From Candidatus Levyibacteriota bacterium (GTDB lineage: Bacteria; Patescibacteriota; Microgenomatia; Levybacterales; UBA12049): a stretch of DNA of 64,000 nucleotides. Under the pieces are notes generated by a model. That model did no database searches. It was not told the origin of the DNA and saw nothing but the letters and a program-made list of their open reading frames with translations. The stretch is taken from contig CAWBPM010000002.1 of the NCBI GenBank assembly GCA_963790825.1, positions 618,815 to 682,814 on the forward strand, given 5' to 3'. Within the stretch, counting starts at the first letter, position 1. The number at the start of each line of letters is the position of its first letter. Made by a program: the position numbers and the translations under genes. Below, in pieces: positions 1 through 64,000 of this stretch.

Positions 1-796
1 GTTTAATTTTCTGTTCAACTATATACTCATGGAATGATTTGAGAAACTCTGATCCATTATCTGTTTGGATTGTATGAATCGGTGTTGGATTATTGCACTG
101 GAACTGCTTAAAAACCTCTCTTGCTGTTACTGAGGAGAGATCCGGTACATATACAACTAAGGCAAATTTTGTGTAAATATCAATCACACACATAAACAAA
201 TGTTTCTCAAAATTGATATAGACAACTACTGAATCCATCTCAATAAATCCAGGAGAAACTACCTTAGGAGACTTTCTCACTCTTAGCTTTTTGAACTTGT
301 TTTTTTGTTTCTGTGGGTAGACTTTCTTCTCAAATGTTAAGTGACGTCTTTTAAGTACTTTCCCAATAGTACTTTCTGCCAAGGTCTTAATACCCAGCTC
401 TTTGGCATACGCATCAACAAAGGGCTTGAGCATACTTTTACCAATATTCCCATGCTCATGCCTCATCTCTCTAATGAACTCAATTATTCTCCAGTCTGTC
501 TCCATCTTTCGCACATGGAGAGGTCTAGTTCCGTGTGGCACTAAACTGATTGTCCTTTTTCCGTTGTGTTCATAAGCATTTCTCCAGTTGTATAAGCTGC
601 TCTTCTTTATTTTGAATGCAGCAAGGGTTGGACGCAGTCCATACTTGTAGTAGTGATTAATCACGTGAAGGCGAAAAGCAGCTACATCGGATACTTCAAC
701 TGCTAATGAATTCTGGAGCATTTTCATCAGTATATGATAGCTCTTTTGTGAGTATTTTGGTCGTAAATGTCTTACTCGTTTAAAATCACTTGGCAT
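1..796 (-). CDS. IS481-like DDE transposase (HTH + rve integrase core); 3' end runs off window start
   Basis: Minus-strand frame from ATG (complement of 794-796) reads MPSDFKRVRHL...VINHYYKYGLRPTLAAFKI...HTIQTDNGSEFLKSFHEYIVEQKIK without stops to position 1. DNGSEF is the integrase-core signature also present in the second transposase at 48442-49515. An in-frame TGA lies just upstream of the ATG. The ORF is absent from the track because it has no stop inside the window. Confidence 0.7.
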   Translation of the reverse strand, partial: MPSDFKRVRHLRPKYSQKSYHILMKMLQNSLAVEVSDVAAFRLHVINHYYKYGLRPTLAAFKIKKSSLYNWRNAYEHNGKRTISLVPHGTRPLHVRKMETDWRIIEFIREMRHEHGNIGKSMLKPFVDAYAKELGIKTLAESTIGKVLKRRHLTFEKKVYPQKQKNKFKKLRVRKSPKVVSPGFIEMDSVVVYINFEKHLFMCVIDIYTKFALVVYVPDLSSVTAREVFKQFQCNNPTPIHTIQTDNGSEFLKSFHEYIVEQKIK

Positions 797-880
797 AGAA
801 TCTTCTTCCTTAAGATTCCAATATGTATCGTGACTTATTCAATCTATTTTTCCCTTTTGTTGTATTTGGAAAATTAGAAA
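1..880 (-). mobile_element. Partial IS element (IS481-like), left part outside window
   Basis: Contains the truncated transposase ORF. The boundaries are not defined because no inverted repeat was identified. Confidence 0.45.
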
Positions 881-910
881 TCGGACGTTGTATTTTTTCC
901 ATACAGAAAT

Positions 911-1528
911 TTATTGATTTTCATGCTCCGACAGACGCATTATCTCCATATGTAAATCTCTAAATTTTTCTGCCAGTTCCAACTGGCTTTTTTTTACTGC
1001 TAACAAAAAATTCTTACCCCAAACACGAACGATCGTATCATCTATTATCGAATATGTTGTGCCATACGCGCCATAAACCCTATCTGGACTTGCCAGTGCC
1101 TCCTCATATACTCGGGCGGATTTTCCTTTCGGCGTTATTGTCGGTTTCAAATGTTCAATCGTGAGTCTTCCAATAGCTTTTCCCCGCAGACTTTCAAGAT
1201 ATCTGAAAAAATCCTGCCGTTTGGACTCATCTGCAATTAATTCAACCTCTCTAACTAATTTACTCTCAATGCTCGCCCCGATATATGCACGTGCTTTTGG
1301 TAATGTCCCGTCAGTTTCCCATACTTTAAGTCCAAAAACTCTTTCCGACAATGCTTTCTTCTCAGATGGAACAGAAAAAAGCTCAGACAAACGGATTTGG
1401 TCACCAGCTAGTTTCTGTGTCAACTCACTACCGAAACCAAACAAAGACATATCCGCAACCGTCAATACATCCCGTTTACGTCGTTCTTCCTCAGAAGAAG
1501 ACCGTGATTGCCCATCTTCTTTAATCAT
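911..1528 (-). CDS. hypothetical protein (205 aa), no recognisable motif
   Basis: ORF track only. Sits directly next to the IS element and is preceded by a 26-bp perfect palindrome. Confidence 0.5.
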   Translation of the reverse strand: MIKEDGQSRSSSEEERRKRDVLTVADMSLFGFGSELTQKLAGDQIRLSELFSVPSEKKALSERVFGLKVWETDGTLPKARAYIGASIESKLVREVELIADESKRQDFFRYLESLRGKAIGRLTIEHLKPTITPKGKSARVYEEALASPDRVYGAYGTTYSIIDDTIVRVWGKNFLLAVKKSQLELAEKFRDLHMEIMRLSEHENQ

Positions 1529-1644
1529 ATTCCTCCCAATAAAACAGTTAATTTACTAAATCCTTCTTTTATGGATTGTAATTTCTGACCGGTAAAAATT
1601 TTCATATCATTCATTTTACAAAGAGATTCCGGAATACGCAACTT

Positions 1645-1670
1645 AATGTTAATTAACGTTAATTAACATT
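1645..1670. promoter_or_regulatory. 26-bp perfect palindrome AATGTTAATTAACGTTAATTAACATT (candidate operator)
   Basis: The sequence is its own reverse complement. It lies in the 160-nt gap between the stop of the 1690-2214 ORF and the start of the 911-1528 ORF. Confidence 0.5.
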
Positions 1671-1689
1671 AGGTTTTCTTAAAGTTTTC

Positions 1690-2214
1690 TTACTTATCCG
1701 GTTCGGGGAAATTTGTCTCTAAATAAGCAAATACCTTTGCGGATCGTTTACGAATTATATTAATAGCCGGCTCAACCATAGCTAAGTTTGGAAAAGATTT
1801 TGGGTTATGTGCTAAAAGATTCTCACGAATAGTTATATCATCTGCCCGCATAATTTCCGGTACAGAATGTTCTCCATATCTATACTTCATATCCCGAGGG
1901 AGAATATAAACATACAACAGATCGGGATTGACTCGTCCACGCAGTGTATGAAGCCTTCTTCCGACATAATTTCCCACCTGTCGCCTTATTTGATTTCTTT
2001 GCTCAACATCTAACGACTGTAATGCTTCTAATTCCCAATCATTATATCCTATGAATTCTGTCAACGTAATGCTTTTATTTGCATAAATAGCAGCAATTTC
2101 GTCTGAGACACCCACCTTTATGTATTGGTCTCGAGTCCGTTCAAAAGACGATTCTTTTGCTACAAAACGAGGAAATTGTTCAGAAAATAATCCCATATCG
2201 TTATTATAGGACAA
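1690..2214 (-). CDS. hypothetical protein (174 aa)
   Basis: ORF track; no family recognised. Confidence 0.5.
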   Translation of the reverse strand: MSYNNDMGLFSEQFPRFVAKESSFERTRDQYIKVGVSDEIAAIYANKSITLTEFIGYNDWELEALQSLDVEQRNQIRRQVGNYVGRRLHTLRGRVNPDLLYVYILPRDMKYRYGEHSVPEIMRADDITIRENLLAHNPKSFPNLAMVEPAINIIRKRSAKVFAYLETNFPEPDK

Positions 2215-2242
2215 TTAGTTGACAATTACAAGTTATGCATGC

Positions 2243-2536
2243 TTATTTTCCTCCTCCGAGCAGTCCGCCTAATCCTCCGAGACCTCCGGTCATTGACTGG
2301 AGTTTCTTGGCTGCTACTTCCTGGGACTTTTTAATCGCTTCATTGACTGCATCTTTAATATTGTCATCAGACTTTCCGTTAGTTTTTATATTTTTTATTT
2401 TCTGATCCCCAGATATTTCAATGTGAACACCTGATTTTTCGACAATAATCGTCTCTGCCTGCAGTTGGCGCTGGATTTGCATTGCCTGATCCCGCATTTT
2501 TCTTAATTCTCCGATTTGTCCAAAAGGATTCATCAT
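2243..2536 (-). CDS. ybaB: YbaB/EbfC family nucleoid-associated protein
   Basis: 97 aa. N-terminal MMNPFGQ...MQ, a central KIK helix region and a Gly-rich GGLGGLGGLLGGG tail are typical of YbaB. It is immediately downstream of dnaX, which is the conserved dnaX-ybaB(-recR) order. Confidence 0.85.
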   Translation of the reverse strand: MMNPFGQIGELRKMRDQAMQIQRQLQAETIIVEKSGVHIEISGDQKIKNIKTNGKSDDNIKDAVNEAIKKSQEVAAKKLQSMTGGLGGLGGLLGGGK

Positions 2537-2616
2537 AATCTATTCACCGCCTTTCTAAAAAGTATTATATATACAGACAAAATAAAAAATTTTTATACTT
2601 AATACATAATACAATA

Positions 2617-4305
2617 CTATTTTTGTTTTAATACAATTGACACTCCGATCGGTGTTCCTGTCAGTTCTTTACATATTTTTTGTAATACTTCCATAGTTTG
2701 CGTGTGACTGAGACGTTCTTTATGAAACTGATATGAGGTTTCAATAATAAGATCTTTTCTATCAAAGCTTTTTATGCTGCAGCCTCTCAGCACTCCGGCG
2801 GTAGTATGATTATGACCCTTCATCGAGTTAATAATGCATTTCCAAAATAGAGTAAGCCATTCCGGTGTAATTTCCCCTTCAGCAGAGTAGTTAAGTAGAT
2901 TGACTGACGCGATATCTACGATGCCGTCTCCATCCGTTTTTTGCTCGATTTCTCCGTAAAGGGCTTTGATTTTGGCAATATTGTTTACCTTTTTACGAAG
3001 TATCGCAACTGATACGTCATTTTCTCCGGAAGTTTTAGTAGCAGTTTTTTCATCTTTTTCCGAAGCAATCACGCTAATCTTTTTTTCATCTTTTTTTTCG
3101 CCTTCTATTTTTTCAAAAGCTTTACACCAGTCAATCAGCGCAATCTCAAGTGGCAATTGCAAAATCGGGGAATTTTTCATATCATTAGAAGCGAAACTGA
3201 AAAGACGAATGAGCTGTTTTATTTCCTCAATACCAAGCTTTATTTCATCTTTTTCAGTTTTTTCATCGGTTGTCACACCAACTTTTTGCAAGATTAGTAG
3301 ATGAAGTTCCTCCACCAATTCACCGGTAAAATATTTCATATCCATACCCTGGCTCACAAGTGTCTCAATCAGCTTTAGTCCTTCTGTTAACTTCCGCTTT
3401 TCAAGTATCCGAAGCATTGCGCTTAAATGAGATGCTATACCTATGATTTGATAGGTTTTATCTATAAATTCTTTTGTAATTTTCTTTCCGTTAGAAAGCG
3501 CCGTAACCTCTTCAAGGAGCTTTGTCGCATCACGAAATCCACCATCTCCCAGGTGAGCAATTTCCAATAATGCTTCTTCATCGATCTCGATTTTTTCCCC
3601 TTTTATAATCCGTTTCAAGGAACGGACGAGTTCCTGATCCGTCGCTTTCGTGAAAACAATCGTGAAACAACGGGAAAGAATCGTTGGAGGAACCTTATGC
3701 TGCTCTGTGGTGCAAAGAATAAACATTGCATGCTGGGGCGGCTCCTCAAGCGTTTTCAGAAGTGCGTTAAATGCTTCACTTGTTAACATGTGCACCTCGT
3801 CAATAATATATATCTTCTTTTTTGCCGAGATTGGAGATAAACGAATTTTATCTTTTAAGTCGCGTATTTCGTCAATTCCGCGGTTAGAAGCTGCGTCAAT
3901 TTCCAAAACGTCCAGGTTCGTGCCATTGGTGATCGAGACACATTGTATACACTTATTGCATGGTTCGATTTGATAAATTTCTTTATCTTCTAATTTTTGA
4001 TTTTTTATCTGTGTTTTTGACTTTTGATCCTTAACTTTTGACCTCCCTACACAATTAACAACCTTGGCAATGATTCGCGCTGAAGAAGTTTTCCCGAGTC
4101 CCTTGGGACCGGCAAAAAGAAACGCGTGGGGGACGGAATCCCACTCAGTGGGATGAGTCCGCCTGTCTTTCGACCCTGAGTTCAAGACCGAAGGGCCTGG
4201 CAGGGGTGGGGGATTTTTGGCTAGGACTGAAAAAAGCGTCTCCCGAACGTGCTTATTATCCAGTTCCTCAATTGTTTGGCCTCGATATTTTCTGTAGAAA
4301 ACCAT
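2617..4305 (-). CDS. dnaX: DNA polymerase III subunit tau/gamma
   Basis: P-loop GPKGLGKTS, Zn-module Cys cluster (CNKCIQC), DEVHML Walker B, LKTLEEPP, sensor SRC, and a C-terminal tau-specific region. Carries the conserved -1 frameshift heptamer (see separate feature). Confidence 0.9.
   Translation of the reverse strand: MVFYRKYRGQTIEELDNKHVRETLFSVLAKNPPPLPGPSVLNSGSKDRRTHPTEWDSVPHAFLFAGPKGLGKTSSARIIAKVVNCVGRSKVKDQKSKTQIKNQKLEDKEIYQIEPCNKCIQCVSITNGTNLDVLEIDAASNRGIDEIRDLKDKIRLSPISAKKKIYIIDEVHMLTSEAFNALLKTLEEPPQHAMFILCTTEQHKVPPTILSRCFTIVFTKATDQELVRSLKRIIKGEKIEIDEEALLEIAHLGDGGFRDATKLLEEVTALSNGKKITKEFIDKTYQIIGIASHLSAMLRILEKRKLTEGLKLIETLVSQGMDMKYFTGELVEELHLLILQKVGVTTDEKTEKDEIKLGIEEIKQLIRLFSFASNDMKNSPILQLPLEIALIDWCKAFEKIEGEKKDEKKISVIASEKDEKTATKTSGENDVSVAILRKKVNNIAKIKALYGEIEQKTDGDGIVDIASVNLLNYSAEGEITPEWLTLFWKCIINSMKGHNHTTAGVLRGCSIKSFDRKDLIIETSYQFHKERLSHTQTMEVLQKICKELTGTPIGVSIVLKQK
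3079..3099 (-). other. dnaX programmed -1 ribosomal frameshift signal: tandem slippery heptamers A_AAA_AAA and A_AAA_AAG
   Basis: The coding strand reads GGC GAA AAA AAA GAT GAA AAA AAG ATT AGC (codons 402-411). A -1 shift at the first site gives AGA TGA. A -1 shift at the second gives GAU UAG. Both terminate within 2 codons, which would produce a gamma-like product of about 405-410 aa, as in E. coli dnaX (A AAA AAG). Confidence 0.6.
4128..4215 (-). other. GC-rich, hairpin-forming in-frame insertion in the dnaX N-terminus (encodes PPPLPGPSVLNSGSKDRRTHPTEWDSVP)
   Basis: About 88 nt of markedly higher GC than the flanking sequence, inserted between the conserved LAKN and HAFLFAGPKGLGKTS segments. 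Contains a perfect ATCCCAC-TCA-GTGGGAT hairpin and G-runs. There is no counterpart in canonical DnaX. Confidence 0.5.
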
Positions 4306-4315
4306 AAAAAAAATT

Positions 4316-4376
4316 AGAATCTAGAATTATAAATTCTAAACTAATTATGAATTCTGAATTTTGAATTCTAGATTCT
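4316..4376. repeat. TRAATTY heptamer / inverted-repeat element (AGAATCTAGAATT ... AATTCTAGATTCT, 13-bp perfect IR with 35-nt spacer containing TGAATTC TGAATTT TGAATTC)
   Basis: Lies between the ybeY stop and the dnaX start. Related elements are at 5903-5999, 7556-7700, 30183-30300 and 50790-50850. Confidence 0.7.
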
Positions 4377-4761
4377 ACTCGTGGTGCATGCCCAGTAAAT
4401 GTAATAATCCATGTTTTACCAGCTCATCAATTTTATCGTCAACCAACACTTCTTCCGCCGCAGCCTCCCTGATTATTTGCGGATATGCCAAAACAATATC
4501 CCCTAACCTGGTAATACCCTCCGGAAGTATTGCTTCTCCGCCTTCGTTAATTGGAAATGATAAAACGTTTGTTGTTTTATCTTTATCTCGGTATTTTTTG
4601 TTCAAAGATCGCATTTTCCTATCTCCCACAATTGCCACGGATACTTCAGTGGGACTACTAATATTATTTTCTCCAATTATTTCCTGAACAGCTTGTTTTA
4701 TCCGTTTTCTATTTACGCTATACCGACTTTCAACAAAGATAAGAACACGAATACTGCTCAT
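4375..4761 (-). CDS. ybeY: rRNA maturation endoribonuclease YbeY
   Basis: 128 aa with a C-terminal HGLLHLLGMHHE metal-binding motif (H..H.....H) typical of YbeY/UPF0054. Confidence 0.85.
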   Translation of the reverse strand: MSSIRVLIFVESRYSVNRKRIKQAVQEIIGENNISSPTEVSVAIVGDRKMRSLNKKYRDKDKTTNVLSFPINEGGEAILPEGITRLGDIVLAYPQIIREAAAEEVLVDDKIDELVKHGLLHLLGMHHE

Positions 4762-4762
4762 A

Positions 4763-4957
4763 TTACATTGCTCTCCGTCTCATTTTGCGGGCTTCTTGCT
4801 CTTCAAGCTTTCTTCTCTCCTGTTTATTAAGGTGAAATTGCCGCCTTCTGATCTCAGGAATAATCCCCGCGTCAGTTACTTTGCGTGAGAAGAGTTTAAT
4901 CAGCTGATCTTCGCTTTGTCCCGGTTGTCGTTTTACTTTAACCATATACAAAAACAC
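4763..4957 (-). CDS. rpsU: 30S ribosomal protein S21
   Basis: 64 aa, very basic. VKVK...LIKLFSRKV..GIIPEIRRRQFHLNKQERRK matches the S21 pattern (VKV..E..LRRFKR..G...E.RRR.Y.KPS). A GGAAGGGGG Shine-Dalgarno lies upstream. Confidence 0.8.
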   Translation of the reverse strand: MFLYMVKVKRQPGQSEDQLIKLFSRKVTDAGIIPEIRRRQFHLNKQERRKLEEQEARKMRRRAM

Positions 4958-5083
4958 CCCCTTCCAAAAGGTACTCGCCTTCTATTTTACCTCAAATCGA
5001 CAGCGGTGTAAACAGGAGAGGCTGGAATTGGTTTTAGAAGTTTCACTGCAAATTCTGCTAGATCTTTTTTAGATCCTAACTAA

Positions 5084-5494
5084 TTATCTTTGTTGACTAA
5101 GAGATTTCTGTGGAGATTGTGTAAAGGCTCTTAGCCATTCCTCTTCACTAGTCTTTTCTATAAGAGCTTCTGTTGCCATTGAAATCCTGGAGACAGTTCC
5201 TGCTAGTTTCTCGAAATCATTGGTTTGTAATTGTTTCAGGTTTGGTTCTCCATGAAGAAGAGCCATAAAGCAGTTCATTGGGGTAGGTCGGGTTCCCCCT
5301 CTAGCATTGAATCTTTCTTCGTAAGAAGAGCCATAGAGACATGCTCCATATACCATAAAACTTATTGGTGTACGAACGCCTAACTCAGCCAACACGACGT
5401 TATCACTTGATAGTTGTGCATTGATTTCATTAGGAGACATAGCATTTACTCTTTCCTCAAAAGTAAGCACTCTGAATTGATCTCGCTCTGCCAT
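5084..5494 (-). CDS. hypothetical protein (136 aa)
   Basis: ORF track; no motif recognised. Confidence 0.45.
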   Translation of the reverse strand: MAERDQFRVLTFEERVNAMSPNEINAQLSSDNVVLAELGVRTPISFMVYGACLYGSSYEERFNARGGTRPTPMNCFMALLHGEPNLKQLQTNDFEKLAGTVSRISMATEALIEKTSEEEWLRAFTQSPQKSLSQQR

Positions 5495-5572
5495 ACTTCA
5501 AGAGTATATCAAAAACATAATTAGGTTGCAAACTCAGCGCAATTTATGATTACGATAATATATATAAAGGAT

Positions 5573-5902
5573 TTATACTCCACCAGCGACTCCGCGCATG
5601 GGGCCTAGAAGGTGAATGTGCAGATGGTCAACGTCTTGATGTCCTCCGCCATTAATCACTATTTTATATCCCTTATCCTTTAAGTCAGCCTTATCAACCA
5701 TTTTCTGGACGACATGAAGCAGCTTCTTCCAAAGTATCTGGTCTTCAAGAACTACAAACTCCGGAATATGTTTTTTCGGCATAATTAACCAGTGGATAGG
5801 CTTGACGGGATGGATATTGGGGAAAACCACAATATCTTCGTCCTCAAAGATGAATTTCGCAGGAATTTTCCCTTCTTTAATTTTGCAAAAAATACAATTC
5901 AT
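5573..5902 (-). CDS. HIT family (histidine triad) nucleotide hydrolase
   Basis: 109 aa with the HxHxHxx motif HLHIHLL near the C-terminus and an N-terminal CIFCKI typical of HINT proteins. Confidence 0.85.
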   Translation of the reverse strand: MNCIFCKIKEGKIPAKFIFEDEDIVVFPNIHPVKPIHWLIMPKKHIPEFVVLEDQILWKKLLHVVQKMVDKADLKDKGYKIVINGGGHQDVDHLHIHLLGPMRGVAGGV

Positions 5903-5999
5903 AAAAGAATTTAAAAATTATAATTCAAAATTCAGAATTAAGTATATAATTTTCAAATTCTAAATTCAATTCTGAAATATAAATTCTTAATTCTAAATT
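5903..5999. repeat. TRAATTY heptamer / inverted-repeat element (AAATTCAGAATT ... AATTCTGAAAT arms)
   Basis: An AT-rich intergenic sequence built of AATTCAA/AATTCAG/AATTCTA units with about 10-bp inverted arms and a 38-nt spacer. Confidence 0.6.
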
Positions 6000-6892
6000 T
6001 TTTCAAGCACTTTTATAAGTTCTTCCAGGCTTAGTTTCGTCGGCACCATTTTCGGGTTTTTTGGTGTTCCGTTTAACAGCATTTTTTTGCTGACATGCAG
6101 GTACCAGCTAGCATCCGGATCAATTTTTTTCAATTTTTCATAGGCTAATGTTAAATCCAGATTGTCTTTTTCAGGATTTTCTGCCGGACGAAGTTTAATC
6201 CGCACATAGCTTTTTCTCGGATCTTTCCTAATAACCAGATTATATCCCATTTTTTGTGAAAGCTTCAGAACCGAATCGTTAATCGTTTTAAAGCCGATTG
6301 CTTTCCCCCATCTGGTTTGAAAAAGAATACCGTTACCGTCTATTTCCCGTTCTGCCCAAATTCTATTTTCAAATTCATGAACTACACTGTCCAGACAAAC
6401 TTTGCCAAACTCCACATAATATTCATCTTCATCCGGCTTTGCCAGTTTCAACCCTTCCAAAACACCGATAAGTGAAAATTCCTGGTAATCGGCAGTCGGG
6501 TTGTTCCAAAATATTTCGCGAAAATGATCAATCTCCACGACTATCTTGATTACTCTATCTATCGCTTTCATATGTTCAGCTCTTAGTACGTCGCCACTTT
6601 TCGTGATTTCTTCTCTTATATAGTCCCAGGTCCTGCTCGCCCCACAAATCGTCAGGTCCGATGTTTCGTGGTGATCGAGTGGTCCCATTCCCGTATCAAC
6701 ATGCACAATCTCGTCTTTGCCGACTTTTTGCATAATATCGCCCATGTCAAGCCCTTTTACCCGCTCAGATCTAAGTCCTGCTGCAACAAATTCCACCGCA
6801 GCGTTCTCCCATCCGCTAAGATATTTTTTAATGAGCCACACAGATGTTATCGCGTCCCAATCAGGCGACGTGTGAGTAACAATAATTTTCAT
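5993..6892 (-). CDS. DHH family phosphoesterase (NrnA-like nanoRNase / pAp phosphatase)
   Basis: N-terminal IVTHTSPDWDAITS (motif I DxD), HVDTG, and GPLDHHE (DHH motif), followed by a DHHA1-like C-terminal half. Confidence 0.75.
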   Translation of the reverse strand: MKIIVTHTSPDWDAITSVWLIKKYLSGWENAAVEFVAAGLRSERVKGLDMGDIMQKVGKDEIVHVDTGMGPLDHHETSDLTICGASRTWDYIREEITKSGDVLRAEHMKAIDRVIKIVVEIDHFREIFWNNPTADYQEFSLIGVLEGLKLAKPDEDEYYVEFGKVCLDSVVHEFENRIWAEREIDGNGILFQTRWGKAIGFKTINDSVLKLSQKMGYNLVIRKDPRKSYVRIKLRPAENPEKDNLDLTLAYEKLKKIDPDASWYLHVSKKMLLNGTPKNPKMVPTKLSLEELIKVLEKI

Positions 6893-6993
6893 ACTAAAAA
6901 TAGAGTATAGAGTGTTTTTCCTCTGAATTCAATGAGCGAGAGATAATACTTGACAAATTATCAAGAATTACCGATCATAGATAATGAGAGCTT

Positions 6994-7494
6994 ATGGATC
7001 CGAAAGCATTTTCTCATCTTGATCCGAAATTAAAAGCAGCTTATGACCGCGTGATGAATACGGCAACCAAGCCAGCCTCGCCGAGCTTAGACGGACCTGC
7101 TTTGGCTCAACCTTCCACCTTTACATCACAGCCTCCTGTCAATCAGTCGCCACTCGTACCTGGAAACCAAACCCCACCTCCGGCTTTCACTCCTCCTCAA
7201 AATTCTGCTTTTTCTGCTTCTTCTCCTTTTCCTCAGGCAACACAGCCGTCTGTATCTCCTCTAACCTACCAGGTTAACGAAATACCGCAAGCCGAAAAAA
7301 CACTAAGTGCGTTGGCCCAAAGAATGTCTCAGGGCGGTCAAGTTCCCAGCAACAGTCACACTATATCTACTGCAGCAAGACATCAACAAGCTTCAAAAAC
7401 TTTACCGTTTCTGCTTATAGGTGCAGGAGCAGTTTTTCTTATCGCTTATGTCATTTTCTGGATGAAATTTTTCAATCTCCCCCTGCCATTTTAG
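6994..7494 (+). CDS. hypothetical Pro/Ser/Thr/Gln-rich protein with C-terminal transmembrane anchor
   Basis: Low-complexity PxxP-rich central region with a single C-terminal hydrophobic helix (LPFLLIGAGAVFLIAYVIFWM). Possible TTGACA -35 at 6950-6955. Confidence 0.5.
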   Translation: MDPKAFSHLDPKLKAAYDRVMNTATKPASPSLDGPALAQPSTFTSQPPVNQSPLVPGNQTPPPAFTPPQNSAFSASSPFPQATQPSVSPLTYQVNEIPQAEKTLSALAQRMSQGGQVPSNSHTISTAARHQQASKTLPFLLIGAGAVFLIAYVIFWMKFFNLPLPF

Positions 7495-7555
7495 CCAGCA
7501 AATTACCCTTATTATAGTTCATTAGTCGAGTAGGATCAAATGATTTCAAAATCCA

Positions 7556-7700
7556 GACAGATAAATCCTAAATACTAAGTTCTAAATCCTAAATAAATCC
7601 AAATGTTCAAAATCTTAATTTTAAAACAGTTTTGTATTTTTTTATTTGAATTTTAAAATTATTTAGAATTTAGTGCTTAAGGTTTAGAATTTTTCAGACA
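7556..7700. repeat. AT-rich intergenic repeat cluster (AAATCCTAAATA x2, TTTAGAATTT x3) between convergent genes
   Basis: Direct inspection of the 250-nt gap between 7494 and 7745. Confidence 0.5.
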
Positions 7701-7744
7701 GACGTTGAAATGCTTTTCTGCGCGGGCATGACAGAATGGAACTA

Positions 7745-7972
7745 TTAAACTTCTCCAACGTAGTCAAACCGGGGAACTTGCTTTCCATTCAAAATAACTT
7801 TTTCAGTGAACATTTTAAGAGGTCTTACCCATAATTTACTTAAAGGATTATCATAAAGTGCTTCATATACCACCAAATCTTCCAGGGTTTCGCTATGCTT
7901 TGCTATACCAATCACTCGATATAACTTACCTGTTTTTGTATGTTTGTACATTCCTAGTTTCAGTTTACTCAT
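7745..7972 (-). CDS. DUF1653 domain protein
   Basis: 75 aa. YKHTKTGKLYRVIGIAKHSETLEDLVVYEALYDNPLSKLWVRPLKMF matches the DUF1653 pattern (YRHYKG..Y.V....HTE..E..VVY.....LWVRP..MF). Confidence 0.7.
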   Translation of the reverse strand: MSKLKLGMYKHTKTGKLYRVIGIAKHSETLEDLVVYEALYDNPLSKLWVRPLKMFTEKVILNGKQVPRFDYVGEV

Positions 7973-7996
7973 AAAGCAGGATATTTATTTTATATT

Positions 7997-9244
7997 TTAA
8001 GAAGATTTTGCGGCTTGTAATCTCTTTACAACTTCGTCTAAGCTAAGAAGTTCTGCGCCAGCCGCGTTTGATTCGGTTCGCTTTTTCCATTCAATTTTTT
8101 CTTGGGTCTTTAAGCTAATAACCAAACGAACCGGAATTCCGATCAAATCCGCATCGGCAAATTTCTCTCCCGGACCGACTGTTTCCCGATCATCATACAA
8201 AACAGAAATGCCGGCTTTTTGTAGCTCATGATAAACGTTCTCTGCTCTATGTTTCACTATTTCATCATCCAAATTTAAACCAACCAGATGTACTACATAC
8301 GGTGCGACTGCTTCAGGCCAGATAATTCCCTTATCGTCATGAAATACCTCAACTATTGCCCCCAGGAGTCTGGTGAGTCCGATGCCATATGCGCCAAACC
8401 AGGCAAACTGCTCTTTGCCTAAATTATTAGTAAAAGAGACACCCATTTTTTTACTATACTCAATGCCATATTTAAAAATATTTCCTACTTCAATCGCTTT
8501 TTTTGTTTCAATTTCCGGATCTTTTAGTTCTTCCTCGGTCATAATTTCTTTATTTTTCCAAAACTTCCAGCCTTTTTTAAAATAAATTGTGTCTTCTCCG
8601 CTTTCAGATATTACTTGAAATTCATGTGTATGCGAGTTGGTGAAAACTCCGCCCGCAGCTTCGACTACAATTGCCTCCAAATTCATCCTTTTGAATATTT
8701 TCAGATACGCGTCTTTAACTTTCCAGTAGTAATCGTTCATTTCTTCTTCCGTCGCGTGCAGACTATAAAGGTCTTTCATTAAGAATTCCCGCTCCCGTAA
8801 AATGCCGGATTTTGCGCGCAGTTCATTTCTGAATTTAGTTGACATATGGTATAAAAGCAGCGGAAGATCACGATACGTTCTCATATGTTTTCTTGCCACA
8901 TCAAGAAAAATTTCCTCGTGGGTAAATGAAAGTGTAAATTCTTTATCGTTTTTTTTAAGCTTGTACATCACTTCGTCTGCCCGGTCCCACCTTCCCGTTT
9001 CATTCCAAATGTCTTTCGGATGCAGAAGCGGCATAAGCATTTCAGAAGCACCTGTTCTGTTTATTTCTTCGCGAATAATATCCTCGATTTTCCGTTCAAC
9101 AATCCGGCCAAGCGGCAGTAATGTATACGAGCCCGCCATCAATTTATCAATAAATCCACCGCGAAGCAGATACCGCGCATTGATCGCTACTTCGTCTTTT
9201 GGCGCTTCTTTTATGGTTTTCGGGAAGTGATGGGAATACCGCAT
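7997..9244 (-). CDS. proS: proline--tRNA ligase (compact form without the editing-domain insertion)
   Basis: MRYSHHFPKT.KE.P.DE.INARYLLRGGFI...GSYTLLPLG..V..KIEDIIREE, class II motifs, and a C-terminal anticodon-binding domain, 415 aa. Confidence 0.85.
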   Translation of the reverse strand: MRYSHHFPKTIKEAPKDEVAINARYLLRGGFIDKLMAGSYTLLPLGRIVERKIEDIIREEINRTGASEMLMPLLHPKDIWNETGRWDRADEVMYKLKKNDKEFTLSFTHEEIFLDVARKHMRTYRDLPLLLYHMSTKFRNELRAKSGILREREFLMKDLYSLHATEEEMNDYYWKVKDAYLKIFKRMNLEAIVVEAAGGVFTNSHTHEFQVISESGEDTIYFKKGWKFWKNKEIMTEEELKDPEIETKKAIEVGNIFKYGIEYSKKMGVSFTNNLGKEQFAWFGAYGIGLTRLLGAIVEVFHDDKGIIWPEAVAPYVVHLVGLNLDDEIVKHRAENVYHELQKAGISVLYDDRETVGPGEKFADADLIGIPVRLVISLKTQEKIEWKKRTESNAAGAELLSLDEVVKRLQAAKSS

Positions 9245-9314
9245 ACAGAAAGTATAGCATGAAGAAGGAAAATTTTATATAATAATACGCGCATATTTAT
9301 TAATATTTATTAAT

Positions 9315-9794
9315 ATGAACACTAAGGAAAACCCAATGAGGAATAACTTTCAAATTAATACTCGCGGTAATATTTCTTCAATTGAATGGAGATTACCAAG
9401 TTTATTAAATTATACCTCATTCAAAACAATTCTTGCAACAATTATCGAGCAAAATTCTTTAAGTCTCATCGGAATGAGAGTGCATAAAGATATCTATAAT
9501 AACTATGATGAAGCCGGAAAACCTAAAATAAAAAGTCTATACTTGGATTTCGACACCGAAGACATCAGAAAAACACTCGCGGAAAAAGATACTACTGATC
9601 AAGCAATTTACTTACAAATTCACGCTTGGAATATCGTCGGTGCAGAAAAAATAGTTTTCTATAAAACAATTGGCGACAATATCCAAGCTATTCCTCAAGA
9701 AGAACCGAAAATTCACTTAACAGAAACTTCACCCGATGCTTTTAAGCAATATATTACTGCTTCCGAGGAGCTAAAAGGATTGGATATGCTTTAA
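9315..9794 (+). CDS. hypothetical protein (159 aa)
   Basis: ORF track. The start is preceded by the tandem 10-mer ATTTATTAAT x2. Confidence 0.45.
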   Translation: MNTKENPMRNNFQINTRGNISSIEWRLPSLLNYTSFKTILATIIEQNSLSLIGMRVHKDIYNNYDEAGKPKIKSLYLDFDTEDIRKTLAEKDTTDQAIYLQIHAWNIVGAEKIVFYKTIGDNIQAIPQEEPKIHLTETSPDAFKQYITASEELKGLDML

Positions 9795-10732
9795 CGCTTT
9801 GTAACTTTGTGTCCACCAAATTCGCGGCGCAAAGCTGCCACCATCTTCGCGGCAAAGGAATTTTGAATGTTTTCGTCTGTTTGTGATTTTCTTCGAAATG
9901 AAAGTGATTCCTCGATAACCGGTACCGGTACTTTTTCTTTTTTTGCAGCTGTTATTGTCCACTCTGCTTCCCCTGTCGCATCTACAATGCCGACAATATC
10001 CGATAACTCCCGATCTTTTTCTAAAGCGTCTTTTGCCCGGTCGATCAGAAAACTTGAGATAATGGTTCCCTTTTGCCAAACTTTAGTAACTTGCAAAAGA
10101 TTGAAATTATACTTCGATTTTTCTAAAACTCCGAAACCCTCGCCGATTGATTGCATCATGCCGTACTCTATTCCGTTATGCACCATTTTTACGAAATGTC
10201 CTGCTCCGCCTGTCCCAAAATACTGATGTCTCCCATTTGGTTTGGCCAAACTATCTAGAATAGGTTTGATATACTTATATGCACTCCTCGTTCCGCCGAC
10301 CATCATCGGGTACCCGTTCTTTTCGGCCATGATTCCCCCCGAAACACCGATTCCTAAATAGGATATATTTTGTGATCTAAAATCAACAAATCGCCTTTCT
10401 GTATCTAGATAATTTGAATTACCTCCATCAATCACAATATCGTCTTTTTTCGCGTATTTTTTAATTTCCTGAAGAGCTGTCTCTGTCGGCTGTCCGGATG
10501 GAAGCATCAACCAAACAATACGAGGTTTTCCTAGATTTTGCATGAGTTCTTCAATCGTTTGGGTAGTTATCAAATTTTTTAATGCTTTTGGTTGCATTTT
10601 TTTTATCTCCCTTGCAAATTCTTCAGTAACAGTATATGTCCTATTCCAGACAACGACAGAAAAGCCCTTTCTAAGAAGTTTCTCCGCTATTCTCGCTCCC
10701 ATTTTCCCAAGTCCTAAAATTGCAATTTGCAT
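9791..10732 (-). CDS. gnd: 6-phosphogluconate dehydrogenase, decarboxylating (short YqeC/Gnd-like form)
   Basis: N-terminal Rossmann fold IAILGLGKMGARIAEKL, GIGVSGG, and the 6PGDH C-terminal domain. Immediately downstream of zwf with a 4-nt gap. Confidence 0.75.
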   Translation of the reverse strand: MQIAILGLGKMGARIAEKLLRKGFSVVVWNRTYTVTEEFAREIKKMQPKALKNLITTQTIEELMQNLGKPRIVWLMLPSGQPTETALQEIKKYAKKDDIVIDGGNSNYLDTERRFVDFRSQNISYLGIGVSGGIMAEKNGYPMMVGGTRSAYKYIKPILDSLAKPNGRHQYFGTGGAGHFVKMVHNGIEYGMMQSIGEGFGVLEKSKYNFNLLQVTKVWQKGTIISSFLIDRAKDALEKDRELSDIVGIVDATGEAEWTITAAKKEKVPVPVIEESLSFRRKSQTDENIQNSFAAKMVAALRREFGGHKVTKR

Positions 10733-10736
10733 AAAT

Positions 10737-12212
10737 TTACAGCCACTTTCTCCCGTCTTTTTCGATTAAATCGTTTGCCTGCTTAGGACCAGTCGAATTA
10801 TCTTTATACGAATACAGCGGAACTTTTGACCTTTCCCACCCCTTAAGAATTCCTGTAATAAATGTCCAGGAACTGACGAGCTCATCCGACCGATTAAACA
10901 GCATTTGATCCCCTGAGAAAATATCGAGGAGAACTTTCTCATACGCATCCAACAAATGATGTTCCTCATGTTCTTTATAGGCAAATTTCATATCAATAGT
11001 TTCCAGAGAAAGACGGGAACCAGGCGTTTTCGCAATGATGCGAATTTGAATTCCTTCATCCGGTTGGATGCGAAAGGTAATCACGTTCCCGACTTCCGGA
11101 CAACCGTATTCTTTAAATAAAATGTGACAGGTCTGTCTGAAAACGACTGAAATCTCCATCATTTCTTTTGGCATTTTTTTGCCAGCCCTCAAATAAAACG
11201 GAATGTATGCAAAGCGCGGATTATCTAAAAATAACTTCATTGCTACGTACGTCTCTGTTTTTGAACCAGGGAGTACATCCTTCTCATTTCTATAGCTCTC
11301 GTATTGAGCCCGTACAACTGTATTCTCTACCTCCTGTGGGTTAACGCAAACTAATGATTTGATCGCATCCGACCTGACATCTCTGATTGCTTCTTTCTCA
11401 AAACTCTTCGGCTGCTCCATCGCAATAGCCGACAGTAACTGCATCAAATGATTTTGCCCTACATCCCGAAGGATTCCAACCCCGTCAAAAAATTTACCCC
11501 TTTTGCCGACTCCTTCTCTTTCCATCCAGGTAATTTGTATGTGATCAATATGTTCTTTGTTCCACATGGGCTCGAAAATTCCATTTGCGAAACGAAACGC
11601 CAAGAGATTCTGCACTGTTTCTTTGCCTAGATAGTGGTCAACCCGGAAAATTTGTTTTTCACTAAAAATCTCCGCTAATTTTCCATCCAGCATCTGTGCT
11701 GTTTCTACGTCTTTTCCAAACGGTTTCTCAATAACAATCTTGATCCCCTGCCCGCTAGTGCCAGCCAGGGGTTGTGGCAGGCGGGATTTATTAGATCCCA
11801 ATTTCGTACTATTTAAATACCGCAGGATATCCGAATAGTGATCCGGCGGCGTCGCGAGATAAAAAATCCGCGCAATATATGCGCCAATTTCTTTATCAAA
11901 CCCATTTAATTTCCGAGCGAGCTCATTATAACCTGCGACCTCGTTAAATACTCCTTGTTGATAATAAATATTTTTACTAAATTTTGCCCAAGCCGCTTTA
12001 TCCTCCGGTTTCATTTCCTCAGCCAAAAGTTCCCGAAATGCAACGTCTTTAAACGAACGCCTGGCAAATCCGACAATATAAAACTTTTCCCCCAATTGCT
12101 TTTTTTTATAGAGAGAGAAAAATGCAGGGAACAATTTATGAAGGGATAAGTCCCCAGTCGCGCCGAAAATTATCATAACAAAGGGGTTCTGCGGAAGCGG
12201 AGAATTTTCCAT
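10737..12212 (-). CDS. zwf: glucose-6-phosphate 1-dehydrogenase
   Basis: IIFGATGDLSLHKLFPAFF NADP-binding motif, the RVDHYLGKE active-site motif, and a 491-aa length. Confidence 0.9.
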   Translation of the reverse strand: MENSPLPQNPFVMIIFGATGDLSLHKLFPAFFSLYKKKQLGEKFYIVGFARRSFKDVAFRELLAEEMKPEDKAAWAKFSKNIYYQQGVFNEVAGYNELARKLNGFDKEIGAYIARIFYLATPPDHYSDILRYLNSTKLGSNKSRLPQPLAGTSGQGIKIVIEKPFGKDVETAQMLDGKLAEIFSEKQIFRVDHYLGKETVQNLLAFRFANGIFEPMWNKEHIDHIQITWMEREGVGKRGKFFDGVGILRDVGQNHLMQLLSAIAMEQPKSFEKEAIRDVRSDAIKSLVCVNPQEVENTVVRAQYESYRNEKDVLPGSKTETYVAMKLFLDNPRFAYIPFYLRAGKKMPKEMMEISVVFRQTCHILFKEYGCPEVGNVITFRIQPDEGIQIRIIAKTPGSRLSLETIDMKFAYKEHEEHHLLDAYEKVLLDIFSGDQMLFNRSDELVSSWTFITGILKGWERSKVPLYSYKDNSTGPKQANDLIEKDGRKWL

Positions 12213-12261
12213 TGCTAAATTATAAACTGTTACTAGGAAAAGATAAAGTCCTTATTTTGTT

Positions 12262-12906
12262 TTATTTTCTTTTCGTCTGTTCTTTCCATCTATACCATAA
12301 ATATTCACGAGAATCAAAAATCTCGAGTCCTCTAAATGGATTTCGGAAGGGTGATATATCAGGAACCGAGCAATAAACTTTTTCAGCTATATTTTTTAAA
12401 CTATATGGCGCCACACCAAGTGTCTCAATGTTTTCAAGTAGTTGTTTTTCCTCCTGGCTATATTCTTCTACTATATGTCCTTCTTTATACACGAGAACCG
12501 ATATTTCCGGATAGTGCATGTGCAAACTGTGTCTGGCTTCAATTGAAGTAGCAAATGCGCGTAGGCTATCAGCTTTTTTATCTTTAGTTCGAATTCCTTT
12601 CCCTTCTTCAACATACGTAGCCCACTGGCCTGCAGGCGCATGATACGTATTATATATTGTATATACACTTGGAGACCAAGAAATACTACCTACGAAATTC
12701 CCAGAAGTTCCTGTTCCGCCTTCCCTAACTACCGTATCTATAGATACACCAAGGGCTTTCCTTTCTTGAGCCAAATAAATAAGATACTCCAGTGAATCGG
12801 TAAATGTAGGAAGCAACGCATCTTTATCTTCCCTAAACTTTATTATTTGTTCATGAATAAAACCTTTTAATAGTTCCATAACACGCTCCCAGCTGTAAAA
12901 ATACAA
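12262..12906 (-). CDS. hypothetical protein (214 aa) upstream of zwf
   Basis: ORF track; no motif recognised. Confidence 0.45.
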   Translation of the reverse strand: MYFYSWERVMELLKGFIHEQIIKFREDKDALLPTFTDSLEYLIYLAQERKALGVSIDTVVREGGTGTSGNFVGSISWSPSVYTIYNTYHAPAGQWATYVEEGKGIRTKDKKADSLRAFATSIEARHSLHMHYPEISVLVYKEGHIVEEYSQEEKQLLENIETLGVAPYSLKNIAEKVYCSVPDISPFRNPFRGLEIFDSREYLWYRWKEQTKRK

Positions 12907-13065
12907 AAACCTCCCATACAGGAGGCTATAATTCTACGGACTTACAACCTCCCTAAGGAAGAATGTAAAGTTGAATCAAATGCGCGGATTTCATGAGTAT
13001 GAGTATAGCAAGTAGAATTGTATTAGGCAAGTTATATAGAGGAGTATAATGATGAGTATACTATA

Positions 13066-14166
13066 GTGGAACAAAATACTATTCGGAAAACAGCACAAAT
13101 TGAGGAAAAAAATTATCGCTTTTCGGCAGATGTGATTCGGGTCCTGGCAATTTCCGGGGTAGTACTGATTCATACTGCAAATGCGGTATATGCAAGACCT
13201 GATTTTTTCGCAGGAGTTTCCTGGTGGATTACTATTGTTTTAAACTCAATATCCCGCAGCGCAATCCCACTTTTTATTATGCTCAGCGGATACTTCTTGC
13301 TCAATAAACATGAATCGTTTATAAAGTCTTTGAAGCGTCTGACCAATCGTATTCTTATACCACTTTTCTTTTGGTTTATCGTTAATATTCTCTGGAATGG
13401 AGGAAGCCCTACACTAGCTACTATAAATTTATCTATAATTTCCAGATTGTTTACGGTAAATGTATTTGACCTCTATTTTCTTATAATTCTTGCGGGACTT
13501 TATCTCGTTTCCCCGATGCTTAGAATATATTTACAAAAAGAAAATTACGCTGTGTAAAAGAAGTTTACCTTATTTGCTTTATTAGCCGGTGTACTCATCT
13601 ACATAGGTCAATATCTCTTTTATCAATGCTCAGCTCTCAATTTTTTTATCTATTGGCTGCCTTATACCGGATTATTTGTAGCCGGATATTTTTTTGGAAA
13701 CGTAAAAAATCTGAAAAGAACAAAAATTTTGCTAAGCGTGTACTCTGTTGCATTATTAGCAACAATTTTTTTGAGCTTTGTATATTACCTCTTACATAAC
13801 AGTGGGAATCATTCACTCGACTCACGTGGTTGTCTCAGCTATTATTCTGATTCTTATCTAAGTGTCAATGTGGTTCTTATGAGTGTTTGCGCATTCATCC
13901 TATTGATTCGACTTCAATTTCAATCAGCCCGTCCGTTGATTCGTAATCTTATTTTTTCTATTGCGAGAACTTCACTGGGAATATATGTACTTCACACATT
14001 TTTTCTGGATATCTTTGACGGGAGACTGCATGCATTTGATCATATAGCTCCGGCCTGGATATATATTTTCCTAAAATGGTTTGTAATCTTTACGCTGTCT
14101 TATCTTAGCACTCTGATTCTTATAAAAATTCCAATGTTCAAAAGAGTCTTCGGAGTTGCTAAATGA
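13066..14166 (+). pseudogene. acyltransferase family 3 (OafA-like) membrane protein interrupted by one in-frame TAA (13555-13557)
   Basis: ORFs 13066-13557 and 13729-14166 are in the same frame, and the 171 nt between them translate without further stops. The combined product of about 366 aa is a multi-TM acyltransferase-3-like protein (LAISGVVLIHT..., about 10 TM helices). The downstream ORF's listed start is a TTG. Confidence 0.6.
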
Positions 14167-14204
14167 AGCTCCTGGGCCTTACGATCGGCCTTTCCATTCA
14201 TACT

Positions 14205-14243
14205 TCAGGGGAGAAAAATTCCTCTGAGGTCCCGCTGAGCGGG
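14205..14243. terminator. Two adjacent hairpins between convergent genes (weak terminator candidate)
   Basis: UCAGGGGAG-AAAAAUU-CUCCUCUGA (9-bp stem with one G.U) followed by CCCGC-UGA-GCGGG. There is no U-run on either strand, so intrinsic termination is uncertain. Confidence 0.25.
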
Positions 14244-14268
14244 AATAAGAGACATAAAGTAGTCCAAA

Positions 14269-15117
14269 CTATTGGGCTTTAAACTGGGTTATTGCCCGAT
14301 GCTGATTAAACGGAGCCGGACTTATTTGTCTAACCGCCAAACCACTGTCGTCATTGATGTCTTGTAACAGACCGCCATTATCGGCAACTGTCTGTAAATC
14401 TGAAACTAAAATTACCGCTGTTTTTCTAAGTGTAGGAGGAATTTCCCGATTTAAACCTTTAACTGTCTCATTAAAATCAGACGTCCAATACCTTTCCGGT
14501 TTGGGCTGGTCGCTCATTGGTTGCGTTGCCCGAAAAAACAACACTCTTGCCGGATCAATACCAATTGTTTTAAGATAATCTACATTAATTTTATAGCCGG
14601 TTTCTTCTTCCCTCAGTCTTCCGTTGCTTGTTTTGGTTTTCGCTACGGTAACTTCCTCGCCAAATAAACCGGACGTGTCTCCTTGAAATCTTTTGCTTCG
14701 CTCGGACGATATCAGATTGTTAAAATTTCCCGTATGTTCAATATATTCACTAAGCAGCGCATCATGATTCCGGATTTCAGAAGGTAACGCATGAAATAAA
14801 TCAGGATCATGAAAATATTCGGTGGTAAAAGGGTTTACCCTAGCTCCCTTCGCCTCCAAATCAGCTTCAAGCGAGTCAATATGTGCATCTACAGCAGGAT
14901 CATGTCGTACTTTGTTAACAAACTCAATACCTTTGAAAAATGGATTCTCTCCCGATCCTTCCTCTGGCATATCATTAGTATAGCAGAATTTATTAATTGT
15001 CCTATTGGTTGTATTTGTGCTAAGTTGTAAAGAAAAATAAGTTCTGGAAAAACGGTACTGTTGCCGATTTATTCGCTGGTCAGTAGCGTATTTCCAAAAA
15101 GAAGTATATCTCCCCAT
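14269..15117 (-). CDS. hypothetical protein (282 aa; possibly starts at internal MPEEGSG)
   Basis: ORF track; no motif recognised. Part of a block whose GC appears higher than the surrounding sequence. Confidence 0.45.
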   Translation of the reverse strand: MGRYTSFWKYATDQRINRQQYRFSRTYFSLQLSTNTTNRTINKFCYTNDMPEEGSGENPFFKGIEFVNKVRHDPAVDAHIDSLEADLEAKGARVNPFTTEYFHDPDLFHALPSEIRNHDALLSEYIEHTGNFNNLISSERSKRFQGDTSGLFGEEVTVAKTKTSNGRLREEETGYKINVDYLKTIGIDPARVLFFRATQPMSDQPKPERYWTSDFNETVKGLNREIPPTLRKTAVILVSDLQTVADNGGLLQDINDDSGLAVRQISPAPFNQHRAITQFKAQ

Positions 15118-15203
15118 TCTGAAAAATCGCTGAAGAGGTTACAGCAAAAATATTTTCGAGAGAAATATTTTAATCTTATTCTCCTCAGTGCTATACTAAT
15201 TAC

Positions 15204-15626
15204 ATGTCGTGGTTAATTTATGCCCTGCTTTCAGCTCTGTTTGCCGCACTCACCGCTATCTTGGCAAAAATTGGCATACAAAATGTAGATTCAAATCTCG
15301 CAACAGCCATACGAACAGTTGTCATTTTGTTTTTCGCCTGGGGAATTGTTTTCTGGCAAGGAACAGCAAGTAAAATATCATCAATATCCCGCTTCTCTCT
15401 CATCTTCCTTATACTTTCAGGCATAGCAACCGGCATATCATGGCTATTTTATTTTCGGGCATTGCAAATAGGAAAAGCTTCACAAGTCGCTCCGATCGAT
15501 AAATTAAGCCTCATTATTACGATTATTCTCGCCGTAGTCATTTTAAAAGAAAAAGTCACTCTTACTATAGTAATAGGCGGAATACTTATGGGAATAGGAG
15601 CTGTACTCGTGGGTCTGGGAAACTAA
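15204..15626 (+). CDS. EamA-like (DMT superfamily) small 4-TM transporter
   Basis: 140 aa with four hydrophobic helices. The N-terminal YALLSALFAALTAILAKIG motif is typical of EamA domains. Confidence 0.65.
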   Translation: MSWLIYALLSALFAALTAILAKIGIQNVDSNLATAIRTVVILFFAWGIVFWQGTASKISSISRFSLIFLILSGIATGISWLFYFRALQIGKASQVAPIDKLSLIITIILAVVILKEKVTLTIVIGGILMGIGAVLVGLGN

Positions 15627-15632
15627 TTATGC

Positions 15633-16394
15633 TTAGCCCCGCCTGGTAATCCTGGTTATATTTAATCTTTCTTCTTCTATAAATCGTTGCATCCATTCTA
15701 TGCTACCTTTAAGATTTCCCCGTAGACCTTCCTCTCCTTCTCTAGTCATGAACTGTGGTCTAATGAGATGGCTTAAATCCTTTAAATCGTCTCCCGCAAA
15801 ATCCTCCAGTCCATAATGTCTCCTATCTCTCGGCCTCCAATAGGTCCCTAGTTTTTTCTTTGCTTCTTCGTAATCGAGATGAATTTGTGCCAGGCGTTGA
15901 TTGGGATAAACCACTACGTGAGTGTGTCTCCAGTATGGAACTTCTTCAGCTATTTTCTGGGATATACCTGACTTAATACCTGATCTGACAAATGCATCAT
16001 GGTCTGCTTCAACCACTCTCATCATTGTTCCGTCTTGTTTAAGTCCTACTACTTCACGAAATTCCCAGTTCCCGAGATTTATTCCGAGGTTTCCATAATC
16101 ACTAGCACGATTTTTAAGCCCGAGAAATAGAGGTTGTGGATGTAAATCATCAAGTTTCCCATTTGCGTATTGATTTATTTCTTCCGCAGTGTGTAAATCA
16201 TGTGCCGGACCGATAGCTACACTGGCAATCTCCAGTAAATCTGTTCGACCCGTTGCCGGCGGACGTATATTGACTCCAACGATTGCCTTATCTACTTTGA
16301 AGCGCTGAATAATCTCATTAAGAACAAGCGGGTGTGCATTTAGCTGTTCCCCAGATACGTCCGGCAGTGAGAAAAGGGGTTGTGTTTCAAGCAT
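15633..16394 (-). CDS. hypothetical protein (253 aa)
   Basis: ORF track; no motif recognised. Confidence 0.45.
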   Translation of the reverse strand: MLETQPLFSLPDVSGEQLNAHPLVLNEIIQRFKVDKAIVGVNIRPPATGRTDLLEIASVAIGPAHDLHTAEEINQYANGKLDDLHPQPLFLGLKNRASDYGNLGINLGNWEFREVVGLKQDGTMMRVVEADHDAFVRSGIKSGISQKIAEEVPYWRHTHVVVYPNQRLAQIHLDYEEAKKKLGTYWRPRDRRHYGLEDFAGDDLKDLSHLIRPQFMTREGEEGLRGNLKGSIEWMQRFIEEERLNITRITRRG

Positions 16395-16636
16395 ATAGGC
16401 TTAATTTCTTACGATTATAACACTAAATTAGCAGATTGCAATAGCGTAATTCTATCTAATATTTGGCTACTTTAGGAGCGATCCGGGAGAAACTCAGGGA
16501 TTTATTACGAGTAAATTTTTAAACAGGTTTTGCACGGTGAATATCTCCTGATTTCTTTAAAAGGACGAGGCAACAGCATACAGCTTGTGAATGTCAATAA
16601 ATAATTTGCCGGATATTGAGGATAAAAACGGCCACT

Positions 16637-16984
16637 TTATTTATTAATGAACTTGTGGATTTTCTTTTTATCAGTATTTTTAAATAAGCAAACCCTGGCT
16701 GTTTCGTCAGTATCCATTATCCCGCCATCTTTCCCTCCCCTATATACTCTAAATCTTATTTCCCCTTCTTCCGCTTTGTTATGTTCCTTACGAAAAAGAG
16801 TAAAAGGGTACATAGCTAAACCAATACCTATTCCCGCTACTAGGCATACTCCGACTACAGATTCGGGTATGTTCACTGCCAGATGTAATAACGCATGCGC
16901 GTAAGAGCCGATTGAGGACTGGAGTTCTGACCACGCCGTTTCAGATTGTTGTAAAGGAGGTATTGACTCCGAATTCATTTGCAA
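16637..16984 (-). CDS. hypothetical small membrane protein (115 aa)
   Basis: One or two hydrophobic helices (VVGVCLVAGIGIGLAMYPFTLF). Confidence 0.4.
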   Translation of the reverse strand: MQMNSESIPPLQQSETAWSELQSSIGSYAHALLHLAVNIPESVVGVCLVAGIGIGLAMYPFTLFRKEHNKAEEGEIRFRVYRGGKDGGIMDTDETARVCLFKNTDKKKIHKFINK

Positions 16985-16998
16985 ATTATAGCATTAAC

Positions 16999-17208
16999 TC
17001 ATTTGCTTTTCATATTGTTTTCGAGGCGAAAAATTAGCCGGTCTGAGTTTGCTGCAGCTAATCTATACCCCCAATCAGGATCTTCTCCTATGGGATTACA
17101 AGGAGCCGGACAAAAAACTCCTTTTAATTGACTTAGGTTGGGTATGGGAACTTTTACAATATGCCCATCTCCCCAATCAATATATTTCACTCGTTTTTCT
17201 TGATTCAC
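16999..17208 (-). CDS. hypothetical protein (69 aa)
   Basis: ORF track only. Confidence 0.3.
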   Translation of the reverse strand: MNQEKRVKYIDWGDGHIVKVPIPNLSQLKGVFCPAPCNPIGEDPDWGYRLAAANSDRLIFRLENNMKSK

Positions 17209-17265
17209 AAACGTGAATTATAGTATAAGAGCAAAATTTTGGGACGAAAAATGAGTTTTTTATTT

Positions 17266-18030
17266 TTATGACTGTATACTACTTTCTGTTTGTTTCTCTG
17301 CGTCTTGACCAGAATTTCCATGACGAGCATAGGATATTGAAGCTGCATAGAAAAAAGCAGACGGGATAGCTTGAACTACTCCCATAAGTGGTTTGTCAGC
17401 AATAAACCATAATAATGAGACGCCTAGAAATATTGTCCCTGAAGCTGCATGTAGCTTTGACTCAACAGGTAAATTACGAACCGACTGGAAAAGAGTTACT
17501 CCTGTCTTCTTCAACTCCTCCGCTGGTAAGGCTAAACTTTGATCTGGAAGCGTAGTCACCAGATCTTTCTCACTATGCTCTGGCTCTGTATTTTTTGAAA
17601 CATAATAATAGGTAAACGACGGATCTATGGGGTCCGGTTCCCGAGTAATTTCTATCCCAGCTCTGTGTAGCTCTCTCGCCAGTTGCGGATCACCGGATCC
17701 ATCAACATTAAGCAGTTTCGGATACCTATCGTGAAAAAAACGTACTTCGCCAGTCTCGTCCGGTTCAAATGTTTCTTCCGTATATGTGGTGATGCAACGA
17801 AAACTTGTACCGTTCGGTCGTATTTGCTCTACCCTTCCTAGCGAAACAGTCAAATCAGCTCCAAGTGTATCAAGCGGAATACCAGATACTTCCCCCCTGC
17901 TGCCATCGGCATGGATAGAAGTTTTCTTCGCATAGCCCCAAATCGCTACATCTCCTACTTGTAATCCCAGCTGTTCTCTCGTCGCCATGGAGAGGATTAT
18001 AACCCTGCCAACCTCTTCGGTCAACAACAA
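17266..18030 (-). CDS. hypothetical protein with C-terminal TM helix (254 aa)
   Basis: ORF track; C-terminal hydrophobic segment IFLGVSLLWFIA. Confidence 0.45.
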   Translation of the reverse strand: MLLTEEVGRVIILSMATREQLGLQVGDVAIWGYAKKTSIHADGSRGEVSGIPLDTLGADLTVSLGRVEQIRPNGTSFRCITTYTEETFEPDETGEVRFFHDRYPKLLNVDGSGDPQLARELHRAGIEITREPDPIDPSFTYYYVSKNTEPEHSEKDLVTTLPDQSLALPAEELKKTGVTLFQSVRNLPVESKLHAASGTIFLGVSLLWFIADKPLMGVVQAIPSAFFYAASISYARHGNSGQDAEKQTESSIQS

Positions 18031-18230
18031 ACTCTATTTAGCAAAGACTACTTTCGGAGAAAAGCCGCAAATCTATTTCATAAGGACGGTGACAGACAGT
18101 TCCGAAAATCAAATTCCGCAGCGCTTGGCACTCCTAAGAACATTTTTTGCAGAACGAGAAGATGCTCGATAATATTTACATCTCATGCATTGACACGCTC
18201 AGTCTCGTATGTCAGTATTAGTAGCATATA

Positions 18231-18662
18231 ATGGATAACCCAACTCAAGATGATATTCCCATGGCGCCTCAAAATACCTCTCTGATTCAAAATATTTTAG
18301 TAATTGGCTTTTTCATTTTAGGCATATGGACTACCTATCTCGGCTTGACATTTACCTTTACATCAATACAGACAATATTAGCTGCAGTACTTTATTTAAT
18401 TAGTATTAATTTATTATTTATTTTATTTTTTAAAAATATTTCTTCCCAAGTAAAAATAAGGACAGGATCGCTAATGAGTTATCTCAGTAAGACAAAGTAT
18501 CTACGCCTCCTTTCTATCTTTCTTCTTAATATTTTTGCTACAGTAAATTTTACTTATAATTGGTTCCATTATGCTGGAGCAATGGTATATATTAGCCTCC
18601 AATTTGCATTCGCGATAATCCTATCCTTCTTGGCATATCTTCTGTATAAAAGAATAGATTAA
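18231..18662 (+). CDS. hypothetical integral membrane protein (143 aa, 4 TM)
   Basis: ORF track; four hydrophobic helices. Confidence 0.45.
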   Translation: MDNPTQDDIPMAPQNTSLIQNILVIGFFILGIWTTYLGLTFTFTSIQTILAAVLYLISINLLFILFFKNISSQVKIRTGSLMSYLSKTKYLRLLSIFLLNIFATVNFTYNWFHYAGAMVYISLQFAFAIILSFLAYLLYKRID

Positions 18663-18845
18663 TGAGGACGAGAAGCGAGCTGATTTAAGTTTTAAAATTT
18701 ATCCTTGCGTAATACTAACTGCCACCCTCCAGGTAGTCCAGCTTGACACCTATTCTTCCGTAGGTCAAACGGAAAACATCCCCAATATCTTCCCTTTTCA
18801 TTCCTGCCTATTTCTCCAAAAGAGTTCTTTGTTAAGCAAAGTTTT

Positions 18846-19592
18846 TTGTTGACTGGTCGCTTTGGTTGGGTTTATAATCCCTCCATGCCGGATGCAAGAG
18901 AACAATTAATACTGCCTCGCCTAGATCAAGTGCCATGTGTCCCGCCTAGTCCTGATGCGATTCCTCCTCGCGAATATCGGACGAGCCCGGAATATGAACA
19001 CTTACTTACTTCTACCTGGACTGTACTCGAAGATGCACAAAGAAATGCAAAAATTGATGGGTTTATTTGCGTATCGGAAACACAGGCAGGAAAAATAATT
19101 GCCTATTGGCAAGAAAGGCTTGACAGGTTTCGAGACAGATCAAGTACGCCGGAAAGTATCGGACCTCATTGGGCTCATTCTTTCAGAGAAAAACGAGAAA
19201 GAGCCACCTGGGCTGCTGCGTATGGTGATGAAGCGTTGAGGTTCCAAGCAGATTACTTAGGACAAAATTTTTACCACGCAACTTTAGAAAGAGGACTTGA
19301 TGAAACTGAACGAACTGAAGAGATAGACGGTGAGTCAAAAGATATAGGAAAAGATTATGACAGTATCGCTTTCACAAGTAGAAAAAACTATACTCTTCCG
19401 CCCGACCTTTATTTAACCTCCTTGGTTGGTGGTAAAGGAAAGTATCTATTTGATACAAAAAGTCATATACAAATTAGGGATGGAAGAATAGTCAGCTTTC
19501 AAAGAACTGAAAGGAGTAGAGAAAAAGCAGATGAGAAGTCAGAGTACTTTAAAAACTTTGAGGGCAATATTTCCCTTAGTGTCGATGTGTAA
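18846..19592 (+). CDS. hypothetical protein (248 aa)
   Basis: ORF track; no motif recognised. Confidence 0.45.
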   Translation: MLTGRFGWVYNPSMPDAREQLILPRLDQVPCVPPSPDAIPPREYRTSPEYEHLLTSTWTVLEDAQRNAKIDGFICVSETQAGKIIAYWQERLDRFRDRSSTPESIGPHWAHSFREKRERATWAAAYGDEALRFQADYLGQNFYHATLERGLDETERTEEIDGESKDIGKDYDSIAFTSRKNYTLPPDLYLTSLVGGKGKYLFDTKSHIQIRDGRIVSFQRTERSREKADEKSEYFKNFEGNISLSVDV

Positions 19593-19771
19593 CCCGAATA
19601 CCAAGAACCTAGATTCTATGATGATTCTTATGATGATTCTCTGGATGAAAGTTTAGATTAAATTTTAAAGAGAGCTAAATAAACTTATACGACCGCGGAT
19701 TTTTGGGCTTGTACTTCCACATAGATATAATCGCTCTACAAGTAATTTAAAACCAAAATTTTATTGACTTC

Positions 19772-20368
19772 CTACACTTGGCAATAGTCGCTGATTTGCT
19801 GGTAGAAAACGAATAGATACCAGATACTAAGTAGAAGAATGAGGAAAAGCAAAAAAAGCCGGCGCTTTTTTTGCTGGCGATCTAGAATATGGTACCAGCC
19901 GAAAAGTGAAAAAGCTTGGTACGAAATCCCCAACATAATACTTCGCAAGATAAACGGCAGATGCGGAGAAAAAAATATTTCAACCAGTGGAAGAAGCAAC
20001 AAAACTGTTAAAAGCGTAAGTGAATATTTCGTTTTTTTATTTCTGACAACATACCAGAATCCAAAAAGAAGCCCTGCTACGCCGGTCAGAGAAATAAATT
20101 GTATCAAGAACCGGACGTCAAAAAATTGCAGATAATCCTGCAGAAATTGGGCGGTAAAGAAAATCGGTTTGTTGTGGAAAATATGCGTGAGGAGAATTCC
20201 TGCTCCTTGATCATTATTCACTTCACCTACAAGTTGTATTAGTCCTTGATGATAATTCAAATGAAAAAGCTCACTGAAATTTCGGCACTTCCCCCACTGC
20301 GTCAGTGCCAAGACTTCATTAAGCCAGATAAGAAACAAATAAAAAATCATACTTATTGTAATTCCCAA
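19772..20368 (-). CDS. hypothetical polytopic membrane protein (198 aa)
   Basis: Overlaps the stop of the upstream glycosyltransferase by 16 nt, so it is probably co-transcribed. Confidence 0.45.
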   Translation of the reverse strand: MGITISMIFYLFLIWLNEVLALTQWGKCRNFSELFHLNYHQGLIQLVGEVNNDQGAGILLTHIFHNKPIFFTAQFLQDYLQFFDVRFLIQFISLTGVAGLLFGFWYVVRNKKTKYSLTLLTVLLLLPLVEIFFSPHLPFILRSIMLGISYQAFSLFGWYHILDRQQKKRRLFLLFLILLLSIWYLFVFYQQISDYCQV

Positions 20369-21888
20369 AACTGGGCGAAAATATCTTTATTCAAATTCGG
20401 CAAATACACGGTAGCAACCTTTTTACGTGAGGTATTTGATCCATAAAACGGACGGATGAACAGAACTTTCTGACCTTGCCAAGACGCCGGAGTCTGCCAG
20501 GAAGCAGCAGCAGCAATCGGTTTCAGATTACTGTCATAAAACTGAAAATAATACACTGCATCTGACAGTTGACTGTCGATAACAATGTGCGGGTATTGTT
20601 TTGCAAGTTTTGCAGTCTTAAAAACTACATCCCTGTATCCCCCGCCCCAATCCAACACATTAATTCTCGGATATTGGACGTAATAAAATTCCAAGTAACT
20701 GAGGAATTGGAAGGTGGCGATAATTATGGTGAGCAGCAAAAGATATATACGATATTTTCCTGCTTTTTGTAATGTATAAAAAATGCCAAGCGTAATAATA
20801 ATCACCATCGGAATAACCATGATAAGTACGCGTAACGTCTGCGGACTGGGCCTGGCAATTGCTGCCGGAAACGGCGACATTAAAAGTAAAAAAAGAAGAA
20901 TATACTTTACGACTCCCCTTTTCATTTGAAGCAGAAGATAAAGCCCAACGAGAAGAAATGGGAATTGCCAATACGGTAAAAGTCCAAAGCCGGAAATTTG
21001 GTGTCTGCCGATTCCGTCTCCTGCGTTAAACAAAAACGACAAAGAGAAAAATGACAGGTAATCTTTTAGGTAAACCATCGGATAGACAGTAGCTTGACCA
21101 AGTAAACTATTTTGCTGGAACTCTGAAAATGCCGATGTCGCTCCGAAGCGGCTCGAACCCTGCGGAGAAAGAGTAAAGAGAATATTCGGCATTACAAAAA
21201 TGAAGAAGAGTATCCCGCAGGTAATTATCGTTCTGTGAAGATTAGGAAGTAATTTATAAAATACGCCAATTATTATCAGAACAGTGACCGGCGTGCTAAT
21301 CCGATAGGTATGATAAGTGTATACGGTGAGAGCAAAAAGAAGAAAACTGCCGAGCAAGAATAAAAATCGTTTCTTCCTGCAAAAAAGTAACAAAAGATAC
21401 GAAGCGGTGAGATAGAGAAACGCGCCGAGTGTTACTTCAAATCCCGCCCGGGAAAATTGCAAATGCCAGGGAGAAATTGCAAGTAAAAACGCGGCGAGCA
21501 AACCTGCAGCACGAGGCGAAATCTGCATCTGTTTTTCATTTTTCAAAAGTAAGGCAAGTTCATAGACAAATAAATATAATACCAGGATTGTCAGTGTGCC
21601 CGAAAGTGCTGAGGTAAAGCGAACGGCGAATTCCGTTTTTCCAAAAACGCTCATTGCTGCTGCGGTCGAGTAAATGTACAGGGGCATTTTATAGTCGCCG
21701 AATGATTTAAATGCCAGAGGATAGCGCACGCCGAACTCATCTGCTCCGGTTTTAAGAATATCATAGGCATTGTTTCCGATTGACACCTCGTCGATATACA
21801 GCCCGGGCGGAACACTGGAAATTTTATAAAATCGCAGAAAGCCTCCGAGGAGAATGATGAGAAAAAGTAAAATAATCGTTTTTTTCAT
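20353..21888 (-). CDS. GT39/GT83-like (PMT/ArnT family) polytopic glycosyltransferase
   Basis: N-terminal TM helix followed by YIDEVSIGNNAYDIL.TGADEFG..YPLAFKSFGDYKMPLY (the DE-containing first periplasmic loop of PMT/ArnT enzymes). More than 10 TM helices, 511 aa. Confidence 0.6.
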   Translation of the reverse strand: MKKTIILLFLIILLGGFLRFYKISSVPPGLYIDEVSIGNNAYDILKTGADEFGVRYPLAFKSFGDYKMPLYIYSTAAAMSVFGKTEFAVRFTSALSGTLTILVLYLFVYELALLLKNEKQMQISPRAAGLLAAFLLAISPWHLQFSRAGFEVTLGAFLYLTASYLLLLFCRKKRFLFLLGSFLLFALTVYTYHTYRISTPVTVLIIIGVFYKLLPNLHRTIITCGILFFIFVMPNILFTLSPQGSSRFGATSAFSEFQQNSLLGQATVYPMVYLKDYLSFFSLSFLFNAGDGIGRHQISGFGLLPYWQFPFLLVGLYLLLQMKRGVVKYILLFLLLMSPFPAAIARPSPQTLRVLIMVIPMVIIITLGIFYTLQKAGKYRIYLLLLTIIIATFQFLSYLEFYYVQYPRINVLDWGGGYRDVVFKTAKLAKQYPHIVIDSQLSDAVYYFQFYDSNLKPIAAAASWQTPASWQGQKVLFIRPFYGSNTSRKKVATVYLPNLNKDIFAQFWELQ

Positions 21889-21933
21889 GCAAACACGACT
21901 ATTATATCAGGAGTGAAAGGAAAATGAGCGTAG

Positions 21934-22698
21934 TTATAACTCAATCCCTTGGTCGGTAATGAGGATTGTTTTACAGGCAATATCCGGCCTGGTAAAAAAA
22001 CGAGCCGGAATGTCTTCTTCTTTACCGGAATTAAAGGTTAATTTTAATGCTTGTTTTTTATCATCTCCGAATACTAAAATAAGGAGTACATCAATCATCG
22101 ACAGTCCCAAAAAAGTCATGCTGATCCGCTCTTGATACGTTGCATCAGGATACAGGTACGCACTCACCTGGTCTTGCTCCGACAATTCTGAATTCTGAAT
22201 TCTAAACTCTGAATTTCTGGCCAAAAGGCCTGCCGTATGTCCGTCTTTTCCGATTCCTAAAATAGCCAGACTATTTTGAAATGTTGCATGCATTCCTCGT
22301 ACGACCTGATCATAGTCTTCTGCCGTTTTTTTAAGGTCGGTTTCGGCAGTTATAATCGGAGAGAAACGAATATCCCGCATGTGGAAATAATTAAGCAGCC
22401 CCGAGTCTCTGATCATCGTTTCATTACTGTTCTCGTGAAATTTAGGGCTGAACCGTTCGTCAACTAATCCGACTGCTCCGGGTATCAATTTTTCCTCTTT
22501 GGCCAAGGTTTTGTAAAGCTCTTTTGGAGTATTTCCGCCGGAGAGAAACAAGGTTGTTTTTCTATCAACCAAAAGATAGAGGATTTCTTTACCCAGATCT
22601 AAGCCTTCTTCGCTACCATAAACCGGACAAACTAAAATTCCTGTATTTATAAACGACAAGATATTTTTCGTTTTCAGAAGTTGTATAACTTCTTTCAT
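21934..22698 (-). CDS. pgl: 6-phosphogluconolactonase
   Basis: LSGGNTPKELY and the LGIGKDGHTAGL signature of the 6PGL/NagB family. Carries an unusual in-frame insert NSEFRIQNSELS encoded by TRAATTY heptamer repeats. Confidence 0.75.
   Translation of the reverse strand: MKEVIQLLKTKNILSFINTGILVCPVYGSEEGLDLGKEILYLLVDRKTTLFLSGGNTPKELYKTLAKEEKLIPGAVGLVDERFSPKFHENSNETMIRDSGLLNYFHMRDIRFSPIITAETDLKKTAEDYDQVVRGMHATFQNSLAILGIGKDGHTAGLLARNSEFRIQNSELSEQDQVSAYLYPDATYQERISMTFLGLSMIDVLLILVFGDDKKQALKLTFNSGKEEDIPARFFTRPDIACKTILITDQGIEL
22184..22218. repeat. Five tandem imperfect heptamers (AATTCTG AATTCTG AATTCTA AACTCTG AATTTCT) embedded in-frame in pgl
   Basis: Same TRAATTY motif as the intergenic heptamer elements. 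Translated on the minus strand as part of pgl. Confidence 0.6.
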
Positions 22699-23882
22699 GG
22701 CTTTGCAAATTGTTGCGCGATATCTTTATAGGTGATCAGAATAATAAGCAGCAGAAGAATCGCCATACCGACCTGGTGAATGTAGCCTTCTATTTTCGGA
22801 TTAACTTTCCGACCGGTCACTCCTTCCAGAAGAATAAAAAACAGTCTTCCCCCGTCAAGTGCGGGAATCGGCAGTATGTTGAAAAATGCCAAAGAGATTG
22901 ACAAAATACCTGACAGATTGAGAATCTGAAGAATCCGCTCTTTCATGTTGGGAATTTGCACTATCGTACCGACCAGCGAATAGATGCCGACCGGTCCTGA
23001 AACACCCTGGCTGATTGGCGCTGCGTTTCTTTCTTTGATAGAGACACTGAGGAGCTGTCCCAAAACGTCGAAATTATAGAGCATAAGATTTATCGGATGG
23101 ACAATTCCGGACAATGCTTTTTCTACCGGTGTTTTATAGCTTAATTCGATGCTTTCTGCCGGGAAAAATGCCACGCCTAATGCCCCCTGGTTCTTGGGAG
23201 GATTTACCCTGGGCGTTACACTGCCCGAGTAGGTTTGATTAGTCTCCAGATTTTGCCAGGCAATAGTTATTTTTTTTCCCTTATCTGCCTGTACAATTTT
23301 TACAAATTCGTCAGGACTGGTAACATTTATGCTATTTAGCGAAGTAATTCTTGAATTGACTTGGATACCCGCCATCTCTGCCGGTGAATTTTTCTCTACC
23401 TCACTTACTATAATATCCGATCTTTTCTGCTGCTCAACCAGGAAGAACTTGTGATCGCCGAGAAGCGGCAGCTCCGTATGAAAACTAGAGATAAACATAA
23501 ACGCATAGTAAATCAGAATTGCCAGAATCGCGTTCATAATAACGCCGGCTATGACGACTGCCGCACGTTGACCAACCGACCGAGTGTAAAAAGCCCGCTT
23601 TTCGTCTTCCTTGTTTTTTGTTTCTGTTTTCTCTTCCGCAGGTCCGATTCTTCCTGCCCCTGCTTCATCTTCGCCGTAAAGTTTTACGAATCCGCCAATC
23701 GGCAACCAGTTAATCGAATATTCCGTCTCTCCCCTTTTAATGCTGAATGCTTTGGGTGGAAAGCCGAATCCGAATTCCTCAACTTTTATTCCCAATTTTT
23801 TCGCAACAAAAAAATGTCCCGCTTCGTGGATGAGAACGAGAACCGATAGAATGATGAGAAACGTAATTGCGGTAAGTAGCAT
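22695..23882 (-). CDS. rseP: RIP metalloprotease RseP (site-2 protease)
   Basis: HEAGHF zinc motif in the first TM helix, a central PDZ domain, and a C-terminal LDGG motif (ALDGGRLFF). Confidence 0.85.
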   Translation of the reverse strand: MLLTAITFLIILSVLVLIHEAGHFFVAKKLGIKVEEFGFGFPPKAFSIKRGETEYSINWLPIGGFVKLYGEDEAGAGRIGPAEEKTETKNKEDEKRAFYTRSVGQRAAVVIAGVIMNAILAILIYYAFMFISSFHTELPLLGDHKFFLVEQQKRSDIIVSEVEKNSPAEMAGIQVNSRITSLNSINVTSPDEFVKIVQADKGKKITIAWQNLETNQTYSGSVTPRVNPPKNQGALGVAFFPAESIELSYKTPVEKALSGIVHPINLMLYNFDVLGQLLSVSIKERNAAPISQGVSGPVGIYSLVGTIVQIPNMKERILQILNLSGILSISLAFFNILPIPALDGGRLFFILLEGVTGRKVNPKIEGYIHQVGMAILLLLIILITYKDIAQQFAKP

Positions 23883-23940
23883 TGAGTATTAATTATAGCA
23901 TGTTTAGCATATGAGAGACAGGGAAAGTGTATTAAGTATT

Positions 23941-24112
23941 ATGTAGTAAAAATTCTTCTCTGTTGAGTTTCCGTTGTATTTTTTCGCAGAGACGAATGCT
24001 ACTTAAAAAGTAGGTAAGCTAAAAGACGGTGCGAGTGAATAAGCACCAGTATGAATAGTTTGTTCTAGGTAGGTCTCAAGAAAAAATGCAGAGGAAACGA
24101 AAATAGTTAGGT
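23941..24112. repeat. Mosaic intergenic repeat, copy A
   Basis: Contains module 1 (AATTCTTCTCTGTTGAGTTTCCGTTGTATTTTTTCGCAG, 23951-23989) and module 2 (TAGGTCTCAAGAAAAAATGCAGAGGAAACGAAAATA, 24070-24105). Both recur at 30029-30274, and the TTTTTTCGCA..GACGAATG..TAC core recurs at 44973-44998 and 45892-45918. Confidence 0.7.
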
Positions 24113-24134
24113 CGATTAGAAATTAGCAATTCTC

Positions 24135-24716
24135 CTACATGGCCATCAGTTCCGATTCTTTCTGTTTTCCCAAATTTTCAATCGTTTGACTCGTTTCATC
24201 GATAAACCGCTGCAGATCTTTTTCAAGTCGCATTTTATCATCATCCGAAATCGTTTTTTCATCATGCTGCTTTTTAATTTGCTCCATAATTTCATGCCTG
24301 ACTTGACGGGCCATAATCCGTCCGTTTTCGAGTTTGTGTTTCATGAGTTTTGCCAGTTCTTCCCGCCTTTCCTGCGAAAGCGGCGGCAGACTAATCCGGA
24401 TCAGCGTACTATCCACCACAGGATTCATGCCGACATTGGCATCCTGTATACCTTTTGCAATTTCATGAATAATCGATTGGTCATACGGAGTAATGACGAT
24501 TGTCTGCGGATCAGTGGTGCCGACTGTCGCCAGTTCAACTATTTTCATCACCGTAGTTCCACCATAAACTTTAACTACAACATTTTCAACCAAAGACGGC
24601 GCTGCTCTGCCTGTGCGGATCGTTCCAAGATCGGTTTTCAATACATCTAAAACTTTCTGAAGCCTCTGTTTTGCCTCGTCAAGAATATCTCTATCCATAG
24701 CCCCAGTATACACCAT
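24135..24716 (-). CDS. frr: ribosome recycling factor
   Basis: 193 aa with the characteristic central and C-terminal RRF helices (…IRISLPPLSQERREEL…KDLQRFIDE…). Confidence 0.9.
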   Translation of the reverse strand: MVYTGAMDRDILDEAKQRLQKVLDVLKTDLGTIRTGRAAPSLVENVVVKVYGGTTVMKIVELATVGTTDPQTIVITPYDQSIIHEIAKGIQDANVGMNPVVDSTLIRISLPPLSQERREELAKLMKHKLENGRIMARQVRHEIMEQIKKQHDEKTISDDDKMRLEKDLQRFIDETSQTIENLGKQKESELMAM

Positions 24717-24768
24717 TTGAAAAAATTAAAGAAGAGAGTTTTTGGGAAGTATCTGCCCGATTTACTGG

Positions 24769-24796
24769 TTGACAGGAGAAAAATTTGTGCTATTAA
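24769..24796 (+). promoter_or_regulatory. sigma70-like promoter candidate (TTGACA-16 nt-TATTAA)
   Basis: TTGACA at 24769-24774 and TATTAA at 24791-24796, 22 nt upstream of the ATG at 24818. Confidence 0.4.
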
Positions 24797-24817
24797 GAGA
24801 TGATCAATTACTGATAG

Positions 24818-25411
24818 ATGGAAAAAGGTCGCTTTACGCCAGAACAATCCGCTCCTATTCCACATACTCTGCGAATGGGTGAGGTTTGGACGCCATTTCG
24901 GGAAGGACAATTCCCCGTTGATCAGCTTGCATTCAGAATACAACTTCCGATTATGTATGAAGGTTATCCGGGCAATGTTGTTCTTGAAAGGACAACCAGA
25001 GATACAGGAACTAAAGCAAAAAAAACCACCACTATCCAAGCAGCATTCCCTGACATTGGCAGAAGGGATCCTTTTAGAAAAGAACTCGATAATACTGTTT
25101 TAAGTGTCGTAAATCCCCAAGAAGATACAGTACTGACTTTTCAGGAGGCGACTGAAGAGCATACCAGCGGTGTAATATCCCCTTCGGAAGTTTTATATTC
25201 ATACCGGGACGCAGCGATGAAGCATACCGAAATTGAAGTGATGAGTGCCTCGGATTACGTTCGTTCACAGCAGGAAAAAAAACGACGTCGTTTACAAATC
25301 CAGAAACAGTTAGGAGAAGCATATGACCATCTTGATTGGGATTCACCAATAATTAATACCTTATATGAGAATGCAAAGGTACAGGTATTACGTCGCATAT
25401 TTTGCGTTTAG
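24818..25411 (+). CDS. hypothetical protein (197 aa)
   Basis: ORF track. Plus-strand promoter candidate upstream. Overlapping minus-strand ORFs are judged spurious. Confidence 0.4.
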   Translation: MEKGRFTPEQSAPIPHTLRMGEVWTPFREGQFPVDQLAFRIQLPIMYEGYPGNVVLERTTRDTGTKAKKTTTIQAAFPDIGRRDPFRKELDNTVLSVVNPQEDTVLTFQEATEEHTSGVISPSEVLYSYRDAAMKHTEIEVMSASDYVRSQQEKKRRRLQIQKQLGEAYDHLDWDSPIINTLYENAKVQVLRRIFCV

Positions 25412-25652
25412 TCGGATTAAGACCAATGTATTCGGGAAAACTATTCCGGGAGCTGGGAGAAGATGTACCGGATGTAGTGCAGGAGATGGTTATGAATAAT
25501 GAGATTGCATATTCCGAAGCTAGGTTTTTAGTGCCAAATAATAAACCTGTGCTATCGAAGTAATATAATTTCTCTACTAAAAGTATCTTTGTAATCATTT
25601 GACAATAGAACAATTCAACAATCTAACAATTTAATAATCTCCGTCCTCTCCC

Positions 25653-25717
25653 GTCATTCCCGAACCAATCGGATTTGAACTTTGAAATTATTTAGGAGTT
25701 AGTTCGTCAGCTGACGG
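25653..25717. repeat. Intergenic repeat module D (GTCATTCCCGAACCAATC) plus 12-bp palindrome CGTCAGCTGACG
   Basis: 16/18 identical to 30082-30099; palindrome at 25706-25717. Confidence 0.45.
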
Positions 25718-25799
25718 ATTAGAATTTAGAATTTGCCTAAACTTATAGGTCTTTTTAATCTCTTGTGTATCGCTGCTGAATTTACTACAATACAAGAGT

Positions 25800-26789
25800 A
25801 TGGTTTCCTGTGAAAGTCGGGTAGAAAAAGTAAAAGATCCTTACAAAATGAAGTCTCAAGAATTACAGGCTTTGGCTATGGATGAATCCGGAAAGTCAGA
25901 TGACAACCAGAAAAAATCCAGACTTCTTCGCGTTTCTAGCTCATGGCATAGAATTACCCAGACGCTAACCGAGTCCCGTACCAAACGGCGGATTGGCGGC
26001 GGTGTTGTTTTAGCATTAAATGTTTTAGCTTTTAAACAGCCGGAATTAGCCAGCGCTATAGGTATATTTTTAGGAGGTGCTGCCGGCGCAACAATAGCCG
26101 CTGATACGGATTTTACTGAGAAAATCAACGAGCGGCAGGTCGAGAAACAGGCAGAAAAACAAATTACAGCAGTTGAACCAGATAGACCGGTTCCCCACTC
26201 CATGCTGGTGGAAATATTTGCCTTGCATCCGGATGTTATTCCAGCTTCGGAAATTAGAGACTGGAGTATTAATTCGCGTCGTGCTGAGCGTAAATATCGT
26301 AAAGACATAAGACTTACCGCTTCGGAATCAGTCTTTGATCATGCCGCACATATGACTGGAAAATTAAGGGCAAATATTGGTCAAGCGAAACAAACAGTTT
26401 TAGTTGCTCAAGTGGAGGCACAAAAACACAGATCCGATCCTGAGTTTATGAAAGCAATAGCCTTTCGTAAAATTGGCGGCGTATCGGCAGGTGTAGTTCT
26501 GGGTGGATTGGGTGGGTTCGTTTCGGTAGGAATGTTAGGACCGATTGGCGGAGCTATTGCCGGCACTGCCGATGATGCCTATTTGGTAGCAAGACTTTGC
26601 GGCGAAGATATCCGGCATTTAGTACATAAATTTATTAAGTCCGGATCGGATGATCTCCCTTCCTCTCCTATCTACATTTCACCAATTAGTCAGGAAGTAG
26701 CAATAAATTCTGTTTTTAGTGCTGCCCGCGACATTGTGATTCCAATTCGTTCTGAAACATGTCCGAGACAAACAGTTAGAAGATTATAA
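25800..26789 (+). CDS. hypothetical protein with two glycine-zipper-like segments
   Basis: GGGVVLALNVL...IGIFLGGAAGATIAA and GGVSAGVVLGGLGGFVSVGMLGPIGGAIAGTA resemble glycine-zipper (GxxxG repeat) membrane segments. Confidence 0.45.
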   Translation: MVSCESRVEKVKDPYKMKSQELQALAMDESGKSDDNQKKSRLLRVSSSWHRITQTLTESRTKRRIGGGVVLALNVLAFKQPELASAIGIFLGGAAGATIAADTDFTEKINERQVEKQAEKQITAVEPDRPVPHSMLVEIFALHPDVIPASEIRDWSINSRRAERKYRKDIRLTASESVFDHAAHMTGKLRANIGQAKQTVLVAQVEAQKHRSDPEFMKAIAFRKIGGVSAGVVLGGLGGFVSVGMLGPIGGAIAGTADDAYLVARLCGEDIRHLVHKFIKSGSDDLPSSPIYISPISQEVAINSVFSAARDIVIPIRSETCPRQTVRRL

Positions 26790-26800
26790 AAAGAAGTGTG

Positions 26801-27259
26801 CTATTCGCCAATGGCGAACCTCGTGAAGCGTTTAATCGTAATATTTTCACCCAGTTTCCCGATCGTGCTTTTTATTAGTTGTTCAACCGTCACTGAGCTG
26901 TCCCGGATATATTCCTGCTTAAGTAATGCTTTTACCGATTCCGGTTTCATTGCGGCAATCTGCATTCCCAGTTCCCGCGCCAGTCTTTTGAAATCATCAG
27001 TTTTCGCGACAAAATCAGTTTCGCACAAGAGTTCAACCAAAACGCCAACCCTGCCGTTATGAATATACGAATCAATGATTCCTTGCGAAGTTTCCCGATT
27101 GGCTTTTTTCTCTGCTTTTTCGACCGATCGCTTTTTCAACCAAGCTAAAGCTTTTTCGAAGTTGCCGTTTGATTCCTCCAGGGATAAACGACAATCGGCA
27201 ATTGAAGCTGATGTCTCGTCGCGAAGTTTTTTCAGAATTTTTAAATCAACTTGTAGCAT
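26801..27259 (-). CDS. tsf: elongation factor Ts (short form)
   Basis: N-terminal UBA-like LRDETSASIADCRLSLEESNGNFEKALAWLKK, then GVLVELLCETDFVAKTDDF. Directly downstream of rpsB. Confidence 0.8.
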   Translation of the reverse strand: MLQVDLKILKKLRDETSASIADCRLSLEESNGNFEKALAWLKKRSVEKAEKKANRETSQGIIDSYIHNGRVGVLVELLCETDFVAKTDDFKRLARELGMQIAAMKPESVKALLKQEYIRDSSVTVEQLIKSTIGKLGENITIKRFTRFAIGE

Positions 27260-27326
27260 AGTTTCAAAGCGTATAGCTGCTAGCGGTTAACGTTTAGTAT
27301 TTTTTCTAAACGCTAGTCCCTAAACC

Positions 27327-28406
27327 CTAGACGCTACTTTTTGTTGCTGCTTTCTTTGCTTTTTCTGTTTTGACTTTCACTGGTTTTGCAACTTTTTTTT
27401 CTTCTGCTTGCCCTGAGCGAGGTCGAAGGGTTTTCGCCTCTGGTTTTTTTACTGCCTCTTCGGCTTTTTTGGCTTCTTTGGTCTGCCCCACCTGCCCCGC
27501 GCTTTGCCCTTCCGACTTGTCCGGCGAAGCCTTGGCGGAGTTGGAAGCTTTCAGCGAAGGAGAAGAGTCTTGCTTGCCGGTCGAAGCCTTGCTTGCCGGT
27601 CGAAGCCTTGGCGGAGTCTGAGCGGAGTCTGGAGGAAGTGGGGAGCTTTGTTGAAGGGCTTTCTTCTCTGCTTCTAGGGCTGCTTTCGTTGCTTCCTCTT
27701 GTGCACTCTTTTTTCCTTCAATCCACGAATCTACGATATAACTCGTGATTAATTTGATTGAGCCAACTGCATCATCATTAGCGGGAATCGGATAATCAAT
27801 AATCGTCGGATCAGAGTTAGTATCGGTAATTCCGACTGTTGGTACATGCATTTTCCTGGCTTCCCGTACAGCCAAATCCTCAAGGTGCGTATCAATAATA
27901 AAAACCGCGTCAGGTGTATGAATCATTTCCGAAATTCCTCCATAGAAACTCAGTAATTTGGTTCTCTCTTTTTCCCACAGCGATACTTCTTTTTTGGTAT
28001 ATTTTGCTTTTTCCTCAGGGCTTTGCAGATTTTCTTCAAGTGTTTTCAACTTTTTAAAGTTTTTTAATACTTCAGAAAAATTGGTGAGGATACCGCCAAT
28101 CCAACGATTGGTAACGAAATATAAACCTGTTGCCCCTGCTTCATGTGCTCGTTTCGCTTCTTCCAAGACGATGCCTGCAGCCTGTCTCTTCGCGCCGAGC
28201 ATGATCATCGTGCCATCCTTTTTAGCGATACTTCTTACGAAGTTACCCGCCTCTTCGAGTCCTTCTTTAGTTTTGGCTAAATCGATAATGTGGATATTGT
28301 CGCGAGCTTCGAAAACAAAATCGCGGGACTTAGGATTTTGGCGAGTTACTTGGTGGCCAAAATGGCACCCAGCTTCAAGAAGTTCTTCAAGTGTAATTGT
28401 ACGCAT
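27327..28406 (-). CDS. rpsB: 30S ribosomal protein S2 with about 110-aa low-complexity Lys/Ala/Pro-rich C-terminal extension
   Basis: LLEAGCHFGHQ...VTNRWIGGILTNF, then a tail of KASTGKQDSSPSLKASNSAKASPDKSEGQ...KKAATKSSV containing tandem DNA duplications. Confidence 0.9.
   Translation of the reverse strand: MRTITLEELLEAGCHFGHQVTRQNPKSRDFVFEARDNIHIIDLAKTKEGLEEAGNFVRSIAKKDGTMIMLGAKRQAAGIVLEEAKRAHEAGATGLYFVTNRWIGGILTNFSEVLKNFKKLKTLEENLQSPEEKAKYTKKEVSLWEKERTKLLSFYGGISEMIHTPDAVFIIDTHLEDLAVREARKMHVPTVGITDTNSDPTIIDYPIPANDDAVGSIKLITSYIVDSWIEGKKSAQEEATKAALEAEKKALQQSSPLPPDSAQTPPRLRPASKASTGKQDSSPSLKASNSAKASPDKSEGQSAGQVGQTKEAKKAEEAVKKPEAKTLRPRSGQAEEKKVAKPVKVKTEKAKKAATKSSV
27573..27632. repeat. Tandem duplications inside rpsB tail: 19-bp unit CTTGCCGGTCGAAGCCTTG x2, followed by an approx. 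11-bp GCGGAGTCTG(A) x2
   Basis: Direct inspection. The 19 + 11 = 30 nt of duplicated sequence keeps the frame. Confidence 0.7.
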
Positions 28407-28561
28407 AATTTTGTGTCCCTTTTCCCTTCCGTAGCTTTAGCGTAGGAGGGTTTCCGCCATCTATCTATTTATTATTCAAGGACATCTGATAGATGTGAGA
28501 ATTTCTACTCAGTATTATAGTACAGGGCAAGTGGTATTGCAAGGGTAATAGTAATCGTTCC

Positions 28562-30034
28562 TTGTTGACATCTAAAGAAAGAAATATTTACAATAAAGAT
28601 AAGTGTACAATTTTTATTGTACAAATCCTAATGAAAATAAGAATAGAGAAAAAAGCTGTAGGAAGAAAGAGAAAGATAAATAGAAAAGATTCCCGGGGTG
28701 GCATAGGCATCGGCTATCCGCTTTTAATCCTTATCGGAATAACGATTCTTGCTTTTTTCTTAAGCGGTCTAAATTATAAGCCGCCTGTCTTAAATTCGCC
28801 GAGTAACGCCGCTCCTGACAGTTATACTTGCTGCGACACCGGGGACGGAGCAAATTGCCAGCCAATAACTACCAATACTATTTCATTTCACTCGCCATCT
28901 TATCAAGAAGGAACACCTCAATTCGGAACCACTTATGAATACCAGCTACTGAAAAGTAATGTCGCAATTCTTGAGCCAAGCCATTTACAGGATTCGGGAC
29001 AGATCGCCCCAGACGGTAATCATATTTTTTACAGCGATTCACAACTTACAGGTTATAACGGGAAACAATTCGGGACACCATCTGATCCTTCAAGCTGTAA
29101 TACTAAGACTCACACCCAAGATGTTGTAGGCGTCTGGGATCGAGTAAATAATGGATTGAGTTGGTGTGTAGGTTTTCCTGATGATGAAATTGTCTATGTC
29201 TGCCGTACTACCCCATTAAGTGATTGTTTAAAACCCGAAGGCACCGGCGTTTTTGACGCCTACTTCCGCGTAGCAGACGGTGCCGTTCCTACTGTTATTA
29301 GTAGTTGCGTGAAACCTACCGGTACATATAATTTAACAGCCAGTCCGCAAACAATTAGCTATCAAAATTACCCGAGCCCGGGAAAAAAGAATCTGCAGCT
29401 TGAGACCTTTACCGCATCGTTATCAGCTCCACAACAGCCGTGGATGTCTCCTTTCTGTAAACCGGCGGTTTATTTGTATCCTCCGGAAAAAACAGCCGTG
29501 AATGTGCAAATCGCACCACTTGGAAAACTTATACTCACCATTCCTACCTATCCTGATTCCGGTTGGAATGTTACTGCCTATCCTGACGGAAAAATCGTCG
29601 AGGGAAATTCTACTTATGACTATCTTTTTTACGAGGCTTCCATGCCCGATAGTCTCCTGAGTAATCCTATCAATGGTTACTCTGTCGCCTATGATAAATT
29701 GTCTGACTTTTTCCAAAATACCTTACCACAGTTAGGTCTCAATCAAAAAGAACAAGTACAATTTAGTGAGTATTGGCTGAAAGCCCTGCCCTACTCTCCC
29801 TATTATTTTGTCGGTGTAGAGCCGGAATCGCTCCTCAATGCCATTTCACCGTTAACGATAACGCCTAAGCCTGATACCACTATCCGTGTTGACCTATACT
29901 TCGAACCCTTTGATCATCCGGTTAGTTCGAACCCGCCGGCAAATTTACAAATCAAAAGATCCGGTTTCACCGTCGTTGAATGGGGAGGTTTATTTAAGAA
30001 AGATGTTCAGCATCCCTTCACCTGCTTAATGTAG
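28562..30034 (+). CDS. hypothetical secreted/membrane-anchored Cys-containing protein (likely start MKIRIEKK near 28634)
   Basis: N-terminal hydrophobic anchor GIGIGYPLLILIGITILAFFLSGL, then a 420-aa extracytoplasmic region with YTCCDTGDGANCQP and several Cys. No family recognised. Confidence 0.5.
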   Translation: MLTSKERNIYNKDKCTIFIVQILMKIRIEKKAVGRKRKINRKDSRGGIGIGYPLLILIGITILAFFLSGLNYKPPVLNSPSNAAPDSYTCCDTGDGANCQPITTNTISFHSPSYQEGTPQFGTTYEYQLLKSNVAILEPSHLQDSGQIAPDGNHIFYSDSQLTGYNGKQFGTPSDPSSCNTKTHTQDVVGVWDRVNNGLSWCVGFPDDEIVYVCRTTPLSDCLKPEGTGVFDAYFRVADGAVPTVISSCVKPTGTYNLTASPQTISYQNYPSPGKKNLQLETFTASLSAPQQPWMSPFCKPAVYLYPPEKTAVNVQIAPLGKLILTIPTYPDSGWNVTAYPDGKIVEGNSTYDYLFYEASMPDSLLSNPINGYSVAYDKLSDFFQNTLPQLGLNQKEQVQFSEYWLKALPYSPYYFVGVEPESLLNAISPLTITPKPDTTIRVDLYFEPFDHPVSSNPPANLQIKRSGFTVVEWGGLFKKDVQHPFTCLM

Positions 30035-30300
30035 TAATATAAATAAATTCTTCTATTGAGTTTCCTTTGTATTTTTTCGCAGTCATTCCCGCTCCAATCA
30101 AACATTCTTCCAGGCTTAATTCGCATTCCAAACGACGATTATTTTATAACATCAACGAAATTTAACGTCTTTCATAATAACTTTCAGATCTTTACTTGTG
30201 ATTTTGAATTTTAAATTTTAAATTTATTCGATAGGTCTCAAGAAAAAATGCAGAGGAAACGAAAATAATTAGGTTAATTTTTAATTTTGAATTTTAAATT
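30029..30300. repeat. Mosaic intergenic repeat, copy B (module 1 at 30046-30082, D-like module at 30082-30099, module 2 at 30232-30274, TRAATTY heptamers at 30197-30225 and 30276-30300)
   Basis: Module 2 is 36/36 identical to 24070-24105. Module 1 is about 90% identical to 23951-23989. Confidence 0.7.
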
Positions 30301-30303
30301 CTC

Positions 30304-31632
30304 TTACGGTAGCGGAAATCCTGCAGTAAATGCCTTCACTTCTTTCGCAATTTTTGTTAAATTTTTATTATTGGCGATTTTTTTCCGATATTCCTTCATA
30401 AGTAGACTTCTTTTCTGTTTATCGTCTTTTGGCAGTATCATTCCTTCTACCTCCGCAATTACCAGGTCGTACCATTTGGCGATTTTTTTCATGTCTTTTT
30501 CTTTCATTCCCCTAGTCGTAATTGCCGGAGTCCCGAGTCTGATTCCCGAAGCAAAAAGCGGCGGCATATTGTCTCCCGGTACCCCGTTATAATTAAGGAC
30601 AATCCCCGCTTTTTCGAGTGCTATTGCCCCGACTCTGCCGTTTACTTTTTTATTTCGAAGATCAATGAGAATAAGATGATTATCTGTTCCGCTGCTAACC
30701 AAATCAAATTTTAGCGCTGTTAATTCTAAAGCGAGTGCTTTCGCGTTTTTCACAATCTGCTTATTATATTTTCTAAAACTCGCTGAGTCCGCTTCTTTCA
30801 AAGCAACTGCGATTGCTGCTGTTTGATTATCATGTGGTCCACCCTGAAGTCCGGGAATAATCGCTGTTTCCAATTTAGCCGGTAAATCGGGCATCTTCCG
30901 AAGTCCTTTTTCAGTCACCATAATTATTGCACCCCTCGGCCCCCGAAGCGTTTTATGTGTCGTCGTCGTAATGATGTCGACAAATGGCACAGGACTGGGA
31001 TGCACGCCTGCCAGAATCAAACCGGTGATATGTGAAATATCTGCCATCAGAAAACAGCCGGCTTTCTCGGCTATTTTTCCAAATTTCTCAAAATCAATAA
31101 CTCTCGGATACGCGGTAAATCCGCAGATGAGAAGTTTTGGTTTTTCTGCCAGAACCTGTTTTTCAATAAGATCATAATCTAATAGATTATCTTTTCCAAG
31201 CTTATAATGTACTGCTGTAAAAAACCTGCCGGACAAACCTAACTTATGTCCATGTGTTATATGTCCCCCGCTGGCTAAATCCAATCCCATCAACTTCTCT
31301 CCATTTTGCAAGAGTGCAAAATAGACTGCAGAATTTGCCGGTGATCCGGAAAGCGGCTGGACATTGACATACGGTACGCCAAATAGTTTCTTTGCCCGTT
31401 CTTGCGTTAGAAGTTCGACGCTGTCAATAACTGCATTTCCCTGGTAGTAACGTTTATTGGGAAAACCTTCAGAATATTTATTAGTCAAAACCGAACCGAG
31501 TGCTTCCATGACAGCTTGTGAAGTGTAATTTTCCGAGGGAATCATTTCTAAGACTTCTTTTTGCCGTTTTTCTTCTTGCCGGATAAGGATGTAAATCGCG
31601 GGATCAGTCTTCTTTAAACGCTTCATTATCAC
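30304..31632 (-). CDS. glyA: serine hydroxymethyltransferase
   Basis: PLP-lysine motif TTTTHKTLRGPRGA, GGHITHG, 442 aa. Confidence 0.9.
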   Translation of the reverse strand: MIMKRLKKTDPAIYILIRQEEKRQKEVLEMIPSENYTSQAVMEALGSVLTNKYSEGFPNKRYYQGNAVIDSVELLTQERAKKLFGVPYVNVQPLSGSPANSAVYFALLQNGEKLMGLDLASGGHITHGHKLGLSGRFFTAVHYKLGKDNLLDYDLIEKQVLAEKPKLLICGFTAYPRVIDFEKFGKIAEKAGCFLMADISHITGLILAGVHPSPVPFVDIITTTTHKTLRGPRGAIIMVTEKGLRKMPDLPAKLETAIIPGLQGGPHDNQTAAIAVALKEADSASFRKYNKQIVKNAKALALELTALKFDLVSSGTDNHLILIDLRNKKVNGRVGAIALEKAGIVLNYNGVPGDNMPPLFASGIRLGTPAITTRGMKEKDMKKIAKWYDLVIAEVEGMILPKDDKQKRSLLMKEYRKKIANNKNLTKIAKEVKAFTAGFPLP

Positions 31633-31676
31633 ATGAGCAGTATATAAATTATCATCTAAACTCGCAAGTGGGAAAT

Positions 31677-32015
31677 TTAATCATCTATCAGTTCGATTCG
31701 CGGTCCACACTCAGATTCAAAATAAGAATCCCCATCATCGTATGAAAGCATAACAGTGTAGATATCTCTGCTTCTTTGAACTAATTTTTGACGTATTTCG
31801 GGATCTTCAACTGGTTTGTATCCGCCGGTCAAAATTAAAAACAGTTCGCTGCGTTCATATTCGCCAGGATTAAGACGCATTTTATTCCGTTCTGGAATCT
31901 GGAAACATTGATAATCCGGCTGCCACCATCTGCGAAGTGTTCGCAAAATTCTTCTCGCTTCCGGATCTTGTGTTTTGGGTATTTGCCCATGTGTTACTTC
32001 TCGTTCGTGAGGCAT
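31677..32015 (-). CDS. hypothetical protein (112 aa)
   Basis: ORF track; first of three co-oriented unknown genes. Confidence 0.4.
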   Translation of the reverse strand: MPHEREVTHGQIPKTQDPEARRILRTLRRWWQPDYQCFQIPERNKMRLNPGEYERSELFLILTGGYKPVEDPEIRQKLVQRSRDIYTVMLSYDDGDSYFESECGPRIELIDD

Positions 32016-32022
32016 GGTAGAA

Positions 32023-32415
32023 TTATTTTCCTACAGGCGCGGGGAATATTGCTACGACTGGAAGATGAAGCAACTCCGGATCTCTTTCTGCTACAATTCC
32101 TGCTACTTGCCTTGCACGTTCCAATGTCCCCCGTCTGGTTGATTCAACTTCTAAAGGTTTAATAGTACCCAAATTTTTACTGAAAGGAGAACGTGATACT
32201 GGGTCTCCGATGTACCGCGTTACAGAATATTCACGTTCTCCGTCATATGTTGCATCAACTTCGAAATGGCTTGAGTTTCTGAGTCTTTCAGCTTCTTCCG
32301 CAGATAATTGTCTCTCAACTTCGCCGGTTTTTAAACTAACTTTCTCCACAGAGCCGACATCTCTCCCCATTTTGTTATAATGACTGATGTAATATTCTGT
32401 ATCTTTACGTACCAT
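32023..32415 (-). CDS. hypothetical protein (130 aa)
   Basis: ORF track. Confidence 0.4.
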   Translation of the reverse strand: MVRKDTEYYISHYNKMGRDVGSVEKVSLKTGEVERQLSAEEAERLRNSSHFEVDATYDGEREYSVTRYIGDPVSRSPFSKNLGTIKPLEVESTRRGTLERARQVAGIVAERDPELLHLPVVAIFPAPVGK

Positions 32416-32448
32416 ATATTTTTTCTCGAATTGTCTTATTGTCTTTGC

Positions 32449-33105
32449 TTAGAGTTTGCTGAATTTGACGCTGAGTTCTGCTGCCAAGCCTTTAGGTTCT
32501 TCATAAAAACTGCCAAGTTCCTTTACTACAGGAGGTGTATCTACCAAGGAGATTCCTGTTATATGGTTATTTTCAAAAGTCACGGCCGTACTTTCTACTA
32601 CTACATGTCTACCGGAAAAATTTTTAATGCGAACATAATTAGCTGAAAAAACTTCTGTCAGGTCAGGATTAACATTTACCTGCAGAGAAGAATCTTCACG
32701 TACGTTACCCACTTCGTGATATCCTTCATGAAATCTTGTTAACATATAATCACCGATTTCAACTCCATCATTATCCGACCAATAACTACCATCCTGATCT
32801 CCACCCGACCCGAACACAACTTTCCCTTCCCATTTTCCTCCTCTTTGTTCCTGCATTCTTTTCATTTCAGCGACTTCTTCTCGGCAGATTTCTAAAAGCA
32901 TAGCGCTCGCTTTACTGCTTCCTGAATCAACCTCCTGCTCACTGACACCTCGTTTTGCCAAATCTTTTACTCTACGCAGTACGCCCAATGTAGTATCTGG
33001 ATAATATTCTTTCTCAACTTTTTGAGGAGTTTCGCTGGGCTGTGGCTGAGGGGTCGGTAAAACTTCTTGTTGCTTTGGTTTTCTAAGTCTTTCTAATATT
33101 GACAT
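32449..33105 (-). CDS. hypothetical protein (218 aa)
   Basis: ORF track. Confidence 0.4.
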   Translation of the reverse strand: MSILERLRKPKQQEVLPTPQPQPSETPQKVEKEYYPDTTLGVLRRVKDLAKRGVSEQEVDSGSSKASAMLLEICREEVAEMKRMQEQRGGKWEGKVVFGSGGDQDGSYWSDNDGVEIGDYMLTRFHEGYHEVGNVREDSSLQVNVNPDLTEVFSANYVRIKNFSGRHVVVESTAVTFENNHITGISLVDTPPVVKELGSFYEEPKGLAAELSVKFSKL

Positions 33106-33350
33106 ATAAATCCAATAATAGTCGCGATTTTATTCGTAAGCTATTGTTTTGTCAAGCGGTAAAAAATCCTCATTCGCTTTTTTCTCTTCCAGTTGGAGTA
33201 TTCTCATTTGCGGCTGTTGTTTCATGAGCGTTTCAAGTGTAGTCATTTATGAGATCAACACAAGATCGAGTCGAGGACTGGATTTTACCAAGCTTGCCAA
33301 AATTTGGATTTTTAAGTAAATAAGCGTTTACGACTGATATAATAAGTACT

Positions 33351-34304
33351 ATGCGAGGTAATCTGAAAGCATTCGAAATAAAGGTAAATGGAAAGATCTT
33401 GGATTATCGTCTGGGAGAAAATTTAGATTTGGAAGCAGTTAAAGCATTCTTCGCAAAAAAATACACAGTAAAAAAATTGTGGTATGGAGGAAGACACGTC
33501 CTGGGTATTCTTGTTAAAGACGATAAAGAATTATTTTTAAAACTTGCTACCAGCGAAGGAATTGGTGAAATAACCAAGGTTGAATATAAATGGAACGAAG
33601 AGTTTAATAACCTTCTTCCGCGCCGGACGACAGATTTTTATGTTCCGCAAAATCAGGACAGCGGTATGTACAATGATAATTTATTTTTCCTAATCACCGA
33701 TATTTTGCAGGGAGAAATGCTTGCCAATAGACCTGAAAAAACAACTGCGTCCCGAGTGCTTCAAAAATATCTGCCCCGGGTAATTGATTTCTCAGAGGCA
33801 ATTCAAAATTTGAAGATAAATAAATTGTCCGGAAGAGAGGATTCTCCTTTTCATGACTTGTTCCTTACGAAAACTAAGTCTTGGTTTGAGTCTATCCCAC
33901 AAGAAATTACCGCCAGACATAATCTCGATAAATTGCTGGAGATTATAGAAGGCGGGACTCTGCTGCTTGAAAAACGACCCCGACACGGAGATTTTACCCC
34001 CTGGCATCTGATAAAACTCGACTCAGGAAAACTTGGTCTCATAGATGGAGAGCACGCACTTGCAAATGGCGTTGAATATTATGACATCGGTTATTTCAGC
34101 CAAAGAGTATTTTGCGTACTGGAAAATCCCGGTCTTGCACAAAGCATCCTGAACCTCTTACTACAAAGAAAATACGATATGGATAAAATAAGAATTATCC
34201 TCCTAGCCCGGGTAATTGGCGGATTCCTCGACGAATCCCTAAAAGACCGGCCAAACTATCTGCTGCATGATAGTTTTAAAAATTGGACAATCAATCTAAG
34301 ATAA
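33351..34304 (+). CDS. phosphotransferase-family kinase (APH/choline-kinase-like fold)
   Basis: HGDFTPWHL catalytic-loop-like motif and a downstream IDGEHA (D.E) motif, 317 aa. Confidence 0.45.
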   Translation: MRGNLKAFEIKVNGKILDYRLGENLDLEAVKAFFAKKYTVKKLWYGGRHVLGILVKDDKELFLKLATSEGIGEITKVEYKWNEEFNNLLPRRTTDFYVPQNQDSGMYNDNLFFLITDILQGEMLANRPEKTTASRVLQKYLPRVIDFSEAIQNLKINKLSGREDSPFHDLFLTKTKSWFESIPQEITARHNLDKLLEIIEGGTLLLEKRPRHGDFTPWHLIKLDSGKLGLIDGEHALANGVEYYDIGYFSQRVFCVLENPGLAQSILNLLLQRKYDMDKIRIILLARVIGGFLDESLKDRPNYLLHDSFKNWTINLR

Positions 34305-34346
34305 TCATTGATTTTACGCTCATTCTACCTATAATAGAATATACCT

Positions 34347-36104
34347 ATGGAACAGAAAATTCCCAAAAATCCAATTTCCTTTGGACTATTTATCACGAAG
34401 ACCTATAAAAAATGGGCAGTCTATTCGTTCTTTTTCGTCTTTCTGGCAACGACTCTTGGGCAGCTGAATGTCGTTGTACTGCAAAAACTGACCAATGCGC
34501 TTATCGCTCGCCCGCTTAATATAGATACTGTCTGGTTATGGGTACTTATTCTCCCGGTGAATTTTTTTATTGCTGAAAATCTTTGGCGGGCAAGCGGATT
34601 TAGTGGTCTGAGATGGATCATGAATACCCGTTCTGCTATCTACCAAACACTCTATGAATATGTAAGTTTGCATAGTAAGGATTACTTTAGTGACCGGTTT
34701 GCCGGTTCCCTCACTAATAAAATCTCCAATGCTGTCGATGGCATTGATTCGCTTTTCTCGCAATTTTTGTGGGAATTTTTTCCACTCATCCTGGGACTTA
34801 TCCTCTACATAATTATTGCTTGGATCAGCAGTAGTTTGCTTGGACTCATCCTACTCCTCTGGTCCATACTTTTTATTTTGGTCAACATGTGGTTTGCCGG
34901 AAAATTACAGCCTCGCTCGATACGAGCTGCAGATGCCTTGTCTACTTTAAAAGGCAGAGTTGTCGATTCCTTAAACAATATCTCACTTGTCCATGAGTAT
35001 GCCAACGTCTCAGGTGAGAGAGAGTACATCAGAAAATATGTTACTCACTCCCAGGATACCGGCAGTGCTGCCTGGCGAATGAGCGAATGGCTTCTTTTTA
35101 CCAACGGCATTCTGCTTTTTATTTTTATGTTTTTGATGCTTGATACATCAATGTACCTTTTTGAAAATAAATTGCTCACGGTTGGCGTCATTGTCATGAT
35201 AATTACCATGGTCGGAAATCTTGCGAATCAATTGCTTTTTCTCGGCCAGGGCATGCGAAATGCAGTAAAATATTACGGCCAAGTGGCAGAAGGTCTAGAG
35301 GAGATACTGAAGAAACATCTGATCGTCGACTCTCCCGATGCCTTAGATATCACATTGACCCGGGGCAATATCATTTTTACCTCAGTAGATTTTGAGTATG
35401 AAAGCTCCGGCGTCTTTAAAAACTTTTCACTCTCAATTCCTGCCGGGCAAAAAATCGGCTTAGTCGGTAAAAGCGGAGCCGGGAAAACCACATTCGTTTC
35501 CCTTCTTCTCAGACATTTCGATGTCAGGTCTGGTGAAATTACAATTGATGGACACAACATTCAGGCAATTACGCTTGAAAGTCTGCGCCGTGGGGTTGCC
35601 TTCGTCCCCCAGGACACCAGCCTTTTCCATAGAAGTATCCGCGAGAATATTAGCTACGGCAGTCCTGATGCGACCCCTGAACAAATAAAAAAAGCGGCAA
35701 TCCAAGCCCAGGCAGATGGATTTATTGAAAATCTTCCCGACAAATATGAATCCCTTGTCGGCGAACGCGGAGTAAAACTCTCAGGCGGTCAGCGTCAGCG
35801 TATCGCAATTGCCCGGGCATTTCTGAAAAATGCGCCGATTTTGGTTCTTGACGAAGCAACCAGCAGTCTCGATACTGAAAGCGAACAAGCCATCCAGGAA
35901 TCGCTCGAGACACTTATGCAGGGACGTACTGTCATTGCCATTGCCCATCGTCTCTCAACCCTTAAAAAAATGAACCGGATTGTTGTCATTGAATTAGGCA
36001 GAATTGTAGAAGACGGCGATCCGCAAAATTTGTTGCAAAAGCCGGATAGTGTCTTTAAGAAAATGTGGAACAACCAAGTCCGCGGCTTCCTCGTAGACGA
36101 GTAA
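34347..36104 (+). CDS. ABC transporter, fused permease/ATPase exporter (MsbA-like)
   Basis: Six N-terminal TM helices, Walker A GKSGAGKTT, ABC signature LSGGQRQRIAIARA, Walker B ILVLDEATS, H-loop AIAHRL. Confidence 0.9.
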   Translation: MEQKIPKNPISFGLFITKTYKKWAVYSFFFVFLATTLGQLNVVVLQKLTNALIARPLNIDTVWLWVLILPVNFFIAENLWRASGFSGLRWIMNTRSAIYQTLYEYVSLHSKDYFSDRFAGSLTNKISNAVDGIDSLFSQFLWEFFPLILGLILYIIIAWISSSLLGLILLLWSILFILVNMWFAGKLQPRSIRAADALSTLKGRVVDSLNNISLVHEYANVSGEREYIRKYVTHSQDTGSAAWRMSEWLLFTNGILLFIFMFLMLDTSMYLFENKLLTVGVIVMIITMVGNLANQLLFLGQGMRNAVKYYGQVAEGLEEILKKHLIVDSPDALDITLTRGNIIFTSVDFEYESSGVFKNFSLSIPAGQKIGLVGKSGAGKTTFVSLLLRHFDVRSGEITIDGHNIQAITLESLRRGVAFVPQDTSLFHRSIRENISYGSPDATPEQIKKAAIQAQADGFIENLPDKYESLVGERGVKLSGGQRQRIAIARAFLKNAPILVLDEATSSLDTESEQAIQESLETLMQGRTVIAIAHRLSTLKKMNRIVVIELGRIVEDGDPQNLLQKPDSVFKKMWNNQVRGFLVDE

Positions 36105-36124
36105 TCTTTATTATAAAATCTAAC

Positions 36125-37219
36125 CTACTTAGATAAAATCTGCTCGGAGAGTTTTAATATTTTAATTAACCTCTTAACATCCGAGATCTGGTGTGCCGGA
36201 AAATTGGCGATCCGGATATGCTCATCTTTATACTTTCCGTATCCTGAGCCGACAATCATTCCATGCTTTGCCAATAATTTCAGCACTTCTTTACTCTTCC
36301 CTTTCACATCAATAACAATCGTCGTTTTCGATCTGAACCTTTTATCTTTCACCAGAGGCGTAAATTCTTTCTGCCGGTCAAAAAAATCATAAATTAATGC
36401 CGCTTTTTCTTCTGTTTCTTGACGAATTTTATCAATTCCGTATGCTTGCATATCCGCTATTACTTTTCCCAAAAGATAAATAGCAAAAACATTGGGAGTC
36501 TCGGGTGTTTGGAATAGATTTTCTTCTTGCAAAAGATTTAAGAAACTATGATAGCTGCCGATACTTTTCCCCTTACTTACAATATTTTTTGCTTTCTCAA
36601 TTGCCCGGTCATTAACTACCAGAACCGCCAGTCCTGCCGGCAAACCAAATCCTTTCTGGACTGAGAAAAATCCGACGTCAATTTGGGAAAAATCCATTTC
36701 CTGCGCCGGAACTGACGAAACCATATCCACCGCAATGAGTCCGTCCGGATGCCGTTCGCGCAAGCAATAAATTTCGTTATTGGAAATTGCCACGCCGCTT
36801 GAGGTTTCATTATGAGTAACCGCAATCAGTTCCGAAGTTTTAGGAATTTTTAATTCTGCAATTTCACAACCGTATCCATGAACAGCTTCTACTTTTACCG
36901 CATTTTTTTTATAGTCCACTGCTGTTTGATAAAACTTGCTGCCGAAAATTCCGTGCACAATATGGAAACTGGTTTTATCAACACAATTTTGAATTACCCG
37001 CTCCATATTTTCCTGAGAAGAACCGGTAAAGAAAATATGATAAGTCTTAGGAATATCCAGAAGTTTCCTTAGATTTTCAGCTGTGGTACGGTAAATGTCG
37101 CGAAACTTTTCGCTCCGGTGAGAAAGCGACGGAATATCTTCTTTTAACCCTTCCAGAATATGTTTCTCAACTGTCGGATAAAGTTGAGACGGCCCAACGG
37201 TGAAATAAATATTTTTCAT
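36125..37219 (-). CDS. serC: phosphoserine aminotransferase
   Basis: FTVGPSQLYPTV, THNETSSGV, SVQKGFGLPAGLAVLVV (PLP-Lys region), TPETPNVFAIYLLG. 364 aa. Confidence 0.8.
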   Translation of the reverse strand: MKNIYFTVGPSQLYPTVEKHILEGLKEDIPSLSHRSEKFRDIYRTTAENLRKLLDIPKTYHIFFTGSSQENMERVIQNCVDKTSFHIVHGIFGSKFYQTAVDYKKNAVKVEAVHGYGCEIAELKIPKTSELIAVTHNETSSGVAISNNEIYCLRERHPDGLIAVDMVSSVPAQEMDFSQIDVGFFSVQKGFGLPAGLAVLVVNDRAIEKAKNIVSKGKSIGSYHSFLNLLQEENLFQTPETPNVFAIYLLGKVIADMQAYGIDKIRQETEEKAALIYDFFDRQKEFTPLVKDKRFRSKTTIVIDVKGKSKEVLKLLAKHGMIVGSGYGKYKDEHIRIANFPAHQISDVKRLIKILKLSEQILSK

Positions 37220-37405
37220 AAATATGTTGGTCCTGCTATTATATTAAATTTTTGCCCAACGGTAAATCACGTTGTAGTTACATCAGCACATGATTTTCCT
37301 TTACGTTTTAACAATTTAAGAATTCAACTATCCGCATAATACTTAATACCAATTTCAATTCGCAATTTGATAACTAGCAATTTTCAATTTACTAGTCCCT
37401 ATACC

Positions 37406-39310
37406 CTAGTACAGTACTCTCAATCTAATCGTTCCCGAAACTCTGTGCAAATTTTCCATCACTTGTTTATCATATACTCTATCCACATCGGTTATGGCGT
37501 AACCGACTGTTTCATTGGTTTTCAAGTGCTGGCTCAAAATATTAATTTTCTGCTCTGCAAATACCGTATTTATCTTCGCCAAAACACCAGGAACATTACG
37601 ATGGATATGAAGTAAACGATGCGCATGGCGTAGAGGTGAAACATGGATTTGCGGCATAGTAACCGACAATGTCGTATCACCGGCGTTAATGTATTCCAGC
37701 AGTCGATGTGAAACAAAAGTTCCAATATTTTCCTGTGCTTCCTTAGTACTGCCACCAACGTGAGGAGTCAGGATGACATTCGGAAGTCCTTGCAAAGGAG
37801 AAACAAAAGGTTCCGATTTCCCTTTCGGCTCCAGAGGAAATACATCAATTGCCGCTCCCCCGACTTTTCCTGACCTCAGAGCAGCAACCAGCGCATTAAT
37901 TTCCACCACAAATCCCCGGCTGAGATTTAAAAATAACACGCCGCCTTGCATTTGTTTAAACTCTTTTTCACCAATCAGGTTTCTGTTTTTCGGGTCGCCG
38001 TCAACATGAATCGTCACAATATCCGAATGTTTCAAAACTTCTGCCATTGACGAACAGGCTATAGCATTCCCCAAAGCCAGCTTTTCCGACGTGTTATAAA
38101 ACAATACTTTCATACCTAACGATTCGGCGAGAACTGATAGTTGCGAGCCGATATTTCCATAGCCGATAATCCCCAAGGTCTTGCCTCTGACTTCCATACT
38201 CCCCAGTTCTGATTTATCCCAGATACCCAGGTGTAAATTCGCACTTTTTGGGAACGTTCCCCGAGCGAGCGCAATAATCTCACCTATTGTCAACTCAACA
38301 ACACTTCTGGTATTACTAAACGGCGCATTAAAAACTGCAATTCCTCTCTCCGCTGTAGAGGATAAATCAATCTGATCGGTGCCGATACAAAATGCGCCAA
38401 TTGCCATGAGATGTTTCGCCTTTTCAAGCAGGTTCTTTGTAATTTTGCTTCGTGAGCGGATCCCGAGAATTGACACATCTGAAATTTTCTCTGCTAATTC
38501 TGTCTCGGTTAAACTTCGTTCAAAGAATTCCACAGCAAAACCTTCTCTTTCAAAAGCAGTGATTGCTTTTTGGTTCACTTTTTCTAGTAACAATACCAGC
38601 ATCCGGTTTTTCGGATATGATAATGCTTGAGGCAGATGATAAATATATAAAAATTCGTCAAAATTCGGAATCGCATAATCTGCTTTGATAGTCACTGCTT
38701 CGCGAAAAACGTTTTCAGTAAAAGCGATAAATTTCGCTTGAGGCAACTTTTTTTTTATTTCATAATCTGTATACCCATCACCGATAATAAATATATCTCC
38801 CTTTAACCCTAACGACTTGACCGCTTTCACTTTCCCGCCTTTTTGGCTGAGTGGATTTTTCTTATCTATTCCCAGTGCGTTCCCTTTTTTGTCAAACAAA
38901 AATTGGTTCGCAAGGACGTGTTCTTTGGGTATCCCGAATTCCGAAACAATCGGTAAAATAAACTCCCTAAATCCCCCGGAGATCAGGTAAATCTGTTTTT
39001 TATACGCTTTGAAAAACTGCTTATTCCGCGCAATCGATGGCGTTACTTTTTTCTTAAGTCGCTTGGCAACAATTGCCAAATCTGCTTGTGTAATTGGTAA
39101 TAGTTTCAGGCGTTTTTTCAAACTTTCCGCAAAAGATATTTTTCCTTCCATCCCTAAATCGGTAATCTCTTTAATTTTTTCAAGAATTTTTTCCCGATTG
39201 GGGTTCTTTTGCAAAACCACAGCAGCCAATTCTTCGAGACCCTCACATTGAATAAATGTGCTGTCAAAATCGATAATAAAGTAACTGTTCTGTTGTGTTT
39301 CTGCCTGCAT
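37406..39310 (-). CDS. fused phosphoserine phosphatase (HAD, N-terminal) / D-3-phosphoglycerate dehydrogenase (C-terminal, with ACT domain)
   Basis: N-terminal IIDFDSTFI (HAD motif I DxD) and IGDGYTDYE. From about residue 240, a 2-hydroxyacid dehydrogenase region with GKTLGIIGYGNIGSQL NAD-binding and catalytic HVGGST, followed by a C-terminal ACT-like domain. Confidence 0.75.
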   Translation of the reverse strand: MQAETQQNSYFIIDFDSTFIQCEGLEELAAVVLQKNPNREKILEKIKEITDLGMEGKISFAESLKKRLKLLPITQADLAIVAKRLKKKVTPSIARNKQFFKAYKKQIYLISGGFREFILPIVSEFGIPKEHVLANQFLFDKKGNALGIDKKNPLSQKGGKVKAVKSLGLKGDIFIIGDGYTDYEIKKKLPQAKFIAFTENVFREAVTIKADYAIPNFDEFLYIYHLPQALSYPKNRMLVLLLEKVNQKAITAFEREGFAVEFFERSLTETELAEKISDVSILGIRSRSKITKNLLEKAKHLMAIGAFCIGTDQIDLSSTAERGIAVFNAPFSNTRSVVELTIGEIIALARGTFPKSANLHLGIWDKSELGSMEVRGKTLGIIGYGNIGSQLSVLAESLGMKVLFYNTSEKLALGNAIACSSMAEVLKHSDIVTIHVDGDPKNRNLIGEKEFKQMQGGVLFLNLSRGFVVEINALVAALRSGKVGGAAIDVFPLEPKGKSEPFVSPLQGLPNVILTPHVGGSTKEAQENIGTFVSHRLLEYINAGDTTLSVTMPQIHVSPLRHAHRLLHIHRNVPGVLAKINTVFAEQKINILSQHLKTNETVGYAITDVDRVYDKQVMENLHRVSGTIRLRVLY

Positions 39311-39458
39311 GTTTCAGAGCATTATAGCAGGAGAAAGAAAAAGTAAAAAGCAATACTTTAAAGACAATCATTCATTATTGTAACGTATAAAACTGTCTGT
39401 CATTCTGGAGTGGATGCAATCCATAATAGAATCCCTTACAAATAATATGTCATCGCGA

Positions 39459-39557
39459 GCCACGTTCAGTTTACATGAACGTGGCGTGGCGATCTTCTGC
39501 CTAGATTGCTTCTTCTTCGGTAAGTTATAACACTGAGCGAAGCCGAGGTGCTCAGTG
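39459..39557. other. Two perfect stem-loops in a GC-richer 270-nt intergenic region
   Basis: GCCACGTTCA-GTTTACA-TGAACGTGGC (10-bp stem, 39459-39485) and CACTGAGC-11 nt-GCTCAGTG (8-bp stem, 39531-39557). The motif TGTCAT occurs three times in the region. Confidence 0.4.
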
Positions 39558-39604
39558 TCATGACCTGCCGAATCACGACGTGGGACTTTTTACGATAACA
39601 ACAT

Positions 39605-41311
39605 TTACTGTAAGATTCCGTTGTTTGTCATTACTTGGTATATTTGCTTGGTCGAATCTGCCGGAAAAATTTGGAACGAACGTTGAATGTCTAAAAGCGC
39701 GCTGTTTTTATCGCCTAACTCGTACCGGGCAATTCCTCGCTCTATTAAAATTTTTGGGTCATCAGGGTTTTCTTTCAAAGTGCTATTCGTAAAACTCAGC
39801 GCTTTTTTATAATCATGCGCTAATAAATATACTCTCCCCAAATTTTCCGAAGCATCGATAAGATTCCCTTTATTTACAACGTAGAGATAATATTTTTCTG
39901 CTTGTGTATAATCTTTTTTCTTTTCGTAATATATGCCGATATTATCCCAAGCCGTCCACCAATTCGGATTAAATTGTATTGCTTTTTTAAAATGCGCCAG
40001 CGCTTGGTCACTATTTCTTGCAAATAATTCACTCCCCAGATTATTTTCGAGTATAAAATTTCCCCCGGTAAATTGTATATCATGCGAGTATAAAGTAAAA
40101 GCATCCGCATAATCTGCATTTCTTATCATAGTCTGAATACCAAGAGTCAAAAACACGACAGTAAAGAGAGCCAGTAAGACCGCTTCATGCCGTTTAATGA
40201 ATGTTTTGTACTTTTCCCCGACTACGCCAATCATTCCCAGCATGCCGATAAAGGAAAAGCTAAACCATCGTTCTGCAACAGTTTGATCGAGAGGAAAAAT
40301 TTGTATATGAAATAAGATTCCCATAAAGTACCAGACCGCAAAAAAGAGAAACAGATTTTTGAAATGATTCTTGGCTTTTACTAAAACAATGTAGATAAAT
40401 ACTACGATACAAACAAAAACAATATCCAGAATAAGCGGCAGATAAAAATCCTGTATATTTGGAGATTTAATAATCCACTCAGGAGCAAGATACGTAGCAT
40501 GGGGTAAAAAAAATGAAGAAATGTAATACCAGCCTATTTTAGGCATGGAGATTACACGTATACTAAGCGGTATACTTTGCATAAGAGATTGGGCTATATA
40601 GGTTGCGTGTTGTGTACTTGCGGATATCCGCATAAAAACATAAACAATTACTGCTCCTGAAACAAATGCAAGATTTATCAGTCTTTCTTTTATTCGTTTA
40701 CTGATAAAAAGATACGAATAAAATAATGTCACGAAGATGAAAAGCGCGCCTGTTTCTTTTGACATAAGAGAAAGGGTAAACAGTAAAGCGGCCAGTAGTT
40801 TTTTTCTATAACCTGCCGGCTTTTGTGTAAATAAAAGAAGTCCGCTGATACCAAAGAAAAAATATAAAACATCTTGTGCCACTGCAATATACACGGTTGC
40901 CTCTTGATTCATTAGATGTACAAGAAATATAAGCGAGGACAATAACGATATTTTTTTAGCAAAAAATCTCGATAATAAGAGAAATATTAAATAGCCGTTA
41001 CAAACCTGAAGAGTGATCATGGGAAATCTGAAGAATAATGGCGTGATGCCAAAAATAGATTTAATAATTGAAAAATAAAAAAAAGGGAAGGGTCTGTAAT
41101 ATTGACCTAAAAAAGTATGGCTATGGGTGAGATCTACCTGTGACTGAAAAAATGTAATAAAAGAATGCGGGAATAAGGGAATTATTTGCAGGTTGTAAAT
41201 TTCCGAATCGTCTCCGACAAGTCCGTTAAAAAAAGCGTTCGCGTAAACGATGATCCCAACTATAAAAAGAATGAGAAAAGCCGTACGGTTTGTAATCTTT
41301 AACCATTTCAT
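39605..41311 (-). CDS. polytopic membrane protein with C-terminal TPR repeats (PMT_2/TMTC-like putative glycosyltransferase)
   Basis: About 11 N-terminal TM helices beginning AFLILFIVGIIVYANAFFNGLVGDD. The C-terminal 170 aa carry TPR-like repeats (ALAHFKKAIQFNPNWWTAWDNIGIYYEKKKDYTQAEKYY...). Confidence 0.6.
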   Translation of the reverse strand: MKWLKITNRTAFLILFIVGIIVYANAFFNGLVGDDSEIYNLQIIPLFPHSFITFFQSQVDLTHSHTFLGQYYRPFPFFYFSIIKSIFGITPLFFRFPMITLQVCNGYLIFLLLSRFFAKKISLLSSLIFLVHLMNQEATVYIAVAQDVLYFFFGISGLLLFTQKPAGYRKKLLAALLFTLSLMSKETGALFIFVTLFYSYLFISKRIKERLINLAFVSGAVIVYVFMRISASTQHATYIAQSLMQSIPLSIRVISMPKIGWYYISSFFLPHATYLAPEWIIKSPNIQDFYLPLILDIVFVCIVVFIYIVLVKAKNHFKNLFLFFAVWYFMGILFHIQIFPLDQTVAERWFSFSFIGMLGMIGVVGEKYKTFIKRHEAVLLALFTVVFLTLGIQTMIRNADYADAFTLYSHDIQFTGGNFILENNLGSELFARNSDQALAHFKKAIQFNPNWWTAWDNIGIYYEKKKDYTQAEKYYLYVVNKGNLIDASENLGRVYLLAHDYKKALSFTNSTLKENPDDPKILIERGIARYELGDKNSALLDIQRSFQIFPADSTKQIYQVMTNNGILQ

Positions 41312-41412
41312 TTAGTCTACTATAGCAAAAAATATAGAGAAGGATACAATTAACAAGCTGAAAATACTAGGTTGTAAGCTACTCTTTGGATTTTATAAGG
41401 AAACTTTTATGG

Positions 41413-41440
41413 CTTGACACTGCGTCTCTTTTAGTTATAT
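41413..41440 (+). promoter_or_regulatory. sigma70-like promoter candidate (TTGACA-16 nt-TATATT), near-leaderless
   Basis: TTGACA at 41413-41418 and TATATT at 41435-41440; ATG at 41453. Confidence 0.4.
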
Positions 41441-41452
41441 TATCATGTTCAT

Positions 41453-41659
41453 ATGACCACCACTGATGTAACACAAATCTCAGAGTTACTTGACCAAAAA
41501 CTTGAACCTATACATCAAGAATTAAAACAACATAGAAAAATGCTTAAATCGCTTAAGAAAGACCAGGATACAATGTTAGATATGCTTGATAAAGAACAAA
41601 TGGATCAAAGAAGAAGATTGAAACGAGTTGAAGAACATCTCGCTATTACTCCATCTTAA
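41453..41659 (+). CDS. hypothetical small coiled-coil protein (68 aa)
   Basis: ORF with promoter candidate; a charged, heptad-like sequence. Confidence 0.4.
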   Translation: MTTTDVTQISELLDQKLEPIHQELKQHRKMLKSLKKDQDTMLDMLDKEQMDQRRRLKRVEEHLAITPS

Positions 41660-41726
41660 CTCTCCTCTCCGATAAGTTAAAATTGGCTCTTGTGACTATG
41701 TCGGAACTTTTTATAGTCACAGATTG

Positions 41727-42251
41727 TTATTCGTTTAAATGAAATGTTTTAATTATTTTAGCTGGGGTCAGGCCGTCCCCTTTGATAAGAGAAATATTGT
41801 CGAAATTAGAGGTTATATGGATATTCATTCTTTCTGCTTCTCCGTAACCTTTTTCAAATAATTCTTTGTTAAAAACATTATTCTCTTTTCCAAAATAGCC
41901 AAGCGTTATATGAGGGCTAAATGGAATATCAGTTTGGAGATACGGAGCTAATATTCCAGAATACAATTTCTCATGCAGATTAACTATTTCTTCATCCCCT
42001 TCTTTAACTTGAAGAAAAAGATAGTCGTCAAAAGATTTTATTAAACCGCTTAAAACAATTGGGAAAGGTTTTACTTCTTTGCTAATCCTTTCAACATGCT
42101 CAGCAAGTTGGTTTTCAGAGATATCTGATACAGGAAAAACTATTGTTATATGCGGAGGAATTATCTTCCAACCAGGATCATATTTTCTCCTAAACTTATC
42201 AATCGCATTTGAATTTATTTTTGGAAAATATACTACAGCGAGTTGTTGCAC
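41727..42251 (-). CDS. 2H phosphoesterase superfamily protein (LigT / 2'-5' RNA ligase-like)
   Basis: Two H-x-T-x motifs in the two halves (HITIVF and HITLGYF), 174 aa. Confidence 0.7.
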   Translation of the reverse strand: MQQLAVVYFPKINSNAIDKFRRKYDPGWKIIPPHITIVFPVSDISENQLAEHVERISKEVKPFPIVLSGLIKSFDDYLFLQVKEGDEEIVNLHEKLYSGILAPYLQTDIPFSPHITLGYFGKENNVFNKELFEKGYGEAERMNIHITSNFDNISLIKGDGLTPAKIIKTFHLNE

Positions 42252-42329
42252 TCATACAGTATAGCAAAAGTTCAAATCTGAGTTGGAGCTTTTACTGGCA
42301 AGCCTGGGTTCGAACAAAGCAGGAGGCCA

Positions 42330-42385
42330 CTATCTTTCCGAATCCAAAAACGTACACTTGTACCCATTTGATTCGCCCTTTTCTT
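42330..42385. repeat. Partial duplicate of the folA 3' coding end (direct repeat of 44456-44500)
   Basis: AAAAACGTACACTTGTACCCATTTGATTCGCCCTTTTCTTCA versus AAAAACGTATACTTGTACCCGTTTGATTCGCCCTTTTCTTCA, 40/42 identical and in the same orientation. Confidence 0.75.
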
Positions 42386-42430
42386 CAGCTACTACTTTTT
42401 AAAATATGTTATGCTATAGAGAGTTACCCT

Positions 42431-43834
42431 ATGAAATATATTGTCTTTACTTTTGACGGATCAGGCACTCCTGTTGCTCAGCATCTGCAGATGGAAGGCC
42501 AGGATGTAGTACTGGCTCTAGTCCAGAGTATGAGTAGCCTAGCCGCTCCGGGTGATGATATCTATATGGAGGGACGAAAAGATAAGGAGGGTCGTCTTTC
42601 TGTGTTTGACGGTATTGTGAAGAAAAAATCAGCAGAAGAACTTCTGAAAGAAATGAAAACATATAAGAATCCTCAGGATTATTTCGTATTTTTTGACACG
42701 AATGGATTATATGCACTTGCGGAACAAATCAAAGACTTAGGTTTCCATGGTAATTTCCCAACTCACGAGGACTATTTATATGAAATGGATCGAGATAAAG
42801 CCAAAGAATTTGTCAAAAAATACTACTCCAAATTACATATTGCCCGGAAGAAAGAATTCGCCAAAGTCGCTGACGCGAAAAAATTCTTAGCGAATACCGA
42901 TGAGGTCTGGGTGTTAAAAGCGAACAGTGAGTCGTTAACTGCTTTTGTGCCCAGTGTTGATGATCCGATTCTAGCCTCCCATGCGGTAATTGAAGTTTTA
43001 GATAAAGACGCAGCTTCTTATGAGTCTGAAGGATTCATCCTGGAAGTACTTATCCCCTCTGTTATGGAAGTTACTCCCGAAAAAATATATTATGACGGTG
43101 AACCGGTCGCTACATGTATAGATATTGAGAACAAACCAATTGGCAGTGGAAATATTTCTGTTCAAACCGGCTGTGCTGCGGATCTTGTTTTCCCTATTGC
43201 TATGGAAGAGAGGATTAATCAGATTGCCTTTCCGCCGATTGTTGATGAACTGGCTAAAAAGCATAAAGGGTTATTTTACTGGGATGCGTCAATTTTAATT
43301 AATAAAAGAGACGGAAAAATGTATTTTGGCGAATTCTGCCCTAACAGACCGGGGTACAATGCTATCTTTACTGAATTTGCCCAGTGCGGTAGTGTGCATG
43401 AATATTTCGAAAATATAGTCCAGAAAAAAAATCCATTTACTTTAGGGACTGTCGCGTCCTCTATTAAAATATTTAATTTACACAGGGATAATGATACCCA
43501 ACAAATACTCGGCGGACTAACAGTCGATTTCGCGCCGGAGGTTGAAAAGGATATTTGGTTATGGGATGCAAAGAAAAAAGGAAAAAAACTTGTCAATACC
43601 GGTTATGGCGATATTATCGCTGTTATTACCGGATCTGGAACATCTGTTGAAGAAGCAGTCAATAGAATGTATCGAAATTTAGAAAAATTTTCTTTCCTCG
43701 ACGCGTATTATCGTCCGAAAGCGGATTTTCTGTCGCTTGGATATTCGACTTCTATTCTCAATCGCCTCAATTACGGTATGGATCGGGGATTATATCAAAT
43801 ACCATTTAATGTAAAAGTTGGAGATATCCTGTAA
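42431..43834 (+). CDS. ATP-grasp superfamily enzyme (PurD-like); start taken at internal MKYIVFTFDGSG
   Basis: N-terminal pre-ATP-grasp Rossmann-like segment MKYIVFTFDGSGTPVAQHLQMEGQDVVLA resembles the PurD N-domain. The central region is consistent with ATP-grasp. The family assignment is tentative. Confidence 0.45.
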   Translation: MKYIVFTFDGSGTPVAQHLQMEGQDVVLALVQSMSSLAAPGDDIYMEGRKDKEGRLSVFDGIVKKKSAEELLKEMKTYKNPQDYFVFFDTNGLYALAEQIKDLGFHGNFPTHEDYLYEMDRDKAKEFVKKYYSKLHIARKKEFAKVADAKKFLANTDEVWVLKANSESLTAFVPSVDDPILASHAVIEVLDKDAASYESEGFILEVLIPSVMEVTPEKIYYDGEPVATCIDIENKPIGSGNISVQTGCAADLVFPIAMEERINQIAFPPIVDELAKKHKGLFYWDASILINKRDGKMYFGEFCPNRPGYNAIFTEFAQCGSVHEYFENIVQKKNPFTLGTVASSIKIFNLHRDNDTQQILGGLTVDFAPEVEKDIWLWDAKKKGKKLVNTGYGDIIAVITGSGTSVEEAVNRMYRNLEKFSFLDAYYRPKADFLSLGYSTSILNRLNYGMDRGLYQIPFNVKVGDIL

Positions 43835-43847
43835 AATTCTTAACCGT

Positions 43848-44285
43848 TTATCTTACTTTCCAACGTTTTGTTTGTTTTTTAACTTCTTTATTTTTTTTAG
43901 AATTTACTTTTACTTTTGCACTATAGATAGCTTTTTGACACTCTTTCCAATCCATTCCCATATTCTCAATAAAGTGTTTCTCTATTGTATTGGCCATGCG
44001 ATGATATTTACGATACAGCTTATATTCCTTCTTGTGTTTTTCTGAAGCTTCATAATCAGTATCAAACGCGTCAATCATCTCTACCGGAATCCCGGCCGAT
44101 CTGATTAAGCTGTACTCAATAAATTCATGCAGCATAATACCATTGTTGATAATGGGATTTTCCATATCGTAAGAGATAATTGTTGTGTCAAAGTAGTCTC
44201 CCACGTCATCATAACGCATCGACTTAAATATTTTAAACTTAAGCTTAGAGTAATCTATCAGTTTGTCCAGAATTTTCTGTTTCAT
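43848..44285 (-). CDS. hypothetical protein (145 aa)
   Basis: ORF track. Confidence 0.4.
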   Translation of the reverse strand: MKQKILDKLIDYSKLKFKIFKSMRYDDVGDYFDTTIISYDMENPIINNGIMLHEFIEYSLIRSAGIPVEMIDAFDTDYEASEKHKKEYKLYRKYHRMANTIEKHFIENMGMDWKECQKAIYSAKVKVNSKKNKEVKKQTKRWKVR

Positions 44286-44444
44286 AGACAGTAATTATAG
44301 CGCAATAACAGCCTTTAGTAAAGTACGGAAACCTGAGGCTAAAAAGGAGAACAAGGTATTAATTTGAACATAAACTATACTCACATCTCGACGACACCTA
44401 TCATTCTGTAAGCTTATAGTTTAGGAAATTTTTATAAGAATATT

Positions 44445-44939
44445 TTATTTTCTCAGGTCTAAAAACGTATACTTGTACCCGTTTGATTCGCCCTTTTCTT
44501 CATACGCGATTTTTGTAAATATCTTTTTATATTCCGGGAAAAAGGCGTCGCCATTGATCGTCGTATGGACAATCGTTAAATAGAGTTTATCGGCAAACGT
44601 AATTGCCTGCTTAAAAATCTGTCCGCCGCCGATGATGAAAATCTCCTGTTTTTCATAATGCCAGGCGATTTCAATTGCCTGTTCTAAAGAATTTGCCGTT
44701 GTCGTATCCGCGTTTCCGACAAATAACCCAGATGTGTGCGTAATAATAATATTTGTTCGCCTTGGGAGAGCTTTTCCGATCGATTCATACGTTTTCCGTC
44801 CCATGATAACGACATGGCCGGAAGTAAGTTTTTTAAAACGTTTCAAATCCTCAGGAATATGCCAGGGAAGTTTATTCTCTTTCCCTATCACCCGGTTTTC
44901 AGAAAGTGCTGCAATAAGACTAATTTTCGGCGTATTCAT
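44445..44939 (-). CDS. folA: dihydrofolate reductase
   Basis: ISLIAALSENRVIGKENKLPWHIPEDLKRFKKLTSGHVVIMGRKTYESIG, GGGQIF, 164 aa. Confidence 0.9.
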   Translation of the reverse strand: MNTPKISLIAALSENRVIGKENKLPWHIPEDLKRFKKLTSGHVVIMGRKTYESIGKALPRRTNIIITHTSGLFVGNADTTTANSLEQAIEIAWHYEKQEIFIIGGGQIFKQAITFADKLYLTIVHTTINGDAFFPEYKKIFTKIAYEEKGESNGYKYTFLDLRK

Positions 44940-44972
44940 TTTTATATATTGCTTAATTTTGCGTTTGCTTAG

Positions 44973-44998
44973 TGTTTTTTCGCAATGACGAATGTTAC
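44973..44998. repeat. Intergenic repeat core GTGTTTTTTCGCAATGACGAATGTTAC (family of 23976-24002)
   Basis: 23/27 identical to copy A. Confidence 0.5.
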
Positions 44999-45140
44999 AC
45001 CCTGCCTGCTAGATAACAAATAAAGGTACGAGTTATATAGGCACCCAGTTTTTTATTTGTTCTCAAGAACCGGTCATAAGAAAAAATACTGAGCAAACGT
45101 ATCTAGTTTTGTTCTTACCCTTGTATTTTAACACAGAATA

Positions 45141-45839
45141 TTGTACTATTCTTCCGAGGTATTTACTACATTTAATATAGAATCGTTTAATTCTTCATCT
45201 CAATTTTCTAACCCCGATTTAATCGGGACTCATTCTAAACAAAACGCACCACCGCCATTGCGCGTTTTGATCGTGGATAACTATTCAGAACAGCTTGATC
45301 ACCTGCATCAATTATTAGCAGGACACAGCCTGGAAGTGGTCACGGCAGCCCACGTCTCTTCCGAGAAAGCTTCAGAAAAAGATCTTATCATACTTTCAGG
45401 CGGAGGAAAATATTCCGTTGCGAAATATGCTAATACAGTTTACCGAAAAGAAATCGATTTAGTCAAAAACGAAACAGTCGATGTCCCGATTCTAGGAATT
45501 TGCCTGGGTCTGCAAATAATTGCCTATGCATATGGATCATTACTCATACCGCTTCCTAAGAAACGAAAAGAGACTATTACTATAACTATGGAACAAAATG
45601 AACCGATTAGCGGTAATCGAACAGAAGCTAAAGTTTATGAATGTCATCGCTGGGCCGTAGGTCTAACTGGAAATGAATTAGAGATACTTGCCACTTCCGA
45701 AGACGGAGTGGAAATTGTCAGACATAGCCAAAGATTGACGTATGGTGTACAATTCCATCCAGAAACCACTGCGAAGAGTGCAGATGGCAAAATAATTTTT
45801 GACAACTTTTTACAGATGATTCCGAGAAGAGCTATATAA
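45141..45839 (+). CDS. class I glutamine amidotransferase-like protein
   Basis: GICLGLQ nucleophile-elbow Cys, HRWAV, and VQFHPE His/Glu region (TrpG/PabA/GuaA-type triad). Confidence 0.65.
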   Translation: MYYSSEVFTTFNIESFNSSSQFSNPDLIGTHSKQNAPPPLRVLIVDNYSEQLDHLHQLLAGHSLEVVTAAHVSSEKASEKDLIILSGGGKYSVAKYANTVYRKEIDLVKNETVDVPILGICLGLQIIAYAYGSLLIPLPKKRKETITITMEQNEPISGNRTEAKVYECHRWAVGLTGNELEILATSEDGVEIVRHSQRLTYGVQFHPETTAKSADGKIIFDNFLQMIPRRAI

Positions 45840-45891
45840 TAATTAAAAGAGGGTAAGCGAGGAATGAATTTACTTAATAAAAGAGCGCGAA

Positions 45892-45918
45892 GTGTTTCAT
45901 TTTCGCAGAATGTAAGCG
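45892..45918. repeat. Intergenic repeat core GTGTTTCATTTTCGCAGAATGTAAGCG (family of 23976-24002)
   Basis: Shares TTTTCGCAGA..GAATG and a GGTAAGCGAGGAATGAAT segment with copy A. Confidence 0.4.
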
Positions 45919-45964
45919 AACTGCGTATTCAAGAAAATGGAATACTTCGTGATATTTTAATTTA

Positions 45965-46750
45965 TTGTTCCAAGCGAATTTTCAAACTCTAAATTATATG
46001 CAAGTTACACCGTATAAAACGAAAAAAGTTCGGGTCGGAGACGATTTATACCAGATTCTGGATCGTTATTTGCCAGATCTTCACGAAAAAGACGTCGTCG
46101 TCATTACTTCCAAAATCGTGGCTATTTGCCAAGGACGAGTGGTGAAAAATGATGGTAGTATCAATAAGCTTGACCTCATGAGAAAAGAAGCTCAATTGTA
46201 TTTACCTGAACGACATATTCGTCATGGTATCCATCTGACTATTACTCACGATTTATTTATCGCCAGCGCCGGCATTGACGAATCCAACGGCAACGGCTAC
46301 TTTATTCTCTGGCCGAAAGATATTGAAAAAACAGTGAACGAGATTTGGCGTTATCTACGCCGTAAACATGAGTTAAGACACTTAGGTGTAATCATCACCG
46401 ACAGTCATTTATCACCACTTCGAAGAGGAATTACCGGACTCGGAATTGGCTGGTGTGGATTTCAAGCATTGACCGACTATATCGGTAAACCCGATATTTT
46501 CGGCAGACTGTTAAAATTTACCATGACCAACCTACTCGATGGATTGGCTGCTTCAGCAGTTTTGCTGATGGGAGAAGGATTTGAGCAAACACCTTTATCG
46601 GTTATTTCAGGTACGCCGTTTCTTCAGTTTCAAAATCGCGTCCCGACGAAGAAAGAATTGGCTTTTATGAAAATAGCAATAGCAGATGATGTTTTCGGCG
46701 GATTAATCGACAGTGTTCGGTGGTCCAAAGGCGGTCAGTACGAAAAATAA
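45965..46750 (+). CDS. CofE-like gamma-glutamyl ligase family protein (F420-0:gamma-glutamyl ligase fold)
   Basis: VIITDSHLSPLRRGITGLGIGWCGF matches the CofE core IITDT.GR..R.G..G.AIG..G. DESNGNGY resembles the CofE metal/nucleotide loop. Confidence 0.5.
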   Translation: MFQANFQTLNYMQVTPYKTKKVRVGDDLYQILDRYLPDLHEKDVVVITSKIVAICQGRVVKNDGSINKLDLMRKEAQLYLPERHIRHGIHLTITHDLFIASAGIDESNGNGYFILWPKDIEKTVNEIWRYLRRKHELRHLGVIITDSHLSPLRRGITGLGIGWCGFQALTDYIGKPDIFGRLLKFTMTNLLDGLAASAVLLMGEGFEQTPLSVISGTPFLQFQNRVPTKKELAFMKIAIADDVFGGLIDSVRWSKGGQYEK

Positions 46751-46753
46751 CAC

Positions 46754-47125
46754 CTATAAATCCCCTAAAAGTTTTGTAATATCTTCAATCATATTATTCG
46801 TATCCGTATACATCAAAAACTTTTTGCTGATAATGCTTAATGATCCTGATATTTCTACACCTTTTTTATAGATACAAACGATTGGAATCTGTAACAAATC
46901 CGCCCAGCCGAGCTCTATTCCCTGTCCGGTCGCAGGATATGACACTTCTGCAATTACCAAATCACAGGTTTTAGATTCAAAAAGTTCTTTTGTATCAAAC
47001 GGCGTATCGTTCTCGTCATAAGGAAAAATAAATTCATGTTGCTTAGCAAGTTCTGAATTCTTCAGCGGTTCATAGAGTTCTTTTTTATAATCAAAATTTC
47101 TCGAATGGCTAATGTAGATTTTCAT
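46754..47125 (-). CDS. nucleoside 2-deoxyribosyltransferase-like protein
   Basis: MKIYISHS...DLVIAEVSYPATGQGIELGWA resembles the Nuc_deoxyrib_tr fold (KIYLAGP...AE....S.G...ELG.A). The assignment is tentative. Confidence 0.4.
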   Translation of the reverse strand: MKIYISHSRNFDYKKELYEPLKNSELAKQHEFIFPYDENDTPFDTKELFESKTCDLVIAEVSYPATGQGIELGWADLLQIPIVCIYKKGVEISGSLSIISKKFLMYTDTNNMIEDITKLLGDL

Positions 47126-47706
47126 ATAGATAAATACTCCTTCATCTTTTTTTCAAATTCCGAAATGTTCGTAAATAACTCTGCGTGTAAACCTGCTTTT
47201 TTTGCACCCGTTATATTCTCCTCATCGTCATCCCAAAAGAGAACTTGGTTGGGCTGTAACTTTTGCTCTTTCAAAATATGCTGAAAAAACTCCACGTCCG
47301 GTTTCATTTGACCGATATGAGCCGATGCATACACTTTATCGAACAGATCGTTAAGCTTTAACTCTTTTATTAAATATTCCACGCGGTATTTCTCATTATT
47401 TGTTGCCAAAAAAACTTTTATACCTTTCTTTCTAAGCTGCCTTGCATACTGGAACATTTTTTCATCCATCTGTTTTTCTCCCTCAAACCAAAAGTCCAAC
47501 AATTCATCCACAGTTCCTTTCCATTCCCACTCTTTCACTACTTTTTTAAGCTCTTCTTTCAGGTCAGCACGTCCTATGAGACATTCCTGAAAAATTCCCT
47601 TCATAAAAGCAGTTACTGTTTTAAGAGGAAGTCCCGATCGTTCGCTGAAATATTTTTCTCTGTGGATTAAAACCCCATCTGCATCGAAAATAATTGCGGT
47701 AATCAT
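47122..47706 (-). CDS. HAD-superfamily hydrolase (subfamily IA)
   Basis: AIIFDADGVLI (motif I DxDG), a conserved Lys region, and a C-terminal WDDDEENI (motif IV). Confidence 0.7.
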   Translation of the reverse strand: MITAIIFDADGVLIHREKYFSERSGLPLKTVTAFMKGIFQECLIGRADLKEELKKVVKEWEWKGTVDELLDFWFEGEKQMDEKMFQYARQLRKKGIKVFLATNNEKYRVEYLIKELKLNDLFDKVYASAHIGQMKPDVEFFQHILKEQKLQPNQVLFWDDDEENITGAKKAGLHAELFTNISEFEKKMKEYLSI

Positions 47707-47737
47707 TTACTATGTATTATAGTATATTGCGAGTAGC

Positions 47738-48397
47738 TTAAGATTGTTGGTCATGTCTCTTTTCCCAACTGGCTTTTCCTACCTCTTTTTTATGGGAATG
47801 GAAATATGCGTTATAATCTTCCGACCCTGCAATAGCACCTGCTAATTCACCTGCTTGGTCCACAGCAGAAAGAAATAGTTCGATTTCTCCTTCTGTCTCA
47901 AAGTATTGCCTGTTCTGTCTTACAAAAGTAACATTATCCCACGTTCTTTCAGGCCTTTCTCCGGACTCCAAACAGACACGTCTGATTGTCCGGGGTTCAT
48001 CGTCTTCATTTTGTAAAGTTATTTGAACAGCACTATAAAATCCATCCGGATTTCGCCAGTAACCCACAGTTTCCACTCTCGTATCATCGTCAATTCTGTC
48101 CCGTCTTACTTCTACATCTCCGCTTGGAGTCTCAAGTACTTGTACTAAACTTGGAAATTTTTCTCTCAATTCTCCAAGCCGTATCGGAACTGCCGGCTCT
48201 ACTCCACCTGTTGACCATTCATCCCAATTAAGCCCTGCGTGCGGAGTGCCATTTGCTCTTTTTGCGTGATCTACAATTTTTTCTGCGACACCAATTACTT
48301 TTCTTTCTGTAACGAATGCACATCTGCGGCCTTTCTCAGCATCGGCACTTAGTTTTGCTAAAAATTCGGATTGTGCTTCTGATGGTTGTTCTATCAT
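47738..48397 (-). CDS. hypothetical protein (219 aa), GC-richer than surroundings
   Basis: ORF track. Abuts the IS481-like element. Confidence 0.45.
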   Translation of the reverse strand: MIEQPSEAQSEFLAKLSADAEKGRRCAFVTERKVIGVAEKIVDHAKRANGTPHAGLNWDEWSTGGVEPAVPIRLGELREKFPSLVQVLETPSGDVEVRRDRIDDDTRVETVGYWRNPDGFYSAVQITLQNEDDEPRTIRRVCLESGERPERTWDNVTFVRQNRQYFETEGEIELFLSAVDQAGELAGAIAGSEDYNAYFHSHKKEVGKASWEKRHDQQS

Positions 48398-48441
48398 ATT
48401 TTTTTTGCTTCAACAAGCACCATATATTATAGCAGGCCTTG

Positions 48442-49515
48442 TCAAGACCTTGATTGGGCTGGGGTGATAAGTACCAGTTGAGGAGTTAATGTAGAAGCAT
48501 ACTCCAATGGTGTTTTGTAGTCAAGGGCTTGATGAGGGCGAATGCTGTTGTATTTGACTAACCATTCTGTTAAATCAACATTCGCTTCCGCTATGTCATC
48601 AAGCCCTACCTCTGAAAAATCGAGCCATTCTCTCTGCACTGTATGATTAAATTTTTCAAGACACGGGTTGTCTTTTGGGGTATGTGGACGAGAAAATATT
48701 TGTTGTATTGATAATTGTTCACAGGTATCTGAAAAGTGTTTCGCAAATTCTGATCCATTGTCTGAGTGTATGACTGACAATTTGTTCTCACTGAGGTATC
48801 GTAACCTCCTGAGAAAATCTGCGCCATTTTGTGATGAAGCTGTTGGATACACTCTTGCAAACCCAAGTTTTGTTTTATCATCCAAAGCGGTAAATATTAC
48901 TCTCCTTTGTCCATACCACCAGATAAGGATACTGTCGGTATGCCACAGTCTTCCCGGTTCCTTCATTGTGTGGATACGAATCCGTGGCTGTTTTGTCTTT
49001 CCTACCGTGTAGACTCGCTTCTTTTTCTTCTCTTGAAATAACTTGTGCTTTCGTATGACTCGTTCTATCTTCCAGGTTGTTATCTTCTGGTTATACCTGT
49101 TCTGATAAAGTACTTTCAGTTTTTGTTTACCTAGTTCCATGTTTTCTTTTCGAAGGATAATAATTTGTTTTTCTTCTTTTGCCGTTACCATCCATTCCCG
49201 TACCCTCTTGGGTCGCTTTGATTTCTCCTCTAAACAATATGCATTACTCCTGTCAAACCGTTGTACCCACCGCCTGAGACATTTGCGTGAAATCCCAAAA
49301 TGGAAAGCTGTTGTTGTTATATTCTCTTTCCCAACAGTATAATAGAATGCAATCCACTCCAATCGTAATCTCCCGTCGGAGGATATTCCTTCTTGTTTTG
49401 CCTGATAGCGATAGTAATCCCAGAAGTTCTCTTTTCCTTTTTGTATATCCCTCCATGTTTGGTACGTCCACGGATGGGCTGATACTGGCTTATGTGCTTT
49501 CGTTTTCATAGTCAC
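48442..49515 (-). CDS. IS481-like DDE transposase (HTH + rve integrase core)
   Basis: 357 aa. N-terminal HTH (FGISRKCLRRWVQRF) and DDE core with WHTDS...HSDNGSEF...RPHTPKDNPCLEKFNHTV. Confidence 0.85.
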   Translation of the reverse strand: MTMKTKAHKPVSAHPWTYQTWRDIQKGKENFWDYYRYQAKQEGISSDGRLRLEWIAFYYTVGKENITTTAFHFGISRKCLRRWVQRFDRSNAYCLEEKSKRPKRVREWMVTAKEEKQIIILRKENMELGKQKLKVLYQNRYNQKITTWKIERVIRKHKLFQEKKKKRVYTVGKTKQPRIRIHTMKEPGRLWHTDSILIWWYGQRRVIFTALDDKTKLGFARVYPTASSQNGADFLRRLRYLSENKLSVIHSDNGSEFAKHFSDTCEQLSIQQIFSRPHTPKDNPCLEKFNHTVQREWLDFSEVGLDDIAEANVDLTEWLVKYNSIRPHQALDYKTPLEYASTLTPQLVLITPAQSRS

Positions 49516-49540
49516 CTCCTCAGACGTTATTCTACGCCTA
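48442..49540 (-). mobile_element. IS481-like insertion sequence between a hypothetical gene and thyA
   Basis: Single transposase ORF. Possible imperfect terminal inverted repeats TGAGGAGTTAATGTAG (near 48474) and CATAGTCACCTCCTCA (49516-49531). Confidence 0.5.
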
Positions 49541-49620
49541 AAGTGGTACCTATGTATCTCAGCCTACTCAGACAATCTAAATTAATTAATTTTCTATCAG
49601 TGAAATTATAGGAGAAAGTG

Positions 49621-50616
49621 TTATACTGCTGCTACGTTTTTTCCTTCGTAGAATCCGCCGGCAACAGTCAGTTCCGCTTTAATCAGAGGATGTGGGTCAT
49701 AATTTTCCAGCAGTACATGTTCGGGTTTAATATCAGCCAAAGTTTTAACACTCGGATCGATAGTAATTGTCGGGAAAGGTTTCGGTTCACGTTTCAATTG
49801 TTCTTTTACTTGCTCAATATGATTCTCATAAATATGCACATCACCATACGAATGAATAAACTCGCCCGGTTCAAGATTTAATATTTTGGCCAGAATTACT
49901 GTCAAAAGTGCATAAGAAGCAATATTAAACGGAACACCTAAAAACAAATCGCAGCTTCTTTGATACAAAATCAGAGACAATTTTCCGTCCCGATTACTTA
50001 CCTGATACATATTGTGGCAAATCGGAAAACGGGATGCATTTTCAGAATCAGCCATCGTATAGAGATATTCCGGATTCCATGAATTGACAATAGCGTTATG
50101 AGCATTCGGATCCGCTTTCAACTCGTCTATTACCCATTGCAGCTGGTCGATGGTCCGGCCGGTCTTAGTCGGCCAGCGCCGCCACATTTCGCCGTAGATA
50201 CGCGGTAATTCTCCCCATTTGTTGGCAAATTTATCATCGGTTGCGATTTTTTCGATGAATTCTTCTTTCGTCATCACCGGTAAAACTAAATCCTCGACCA
50301 CTTTTTTATATGTTTTGTACGGATAGTCATCCCAAATATGTACATTGTTATCAACTAAATATTTTATGTTTGACCGTCCTGACATGAACCAAAATAGTTC
50401 GTACAAAACACCTTTCCAATAAACTTTTTTCGTAGTTAACAGAGGAAATCCTTGGGACAGATCGTATCTGGCTTGCTTACCGAATAAGCTGTATGTTACG
50501 ACACCTGTTCCGCGGTCGACTTGTTTTATGCCGGTATCTAAAATTTCCTGGAGTAAATTGAGGTATTGATATTCTAGATGATTTCTTTTAACTATTTTTA
50601 CCCCATTAGATTTCAT
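49621..50616 (-). CDS. thyA: thymidylate synthase (ThyA, long form with insertions)
   Basis: FPLLTTKK, LPICHNMYQ...LILYQRSCDLFLGVPFNIASYALL (catalytic Cys and dUMP-binding region), 331 aa. Confidence 0.9.
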   Translation of the reverse strand: MKSNGVKIVKRNHLEYQYLNLLQEILDTGIKQVDRGTGVVTYSLFGKQARYDLSQGFPLLTTKKVYWKGVLYELFWFMSGRSNIKYLVDNNVHIWDDYPYKTYKKVVEDLVLPVMTKEEFIEKIATDDKFANKWGELPRIYGEMWRRWPTKTGRTIDQLQWVIDELKADPNAHNAIVNSWNPEYLYTMADSENASRFPICHNMYQVSNRDGKLSLILYQRSCDLFLGVPFNIASYALLTVILAKILNLEPGEFIHSYGDVHIYENHIEQVKEQLKREPKPFPTITIDPSVKTLADIKPEHVLLENYDPHPLIKAELTVAGGFYEGKNVAAV

Positions 50617-50789
50617 CCCATCATTTTTACCGCATTGGCAATCTTTTTACAAGATATACAACTCTATCAAACCATTTACTTTCTATTTCAGTTGGCGTGT
50701 CACTAAATAATATAAGTCATATTGATGGATTAATATTATTTCGAGGAGTTTGAGAAAAGTATTTTATTATTGGTATTTATTTATTTACT

Positions 50790-50850
50790 TACGCATGCTT
50801 TCTAATTTAATTTTGAATTATGAATTTTAAATTTTGAATTTTTTATACTT
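50790..50850. repeat. TRAATTY heptamer tandem element (TAATTT TGAATTA TGAATTT TAAATTT TGAATTT)
   Basis: Lies between the thyA start and the stop of the dcd-like gene. Confidence 0.6.
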
Positions 50851-51382
50851 GCTTTTCTTTTTTCCTCGCCGTTACCCGTCCGCCTTGCCATTGCCCGCGG
50901 TACTGACTGCCTACGCCTTTTATCTCATGGAATATAACATGGACAAAGCGTGCTCCCATTTCGATCTCAACCGTAATCGGTCCTTCATTTTTTAAACCAA
51001 ACGTTAATTCTCCCTGATATCCCGGTTGAATCGGACCTGTCCTGATAAAAATCCCCGACCGGAACGTCGTCGTTCTAGGTAAAATAACTGCTGACAAATT
51101 AAGCGGCAAATTTATTTTCTCAATTGTTTTAACTAAGAAAAAATCACCCGGTTTTATTTTAATACTCTGTTTTTTCTTCGGGTCATATGTTTTAACTGTT
51201 TTTATATCTGCCGTCTGGCGATGCGTTTCACCTAAAAATGCTTTGCCAGAAATTTCATAGACTTCCCCCAAGCGTAAATCAAATCCCGCTCCTTCGGGAT
51301 TGGTAAGCTCCCGTTCCGAAAGATTTTCAACCAGTTTTTGTTTCTTAACCAATGTTAATAATTTCTTAGGTGAAAGTATCAT
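50843..51382 (-). CDS. dCTP deaminase/dUTPase-family protein (short paralog)
   Basis: GFDLRLGEVY...PIQPGYQGELTFGLKNEG (dUTPase-fold motif 3-like). Confidence 0.6.
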   Translation of the reverse strand: MILSPKKLLTLVKKQKLVENLSERELTNPEGAGFDLRLGEVYEISGKAFLGETHRQTADIKTVKTYDPKKKQSIKIKPGDFFLVKTIEKINLPLNLSAVILPRTTTFRSGIFIRTGPIQPGYQGELTFGLKNEGPITVEIEMGARFVHVIFHEIKGVGSQYRGQWQGGRVTARKKEKQV

Positions 51383-51509
51383 AAATTTATATATGCCTTA
51401 ATTTACTTATACCTTTTTACTAAATTCACTATCCTTCCGTCAAGTGGCTTTTTCCAATTTGTCATCCTGAGTTTATCTTATCCTTCCGAAATTTTAATGA
51501 AGGGGGATT

Positions 51510-52517
51510 TCAGGATCTCTTTTCGCTTTCATCTGCTAATTTTACCAATTCATTATATTGCTCACCTATTTGAGTAATCGCAAAAGGACTATCTTTTCTG
51601 CTTTTCAATTGATAAATAGTGACAGGTAACGTCGTAATGAGTTCTGCAAGTTTTACTTGAGATGTTAACGTATCTTTTTTATTATCAGTATTAACTTCTG
51701 TAACGATCGGTATCCCCCCGACTTCGTCTACCTGTGAAACCCCGGCTTGCAAATCAGCCCTGTTATACGCATGGACTGCCATATCGACATTTTGTATCTG
51801 AATGCTCTGGTTAAGAAGCGCTGTTATATACTGCCCAAATTGCTGGTAATGAATTGACGGTCCTGAAATGGCAGCCAGAATTGGCGTAACCGGACGGCTG
51901 AGATGAAGAGATTTTAAAACAGCCAGAGTCTCTTTCGTAAAATAAGCAAACGTATCATAATTTTGATCCCACCAAAAGTTCGACTCATTCGGTTCATTCC
52001 CTATTTCAAGCCATTCCACGCTTTTATGCTCAGTAATCGCCAGGAGATCCAATTTTATGAATTCTTTAATTTGGGTTTCATTTTGCTTAAGTTCCGAAAC
52101 TGTCTTGGGCATTGAGTGAATAAAACGAAGGACCGCACCGTTATCGACAAATGTGTAAAAAGGAAGCTCTCCGGGATCATAACAGAAAATTACTTTTTTA
52201 TTTTCTTTATCTGCCTCGGTCAGTTCTTCTTCAACCTGAGGATTATTTTCAAAAGTACCATCTACACTGACCAGAGAAGTAGGACTGCCGATTCGCAAGG
52301 TATTAATATGCAGTTTATCTGTCCCTTCTATCATTGACTGTTCAGAAACACTAACACCTATTCGTGAGTCATAGCTTGTTGTAGTTGTTTGAGAAGCAGA
52401 AACAGTTTCGGACGGATGAGGAAAACCTGTAGAATAGAAGGTAGAAGACAAAAGAGCAACAGATCCTAATATTTTTCTTATTTGGTTCCTAGGCTTTAGT
52501 TTTTCAACCTGCGCCAT
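51510..52517 (-). CDS. secreted glycoside-hydrolase-like protein (clan GH-A-like, NEP motif)
   Basis: N-terminal signal-like segment ILGSVALLSSTFYSTG. WLEIGNEPN is a typical catalytic acid/base motif of GH5/GH-A TIM-barrel enzymes. Confidence 0.45.
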   Translation of the reverse strand: MAQVEKLKPRNQIRKILGSVALLSSTFYSTGFPHPSETVSASQTTTTSYDSRIGVSVSEQSMIEGTDKLHINTLRIGSPTSLVSVDGTFENNPQVEEELTEADKENKKVIFCYDPGELPFYTFVDNGAVLRFIHSMPKTVSELKQNETQIKEFIKLDLLAITEHKSVEWLEIGNEPNESNFWWDQNYDTFAYFTKETLAVLKSLHLSRPVTPILAAISGPSIHYQQFGQYITALLNQSIQIQNVDMAVHAYNRADLQAGVSQVDEVGGIPIVTEVNTDNKKDTLTSQVKLAELITTLPVTIYQLKSRKDSPFAITQIGEQYNELVKLADESEKRS

Positions 52518-52550
52518 AGATATTTACAATTATACACCTCAGCTGTACAC

Positions 52551-52636
52551 ATAACCAATAACCAATAACCAATAACCAATAACCAATAACCAATAACCAA
52601 TAACCAATAACCAATAACCAATAACCAATAACCAAT
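52551..52636. repeat. Heptanucleotide microsatellite (ATAACCA)x12 in divergent promoter region
   Basis: Twelve perfect tandem copies at 52551-52634 plus a partial AT, lying between the start of the minus-strand GH-like gene (52517) and the start of the plus-strand Cys-rich protein gene (52679). A TTGACA lies immediately downstream at 52643-52648. Confidence 0.95.
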
Positions 52637-52678
52637 TATATTATTGACAAGTATATGAAACTCAAGTAGTCTAGACGT

Positions 52679-53440
52679 ATGAGGCTCTTCGCTAAATTGG
52701 TAATCTCGTTTTTTGTTTTTACGTTATTTATTTTTAATCCTCCTAAGATGTTCGCAGTTACTGCTCCCCCTATTTGTAGCGCAGTGACCGCGTTTAATCT
52801 TACCTGTTCTCTTTCGGGTACAGCTACGTTTACAGCTTCTTGGGATTTATCTGCATATGGAGTACCAGCAGCTAGTAATATTTGCAATATTTATGTTTAT
52901 GCTGGCAGCAATGCCCATACTATTAGTCATACGTGTGCTGGCAGCAATGTTAGCATTACGGTTCCTGCTGATAATTCTCCGACTGTTTCAATCTACGTAA
53001 GCAATGGAATTATTGGTGATGTATGTTATAATGCTCCTCAAGGCACCATAAATAATGCTTGTGCTCCTCCCACTGCTACACCAATCCCTGCTCCTACTAC
53101 TCCCCCTGTTAACATTTATGCAGGCTGCGAAGGCAGCGCGGCAGACAACGCGGCTGACGTCTGGAAGCTAGATTGTATTCCTGTTGTCGCAGGACAACTG
53201 GTTAATTATGCTCTCATTTTCCTAGGAATCGTCGCGGTTATATTTATTATCTATGCGGGCTACAAGTTTATTACTTCCCGCGGTGATCCGAAGCAGGTTG
53301 AAGGAGCCAGAAAAATTATTACTTACGTTCTTATCGGCATCACGATTATTTTACTTTCATTCTCTATTATAGCCTTCATTGCATATATTACGGGCGTAAC
53401 ATGTATCGATGGCTTTAGTCTACATGCATGTAACACGTAA
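52679..53440 (+). CDS. secreted Cys-rich protein with TrbC/VirB2-pilin-like C-terminal hydrophobic hairpin
   Basis: Signal peptide, then a 150-aa Cys/Thr/Ala-rich region (10 Cys) with a PTATPIPAPTTPP linker. C-terminal LVNYALIFLGIVAVIFIIYAGYKFITSRG...IITYVLIGITIILL has two TM segments with a short basic loop, as in TrbC/VirB2 pilins. Confidence 0.45.
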   Translation: MRLFAKLVISFFVFTLFIFNPPKMFAVTAPPICSAVTAFNLTCSLSGTATFTASWDLSAYGVPAASNICNIYVYAGSNAHTISHTCAGSNVSITVPADNSPTVSIYVSNGIIGDVCYNAPQGTINNACAPPTATPIPAPTTPPVNIYAGCEGSAADNAADVWKLDCIPVVAGQLVNYALIFLGIVAVIFIIYAGYKFITSRGDPKQVEGARKIITYVLIGITIILLSFSIIAFIAYITGVTCIDGFSLHACNT

Positions 53441-53469
53441 ATTATCCTCATGGAGATAAAAAATATCTA

Positions 53470-54102
53470 TTATTTCCCGTCTTTATAAATCCGTGATTCG
53501 TCGGGACCTTTTTGTCCGATATATTTTGCATTTTTCTTCTTCATGTAAGGAACATCCGCAGGGGTTGACAACTGGTCGAAAGTAAATGAACAAATCCGCA
53601 TTCCGGGGGTGAGCGCCACTGCCATTCTTCCCAAGTTACCAAGTTCCAATACCGGATGCCCATCCCACCCGGGATCGAAAATTGATGCAGTCGAATGCAC
53701 AACAATCCCGAGTCTTCCGAGTGACGATCTGCCTTCAAGTCTGCCGATCAAATCAGAACTGATTATTAACTTTTCAAGCGTTACAGCCAGGACGAAATCC
53801 CCTGGTTGCATTATAAATTGCTCCCCGTCTTTCACTACAATTTCCCGCGTAATCTCATTACTGTGTTCTTTTTTTGTCGGATCAATAAAAGGCATTTTAC
53901 TGTATTCAAATACTCTGAAATGATTACCAAGCCTTAGGTCAATTGAGCAACTCCCGAGCTGCAGCGATAAATCCGGTTTCGGCGTAATAATAATCCTCTT
54001 ACTCTTCAGCGCTTTTTTAATATCTCGGTCCGATAGAATCATGGGTAAAGTGTAACATGTACGTGGTATTTTGGGAAGGGGTAAGCTTGCCCGCATTGAC
54101 AA
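53470..54102 (-). CDS. dcd: dCTP deaminase (likely true start MILSDRDIKK at 54042)
   Basis: MILSDRDIKK...IDLRLGNHFRVF...FIMQPGDFVLA...GRSSLGRLGI..H..AS..DPGW.G, the canonical Dcd pattern. Confidence 0.8.
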   Translation of the reverse strand: MSMRASLPLPKIPRTCYTLPMILSDRDIKKALKSKRIIITPKPDLSLQLGSCSIDLRLGNHFRVFEYSKMPFIDPTKKEHSNEITREIVVKDGEQFIMQPGDFVLAVTLEKLIISSDLIGRLEGRSSLGRLGIVVHSTASIFDPGWDGHPVLELGNLGRMAVALTPGMRICSFTFDQLSTPADVPYMKKKNAKYIGQKGPDESRIYKDGK

Positions 54103-54132
54103 TACTTCGAGGGTTTACTACGCTGTTATTAC

Positions 54133-57100
54133 ATGCAATTTTCCTTGATAAAATTTTATCCAAAAAGCTTGCACGTTTTCCGTATTTTCTCTACTCGATT
54201 TCTCGGAGTTTTTATTGCTTTGCTATTATTTCAAGCTACTAGTCCGGTTCAAAAAGCTTATGCGCAATATGCTGGCAATTTATTACAAAATCCATCGTTT
54301 GATACTACTTCACCTAATTGGCCTTCTCCTTGGTATATGTCTGTTTATCCTGATGCTGCTGCTACGGTAACTCAGGATATGTCAACGTATGTTGATGGAA
54401 ATTCCTCCGCACGAGTCGATATCAATACAGCCAGTCCGACCTTTTGGCATATCCAGCTACTGCAAACCGATGTTCCAATATCTCAAGGCGTTTCTTATAC
54501 AATCACCTTTTGGGCTAAGGCAACAACAGCTCGTACTATCAACGTTGTTGATCAAATGGGACTCTATCCCTATAACTCTTATTTCAGTCAGGATATCGAT
54601 ATCACTACCTCATGGCAACAATATACAATTACATTTACTGCTCCCGTAAATGACTCGCGTTCTCTTTTTACTTTTAACATAGGACTGCAAACCGGTAGTG
54701 TTTGGTTCGATGCTACGTCATTCCACTTTACTCTGCCTGATGATTATTGTTATGGACAAGGTGTCTATTTATATACCAACATAAATTGGACTGGTGCGTG
54801 TGCTAGATTTACTGCTGATACTCCTGATTTAACCAGTAGCATAGGCAACGGCACTGCTCAATCCGTTAGACTTGTAGGTGACTACGCTGCGACATTGTAT
54901 TCGGGTACAAACTATACTGGATCATCAAGCGCAGTTACTTCCGATGTCGCTGATCTTAGTACCACTGATGTTGGTCAAAAAGCTGTTTCTTCATTACAAA
55001 TTGCCGTACCTACTCCGACTCCTACTATACTTCTTGCACCTACAGCTACTCCGAGCGGCACAACTTACTCGATTACCGGAAATGTTTATAATGATCTTAA
55101 TAAAAATGGCGCGAAAGATTTAAGTCCGACATGGCAACAACTTACCAGCACCGTTACTGTAGATTATAACGACAGAACCAGTCTGGGAATTTCTGTTATC
55201 ATGGAAGGCGCATCCGGTACAGATTCGTTTCAAGTAGATGATATTTCTTTACAATTGGACAGCGGCCCAAATCTAATCACCAACCCCGGGTGTGAGGCAG
55301 ATACAAGCGACTGGGCTGGAACGCAAGCAACTCTTTCACAAGATACGACAGATTTTCATTCGGGTAGCGCGTCTTGTAATGTTCAGCAAACTACCGGAGA
55401 TCAATTTTCAATAAGCGACCAACCGGCTACTGTAAGTAATCCTCCGATGGGACAACAATATACAGCTACTGTTTGGGTCCGTACCGATTCATTAAATAAA
55501 CCGGTTTGGCTGTCTATAACAATGTCCGGTGGAGCCAATCCTGACGTAACTACGTATAGCCCAGCATTTGCTATGAACTCTAGTGAACCGAACTACAGCG
55601 GAGGAGCTGTTATTCAGTTATCAGACGGAGAGCAAACGGTTACCGATGCGAATGGAAATTATGCTTTTAATAACGAGCCATCCGGAACATATACGGTATC
55701 GCTTGCCTCGACAAGTATTTATACCCCGACTACATCCTCTTCTCAAACAATTGATCTGACAAGTGGCGACCAAACTGTTAACTTCGGATTGTATTACACC
55801 AGCTATACTTTGGCGGGGAATGTATTCGTCGATACCAATGACGATGGAGTTCAAGACGGAAGCGAAACCGGTTTTCCCGCAGGAACTGTTACCATTGCAG
55901 GTCCTGTATCCAAACAAGTAACTACAGATTCAGCTGGAAATTATTCGATACCTAATCTTCCTACCGGTATTTATATTGTCCAATATGCATTACCGTTTGG
56001 TTATACAACATCCACGACCAATCCGGTTACGATAAGTCTGGTTGCCAATACCATAGTTAATTTCGGACTTTCTCCATATACTCCTGCAGTCCTTACCAAC
56101 TCATGTGGTGCTGCTGCTCCCGAAGCAGATATCATGCTTGTTCTTGATTCTTCCGGTTCAATGGGTGAAGGAAGCAAAATACATGATGCCATAGCAGCTG
56201 CACAAAGTTTCGTTGATACGGTTGCAAGTCAACACCCTGCAAGCCAGGTGGGATTAGTAACATATAGTACCACCGTCCATATTGTAGATCCATTAATGCA
56301 AGACCATGGTGCTAACCAAACAAAATTAGATCATGATTTGGGAACTGCTGTAGCAGACGGTACTACATGCGGTTTATGTGCTATGCAAGAAGCAGTTAAT
56401 CAGCTCGAAAGTGGACACCATGGTAACGATACGAGAGTAATTGTTTTTCTTACTGACGGAATCGAAAACTATTTGCCGGGAGGACATGATCAAGTCCCTC
56501 CGCAAACAGCTCAGGATCCGATTTTGGCTCTGGCAGATCAAGAACATAATGATCACGGAACGAGCTTCTTCACGATAGGACTGGGAACTGATGTTGACGC
56601 AAATTTCCTGCAAAAACTAGCTGACGATACCGAAGCGAAATATTACTTCACTCCTACTTCCGATCAACTAAATTCGATTTATGCCAGTATTTATTATGAA
56701 ATTACTCAGGGTGTCGGCCAAGTCAAGGGAACTGTGTATAAAGATGTTAATTTTAACCGCCGCTTAGATGCAGCTGATCTAGGACTGCCCAGTTGGATTG
56801 CCACCTTAAGCAATGGAACAACCACTTATACGCAAGTGACAGATGTATCCGGAAATTATACTTTCACCGGTATTTGTACCGGCGCATATACCTTGCAGGA
56901 GCAAGCACAACCCGGCTGGTTTCAGGACAGTCCGAGACACCCAAGCAACTATGCCATTAATGTCCTTAACAGTTCAGCCATAACCAAGAAAAACTTTGGT
57001 AATACCCAAGGATATACTGTAGCTGGTTTTGTTTTTGACGATAGAAATAAAAATCAAACTTTCGATTCCGACGAAACAGCATTTACGAGCGGACTTGATA

Positions 57101-58233
57101 TTACATTTACACCTACCAACGGCACTACTTCGACTGCCGGATCAGTGGTATATGATACCACATCCGGACAATACACTGTTCAGGGTTTATTGCCCGGATC
57201 ATACATAATTTCTTACTTAGGGCCTTTACCTGTCCACTATTTCCCTGTCTATCCGGTCGGTGCCCCTTTCCCGTCGTATGTTGTCACTGTCGGTCCCGGC
57301 TGCAGCGTTGACGGCACAACAGGAGGTAGTTGTGATCCTGCAGGTAGTATTTCAGATTTGGATTTCGCAATCAGCGATTCAACTCCCTGGATACAAATAC
57401 GAGGTTTAGACGGCAGATTCGATAATGGTTACGAAGATAAAATTCCTCCCGGTATTACGGCAGCTTGCGGACCATATGAAGCAGTTCCCCAATCTTCAAT
57501 TCCTCCGGCTACTCCCGGAATTATTTTCTCAGGTGACCAGACAAGTTTGTTTGACTCGGGATCATCATCTACTACCGGTTGGGTTGTCGGTGGGCCGACA
57601 TATCCGGAAGTATTTACCCCTAAAACTGCCGGCGTAATGAAAACTTCTTATAATTATCTTCTGAGTCTTGCTCAACAATCGAACGTACCAATTACCGATC
57701 TCTCAACCATTTGCAATCTGAGCAATTGTACTTTGCCTAACGGTCTTTCACACGGAGTTTACCAATCTAACGGTGATCTTACGTTAAATAGCTTTATATT
57801 CCAAGGAAATAGTAATTATGTCATATTGGTAGCTGGAAACTTACATGTTATGGGAAATATCCAAGTAACTTCCGGTAGTACTGCCATTTTTTCTGTTGGT
57901 AAAGATATTATTTTCGATAAAACTATCGGAGATCTTAATCCTATTTGTCCACCGACGTCTTCTCATATCGAAGGCTTATACAGTAGTGATCAGAACATCA
58001 TAATCGACGGTAATGACAATTGCGTGGTTGGTCCGGATAATATGCTAAACGTTCAAGGCGCATTGGTCGCCAATGCCGGTTCCACAGGCGGTTCGTTGCT
58101 TTTGCATAGAGATCTCTGCGGAAATAATTTTATTGGCCCGGCTTTAACTGTTACCCAGCGGCCTGATTTTATTCTAAATGCTCCTGATTTTATTAAGCAG
58201 CAAAACTATTTTTTCCAGGAAGTCGCCCCATAA
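54133..58233 (+). CDS. giant secreted surface protein: CBM4/9-like carbohydrate-binding modules + Cna-B/SdrD-type repeats + von Willebrand factor A domain + C-terminal beta-helix-like region
   Basis: Signal peptide FLGVFIALLLFQATSPVQKAYA. NLLQNPSFDTTSPNWPSPW...ITFWAKATTARTINVV is CBM4/9-like, and a second such module follows (GPNLITNPGCEADTSDWAG...VWVRTD). Repeated GNVYNDLNKNGAKD, GNVFVDTNDDGVQDGSETG and GTVYKDVNFNRRLD segments are SdrD-B/Cna-B-like. The vWA MIDAS motif is IMLVLDSSGSMGE...T...VIVFLTDG. Confidence 0.7.
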   Translation: MQFSLIKFYPKSLHVFRIFSTRFLGVFIALLLFQATSPVQKAYAQYAGNLLQNPSFDTTSPNWPSPWYMSVYPDAAATVTQDMSTYVDGNSSARVDINTASPTFWHIQLLQTDVPISQGVSYTITFWAKATTARTINVVDQMGLYPYNSYFSQDIDITTSWQQYTITFTAPVNDSRSLFTFNIGLQTGSVWFDATSFHFTLPDDYCYGQGVYLYTNINWTGACARFTADTPDLTSSIGNGTAQSVRLVGDYAATLYSGTNYTGSSSAVTSDVADLSTTDVGQKAVSSLQIAVPTPTPTILLAPTATPSGTTYSITGNVYNDLNKNGAKDLSPTWQQLTSTVTVDYNDRTSLGISVIMEGASGTDSFQVDDISLQLDSGPNLITNPGCEADTSDWAGTQATLSQDTTDFHSGSASCNVQQTTGDQFSISDQPATVSNPPMGQQYTATVWVRTDSLNKPVWLSITMSGGANPDVTTYSPAFAMNSSEPNYSGGAVIQLSDGEQTVTDANGNYAFNNEPSGTYTVSLASTSIYTPTTSSSQTIDLTSGDQTVNFGLYYTSYTLAGNVFVDTNDDGVQDGSETGFPAGTVTIAGPVSKQVTTDSAGNYSIPNLPTGIYIVQYALPFGYTTSTTNPVTISLVANTIVNFGLSPYTPAVLTNSCGAAAPEADIMLVLDSSGSMGEGSKIHDAIAAAQSFVDTVASQHPASQVGLVTYSTTVHIVDPLMQDHGANQTKLDHDLGTAVADGTTCGLCAMQEAVNQLESGHHGNDTRVIVFLTDGIENYLPGGHDQVPPQTAQDPILALADQEHNDHGTSFFTIGLGTDVDANFLQKLADDTEAKYYFTPTSDQLNSIYASIYYEITQGVGQVKGTVYKDVNFNRRLDAADLGLPSWIATLSNGTTTYTQVTDVSGNYTFTGICTGAYTLQEQAQPGWFQDSPRHPSNYAINVLNSSAITKKNFGNTQGYTVAGFVFDDRNKNQTFDSDETAFTSGLDITFTPTNGTTSTAGSVVYDTTSGQYTVQGLLPGSYIISYLGPLPVHYFPVYPVGAPFPSYVVTVGPGCSVDGTTGGSCDPAGSISDLDFAISDSTPWIQIRGLDGRFDNGYEDKIPPGITAACGPYEAVPQSSIPPATPGIIFSGDQTSLFDSGSSSTTGWVVGGPTYPEVFTPKTAGVMKTSYNYLLSLAQQSNVPITDLSTICNLSNCTLPNGLSHGVYQSNGDLTLNSFIFQGNSNYVILVAGNLHVMGNIQVTSGSTAIFSVGKDIIFDKTIGDLNPICPPTSSHIEGLYSSDQNIIIDGNDNCVVGPDNMLNVQGALVANAGSTGGSLLLHRDLCGNNFIGPALTVTQRPDFILNAPDFIKQQNYFFQEVAP

Positions 58234-58292
58234 AAAAAGCTTGCCTCTTCCTTATTGACAAGTTTGCCATAGTTTATTACGCTAATGTATAG

Positions 58293-61244
58293 ATGGAAAA
58301 TTCTACCGATCCTGTCGCGCGTATACCACGAAGTAAGGCAAGAATAGTAAGTATACTCTTCTTACTTCTCTTGGTTATTGCTATTCCGTTAACGGTTATT
58401 ACCTTGCAGCACCGTCAGGAAACCAGACAAAGGGCAAGTACTACGTCTATTCCCGCCTTCGTTCAAGAAAATGAAAATAAAATAACTTCCGGAACAACGG
58501 TCAGTACGACCTTTGCCAAACCAAACACTGCAGGTAATCTGATCGCTGTCTATGTGCTTTGGAACAACGCTGGGACAGCTTCGATAAAAGACAGTTTGGG
58601 AAATACCTACACCAGCGCAACTGGCCCTTTGAGTTGGAACAATAACACCTGGAGAGGACAGGTCTTTTACGCCAAAAATATCTTAGGTGGCTCCAACACG
58701 ATTACAGTCACCTTCTCGCAAGGTGTCACTTCTTTTGGCATTATGTATACACATGAGTATTCCGGCCTTGATCCTGCCAATCCTATTGATGTTACCCAGG
58801 GAGCAATTGGTACGTCTTCAGCTATGAGTAGCGGATTGGTAACGACAACCAATGCGAATGATCTTATCTTTGGAGCCGGAGCTTCAAGTGCAGGTATAAC
58901 CGCTGGAGAAAGTGGCTTTACTGTCAGAACAACTGGATATGGCAATATGACAGAAGACGAAGATGTGACTAATACCGGCTCGTATGCCGCAACAGCAACT
59001 CAGAATAGTGTTGCATGGATTATGCAAATGGTTGCTTTTAAAGCAGCTAGCACCACGCTTTCCCCAAGTCCAACTCTCGCCACAGGAACAGCTGGTGTTT
59101 GCAGTACAAATGCACCGGTTGACGTAGTTTTGCTTGTTGATACCTCTGGAAGTATGTCTGAGCCGGCACAATCTGGATCAACAGCAACAAAGATTACACA
59201 ACTAAAACAAGCAGCCACAAGCTTTGTTAACGGTGCTCTTGGACTAGCAAATAATAATTATGAAATAAGTCTTGTATCCTTCACAGATAAAGCAACCATA
59301 CTTTCAGATTTCACCAATAACGTCTCGACCTTAACATCCGACATAAACTCATTACAAGCAACGAACACCACCTGCACAGAATGCGGGGTAGACGCTGCTA
59401 ACCAAGAAATAACCAATCATGGCAGGAGCAATGTAAAAAAGGCTGTCATACTTCTAACCGATGGATTTGCAAACGTAATCGAAAAAACAGCCGGAAATTA
59501 CACAAGTTCAGTTGACCCTGCAAGCTGTACTGCAACTCAAAATAATGATAAAGCTTGTACGCTTGCTGAAACACCAACACTTTCATTAGTAACCACAGGA
59601 CACACTGCAAGCAATACAACATATTTTACAATTGGACTTGGCACAGCCGGAACTACAGTAAATCAAAACTTCCTCCAGCAAATTGCCGACAGCACGACAG
59701 GACAATACTATAACGATCCAACAGGAAACGATTTAACTAGTATCTATACCAATCTCCAAGAGGTCATAGGTCAAGGCGGCATAAGTGGTTTTGTCTTCAA
59801 TGATACCAATGCAAATGGCCAATACGATTCTACCGAAACGAAAGTGACGGGTAGAACTGTTACGCTCTCCTCAAGCGCGAGCGGAACCTCCACACAATCA
59901 ACCGTAACAGATGCGACAGGTGACTATTCGTTCGTTGGGCTATGTAACGGCAATTATACGATAACGGATAGCATTCCCTCAGGCAGCATTATTACCGACC
60001 CCAAGACAAATAACGGCGTATACATTGACACAATTACAAATGATCAAACAATCCCGAATCAAAACTTCGGAGAAGCAATAATTCCGACATCTACACCAAT
60101 ACCCACTCCCCCATCTGCTCCGGTAGTTACAATTAATGGTTGTATCACAGGACCTGTGAGTGGAACGAACAATTTAACCCTTTCCTGGAATGATAGTAAT
60201 GTCTCTTCAGTCAATATAGGGACAGACCCATCATATTCTACCTATTACGCTAAGAATGCTCCAGGAGTATTAAGCACAACAGCTCCCATAGGTTTTTTTG
60301 GGGGTAGCAGTAACGTCTCAGGATTACAACTCGTGCTTAGTCCTAATACCACTTACTATGCTACAGTTTGGGATGGAGTCACCAGTCAGCTAAGTAGTCA
60401 AGCTCCTTTCTCACTTTCTCTTTGCGCCACTCCAACTCCGACGGTAACATTAACACCGACACCAAAGCCGACGAATACACCCACTCCCACTGCGACTCCT
60501 GTACCGACGTCTACCCTAACACCCACACCCCGCCCGACGAATACACCTACTCCAACCCCAACTTTTACTCCTACACCTACTCCAAGACCAACCAGCACTC
60601 CGACACCTATTCCTACCGATACGCCCTTCCCAACCAGTACGCCGGTACCCCTAGCTACTACCCTTAATTTTACAGTGTTCCTCCACGGTATCGGAAACAG
60701 TGGAGATAATGCCAACCCGAATACTTTTTCTTTAAGTAATCACAGCCCGCTTCACCCGGAACGCCCAGCTACTATCGAAGTGTATGATAGTAATAATCAA
60801 CTCGTTAAAAGCACTACGGGTACACTCACGTACAGCAGTAATGCAGGAAATTTCACCGCCAATACTATTAGCCTAGGGACAGCATTTACTACCGGAGATT
60901 ACAATATTAAAATAAAAACAGATCGCTATCTGAAAAAATTAGTGCCGGGAATAGTACACATTACTGCCGGACAAAGTAATCTTGTACCAACGGTAACACT
61001 GGTTGCCGGAGATATTAACGGGGATAATAATTTAAATATCCTTGATTACAATACCTTGCTTGATTGCGGCTATGGAGCGTTTACTCCGCTTCCCATGACT
61101 GATCCGAACTCTCTTTATAACAGTGCTTCCTGTCAATCTCACCAGCCGTATGTGGCCAATGCTGATCTTAACGACGACGGAACTGTGGACTATACTGACT
61201 TCAATTTATTTGTCCGCGAGTTATCTGTACAAAATGGAGATTAA
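58293..61244 (+). CDS. membrane-anchored surface protein: lectin-like beta-sandwich + vWA + SdrD-B repeat + Pro/Thr linker + conserved beta module + C-terminal dockerin-type double EF-hand
   Basis: N-terminal TM helix [21 protein letters not shown]. vWA MIDAS motif [13 protein letters not shown]...[37 protein letters not shown] is SdrD-B-like. The (PT)n linker spans 60420-60660. The C-terminus [20 protein letters not shown]...[22 protein letters not shown] matches the dockerin calcium-binding loop pattern D.N.DG....D..L twice. Confidence 0.7.
60420..60660. repeat. Pro/Thr-linker coding repeats ([10 protein letters not shown]...)
   Basis: Degenerate tandem ACNCCNAC-type codon repeats. They generate spurious antisense ORFs at 60398-60715 and 60422-60667. 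Confidence 0.8.
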
Positions 61245-62559
61245 TAAAAAAAAAATTATTCACAAAGATGTATTCATAGGTTTGATTTTGGGACTTCTGG
61301 TTATTAGTATTCCCTTAACTGTTTTTATTTTGCAAAAATCACAGGAGAGCCGGTCTCGTGCTACTGCTGCTACGACCCTTTCTTTTATGCCCGCTTCTAC
61401 CCAGACCAGTCCGCTTCAGTTTACCGTGAATGATAGTTTTATACTTAATCCGACAATTAATCCCGGCACCAATTTAGTCACTTTGGTAAAATTGGAAATT
61501 ACCTATGATCCGTCTAAACTTGCACCGAACGGCGCGAATTCATTCGCGCCGAATACTGCAGCATTTCCGGTTATTACGCAACAGCCCATTTATTCCCCTG
61601 GGGTTATTCAAGTAATTATGGAAATCGGTAGCAACCCCACTAATGCAATTCAGACAACAACCAGCCTGGGTACGATTAGTTTTAATGCGCTTTCTCCAAC
61701 AACTTCGGGAACTCCGACACAGGTAGTTTATACAACTACTTCTGAAGTGCTTTCACTTGGCAGTAATGACCAAGCTGCAGAAAATGTGCTTTCTTCAACA
61801 ACTCCTGCTTTTATCGAAATCAATTCACCAATTCCGACTCCCACTAATACCCCTGTTCCTACATTAACTCCGACACCAACATTACTTCCGACGAATACTC
61901 CCACCCCAACACCTACCAGTACGCCGATTCCGACGGATACGCCTTTCCCGACCAGTACTCCGGTACCGTTGTCCACAGTCCTTAACTTCACTGTCTTTCT
62001 CCACGGCATCGGCAACAGCGGAGACAACGCTAACCCGAATACTTTTTCTTTAAGTAATCACAATCCGCTACATCCGGAGCGTAATCTCTCAGTTGAGATT
62101 TATGATAAGACAAATCAGTTTGTTTCTTCGTCTTCAGGAACTCTCGTGTTTGACGCGAATGCAGGAAACTTTAGCGCAAGTATTGATATGGGGACTGCTT
62201 TTTTGACAGGTGATTATAATATTTACATCAAATCAGATAAATATCTCAAGAAACTTATTCCCGGAATTCAAAAAATAACAGCCGGACAAACAAATACTGC
62301 AGTAGTAACAACGCTTATTGCCGGAGATATCAATGACGATAATACGCTTGATATTCTTGATTATAATGCCCTTTTAGATTGCGGCTATGGAGAAATAACC
62401 TCGCTTCCCATGACAGATCCGAATTCCGTATTTAATAGCGCGATGTGCCAAGCACACCAACCGTATACTATTAATACAGATTTGAATGATGACGGGATTA
62501 TTGATGCAACCGACTTTAATCTTTTTATTCGTGAACTATCTGTACAAAATGGAGATTAA
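61234..62559 (+). CDS. membrane-anchored cohesin-like + Pro/Thr linker + conserved beta module + dockerin protein (paralog 2)
   Basis: Start taken at [12 protein letters not shown] (ATG 61234-61236, overlapping the stop of the upstream gene). TM helix [21 protein letters not shown]. The N-terminal domain [39 protein letters not shown]...[10 protein letters not shown] resembles cohesin strands, including the YDP..L motif. The C-terminal 190 aa are about 85% DNA-identical to 60640-61244, including the dockerin repeats [20 protein letters not shown] and [22 protein letters not shown]. Confidence 0.65.
61835..61975. repeat. Pro/Thr-linker coding repeats in paralog 2
   Basis: [45 protein letters not shown]; spurious antisense ORF at 61728-62027. 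Confidence 0.8.
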
Positions 62560-62575
62560 TAAAAAACACTAAACT

Positions 62576-64000
62576 ATGAGAGGCTTTTTAAGTTCTAAAA
62601 GAAATGCATCTTTGGCCTTACTGACGCTTCTACTTCTTATCAGTTTGCCGGTAACCCTAATCGTCTTGCAAAAACCTCAGGAAGATAGAAGTCATGCGCA
62701 GGCTTCAACCTTGCTTTCGTTTAGTCCCGCTTCAACACAGACTTCTCCTACGCAAGTAAGTCTTAATGATTCGGTCAGTTTACAGCCGATGCTAGACCCG
62801 GGAAATAATTTAGTCTCGATAGTAAAATTAGAAATTGATTATGATCCTACTAAGCTTGCGCCTGATGGTACAAATGCTTTTACCCCAAACACGACATCTT
62901 TCCCCACTGTTCTCGAAGGGCCGATATATGACTCAGGTAAAATGCAGGTCCTCATATCTGTTGGTTCAGACCCGACCAAAGCCATAAGTACGCCAACTTC
63001 TCTCGGAACAATAAAACTAAAAGCAATTTCTCCAACAAATAATGCTACAACAGAAGTAACATATAATACAAATGTCGTCCAAATACTTTCTGTCGCCTCG
63101 TCCGACCAGGCAGCTGAGAATGTTTTTTCCTCAGCCACTCCTGCTTATATTTCAATAAACTCTTCTTCAACGCCAACGATAACAACAATGCCAACCTCAA
63201 CCAATGTAAAAATAATTTCTCCGGCGCTGAATGATACTATATGCATGGGTAAGCCCTATACTATTACCTGGCAAGGAACGACAGACATACAAGGCATCAT
63301 GTTTCAAATAGTCTCCCCGCAACCAAACAGTTTTGCTGTACCCATATCATCGGTTTTAGCCATAAATGGTCAGCCTGTTTCCGGAAAAAGCGGGTATATC
63401 CAAGACTCATACATCTGGACCGTCGGCCAGTTGCTCAGTAATCAGTTTGGTGCACTCGCCCCAGGTTTCGGCTATAAGCTTGAGGCGTTGGCATATGTCG
63501 GTAACTCTGATACAGTTTTTGATAGCGATTTATTTAGTATCTCTAATAATAGCAATTGCAGCAACACACCAACTCTTGTTCCAACAAGTACCCCTATACC
63601 TAGTACTACTTTAAGCCTAGCTATATTTCTACACGGCGTTGGCTTAAGTGGAGATAATGTAAACGAAAACAATTCAGATCTTAGCAATAAAATGCCCCTG
63701 CACCCTGAACGTAACCTAATAGTAGAGTTCACAAATGACCAAAACAAGCTCTTGGCGACAGCTAATACGACAATTACCTATAATAGTGATCTTGGCGATT
63801 TTATCGGTACTGTTCCAGTACCCAACGTTGTTGGGAACGGATCATACAACATAACGGTAAAAACCGACAAGTATCTCAGAAAACTTGTTTCGGGTATTCA
63901 AAATCTAAGGTTATATCAAATGAATACTTTACCCAAAATTACACTCACTGCCGGAGATGTTAATGGCGATAATAAGCTAGATCTGCTTGACTATAATATA
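62576..64000 (+). CDS. membrane-anchored cohesin-like + beta module + dockerin protein (paralog 3), 3' end beyond window
   Basis: Not in the ORF track because there is no stop in the window. I translated it without stops from ATG 62576 to 63999: MRGFLSSKRNASLALLTLLLLISLPVTLIVLQKPQ...[52 protein letters not shown]... It is collinear with paralog 2. Later segments are LAIFLHGVGLSGDNVNENNSDLSNKMPLHPERN, ...ITVKTDKYLRKLVSGIQ, and ...TAGDVNGDNKLDLLDYNI, the first dockerin loop. Confidence 0.65.
   Translation, partial: MRGFLSSKRNASLALLTLLLLISLPVTLIVLQKPQEDRSHAQASTLLSFSPASTQTSPTQVSLNDSVSLQPMLDPGNNLVSIVKLEIDYDPTKLAPDGTNAFTPNTTSFPTVLEGPIYDSGKMQVLISVGSDPTKAISTPTSLGTIKLKAISPTNNATTEVTYNTNVVQILSVASSDQAAENVFSSATPAYISINSSSTPTITTMPTSTNVKIISPALNDTICMGKPYTITWQGTTDIQGIMFQIVSPQPNSFAVPISSVLAINGQPVSGKSGYIQDSYIWTVGQLLSNQFGALAPGFGYKLEALAYVGNSDTVFDSDLFSISNNSNCSNTPTLVPTSTPIPSTTLSLAIFLHGVGLSGDNVNENNSDLSNKMPLHPERNLIVEFTNDQNKLLATANTTITYNSDLGDFIGTVPVPNVVGNGSYNITVKTDKYLRKLVSGIQNLRLYQMNTLPKITLTAGDVNGDNKLDLLDYNI

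Follow-up and report, generated by a model that had tools for sequence, protein, structure and literature searches.

In the type II pair of Clostridium thermocellum (CipA X-DocII with the type II cohesins of SdbA, OlpB and Orf2p; 2b59, 3kcp, 5g5d), an Ig-like X module is placed directly before a dockerin with asymmetric repeats at the C-terminus or close to it, Pro/Thr linkers are present, and the partner cohesin is located on a cell-anchored protein. The type III system of Ruminococcus flavefaciens uses X-Doc dyads that have atypical insertions: those of ScaB and CttA attach the scaffoldin and the non-enzymatic substrate-binder CttA to the cell-anchored single cohesin ScaE. Outside cellulose degradation, cohesin and dockerin modules are found in Archaeoglobus fulgidus (2xdh) and in the toxin complex of Clostridium perfringens (2vo8, 2jh2, 2w1n), and a single cohesin and a dockerin can share one protein; such non-cellulosomal modules were reportedly surveyed by Peer et al. 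2009. In the Saccharibacterium Southlakia epibionticum, the dockerin-domain envelope protein SEML1_0315 is essential, and Wang et al. (2023, PMC10633639) proposed that it targets glycans of the host, either to adhere to them or to degrade them. By its description, SEML1_0315 is alike in being a dockerin-domain surface protein of a CPR bacterium, and the available part of that source reports neither a cohesin partner nor a locus organisation for it.

The genes described here, g1 to g4, resemble the C. thermocellum type II pair in each of these points, with g4 as the candidate anchored cohesin protein. They differ in that the X-Doc is carried by adhesin/lectin cargo and single-cohesin adaptors, whereas there it belongs to a nine-cohesin scaffoldin, in that the anchor would be an N-terminal TM segment and not SLH or sortase, in the family's own conserved X loop and Cys-containing dockerin insert, and in the lineage, which is CPR and not Clostridia. 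ScaE is sortase-anchored, unlike the proteins studied here, and its cargo spectrum differs; type III dockerins were not matched at the sequence level. Compared with the non-cellulosomal modules, the present ones belong to one large family that spans the lineage and occupies a syntenic locus; the X module is obligatory, a genome has several dockerin subtypes, and the cargo is of the VWA/SdrD-B kind. With a probability of about 0.6, the locus is a non-cellulolytic surface cohesin-dockerin assembly system that displays adhesins in a Levybacteria-type (Microgenomates, CPR) bacterium with a tiny genome. The window is the whole 64-kb stretch of DNA that was analyzed, and it contains the following features:

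54133..58233, + strand: g0, upstream neighbour of 1366 aa (Pfam: signal peptide, two CBM_4_9, four SdrD_B, VWA)
58293..61244, + strand: g1, cargo protein of 983 aa (ORF list), in the order leader, unknown beta domain, VWA, SdrD_B, FN3-like region, Pro/Thr linker, X module, dockerin
58344..58436, + strand: g1 leader, hydrophobic aa 18-38 followed by QETRQRA at aa 42-48 (sequence reading)
59121..60029, + strand: g1 VWA and SdrD_B, adhesin-type cargo (Pfam)
60654..60992, + strand: g1 X module, an Ig-like beta sandwich with a conserved loop ending in ...PLHPER
61005..61241, + strand: g1 dockerin, two calcium loops separated by a Cys-containing insert of ∼29 aa, C-terminus ...RELSVQNGD (sequence, Pfam)
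61234..62559, + strand: g2, cohesin-X-dockerin "adaptor" of 441 aa (ORF and junction)
61270..61362, + strand: g2 leader, hydrophobic aa 13-33 followed by QESRSRA at aa 37-43 (sequence reading)
61363..61833, + strand: g2 predicted cohesin, aa 44-200 (AF2, Foldseek, hhalign)
61834..61971, + strand: g2 Pro/Thr-rich linker (sequence; its length varies in alignment A1)
61972..62313, + strand: g2 X module
62314..62556, + strand: g2 dockerin, two calcium loops and the C-terminus ...RELSVQNGD (Pfam, PDB matches)
62576..64000, continuing past the window end, + strand: g3, predicted cohesin, extra Ig-like domain and X-dockerin (ORF, profiles)
62705..63169, + strand: g3 predicted cohesin, aa 44-198 (profile match; 58% identity to the g2 cohesin)
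63605..64000, + strand: g3 X module with the first of the two dockerin loops, DVNGDNKLDLLD (ORF and profile); the rest of the dockerin lies past the window

The open reading frames of g1, g2 and g3 are intact and co-oriented. g2 is identical to database protein P0001, encoded on a 751,017-bp contig, and the full-length g3 has 539 aa (P0002, L001 544-2163). Directly downstream of the window end, g4 encodes a stand-alone cohesin of 211 aa with a candidate N-terminal TM anchor. The original prediction, made from the letters of the DNA, had listed the three reading frames, the overlap of g1 and g2 and a repeated junction, and all were borne out: the overlap amounts to 11 nt, and ATGGAGATTAATAA is present at the junction and again at the end of g2. 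The calcium loops, Pro/Thr linkers and conserved beta module that it quoted were likewise seen in the translations of g1, g2 and g3. A recent tandem duplication, which had been deduced from the repeat, was not supported, as the X-Doc DNA of g1 and g2 is only 68% identical and the junction is repeated because the ...QNGD-stop codons are conserved.

The C-termini of g1, g2 and g3 were identified as dockerins within X-Doc units. For g2, Dockerin_1 (PF00404) scored 24.3 bits, above the gathering cut-off of 22.9; g1 scored 14.8 bits at aa 905-977, below this cut-off, and for full-length g3 a "faint" precomputed match is on record. Dockerin_1 was matched by 22 of 50 orthologues (best E 1.5e-8), in agreement with the dockerin assignment of the original prediction. 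The two-F-hand pattern, with D or N at loop positions 1, 3 and 5 and D at position 12, was found in all three proteins, and alignment A1 shows little or no variation at these D/N positions and has a near-invariant extreme C-terminus ...RELSVQNGD. When the X-Doc profile was run over the window, only g1 (E 1e-93, aa 788-983), g2 (E 3e-95) and g3 (E 5e-46) were matched. The family profile matched CipA X-DocII (2b59_B) with E 5.9e-5 across the junction of X and dockerin and the type I dockerin 4fl4_A with E 0.0018; the match to 1ohz_B (E 0.075) was non-significant. An Ig-like X domain lies directly N-terminal to the dockerin and forms one unit with it. By sequence comparison, the conserved module of about 100 aa is an X module that forms an X-Doc dyad like the CipA type II dockerin. 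In the AF2 model, the dockerin region is of low confidence (pLDDT 55-77), and a Foldseek search with the C-terminal model gave non-specific Ig matches only. Compared with characterised X-Docs, the family carries specific insertions, namely a 27-aa conserved loop within X and the Cys insert of the dockerin.

The N-terminal domains of g2 and g3 were assigned to the cohesin fold on the basis of a predicted structure. For g2 aa 44-200, AF2 gave an all-beta model with a pLDDT of 93.8, in agreement with the nine-stranded flattened beta-sandwich (jelly-roll) typical of cohesins. A Foldseek search with this model against the PDB, one of the checks proposed with the original prediction, returned cohesins only among the top 50 (E 2.5e-9 to 5e-5, TM 0.54-0.72). 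These cover types I, II and III, including ScaE (2zf9), and the non-cellulosomal cohesins 2xdh, 2vo8, 2jh2 and 2w1n, and the types score alike. On the sequence level, Pfam Cohesin (PF00963) did not match g2 and scored 19.1 bits in g3, below the gathering cut-off of 24.1, and it was matched by 24 of 50 family members (E<0.01); no PDB cohesins were found by sequence alone with the cohesin-domain profile. The cohesin identity that had been proposed for both domains is thus upheld by the model, the fold search and the Pfam matches of the family. Over the window, the N-domain profile matched only g2 (E 2e-62) and g3 (E 7e-65). g4 scored 28.8 bits with Pfam Cohesin against the same cut-off, all 12 of 12 g4-type proteins matched Cohesin, and the g4-type profile matched PDB cohesins (E 2e-5), with representatives of type I (6kg8) and of type II (3l8q) among them. 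The g2-type and g4-type cohesin profiles are homologous (hhalign, probability 98.3%).

A survey of related genomes, also suggested at the outset, revealed the same architecture across 48 Levybacteria-type assemblies, in which the array occupies one conserved site on the chromosome (thyA/dcd ... Pro_CA_2). In total, 72 related loci in these 48 assemblies contain co-oriented arrays with 74 Coh+X-Doc, 67 X-Doc-only and 19 cohesin-only ORFs. Judged from these sequences, the locus is an ancestral, syntenic feature of Levybacteria and not a local oddity. The X-Doc family comprises 2,246 representatives, and in all of the best 150 of them the X-Doc is located at the C-terminus or within ∼25 residues of it; the g2 architecture is common to >500 homologues. 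In 43 of the 48 assemblies, a single locus contains both cohesin and X-Doc modules. This co-inheritance speaks against a reading in which the modules are retained without pairing, the X-dockerin serving as a calcium-stabilised C-terminal binder of cell wall, S-layer or host ligand and the cohesin as a membrane-proximal Ig-like spacer. The hydrophobic N-terminal segment of each protein, the insertions absent from characterised X-Docs and the near-invariant C-terminus, which could serve as a sorting or binding tag, would fit such unpaired modules, but the stand-alone anchored cohesins and the partition of dockerin subtypes between adaptors and cargo are hard to explain by it, and this reading is considered improbable.

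The partition concerns two groups of dockerins: of 31 with the long-insert/SVQ subtype, 28 are located on cohesin proteins, and of 47 with the short/TQP or TN subtypes, 37 are located on proteins that lack a cohesin. Separate subtypes on adaptors and cargo are what one would expect if specificity classes were arranged in a hierarchy. In the window, the dockerins of g1, g2 and g3 all belong to one subtype, which counts against the adhesin-display reading. This shared subtype, together with exactly one cohesin and one dockerin per adaptor, would be consistent with a self-polymerising fibre. In such a fibre, each adaptor cohesin would bind the X-dockerin of the following copy (or g2 and g3 would alternate), and the resulting non-covalent head-to-tail filament, capped by g1, would correspond in function to a sortase pilus that carries a VWA adhesin at its tip. 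In many related loci, adaptors occur without the short anchored cohesin inside the fetched region, and the VWA and SdrD-B/CnaB-like cargo resembles Gram-positive pilus tip adhesins. However, recognition of its own dockerin class by the adaptor cohesin would be putative, the separate subtypes of other genomes fit a two-tier hierarchy better, and at least 12 loci have, along with the array, a conserved gene for an anchored cohesin. Such a fibre is therefore rather unlikely. In a more speculative form, which is doubtful, g2/g3-type proteins (>500 orthologues) would polymerise head-to-tail into a non-covalent, calcium-dependent filament rooted on g4 and tipped by g1. If true, this would be a bacterial pilus of a new type, assembled from components of cellulosomes, and would be the organelle by which Levybacteria attach to hosts; the family leader (TM and QQExRxRA) would then be a signal dedicated to the sorting or processing of the filament subunits.

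The leader motif (QETRQRA in g1) is enriched in the family, with 86 family ORFs versus 12 others among 2460 ORFs, and the g2-family alignment A1 shows A43 to be invariant and P27 and Q37 nearly so. g1, g2 and g3 each have their own hydrophobic N-terminal segment, which may be a membrane anchor or a cleaved signal peptide. SLH repeats were not matched by Pfam in g1-g4, and inspection of these sequences revealed no LPXTG sortase motif; the candidate anchor would be the N-terminal transmembrane segment. The individual hydrophobic segments of g1, g2 and g3 count against the adhesin-display reading: if they are retained in the membrane, anchoring by cohesin and dockerin would be redundant.

To define the cargo, g1, 15 cargo proteins from related loci and segments of the window were scanned with Pfam. 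In g1, the VWA (aa 277-486, E 3e-16) and SdrD_B (aa 497-579, E 2e-14) domains were confirmed as predicted; the label "lectin-like" for aa 50-255 could not be substantiated, as this region matched neither Pfam nor PDB sequences. VWA with SdrD_B is the recurrent and dominant cargo on X-Doc proteins, which also carry CBM_4_9, CBM96, PA14, RicinB, Big_1 and one type of BD-FAE esterase. The sugar-binding and PA14 domains and the esterase might point to a cellulosome-like enzyme complex, whose dockerins recruit carbohydrate-active enzymes for the degradation of plant or microbial polysaccharide by a fermentative CPR cell, and so might some cargo with beta-helix-like or HExxH sequences, which have no Pfam assignment, and an EIGNEPN motif noted by eye in ORF 51510-52517. 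Yet neither glycoside hydrolase nor polysaccharide lyase families were detected in the scanned proteins and segments, and dockerin-bearing plant-cell-wall enzymes are not the main cargo. CBM3 was also absent from the scanned cargo, and a multi-cohesin primary scaffoldin was not found, as all 93 cohesin-bearing ORFs of the 72 loci have a single cohesin match. Together with the dominance of VWA and SdrD_B, this makes an enzyme complex of this kind very unlikely.

Cellulosome parts are thus combined with adhesin and sugar-binding domains in place of cellulases, and the locus is therefore probably an attachment apparatus, most likely for a host cell or polysaccharide surface. In this adhesin-display system, all components would be exported via the N-terminal hydrophobic leader. 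g2 and g3 would act as single-cohesin adaptors (cohesin, Pro/Thr linker, X-dockerin), g1 as cargo (the beta domain, VWA, SdrD-B, X-dockerin) and g4 as a membrane-anchored stand-alone cohesin. The calcium-dependent X-dockerin of one protein would plug into the cohesin of another, and adhesin and glycan-binding cargo would thereby be tethered to the cell envelope and extended on flexible Pro/Thr linkers. We infer the pairing of these cohesins with these dockerins, the pairs formed, the anchoring topology and the biological target.

The statement that such a system is not routinely annotated holds in part: NCBI already labels relatives as "cohesin domain-containing protein", and in the searchable literature no description of this X-Doc family or locus was found. 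The upstream neighbour g0 is without a dockerin and was matched by neither the X-Doc nor the cohesin profile; it may or may not be a member of the cohesin-dockerin system. Further upstream, the motif in ORF 51510-52517 recalls, by eye only, clan GH-A.

Three intact, co-oriented genes for surface proteins at the 3' end of the window (g1, g2 and g3) were borne out, as originally predicted, by the ORF listing and translation. A second assembly of the g3 region (L001) supplied the rest of g3, including its complete dockerin, and a fourth co-oriented gene, g4. L001 was reached by exact look-up of g3; the equivalent look-up of g2 in the contig index gave no match.

58293-61244, + strand: g1, 983 aa
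61234-62559, + strand: g2, 441 aa
62576 to past the window end, + strand: g3, 539 aa when complete on L001
2257-2892 of L001, + strand: g4, 211 aa, about 90 nt 3' of the g3 stop and just past position 64000

The products of g1, g2 and g3 are identical to the database proteins P0122, P0001 and P0002, respectively, all on one 751,017-bp contig, of which 64 kb plus 3 kb were covered by the analysis. Each begins with a K/R-rich stretch and a hydrophobic segment of ∼21 residues; Pro/Thr-rich linkers and a conserved beta module are also common to all three, as are two Asp/Asn-rich loops of 12 residues with a helix after each. In the g4 protein, a short Pro-rich stalk links an N-terminal transmembrane segment to a stand-alone cohesin; on L001 the next gene is a convergent Pro_CA_2 gene. 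A promoter and terminator scan of L001 was uninformative, giving fewer sites than shuffled sequence. Two antisense ORFs of ∼100 aa rich in GVGV repeats (60398-60715 and 61728-62027, both − strand) lie opposite the Pro/Thr linkers; they are not genes but artefacts, mirror images of the repeats in the linker-coding DNA.

The predicted overlap of g1 and g2 was found to be 11 nt, with the g2 start codon within the final g1 codons (...caa aAT Gga gat taa). The junction string is found again at the 3' end of g2, as the last residues of both proteins are ...QNGD, with the stop codon directly after. The recent tandem duplication that had been proposed was not supported, as the DNA encoding the C-terminal X-Doc (an Ig-like X module plus dockerin dyad) is 68% identical between g1 and g2, with at most 83% identity in any 60-nt block, and the N-terminal DNA of g2 and g3 is 58% identical. 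On these identities, the duplication is old.

The N-terminal domain of g2 and g3 (N-domain), described earlier as cohesin-like, was confirmed to have a cohesin fold. The AF2 model of the g2 domain (pLDDT 93.8) was searched against the PDB by fold, and all 50 of the best matches were cohesins, with E down to 2.5e-9, including types I, II and III as well as non-cellulosomal ones. The fold search was needed, since a profile of the domain returned no cohesin from the PDB sequences. Pfam Cohesin matched g3 just under threshold, and Dockerin_1 matched g2 above threshold; among 50 full-length homologues the two families were found in 24 and 22, respectively, in agreement with the predicted dockerin identity of the C-terminal repeats. 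The g4 cohesin scored 28.8 bits with Pfam Cohesin, above the gathering cut-off, and its 11 relatives passed as well. The g4-type profile matches PDB cohesins, and g4-type and g2-type cohesins are homologous (hhalign 98.3%). Profiles built from homologues detected X-Doc in g1 (E 1e-93), g2 (3e-95) and g3 (5e-46) and the N-domain in g2 (2e-62) and g3 (7e-65), with no further match within the 64-kb window.

The C-terminal 195 residues are more than a dockerin. Their profile matches the X module/type II dockerin dyad of Clostridium thermocellum CipA (2b59_B, E 5.9e-5) in an alignment that covers the final strands of X and continues into calcium loop 1. Foldseek on the AF2 model of this region was uninformative, the dockerin part being modelled with modest confidence. 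Two family-specific elements were observed, a Cys-containing insert of ∼29 residues between the dockerin repeats and a nearly invariant X-module loop of ∼27 residues (LHGIGxxGDNxNP...LSNKNPLHPxR), which AF2 left without placement (pLDDT below 50).

61999-62082, + strand: conserved X-module loop of g2 (aa 256-283)
60678-60761, + strand: conserved X-module loop of g1

No other stretch of the family is as conserved as this loop, which is without counterpart in the CipA X module. Pfam identified VWA and SdrD_B in g1. The label "lectin-like" for the g1 N-terminal domain found no support, as aa 43-256 matched nothing in Pfam or the PDB sequences; the FN3-like region of g1 and the middle domain of g3 also have no Pfam family.

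More than 500 close homologues of ∼400 aa have the architecture of g2 and, where the source gives a name, are called 'cohesin domain-containing protein [Patescibacteria group bacterium]'. Of 1.84 billion cluster representatives, 2,246 were matched by the X-Doc profile (821 at E<=1e-30). In all 150 of the best 150 of these 2,246, which range from 122 to 1,440 aa, X-Doc lies at the C-terminus or within ∼25 residues of it. A scan of species-representative genomes yielded 72 loci in 48 assemblies, containing 74 ORFs with cohesin and X-Doc, 67 with X-Doc only and 19 with cohesin only, all in co-oriented arrays. A typical array begins with a Coh-X-Doc protein (cohesin plus X-Doc) of ∼400 aa, followed by a VWA/SdrD-B protein with X-Doc, a longer Coh-X-Doc protein and a short transmembrane cohesin of ∼215 aa; g4-like cohesin genes of this size stand beside arrays in at least 12 related loci.

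The conserved neighbours of the arrays are housekeeping genes (dCTP deaminase, thymidylate synthase, thymidylate kinase, DHFR, SHMT and Pro_CA_2) only, so the idea of a nearby sortase or peptidase dedicated to the system was rejected. Upstream of the array, the window likewise has thyA, dcd and dcd, which are 70-87% identical to their counterparts in the related loci; the array is therefore an ancestral, vertically inherited locus of a Levybacteria-type lineage, and the window organism belongs to that lineage. It was placed by these housekeeping neighbours because tRNA and Rfam scans of the window gave no match. In their record titles, most of the 72 loci are assigned to Levyibacteriota or Levybacteria, and several bear placeholder taxonomy that is evidently wrong. 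Many public MAG records with the locus, among them L003, L009, L011 and L013, are named 'uncultured Gammaproteobacteria', 'Methylomirabilota', 'Sulfotelmatobacter' or the like. Such non-Levybacteria labels on public MAG records are probably wrong because these loci have Levybacteria-type synteny and housekeeping genes 70-87% identical to those of the window.

By far the commonest cargo on X-Doc-only proteins is VWA plus SdrD_B, as in g1, and CBM_4_9, CBM96, PA14, RicinB with CBM_4_9, Big_1 and CarboxypepD_reg repeats were also found. One X-Doc-only protein has canonical Dockerin_1 repeats; this protein of Candidatus Levybacteria RIFCSPHIGHO2_01_FULL_37_33 (L070, 6624-8528) combines several type I-like repeats (Dockerin_1, 63 bits) with a C-terminal X-Doc, suggesting that the lineage has another class of dockerins without X as well as connectors with several dockerins. 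In two proteins (L035 7995-10115 and L062 6990-9557) a BD-FAE esterase follows X-Doc, which is internal there; this alpha/beta-hydrolase is the only clear enzyme found on the system. Several cargo regions, beta-helix-like or HExxH-containing, are without Pfam assignment, and an enzyme complex remains an alternative to an assembly of adhesins. A classical cellulosome was rejected because its defining features are missing: no glycoside hydrolase or CBM3 was seen among the cargo proteins scanned, and no protein with more than one cohesin was seen.

When dockerins were compared within genomes, a subtype with a long Cys insert and a ...SVQNGD tail was found on cohesin-bearing proteins in 28/31 cases, and subtypes with a short insert and a ...STQPGQ or ...TNLGGQ tail on cohesin-less cargo in 37/47. 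This partition is the pattern that a hierarchical system would show, with separate specificities for adaptor-to-anchor and cargo-to-adaptor docking, the adaptors being single-cohesin proteins with X-Doc such as g2 and g3. Cohesin and dockerin modules that no longer pair remain an alternative to such wiring. In the window genome the dockerins of g1, g2 and g3 are all of the long/SVQ subtype; either all three would dock on g4, or the adaptors would bind each other and g1, and a head-to-tail polymer likewise remains an alternative. Calcium-dependent cohesin/X-dockerin pairing that assembles adhesin and glycan-binding proteins on the cell surface is considered the most likely function, with a probability of roughly 0.6. 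The cohesin-dockerin surface assembly of the original prediction is supported, with refinements.

A distinctive N-terminus was found to be common to g1, g2, g3 and most X-Doc proteins: [IL]P[LV]T lies within a hydrophobic segment, after which comes Q-Q-[ED]-x-R-x-[RK]-A.

58344-58436, + strand: leader of g1
61270-61362, + strand: leader of g2
62606-62698, + strand: leader of g3

Among 2,460 ORFs, the strict pattern occurs in 86 family ORFs and 12 others, all in the same clusters; the motif (QQExRxRA) is absent from g4-type cohesins. In Coh-X-Doc proteins it is followed by an A-x-A/G signal-peptidase-like site. The leader could serve as a dedicated signal for sorting or processing. Its cleavage decides topology: if cleaved, the proteins would be released and g4 would be needed for anchoring; if uncleaved, a lateral network of membrane-tethered proteins would result.

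To our knowledge, the attachment of ultrasmall CPR/Patescibacteria cells to hosts or substrates is largely obscure outside a few cultured Saccharibacteria, and the X-dockerin dyad was until now a hallmark of clostridial and ruminococcal scaffoldins. Compared with those scaffoldins, the present system lies in a distant phylum, carries adhesins instead of enzymes and would be anchored by transmembrane segments rather than by SLH domains or sortase. The locus is a concrete, lineage-wide candidate attachment apparatus made of well-understood modules, so that the wiring can be worked out in vitro from recombinant cohesin/X-dockerin pairs, without culturing. The ∼2,000 new X-Doc sequences, in several specificity classes, could serve as orthogonal protein-assembly parts. 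In the openly accessible full-text literature on cohesin or dockerin in CPR, Patescibacteria, Microgenomates and episymbionts, a cohesin/X-dockerin system of CPR bacteria was nowhere described. The nearest items returned were dockerin-like repeats in giant Omnitrophota proteins and a remark in which a dockerin-domain envelope protein of the Saccharibacterium Southlakia is described as essential (PMC10633639).

Further genes were noted upstream of g1 in the window, within which no tRNA gene or Rfam family at gathering threshold was detected.

54133-58233, + strand: g0, 1366 aa, with a classical signal peptide, two CBM_4_9, four SdrD_B and a VWA
52679-53440, + strand: T4SS-pilin family protein (Pfam PF18895, E 5e-7)
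51510-52517, − strand: exported protein, 335 aa, with an EIGNEPN motif and no Pfam family
48442-49515, − strand: transposase/integrase with rve and rve_3 domains and an HTH, adjoining thyA
39605-41311, − strand: PMT_2-type glycosyltransferase fused to TPR repeats

g0 further contains a beta/gamma-crystallin-like region and a C-terminal region of ∼370 aa (377 aa) without Pfam family; no dockerin or cohesin was found in it, and it represents similar adhesin modules minus the docking part. The pilin and exported-protein genes sit between two dCTP-deaminase-like genes, and the EIGNEPN motif recalls, by eye only, clan GH-A glycosidases. By analogy with cellulosomal scaffoldins, the linkers of which are O-glycosylated, the PMT_2/TPR protein might, speculatively, O-glycosylate the Ser/Thr/Pro linkers. 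As the transposase/integrase gene adjoins thyA, an IS element is located near the array locus.

Follow-up and report, generated by a model that had tools for sequence, protein, structure and literature searches.

A probable old 3'-end copy between tandem genes carrying a predicted X-module-dockerin in a Candidatus Levyibacteriota bacterium

The window, a 64-kb stretch of a Candidatus Levyibacteriota genome, contains three co-oriented genes on its forward strand (g1, g2 and g3), all of which carry the same C-terminal module, here assigned as an X-module plus dockerin (XDoc). g1 (58293..61244) encodes 983 residues in the order N-terminal anchor or signal, domain without a family, VWA domain (residues 277-486), SdrD_B domain (residues 497-579), domain without a family, Pro/Thr-rich linker with imperfect 30/66-nt periodicity (60426..60662) and C-terminal XDoc of 193 residues plus stop (60663..61244), the last comprising a predicted beta-sandwich X-module followed by a dockerin that has two Ca2+ loops; database protein P0015 equals g1 in length. 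g2 (61234..62559; 441 residues) encodes what would be a one-cohesin mini-scaffoldin: a transmembrane or signal helix (residues 11-33); a cohesin domain (residues 45-205; 61366..61848); a Pro/Thr linker (residues 206-249); and an XDoc of 192 residues plus stop (residues 250-441; 61981..62559), with predicted Ca2+ loops at 62326-62361 and 62479-62514 and a pair of cysteines at positions 134 and 156 of the module. g3 (62576..64000) encodes at least 475 residues and runs off the end of the window, with an anchor or signal, a cohesin domain (62702-63187), a weak Kre9/KNH-like Ig domain (about 63179-63619) and a diverged XDoc, of which the first 130 residues lie inside the window (63611-64000) and score 138 bits over positions 1-130 of the family HMM.

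A promoter-like motif, TTGACA-N17-TACGCT, lies on the forward strand at 58255..58283, 9 nt upstream of the g1 ATG. Its only other match in the whole window (two found; 0.07 expected) is at 54096-54124, 8 nt upstream of the ATG of g0, a gene with a CBM4_9 domain and no dockerin. Because a search of the window for this lineage-specific motif found none before g2 and g3, the sequence suggests that g1, g2 and g3 are probably co-transcribed. Generic scans of the window ran at chance level for both sigma-70 promoters (25 found; 24.4 expected) and terminators (8 found; 8.4 expected).

The 3' ends of g1 and g2 are homologous. The earlier note on this DNA had described segments 60640-61244 and 61960-62559 as about 85% identical over about 600 nt and as aligning base for base, and had proposed a dot-plot or self-alignment of the 58-64 kb region as a check; BLASTN self-alignment of 54-64 kb bears out the homology at a lower identity. 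A single HSP (60572..61251 versus 61896..62566, both forward; E 9e-84) is 70.3% identical over 684 columns, and global alignment of the two segments originally singled out yields 430 matches in 614 columns (70.0% identity with gaps and 72.8% without), compared with a mean of 52% and a maximum of 55% in 100 shuffles. This alignment requires 23 gap columns, identity of 84-87% is restricted to its first ~90 nt (about 60670-60760), and the longest exact run is about 31 nt. Each copy consists of the distal linker, the XDoc, the stop codon and 7 nt of 3' flank, so that the content of the repeated DNA is Pro/Thr linker and C-terminal module (192 residues). The module of g3 is, as the note had judged, clearly more diverged, at 46-48% amino acid and 56-57% nucleotide identity to those of g1 and g2 over the 130 module codons inside the window.

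The note's further concern, that such repeats are hotspots for assembly collapse, does not apply to g1 and g2: at 70% identity, with exact runs of about 31 nt at most, the pair is no plausible collapse site. A mis-assembly of the array or of a junction, raised only since repeats can mislead assemblers and with no observation in its favour, faces the same divergence as well as the intactness of every ORF, a source contig of 751 kb, and an array architecture and synteny repeated in more than 40 independent genomes, and we regard its probability as close to negligible.

At the gene junctions, an 18-nt sequence, ATGGAGATTAATAAAAAA, has exactly two occurrences in the 64-kb window (positions 61234 and 62549; 0.02 expected), both within a 30-nt exact match, TATCTGTACAAAATGGAGATTAATAAAAAA. 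The first copy of the longer match (61222..61251, forward) codes for ...LSVQNGD* and contains in its +1 frame the g2 start ATG (61234), where the g1 stop overlaps the g2 start; this ATG is where g2 truly begins, the independently called P0014 being 100% identical to the 441-residue translation. In the second copy (62537..62566, forward), the ATG at 62549 opens a seven-codon ORF, MEINKKH* (62549-62572), and g3 starts at 62576, 27 nt downstream of this ATG and in the same frame as the stub. The start-like junction reported earlier is thus duplicated as sequence, but is a real start only between g1 and g2. The 30-nt match mostly codes for the family-wide conserved C terminus RELSVQNGD* in codons common in this genome. 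In relatives, the next gene begins 3-20 nt past the stop codon. A role for the embedded ATG as a conserved coupling device was rejected, as relatives vary the C-terminal codons (AAC GGx and others), and capture of a start codon by g2 was weakened as an explanation by orthologues that already start MNTPNKKKIF..., the Lys/A-run being native to the cohesin gene. The 7-nt identity after the stop codons (TAAAAAA) could be due to chance in A-rich sequence.

Fold and profile comparisons, mainly of predicted folds, indicate that the shared module is an X-module joined to a type-II-like dockerin, as in CipA of Clostridium thermocellum. The AF2 model of the module (pLDDT 79.6) is a beta-sandwich followed by a helical dockerin; the sandwich is Ig-like, about 100 residues long and directly N-terminal to the dockerin, and the fold match of the whole module is the CipA XDoc. 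Profile comparison with the PDB yields weak but specific matches to 2b59_B (CipA XDoc; E 2.7e-5), 3kcp_A (E 1.1e-4) and 5g5d_B (E 2.7e-4), covering the end of the X-module and the dockerin, and Pfam Dockerin_1 is matched at 27.1-27.2 bits (cutoff 22.9); the g1 XDoc scores 295.5 bits against the family HMM. Across 142 modules, Ca2+ ligand positions 1, 3, 5 and 12 are near-invariant in both dockerin loops, with Asp at position 1 in 138 and 142 modules and at position 12 in 142 and 141. The anatomy of the module agrees with the published description of XDoc modules (PMC5141474). Between its two loop-helix F-hand motifs, the dockerin has a linker of about 39 residues, in which two short helices are predicted and Cys134 and Cys156, an invariant pair, probably form a disulfide bridge. 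The X-module has a conserved LHGIGxxGDNxNP loop that is modelled at low confidence.

An NCBIfam scan of g1-g3 and the module returned nothing above cutoffs, with weak VWA matches and a sub-threshold T9SS tail. The strictly C-terminal position of the module on diverse passengers would also suit a secretion or sorting signal (a T9SS-type CTD or similar) rather than dockerin-based docking, and the beta-sandwich has weak matches to Por_Secre_tail (17.2 bits; E 0.004) and gingipain CTDs (E 0.05-0.16). However, scores against the T9SS models TIGR04183 / PF18962 lie below the cutoffs (17.2 bits versus 23; 13.4 bits versus 27); the matches are limited to the Ig-like part, and the remainder of the module is a dockerin whose Ca2+ ligands are invariant; taken as a whole, the module matches the CipA XDoc in fold; the same genes and arrays also encode cohesins; and neither an outer membrane nor a T9SS is known from Patescibacteria. 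We consider a sorting signal very improbable.

The putative cohesin domains are predicted to fold into the nine-stranded jelly-roll beta-sandwich of cohesins. PF00963 is matched by the domain of g2 at 25.2 bits (cutoff 24.1) and by that of g3 at 19.5 bits, which alone is below the cutoff. A word-indexed homologue search with the g2 domain gave no match, and the cohesin family alignment was built instead from retrieved loci; PF00963 is matched by 18 of its 36 members (best E 1.6e-8), with no other family matched, and the family profile compared with the PDB gives a weak match (E 0.09).

The module defines a Levyibacteriota/Patescibacteria family, which comprises 2,656 clusters at 50% identity in a profile search, always at the extreme C terminus of proteins of 186-1,440 residues. 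We compared 160 relatives in 73 loci of Levyibacteriota/Patescibacteria MAGs, among which two to four module genes usually stand in tandem, an arrangement found in more than 40 related genomes. The locus in the window is orthologous to a conserved Levybacteria array adjoining thyA and two dCTP-deaminase genes, and the ThyA-DCD-DCD synteny is kept in more than 30 genomes. Passengers of the XDoc in relatives include VWA, CHRD and cohesin domains. In these relatives the XDoc ending in RELSVQNGD (A-type) is carried by a cohesin protein of ~400 residues, with the A-clade module on cohesin proteins in 31 orthologues, whereas on VWA proteins the XDoc is mostly of another kind (B-type), with SVQNG-type modules on a few of them elsewhere (P0020, L036, L038, L039). 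A literature search found no description of this XDoc family, and turned up cohesin or dockerin domains of CPR bacteria in passing only (proteomics of Shapirobacterales; an essential dockerin protein of Saccharibacteria).

g1, a VWA protein, has an A-type module. Among 142 locus modules and 156 database representatives, the modules of g1 and g2 are each the other's nearest neighbour, at 73% amino acid identity to each other and no more than 59% to the others. Because the two are closest to each other, sequence comparison supports the view that the pair arose by a lineage-specific copying of the 3' end between tandem neighbours. The best match of the N-terminal anchor of g1 is also of the cohesin-A class. 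A different account, in which no such copy took place and anciently separate modules resemble each other through fit to the same cohesin partner, would draw on the strong purifying selection (dN/dS about 0.12), the location of the most similar stretches in protein-conserved motifs, and the shuffling of module types among passenger types elsewhere. We think it unlikely: the modules are sisters, as the identities show; both are equally distant from the 31 orthologues in other species (dN 0.39 and 0.41), against a dN of 0.23 between the two; pS is lower between them (0.69) than to the orthologues (0.81-0.84); and the similarity extends into the non-structural Pro/Thr linker (16 identical residues) and 7 nt past the stop.

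The copying nevertheless appears to be old, because synonymous sites are nearly saturated: dS between the g1 and g2 modules is about 1.9, and all 30-codon windows have pS of 0.49-1.02, far from the near-identity at synonymous sites that a recent duplication would leave. The dN between the two modules is more than half of that to the orthologues. Because the most similar stretch combines a pN of 0.01 with a pS of 0.67, its high identity reflects protein conservation and not a conversion tract. Both copies have since been held under purifying selection. The earlier note had read the repeat as the signature of recent tandem duplication or ongoing gene conversion; copying of the 3' end stands, but its recency does not. 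Homogenization of the two modules, recent or ongoing, would accord with their being mutual nearest neighbours, with the 30-nt exact match at the gene ends, with one stretch of 11 codons that do not differ between the copies (60714-60749; permutation p about 0.04), which is the only hint of a tract, and with a same-codon fraction of 0.53 (0.41 expected; 0.39-0.43 to orthologues). Against it stand the 70% identity, the synonymous divergence and the mostly conserved coding content of the 30-nt match, and we judge it distinctly improbable. Relatives do show fresh conversion, and those events look different: adjacent genes of the module family share 894 nt at 100% identity in one locus (L059) and 512 nt at 94% identity in another (L038), so 3'-end copying or gene conversion between adjacent family genes is, on these sequences, demonstrably active elsewhere. 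Copies of 3' ends in the family form a series (100%, 94%, 80%, 75% and 70% identical), and the pair in the window ranks 8th of 93 within-array pairs. On the genomes compared, none of which is a close relative, a single old event would look the same as concerted evolution that later ceased.

We consider it quite probable that these observations together describe an XDoc on three tandem genes, an old lineage-specific 3' copy, and a cohesin-XDoc assembly at the cell surface, the last being a functional inference. A 3' segment of ~680 nt of the cohesin gene type would have been copied into the VWA gene upstream, or have been kept by it, spanning the distal linker, XDoc, stop codon and 7 nt of flank, with breakpoints in the low-complexity linker and the A-run; the phylogeny points to these breakpoints and to g2-type DNA as the donor. 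As a consequence of the copied segment, the g2 start codon would now lie inside the end of g1. The proteins are presumed to be exported and tethered through a shared N-terminal anchor, in keeping with the earlier suggestion of surface proteins, which is supported, and the linker may push the XDoc outward, where its Ca2+-dependent binding partners would be the cohesins of neighbouring array proteins. The likely function, as far as predicted structures indicate, is thus the assembly of adhesins at the cell surface through Ca2+-dependent cohesin-XDoc pairing, resulting in a non-cellulosomal complex or chain with VWA/SdrD-type adhesins on display. If A- and B-type XDocs bind different cohesins, the A-type XDoc would re-target the g1 adhesin to an A-recognizing cohesin.

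The nearest known systems are the XDoc dyads of the scaffoldins ScaA/CipA and CipB of C. thermocellum and ScaA of Acetivibrio cellulolyticus (PDB 2b59, 3kcp, 5g5d, 5k39 and 4u3s), from which the module differs in several respects: identity is only 17-18%; within the same topology, the inter-helix linker is about 39 residues long with an invariant Cys pair, compared with about 23; a near-invariant LHGIGxxGDNxNP...NPLHP segment marks the X-module, the LHGIGxxGDNxNP loop being absent from CipA; the module is joined to VWA/SdrD adhesin-type domains or to one cohesin in place of nine cohesins and a CBM3; anchors sit at the N termini of the proteins, and SLH anchoring scaffoldins were not encountered; and the host is a CPR bacterium, in which cohesin binding is predicted. 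We rejected a cellulosome, which would have CAZymes such as dockerin-bearing glycoside hydrolases on a CBM-bearing scaffoldin, as the XDoc proteins here carry only VWA, SdrD_B or cohesin domains. Non-cellulosomal cohesin-dockerin pairs such as the GH33/GH84 toxin complexes of C. perfringens (2vo8, 2w1n) and the cohesin of Archaeoglobus fulgidus (2xdh) have a dockerin without a preceding X-module and no tandem cohesin-XDoc gene arrays. The locus resembles tandem surface-protein arrays homogenized by gene conversion in having adjacent co-oriented genes with differing passengers and a common 3' module; with fresh tracts seen in relatives such as those above, the pair in the window, at 70% nucleotide identity, would be a fossil of the process and not an active case.

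A broader proposal, which we regard as speculative and rather doubtful, is that Levyibacteriota possess a phylum-wide, as yet unannotated cohesin-XDoc 'surface-ome', in which self-complementary one-cohesin proteins would polymerize head-to-tail into Ca2+-dependent chains or networks on the shared N-terminal anchor; VWA, SdrD and CHRD adhesins would attach to a host cell or substrate; and recurrent 3'-end copying of the XDoc between tandem genes would re-wire the adhesins by deciding which of them plugs into which scaffold.

The repeat that first drew attention to the locus is in itself ordinary, an old partial gene duplication of no consequence for assembly quality. The analysis gives a large family unnamed in public sources a definite fold and a likely role, that of a docking unit paired with cohesins. 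The series of 3'-end copies from 100% to 70% identity is an example of how gene conversion shuffles domains within arrays of surface-protein genes. This CPR phylum, with its tiny genomes, devotes sequence to tandem cohesin-XDoc arrays whose cargo is adhesin-type domains, not cellulases, and these arrays bear on the attachment structures of episymbiotic or ultra-small bacteria.

Near the 3' end of the window lie four consecutive, co-oriented genes, delimited by ORF listing and translation: g0 (54133-58233, +; 1366 aa), g1 (58293-61244, +; 983 aa), g2 (61234-62559, +; 441 aa, the product being 100% identical to the database gene call P0014) and g3 (starting at 62576, +, and truncated by the edge of the window; at least 475 aa). 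The C-terminal module of 192 aa shared by g1, g2 and g3 is an XDoc dyad, an X-module joined to a type-II-like dockerin: it matches Dockerin_1 at 27 bits (cutoff 22.9); in its AF2 model (pLDDT 79.6) residues 1-115 form a beta-sandwich and a helical dockerin comes after them; the profile of the module family matches the XDoc of CipA (2b59_B, E 2.7e-5); and the positions of the Ca2+ ligands show next to no variation among 142 modules. This anatomy agrees with the published description of XDoc, an Ig-like X-module of ~98 aa, similar to domain II of carboxypeptidase D, plus two Ca2+ F-hand loop-helix motifs (PMC5141474). Unlike classical XDocs, the 142 modules carry an invariant Cys pair within an unusually long inter-helix linker (~39 residues). 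The X-module opens with a near-invariant LHGIGxxGDNxNP...NPLHP segment (61981-62080, +; g2 module residues 7-32, with counterparts in g1 and g3), whose G9, G11, G14, D15 and N18 are each kept by 131 or more of the 142 modules and for which the confidence of the model is low (pLDDT 56-72); present in this family and not in CipA X-modules or classical XDocs, it could serve as an additional loop for binding a metal or ligand.

The three XDoc genes differ in what precedes the module. g1 is adhesin-type cargo (VWA and SdrD_B domains) with a terminal XDoc; g2 is a one-cohesin mini-scaffoldin consisting of an anchor/signal helix, a cohesin, a Pro/Thr linker and XDoc; and g3 adds a weak Kre9/KNH-like Ig domain to the architecture of g2, the N-terminal domain of both being a borderline Cohesin match. 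The Pro/Thr linker is disordered and precedes XDoc. All three proteins begin with a common anchor, a hydrophobic helix followed by ...I(P/S)LTV..LQ..QE.R(S/Q)RA (58344-58436 in g1, 61309-61347 in g2 and 62606-62698 in g3, all +), which within the window occurs in g1-g3 only, recurs in related loci, and may serve specifically for cleavage or sorting. The product of g0 contains CBM4_9, four SdrD_B stretches, VWA and SpaA. It is secreted, has in addition a weak beta/gamma-crystallin-like domain and a ~400-aa unassigned C-terminal region, and differs from g1-g3 in having an ordinary signal peptide and no XDoc.

A word-indexed search found only 13 relatives of the module; an exhaustive profile search found 2,656 clusters at 50% identity (1,030 at E <=1e-30), always with the module at the extreme C-terminus of proteins of 186-1,440 aa. 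Species-representative genomes, when scanned, yielded 160 relatives at 73 loci, nearly all in Candidatus Levyibacteriota or Patescibacteria MAGs, and mapping of the module HMM onto these loci shows that genes with the module normally stand side by side in tandem arrays of 2-4. Many loci with a Levybacteria-type array and synteny (L016, L018, L019, L021, L023-L027 and others) stand in the databases under different labels ('uncultured Gammaproteobacteria', Methylomirabilota, Acidiferrales, Limnocylindrales, Sulfotelmatobacter, Saccharimonadales) and are probably mislabelled or mis-binned. The database proteins P0019, P0023 and P0030 combine a CHRD domain, with or without cohesin, with XDoc, indicating that the system takes cargo beyond VWA and cohesin.

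The window locus is orthologous to the arrays of its relatives: thyA and two dCTP-deaminase (DCD) genes, all on the minus strand, lie immediately upstream in the window and in more than 30 relatives (71-87% aa identity). In relatives a ~400-aa cohesin-XDoc gene directly follows DCD, whereas in the window g0 and g1 (~7 kb) intervene. Next to thyA, in a nucleotide-metabolism block whose synteny is otherwise kept, one ORF carries integrase core domains (rve, rve_3; 48442-49515, -) and is likely an IS element or transposase insertion. A 253-aa ORF (52679-53440, +) matching T4SS_pilin at 30 bits (cutoff 26.6) is flanked by the dCTP-deaminase paralogues (50843-51382 and 53470-54102, -).

The ends of g1 and g2 do align, as the earlier note had reported, in a single BLASTN HSP in a self-comparison of 54-64 kb (60572-61251 vs 61896-62566; 70.3% over 684 columns, E 9e-84), but neither at ~85% identity nor base for base. 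Aligned globally, 60640-61244 and 61960-62559 agree at 430 of 614 columns, 23 of the columns being gaps (72.8% identity without gaps, 70.0% with gaps; 52% in shuffled controls), and identity of 84-87% is confined to the first ~90 nt. The g3 module is indeed more diverged (46-48% aa, 56-57% nt). The string ATGGAGATTAATAAAAAA at the junction has exactly two copies, one at 61234 and one at 62549 (0.02 expected), inside a 30-nt exact match; only the first copy holds a real start, its ATG at 61234 being that of g2 and overlapping the g1 stop codon, whereas the ATG at 62549 yields just MEINKKH* and g3 starts 27 nt downstream. This stub (62549-62578 region, +) is in frame with the g3 ATG (62576), one TAA and one Thr codon lying between; the frame match may be fortuitous (a probability of 1 in 3), or the stub may be what is left of a longer N-terminus or act as a coupling mini-ORF.

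A lineage-specific copy of the module between g1 and g2 did occur. The two modules are 73% identical; in comparisons with 142 modules from the loci and 156 representatives from the database, neither exceeds 59%. In a neighbour-joining tree of the 142 locus modules, the clade ending ...RELSVQNGD (A-clade) sits on cohesin proteins in 31 of 31 orthologues, all of which adjoin DCD where upstream sequence is retained; VWA proteins mostly bear another clade (...STQPGQ/E), and g1, sister to g2, is the only VWA protein in the ...RELSVQNGD clade. The similarity runs from inside the Pro/Thr linker (an identical 16-residue stretch) to 7 nt past the stop codon. Orthologous cohesin genes open with MNTPNKKKIF..., resembling the MEINKKKII... 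of g2, so the junction's A-run belongs originally to the g2 5' end; the copy probably has its 3' breakpoint within this A-run microhomology. The g1 anchor best matches, over short segments, that of the cohesin proteins bearing A-type modules, which is suggestive that g1 may be a duplicated gene of this class with a replaced passenger. SVQNG-type modules also occur on a few VWA proteins elsewhere (P0020, L036, L038, L039), indicating that module shuffling is recurrent in the family.

The copy is not young. Over 192 module codons g1 and g2 have pS 0.69 (dS ~1.9), dN 0.23 and dN/dS ~0.12, and even their most similar stretch combines pN 0.01 with pS 0.67, indicating a conserved protein rather than a conversion tract; these values contradict the recent duplication or ongoing conversion previously proposed. 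One 11-codon run of synonymous codon identity (60714-60749; run test, p ~0.04) and a same-codon fraction of 0.53 (0.41 expected) are at most a faint residual signal. Against 31 orthologous modules, those of g1 and g2 give dN 0.39-0.41, pS 0.81-0.84 and same-codon fractions of 0.39-0.43, so the g1-g2 split is about half as deep as the separation from other sampled species. The g1/g2 repeat itself is an ordinary, old partial duplication.

Younger copies of 3' ends exist outside the window, so that the process proposed in the earlier note was of the right kind but assigned the wrong age. On a complete Candidatus Levybacteria chromosome (L059, OY970292.1), the 3' segments of two neighbouring XDoc genes (6475-7519 vs 8088-9132) are 100% identical over 894 nt, from Cys-rich repeats through the linker and XDoc to 18 nt beyond the stop codon, with 5' halves ~55% identical and a third copy 79-80% identical; the gene conversion or partial duplication behind it is fresh. 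At L038, a VWA-type gene (classed by an iterative VWA profile) and the next, a cohesin gene, are 94% identical over 512 nt inside XDoc (5049-5557 vs 6208-6716), a younger parallel of g1/g2. Among 93 within-array module pairs (median 60% nt identity), g1/g2 (70%) ranks 8th.

A promoter-like motif, TTGACA-N17-TACGCT, has two copies in the 64 kb (0.07 expected), 8 nt before the g0 ATG (54096-54124, +) and 9 nt before the g1 ATG (58255-58283, +), positions that would imply near-leaderless mRNAs. The same search of the window found none before g2 or g3, and g1-g2-g3 are therefore probably a single transcription unit. Strings of the similar form TTGACA-N17-TAYGCTRAAT lie after the stop codons of XDoc genes at L010, L012, L015, L024 and L025.

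Cohesin and dockerin proteins are expressed in Shapirobacterales (10.1101/2021.08.21.457207), and a dockerin-domain protein is essential in a Saccharibacterium (PMC10633639); our literature search for cohesin and dockerin in CPR bacteria found passing mentions only and nothing that describes this XDoc family or the arrays it forms. The system has no CAZyme cargo and is thus not a cellulosome. By analogy with the XDoc of CipA and type II cohesins, the XDocs of g1-g3 would dock, in a Ca2+-dependent manner, on the cohesins of their array partners, and such docking would build complexes or chains that carry adhesins at the cell surface.
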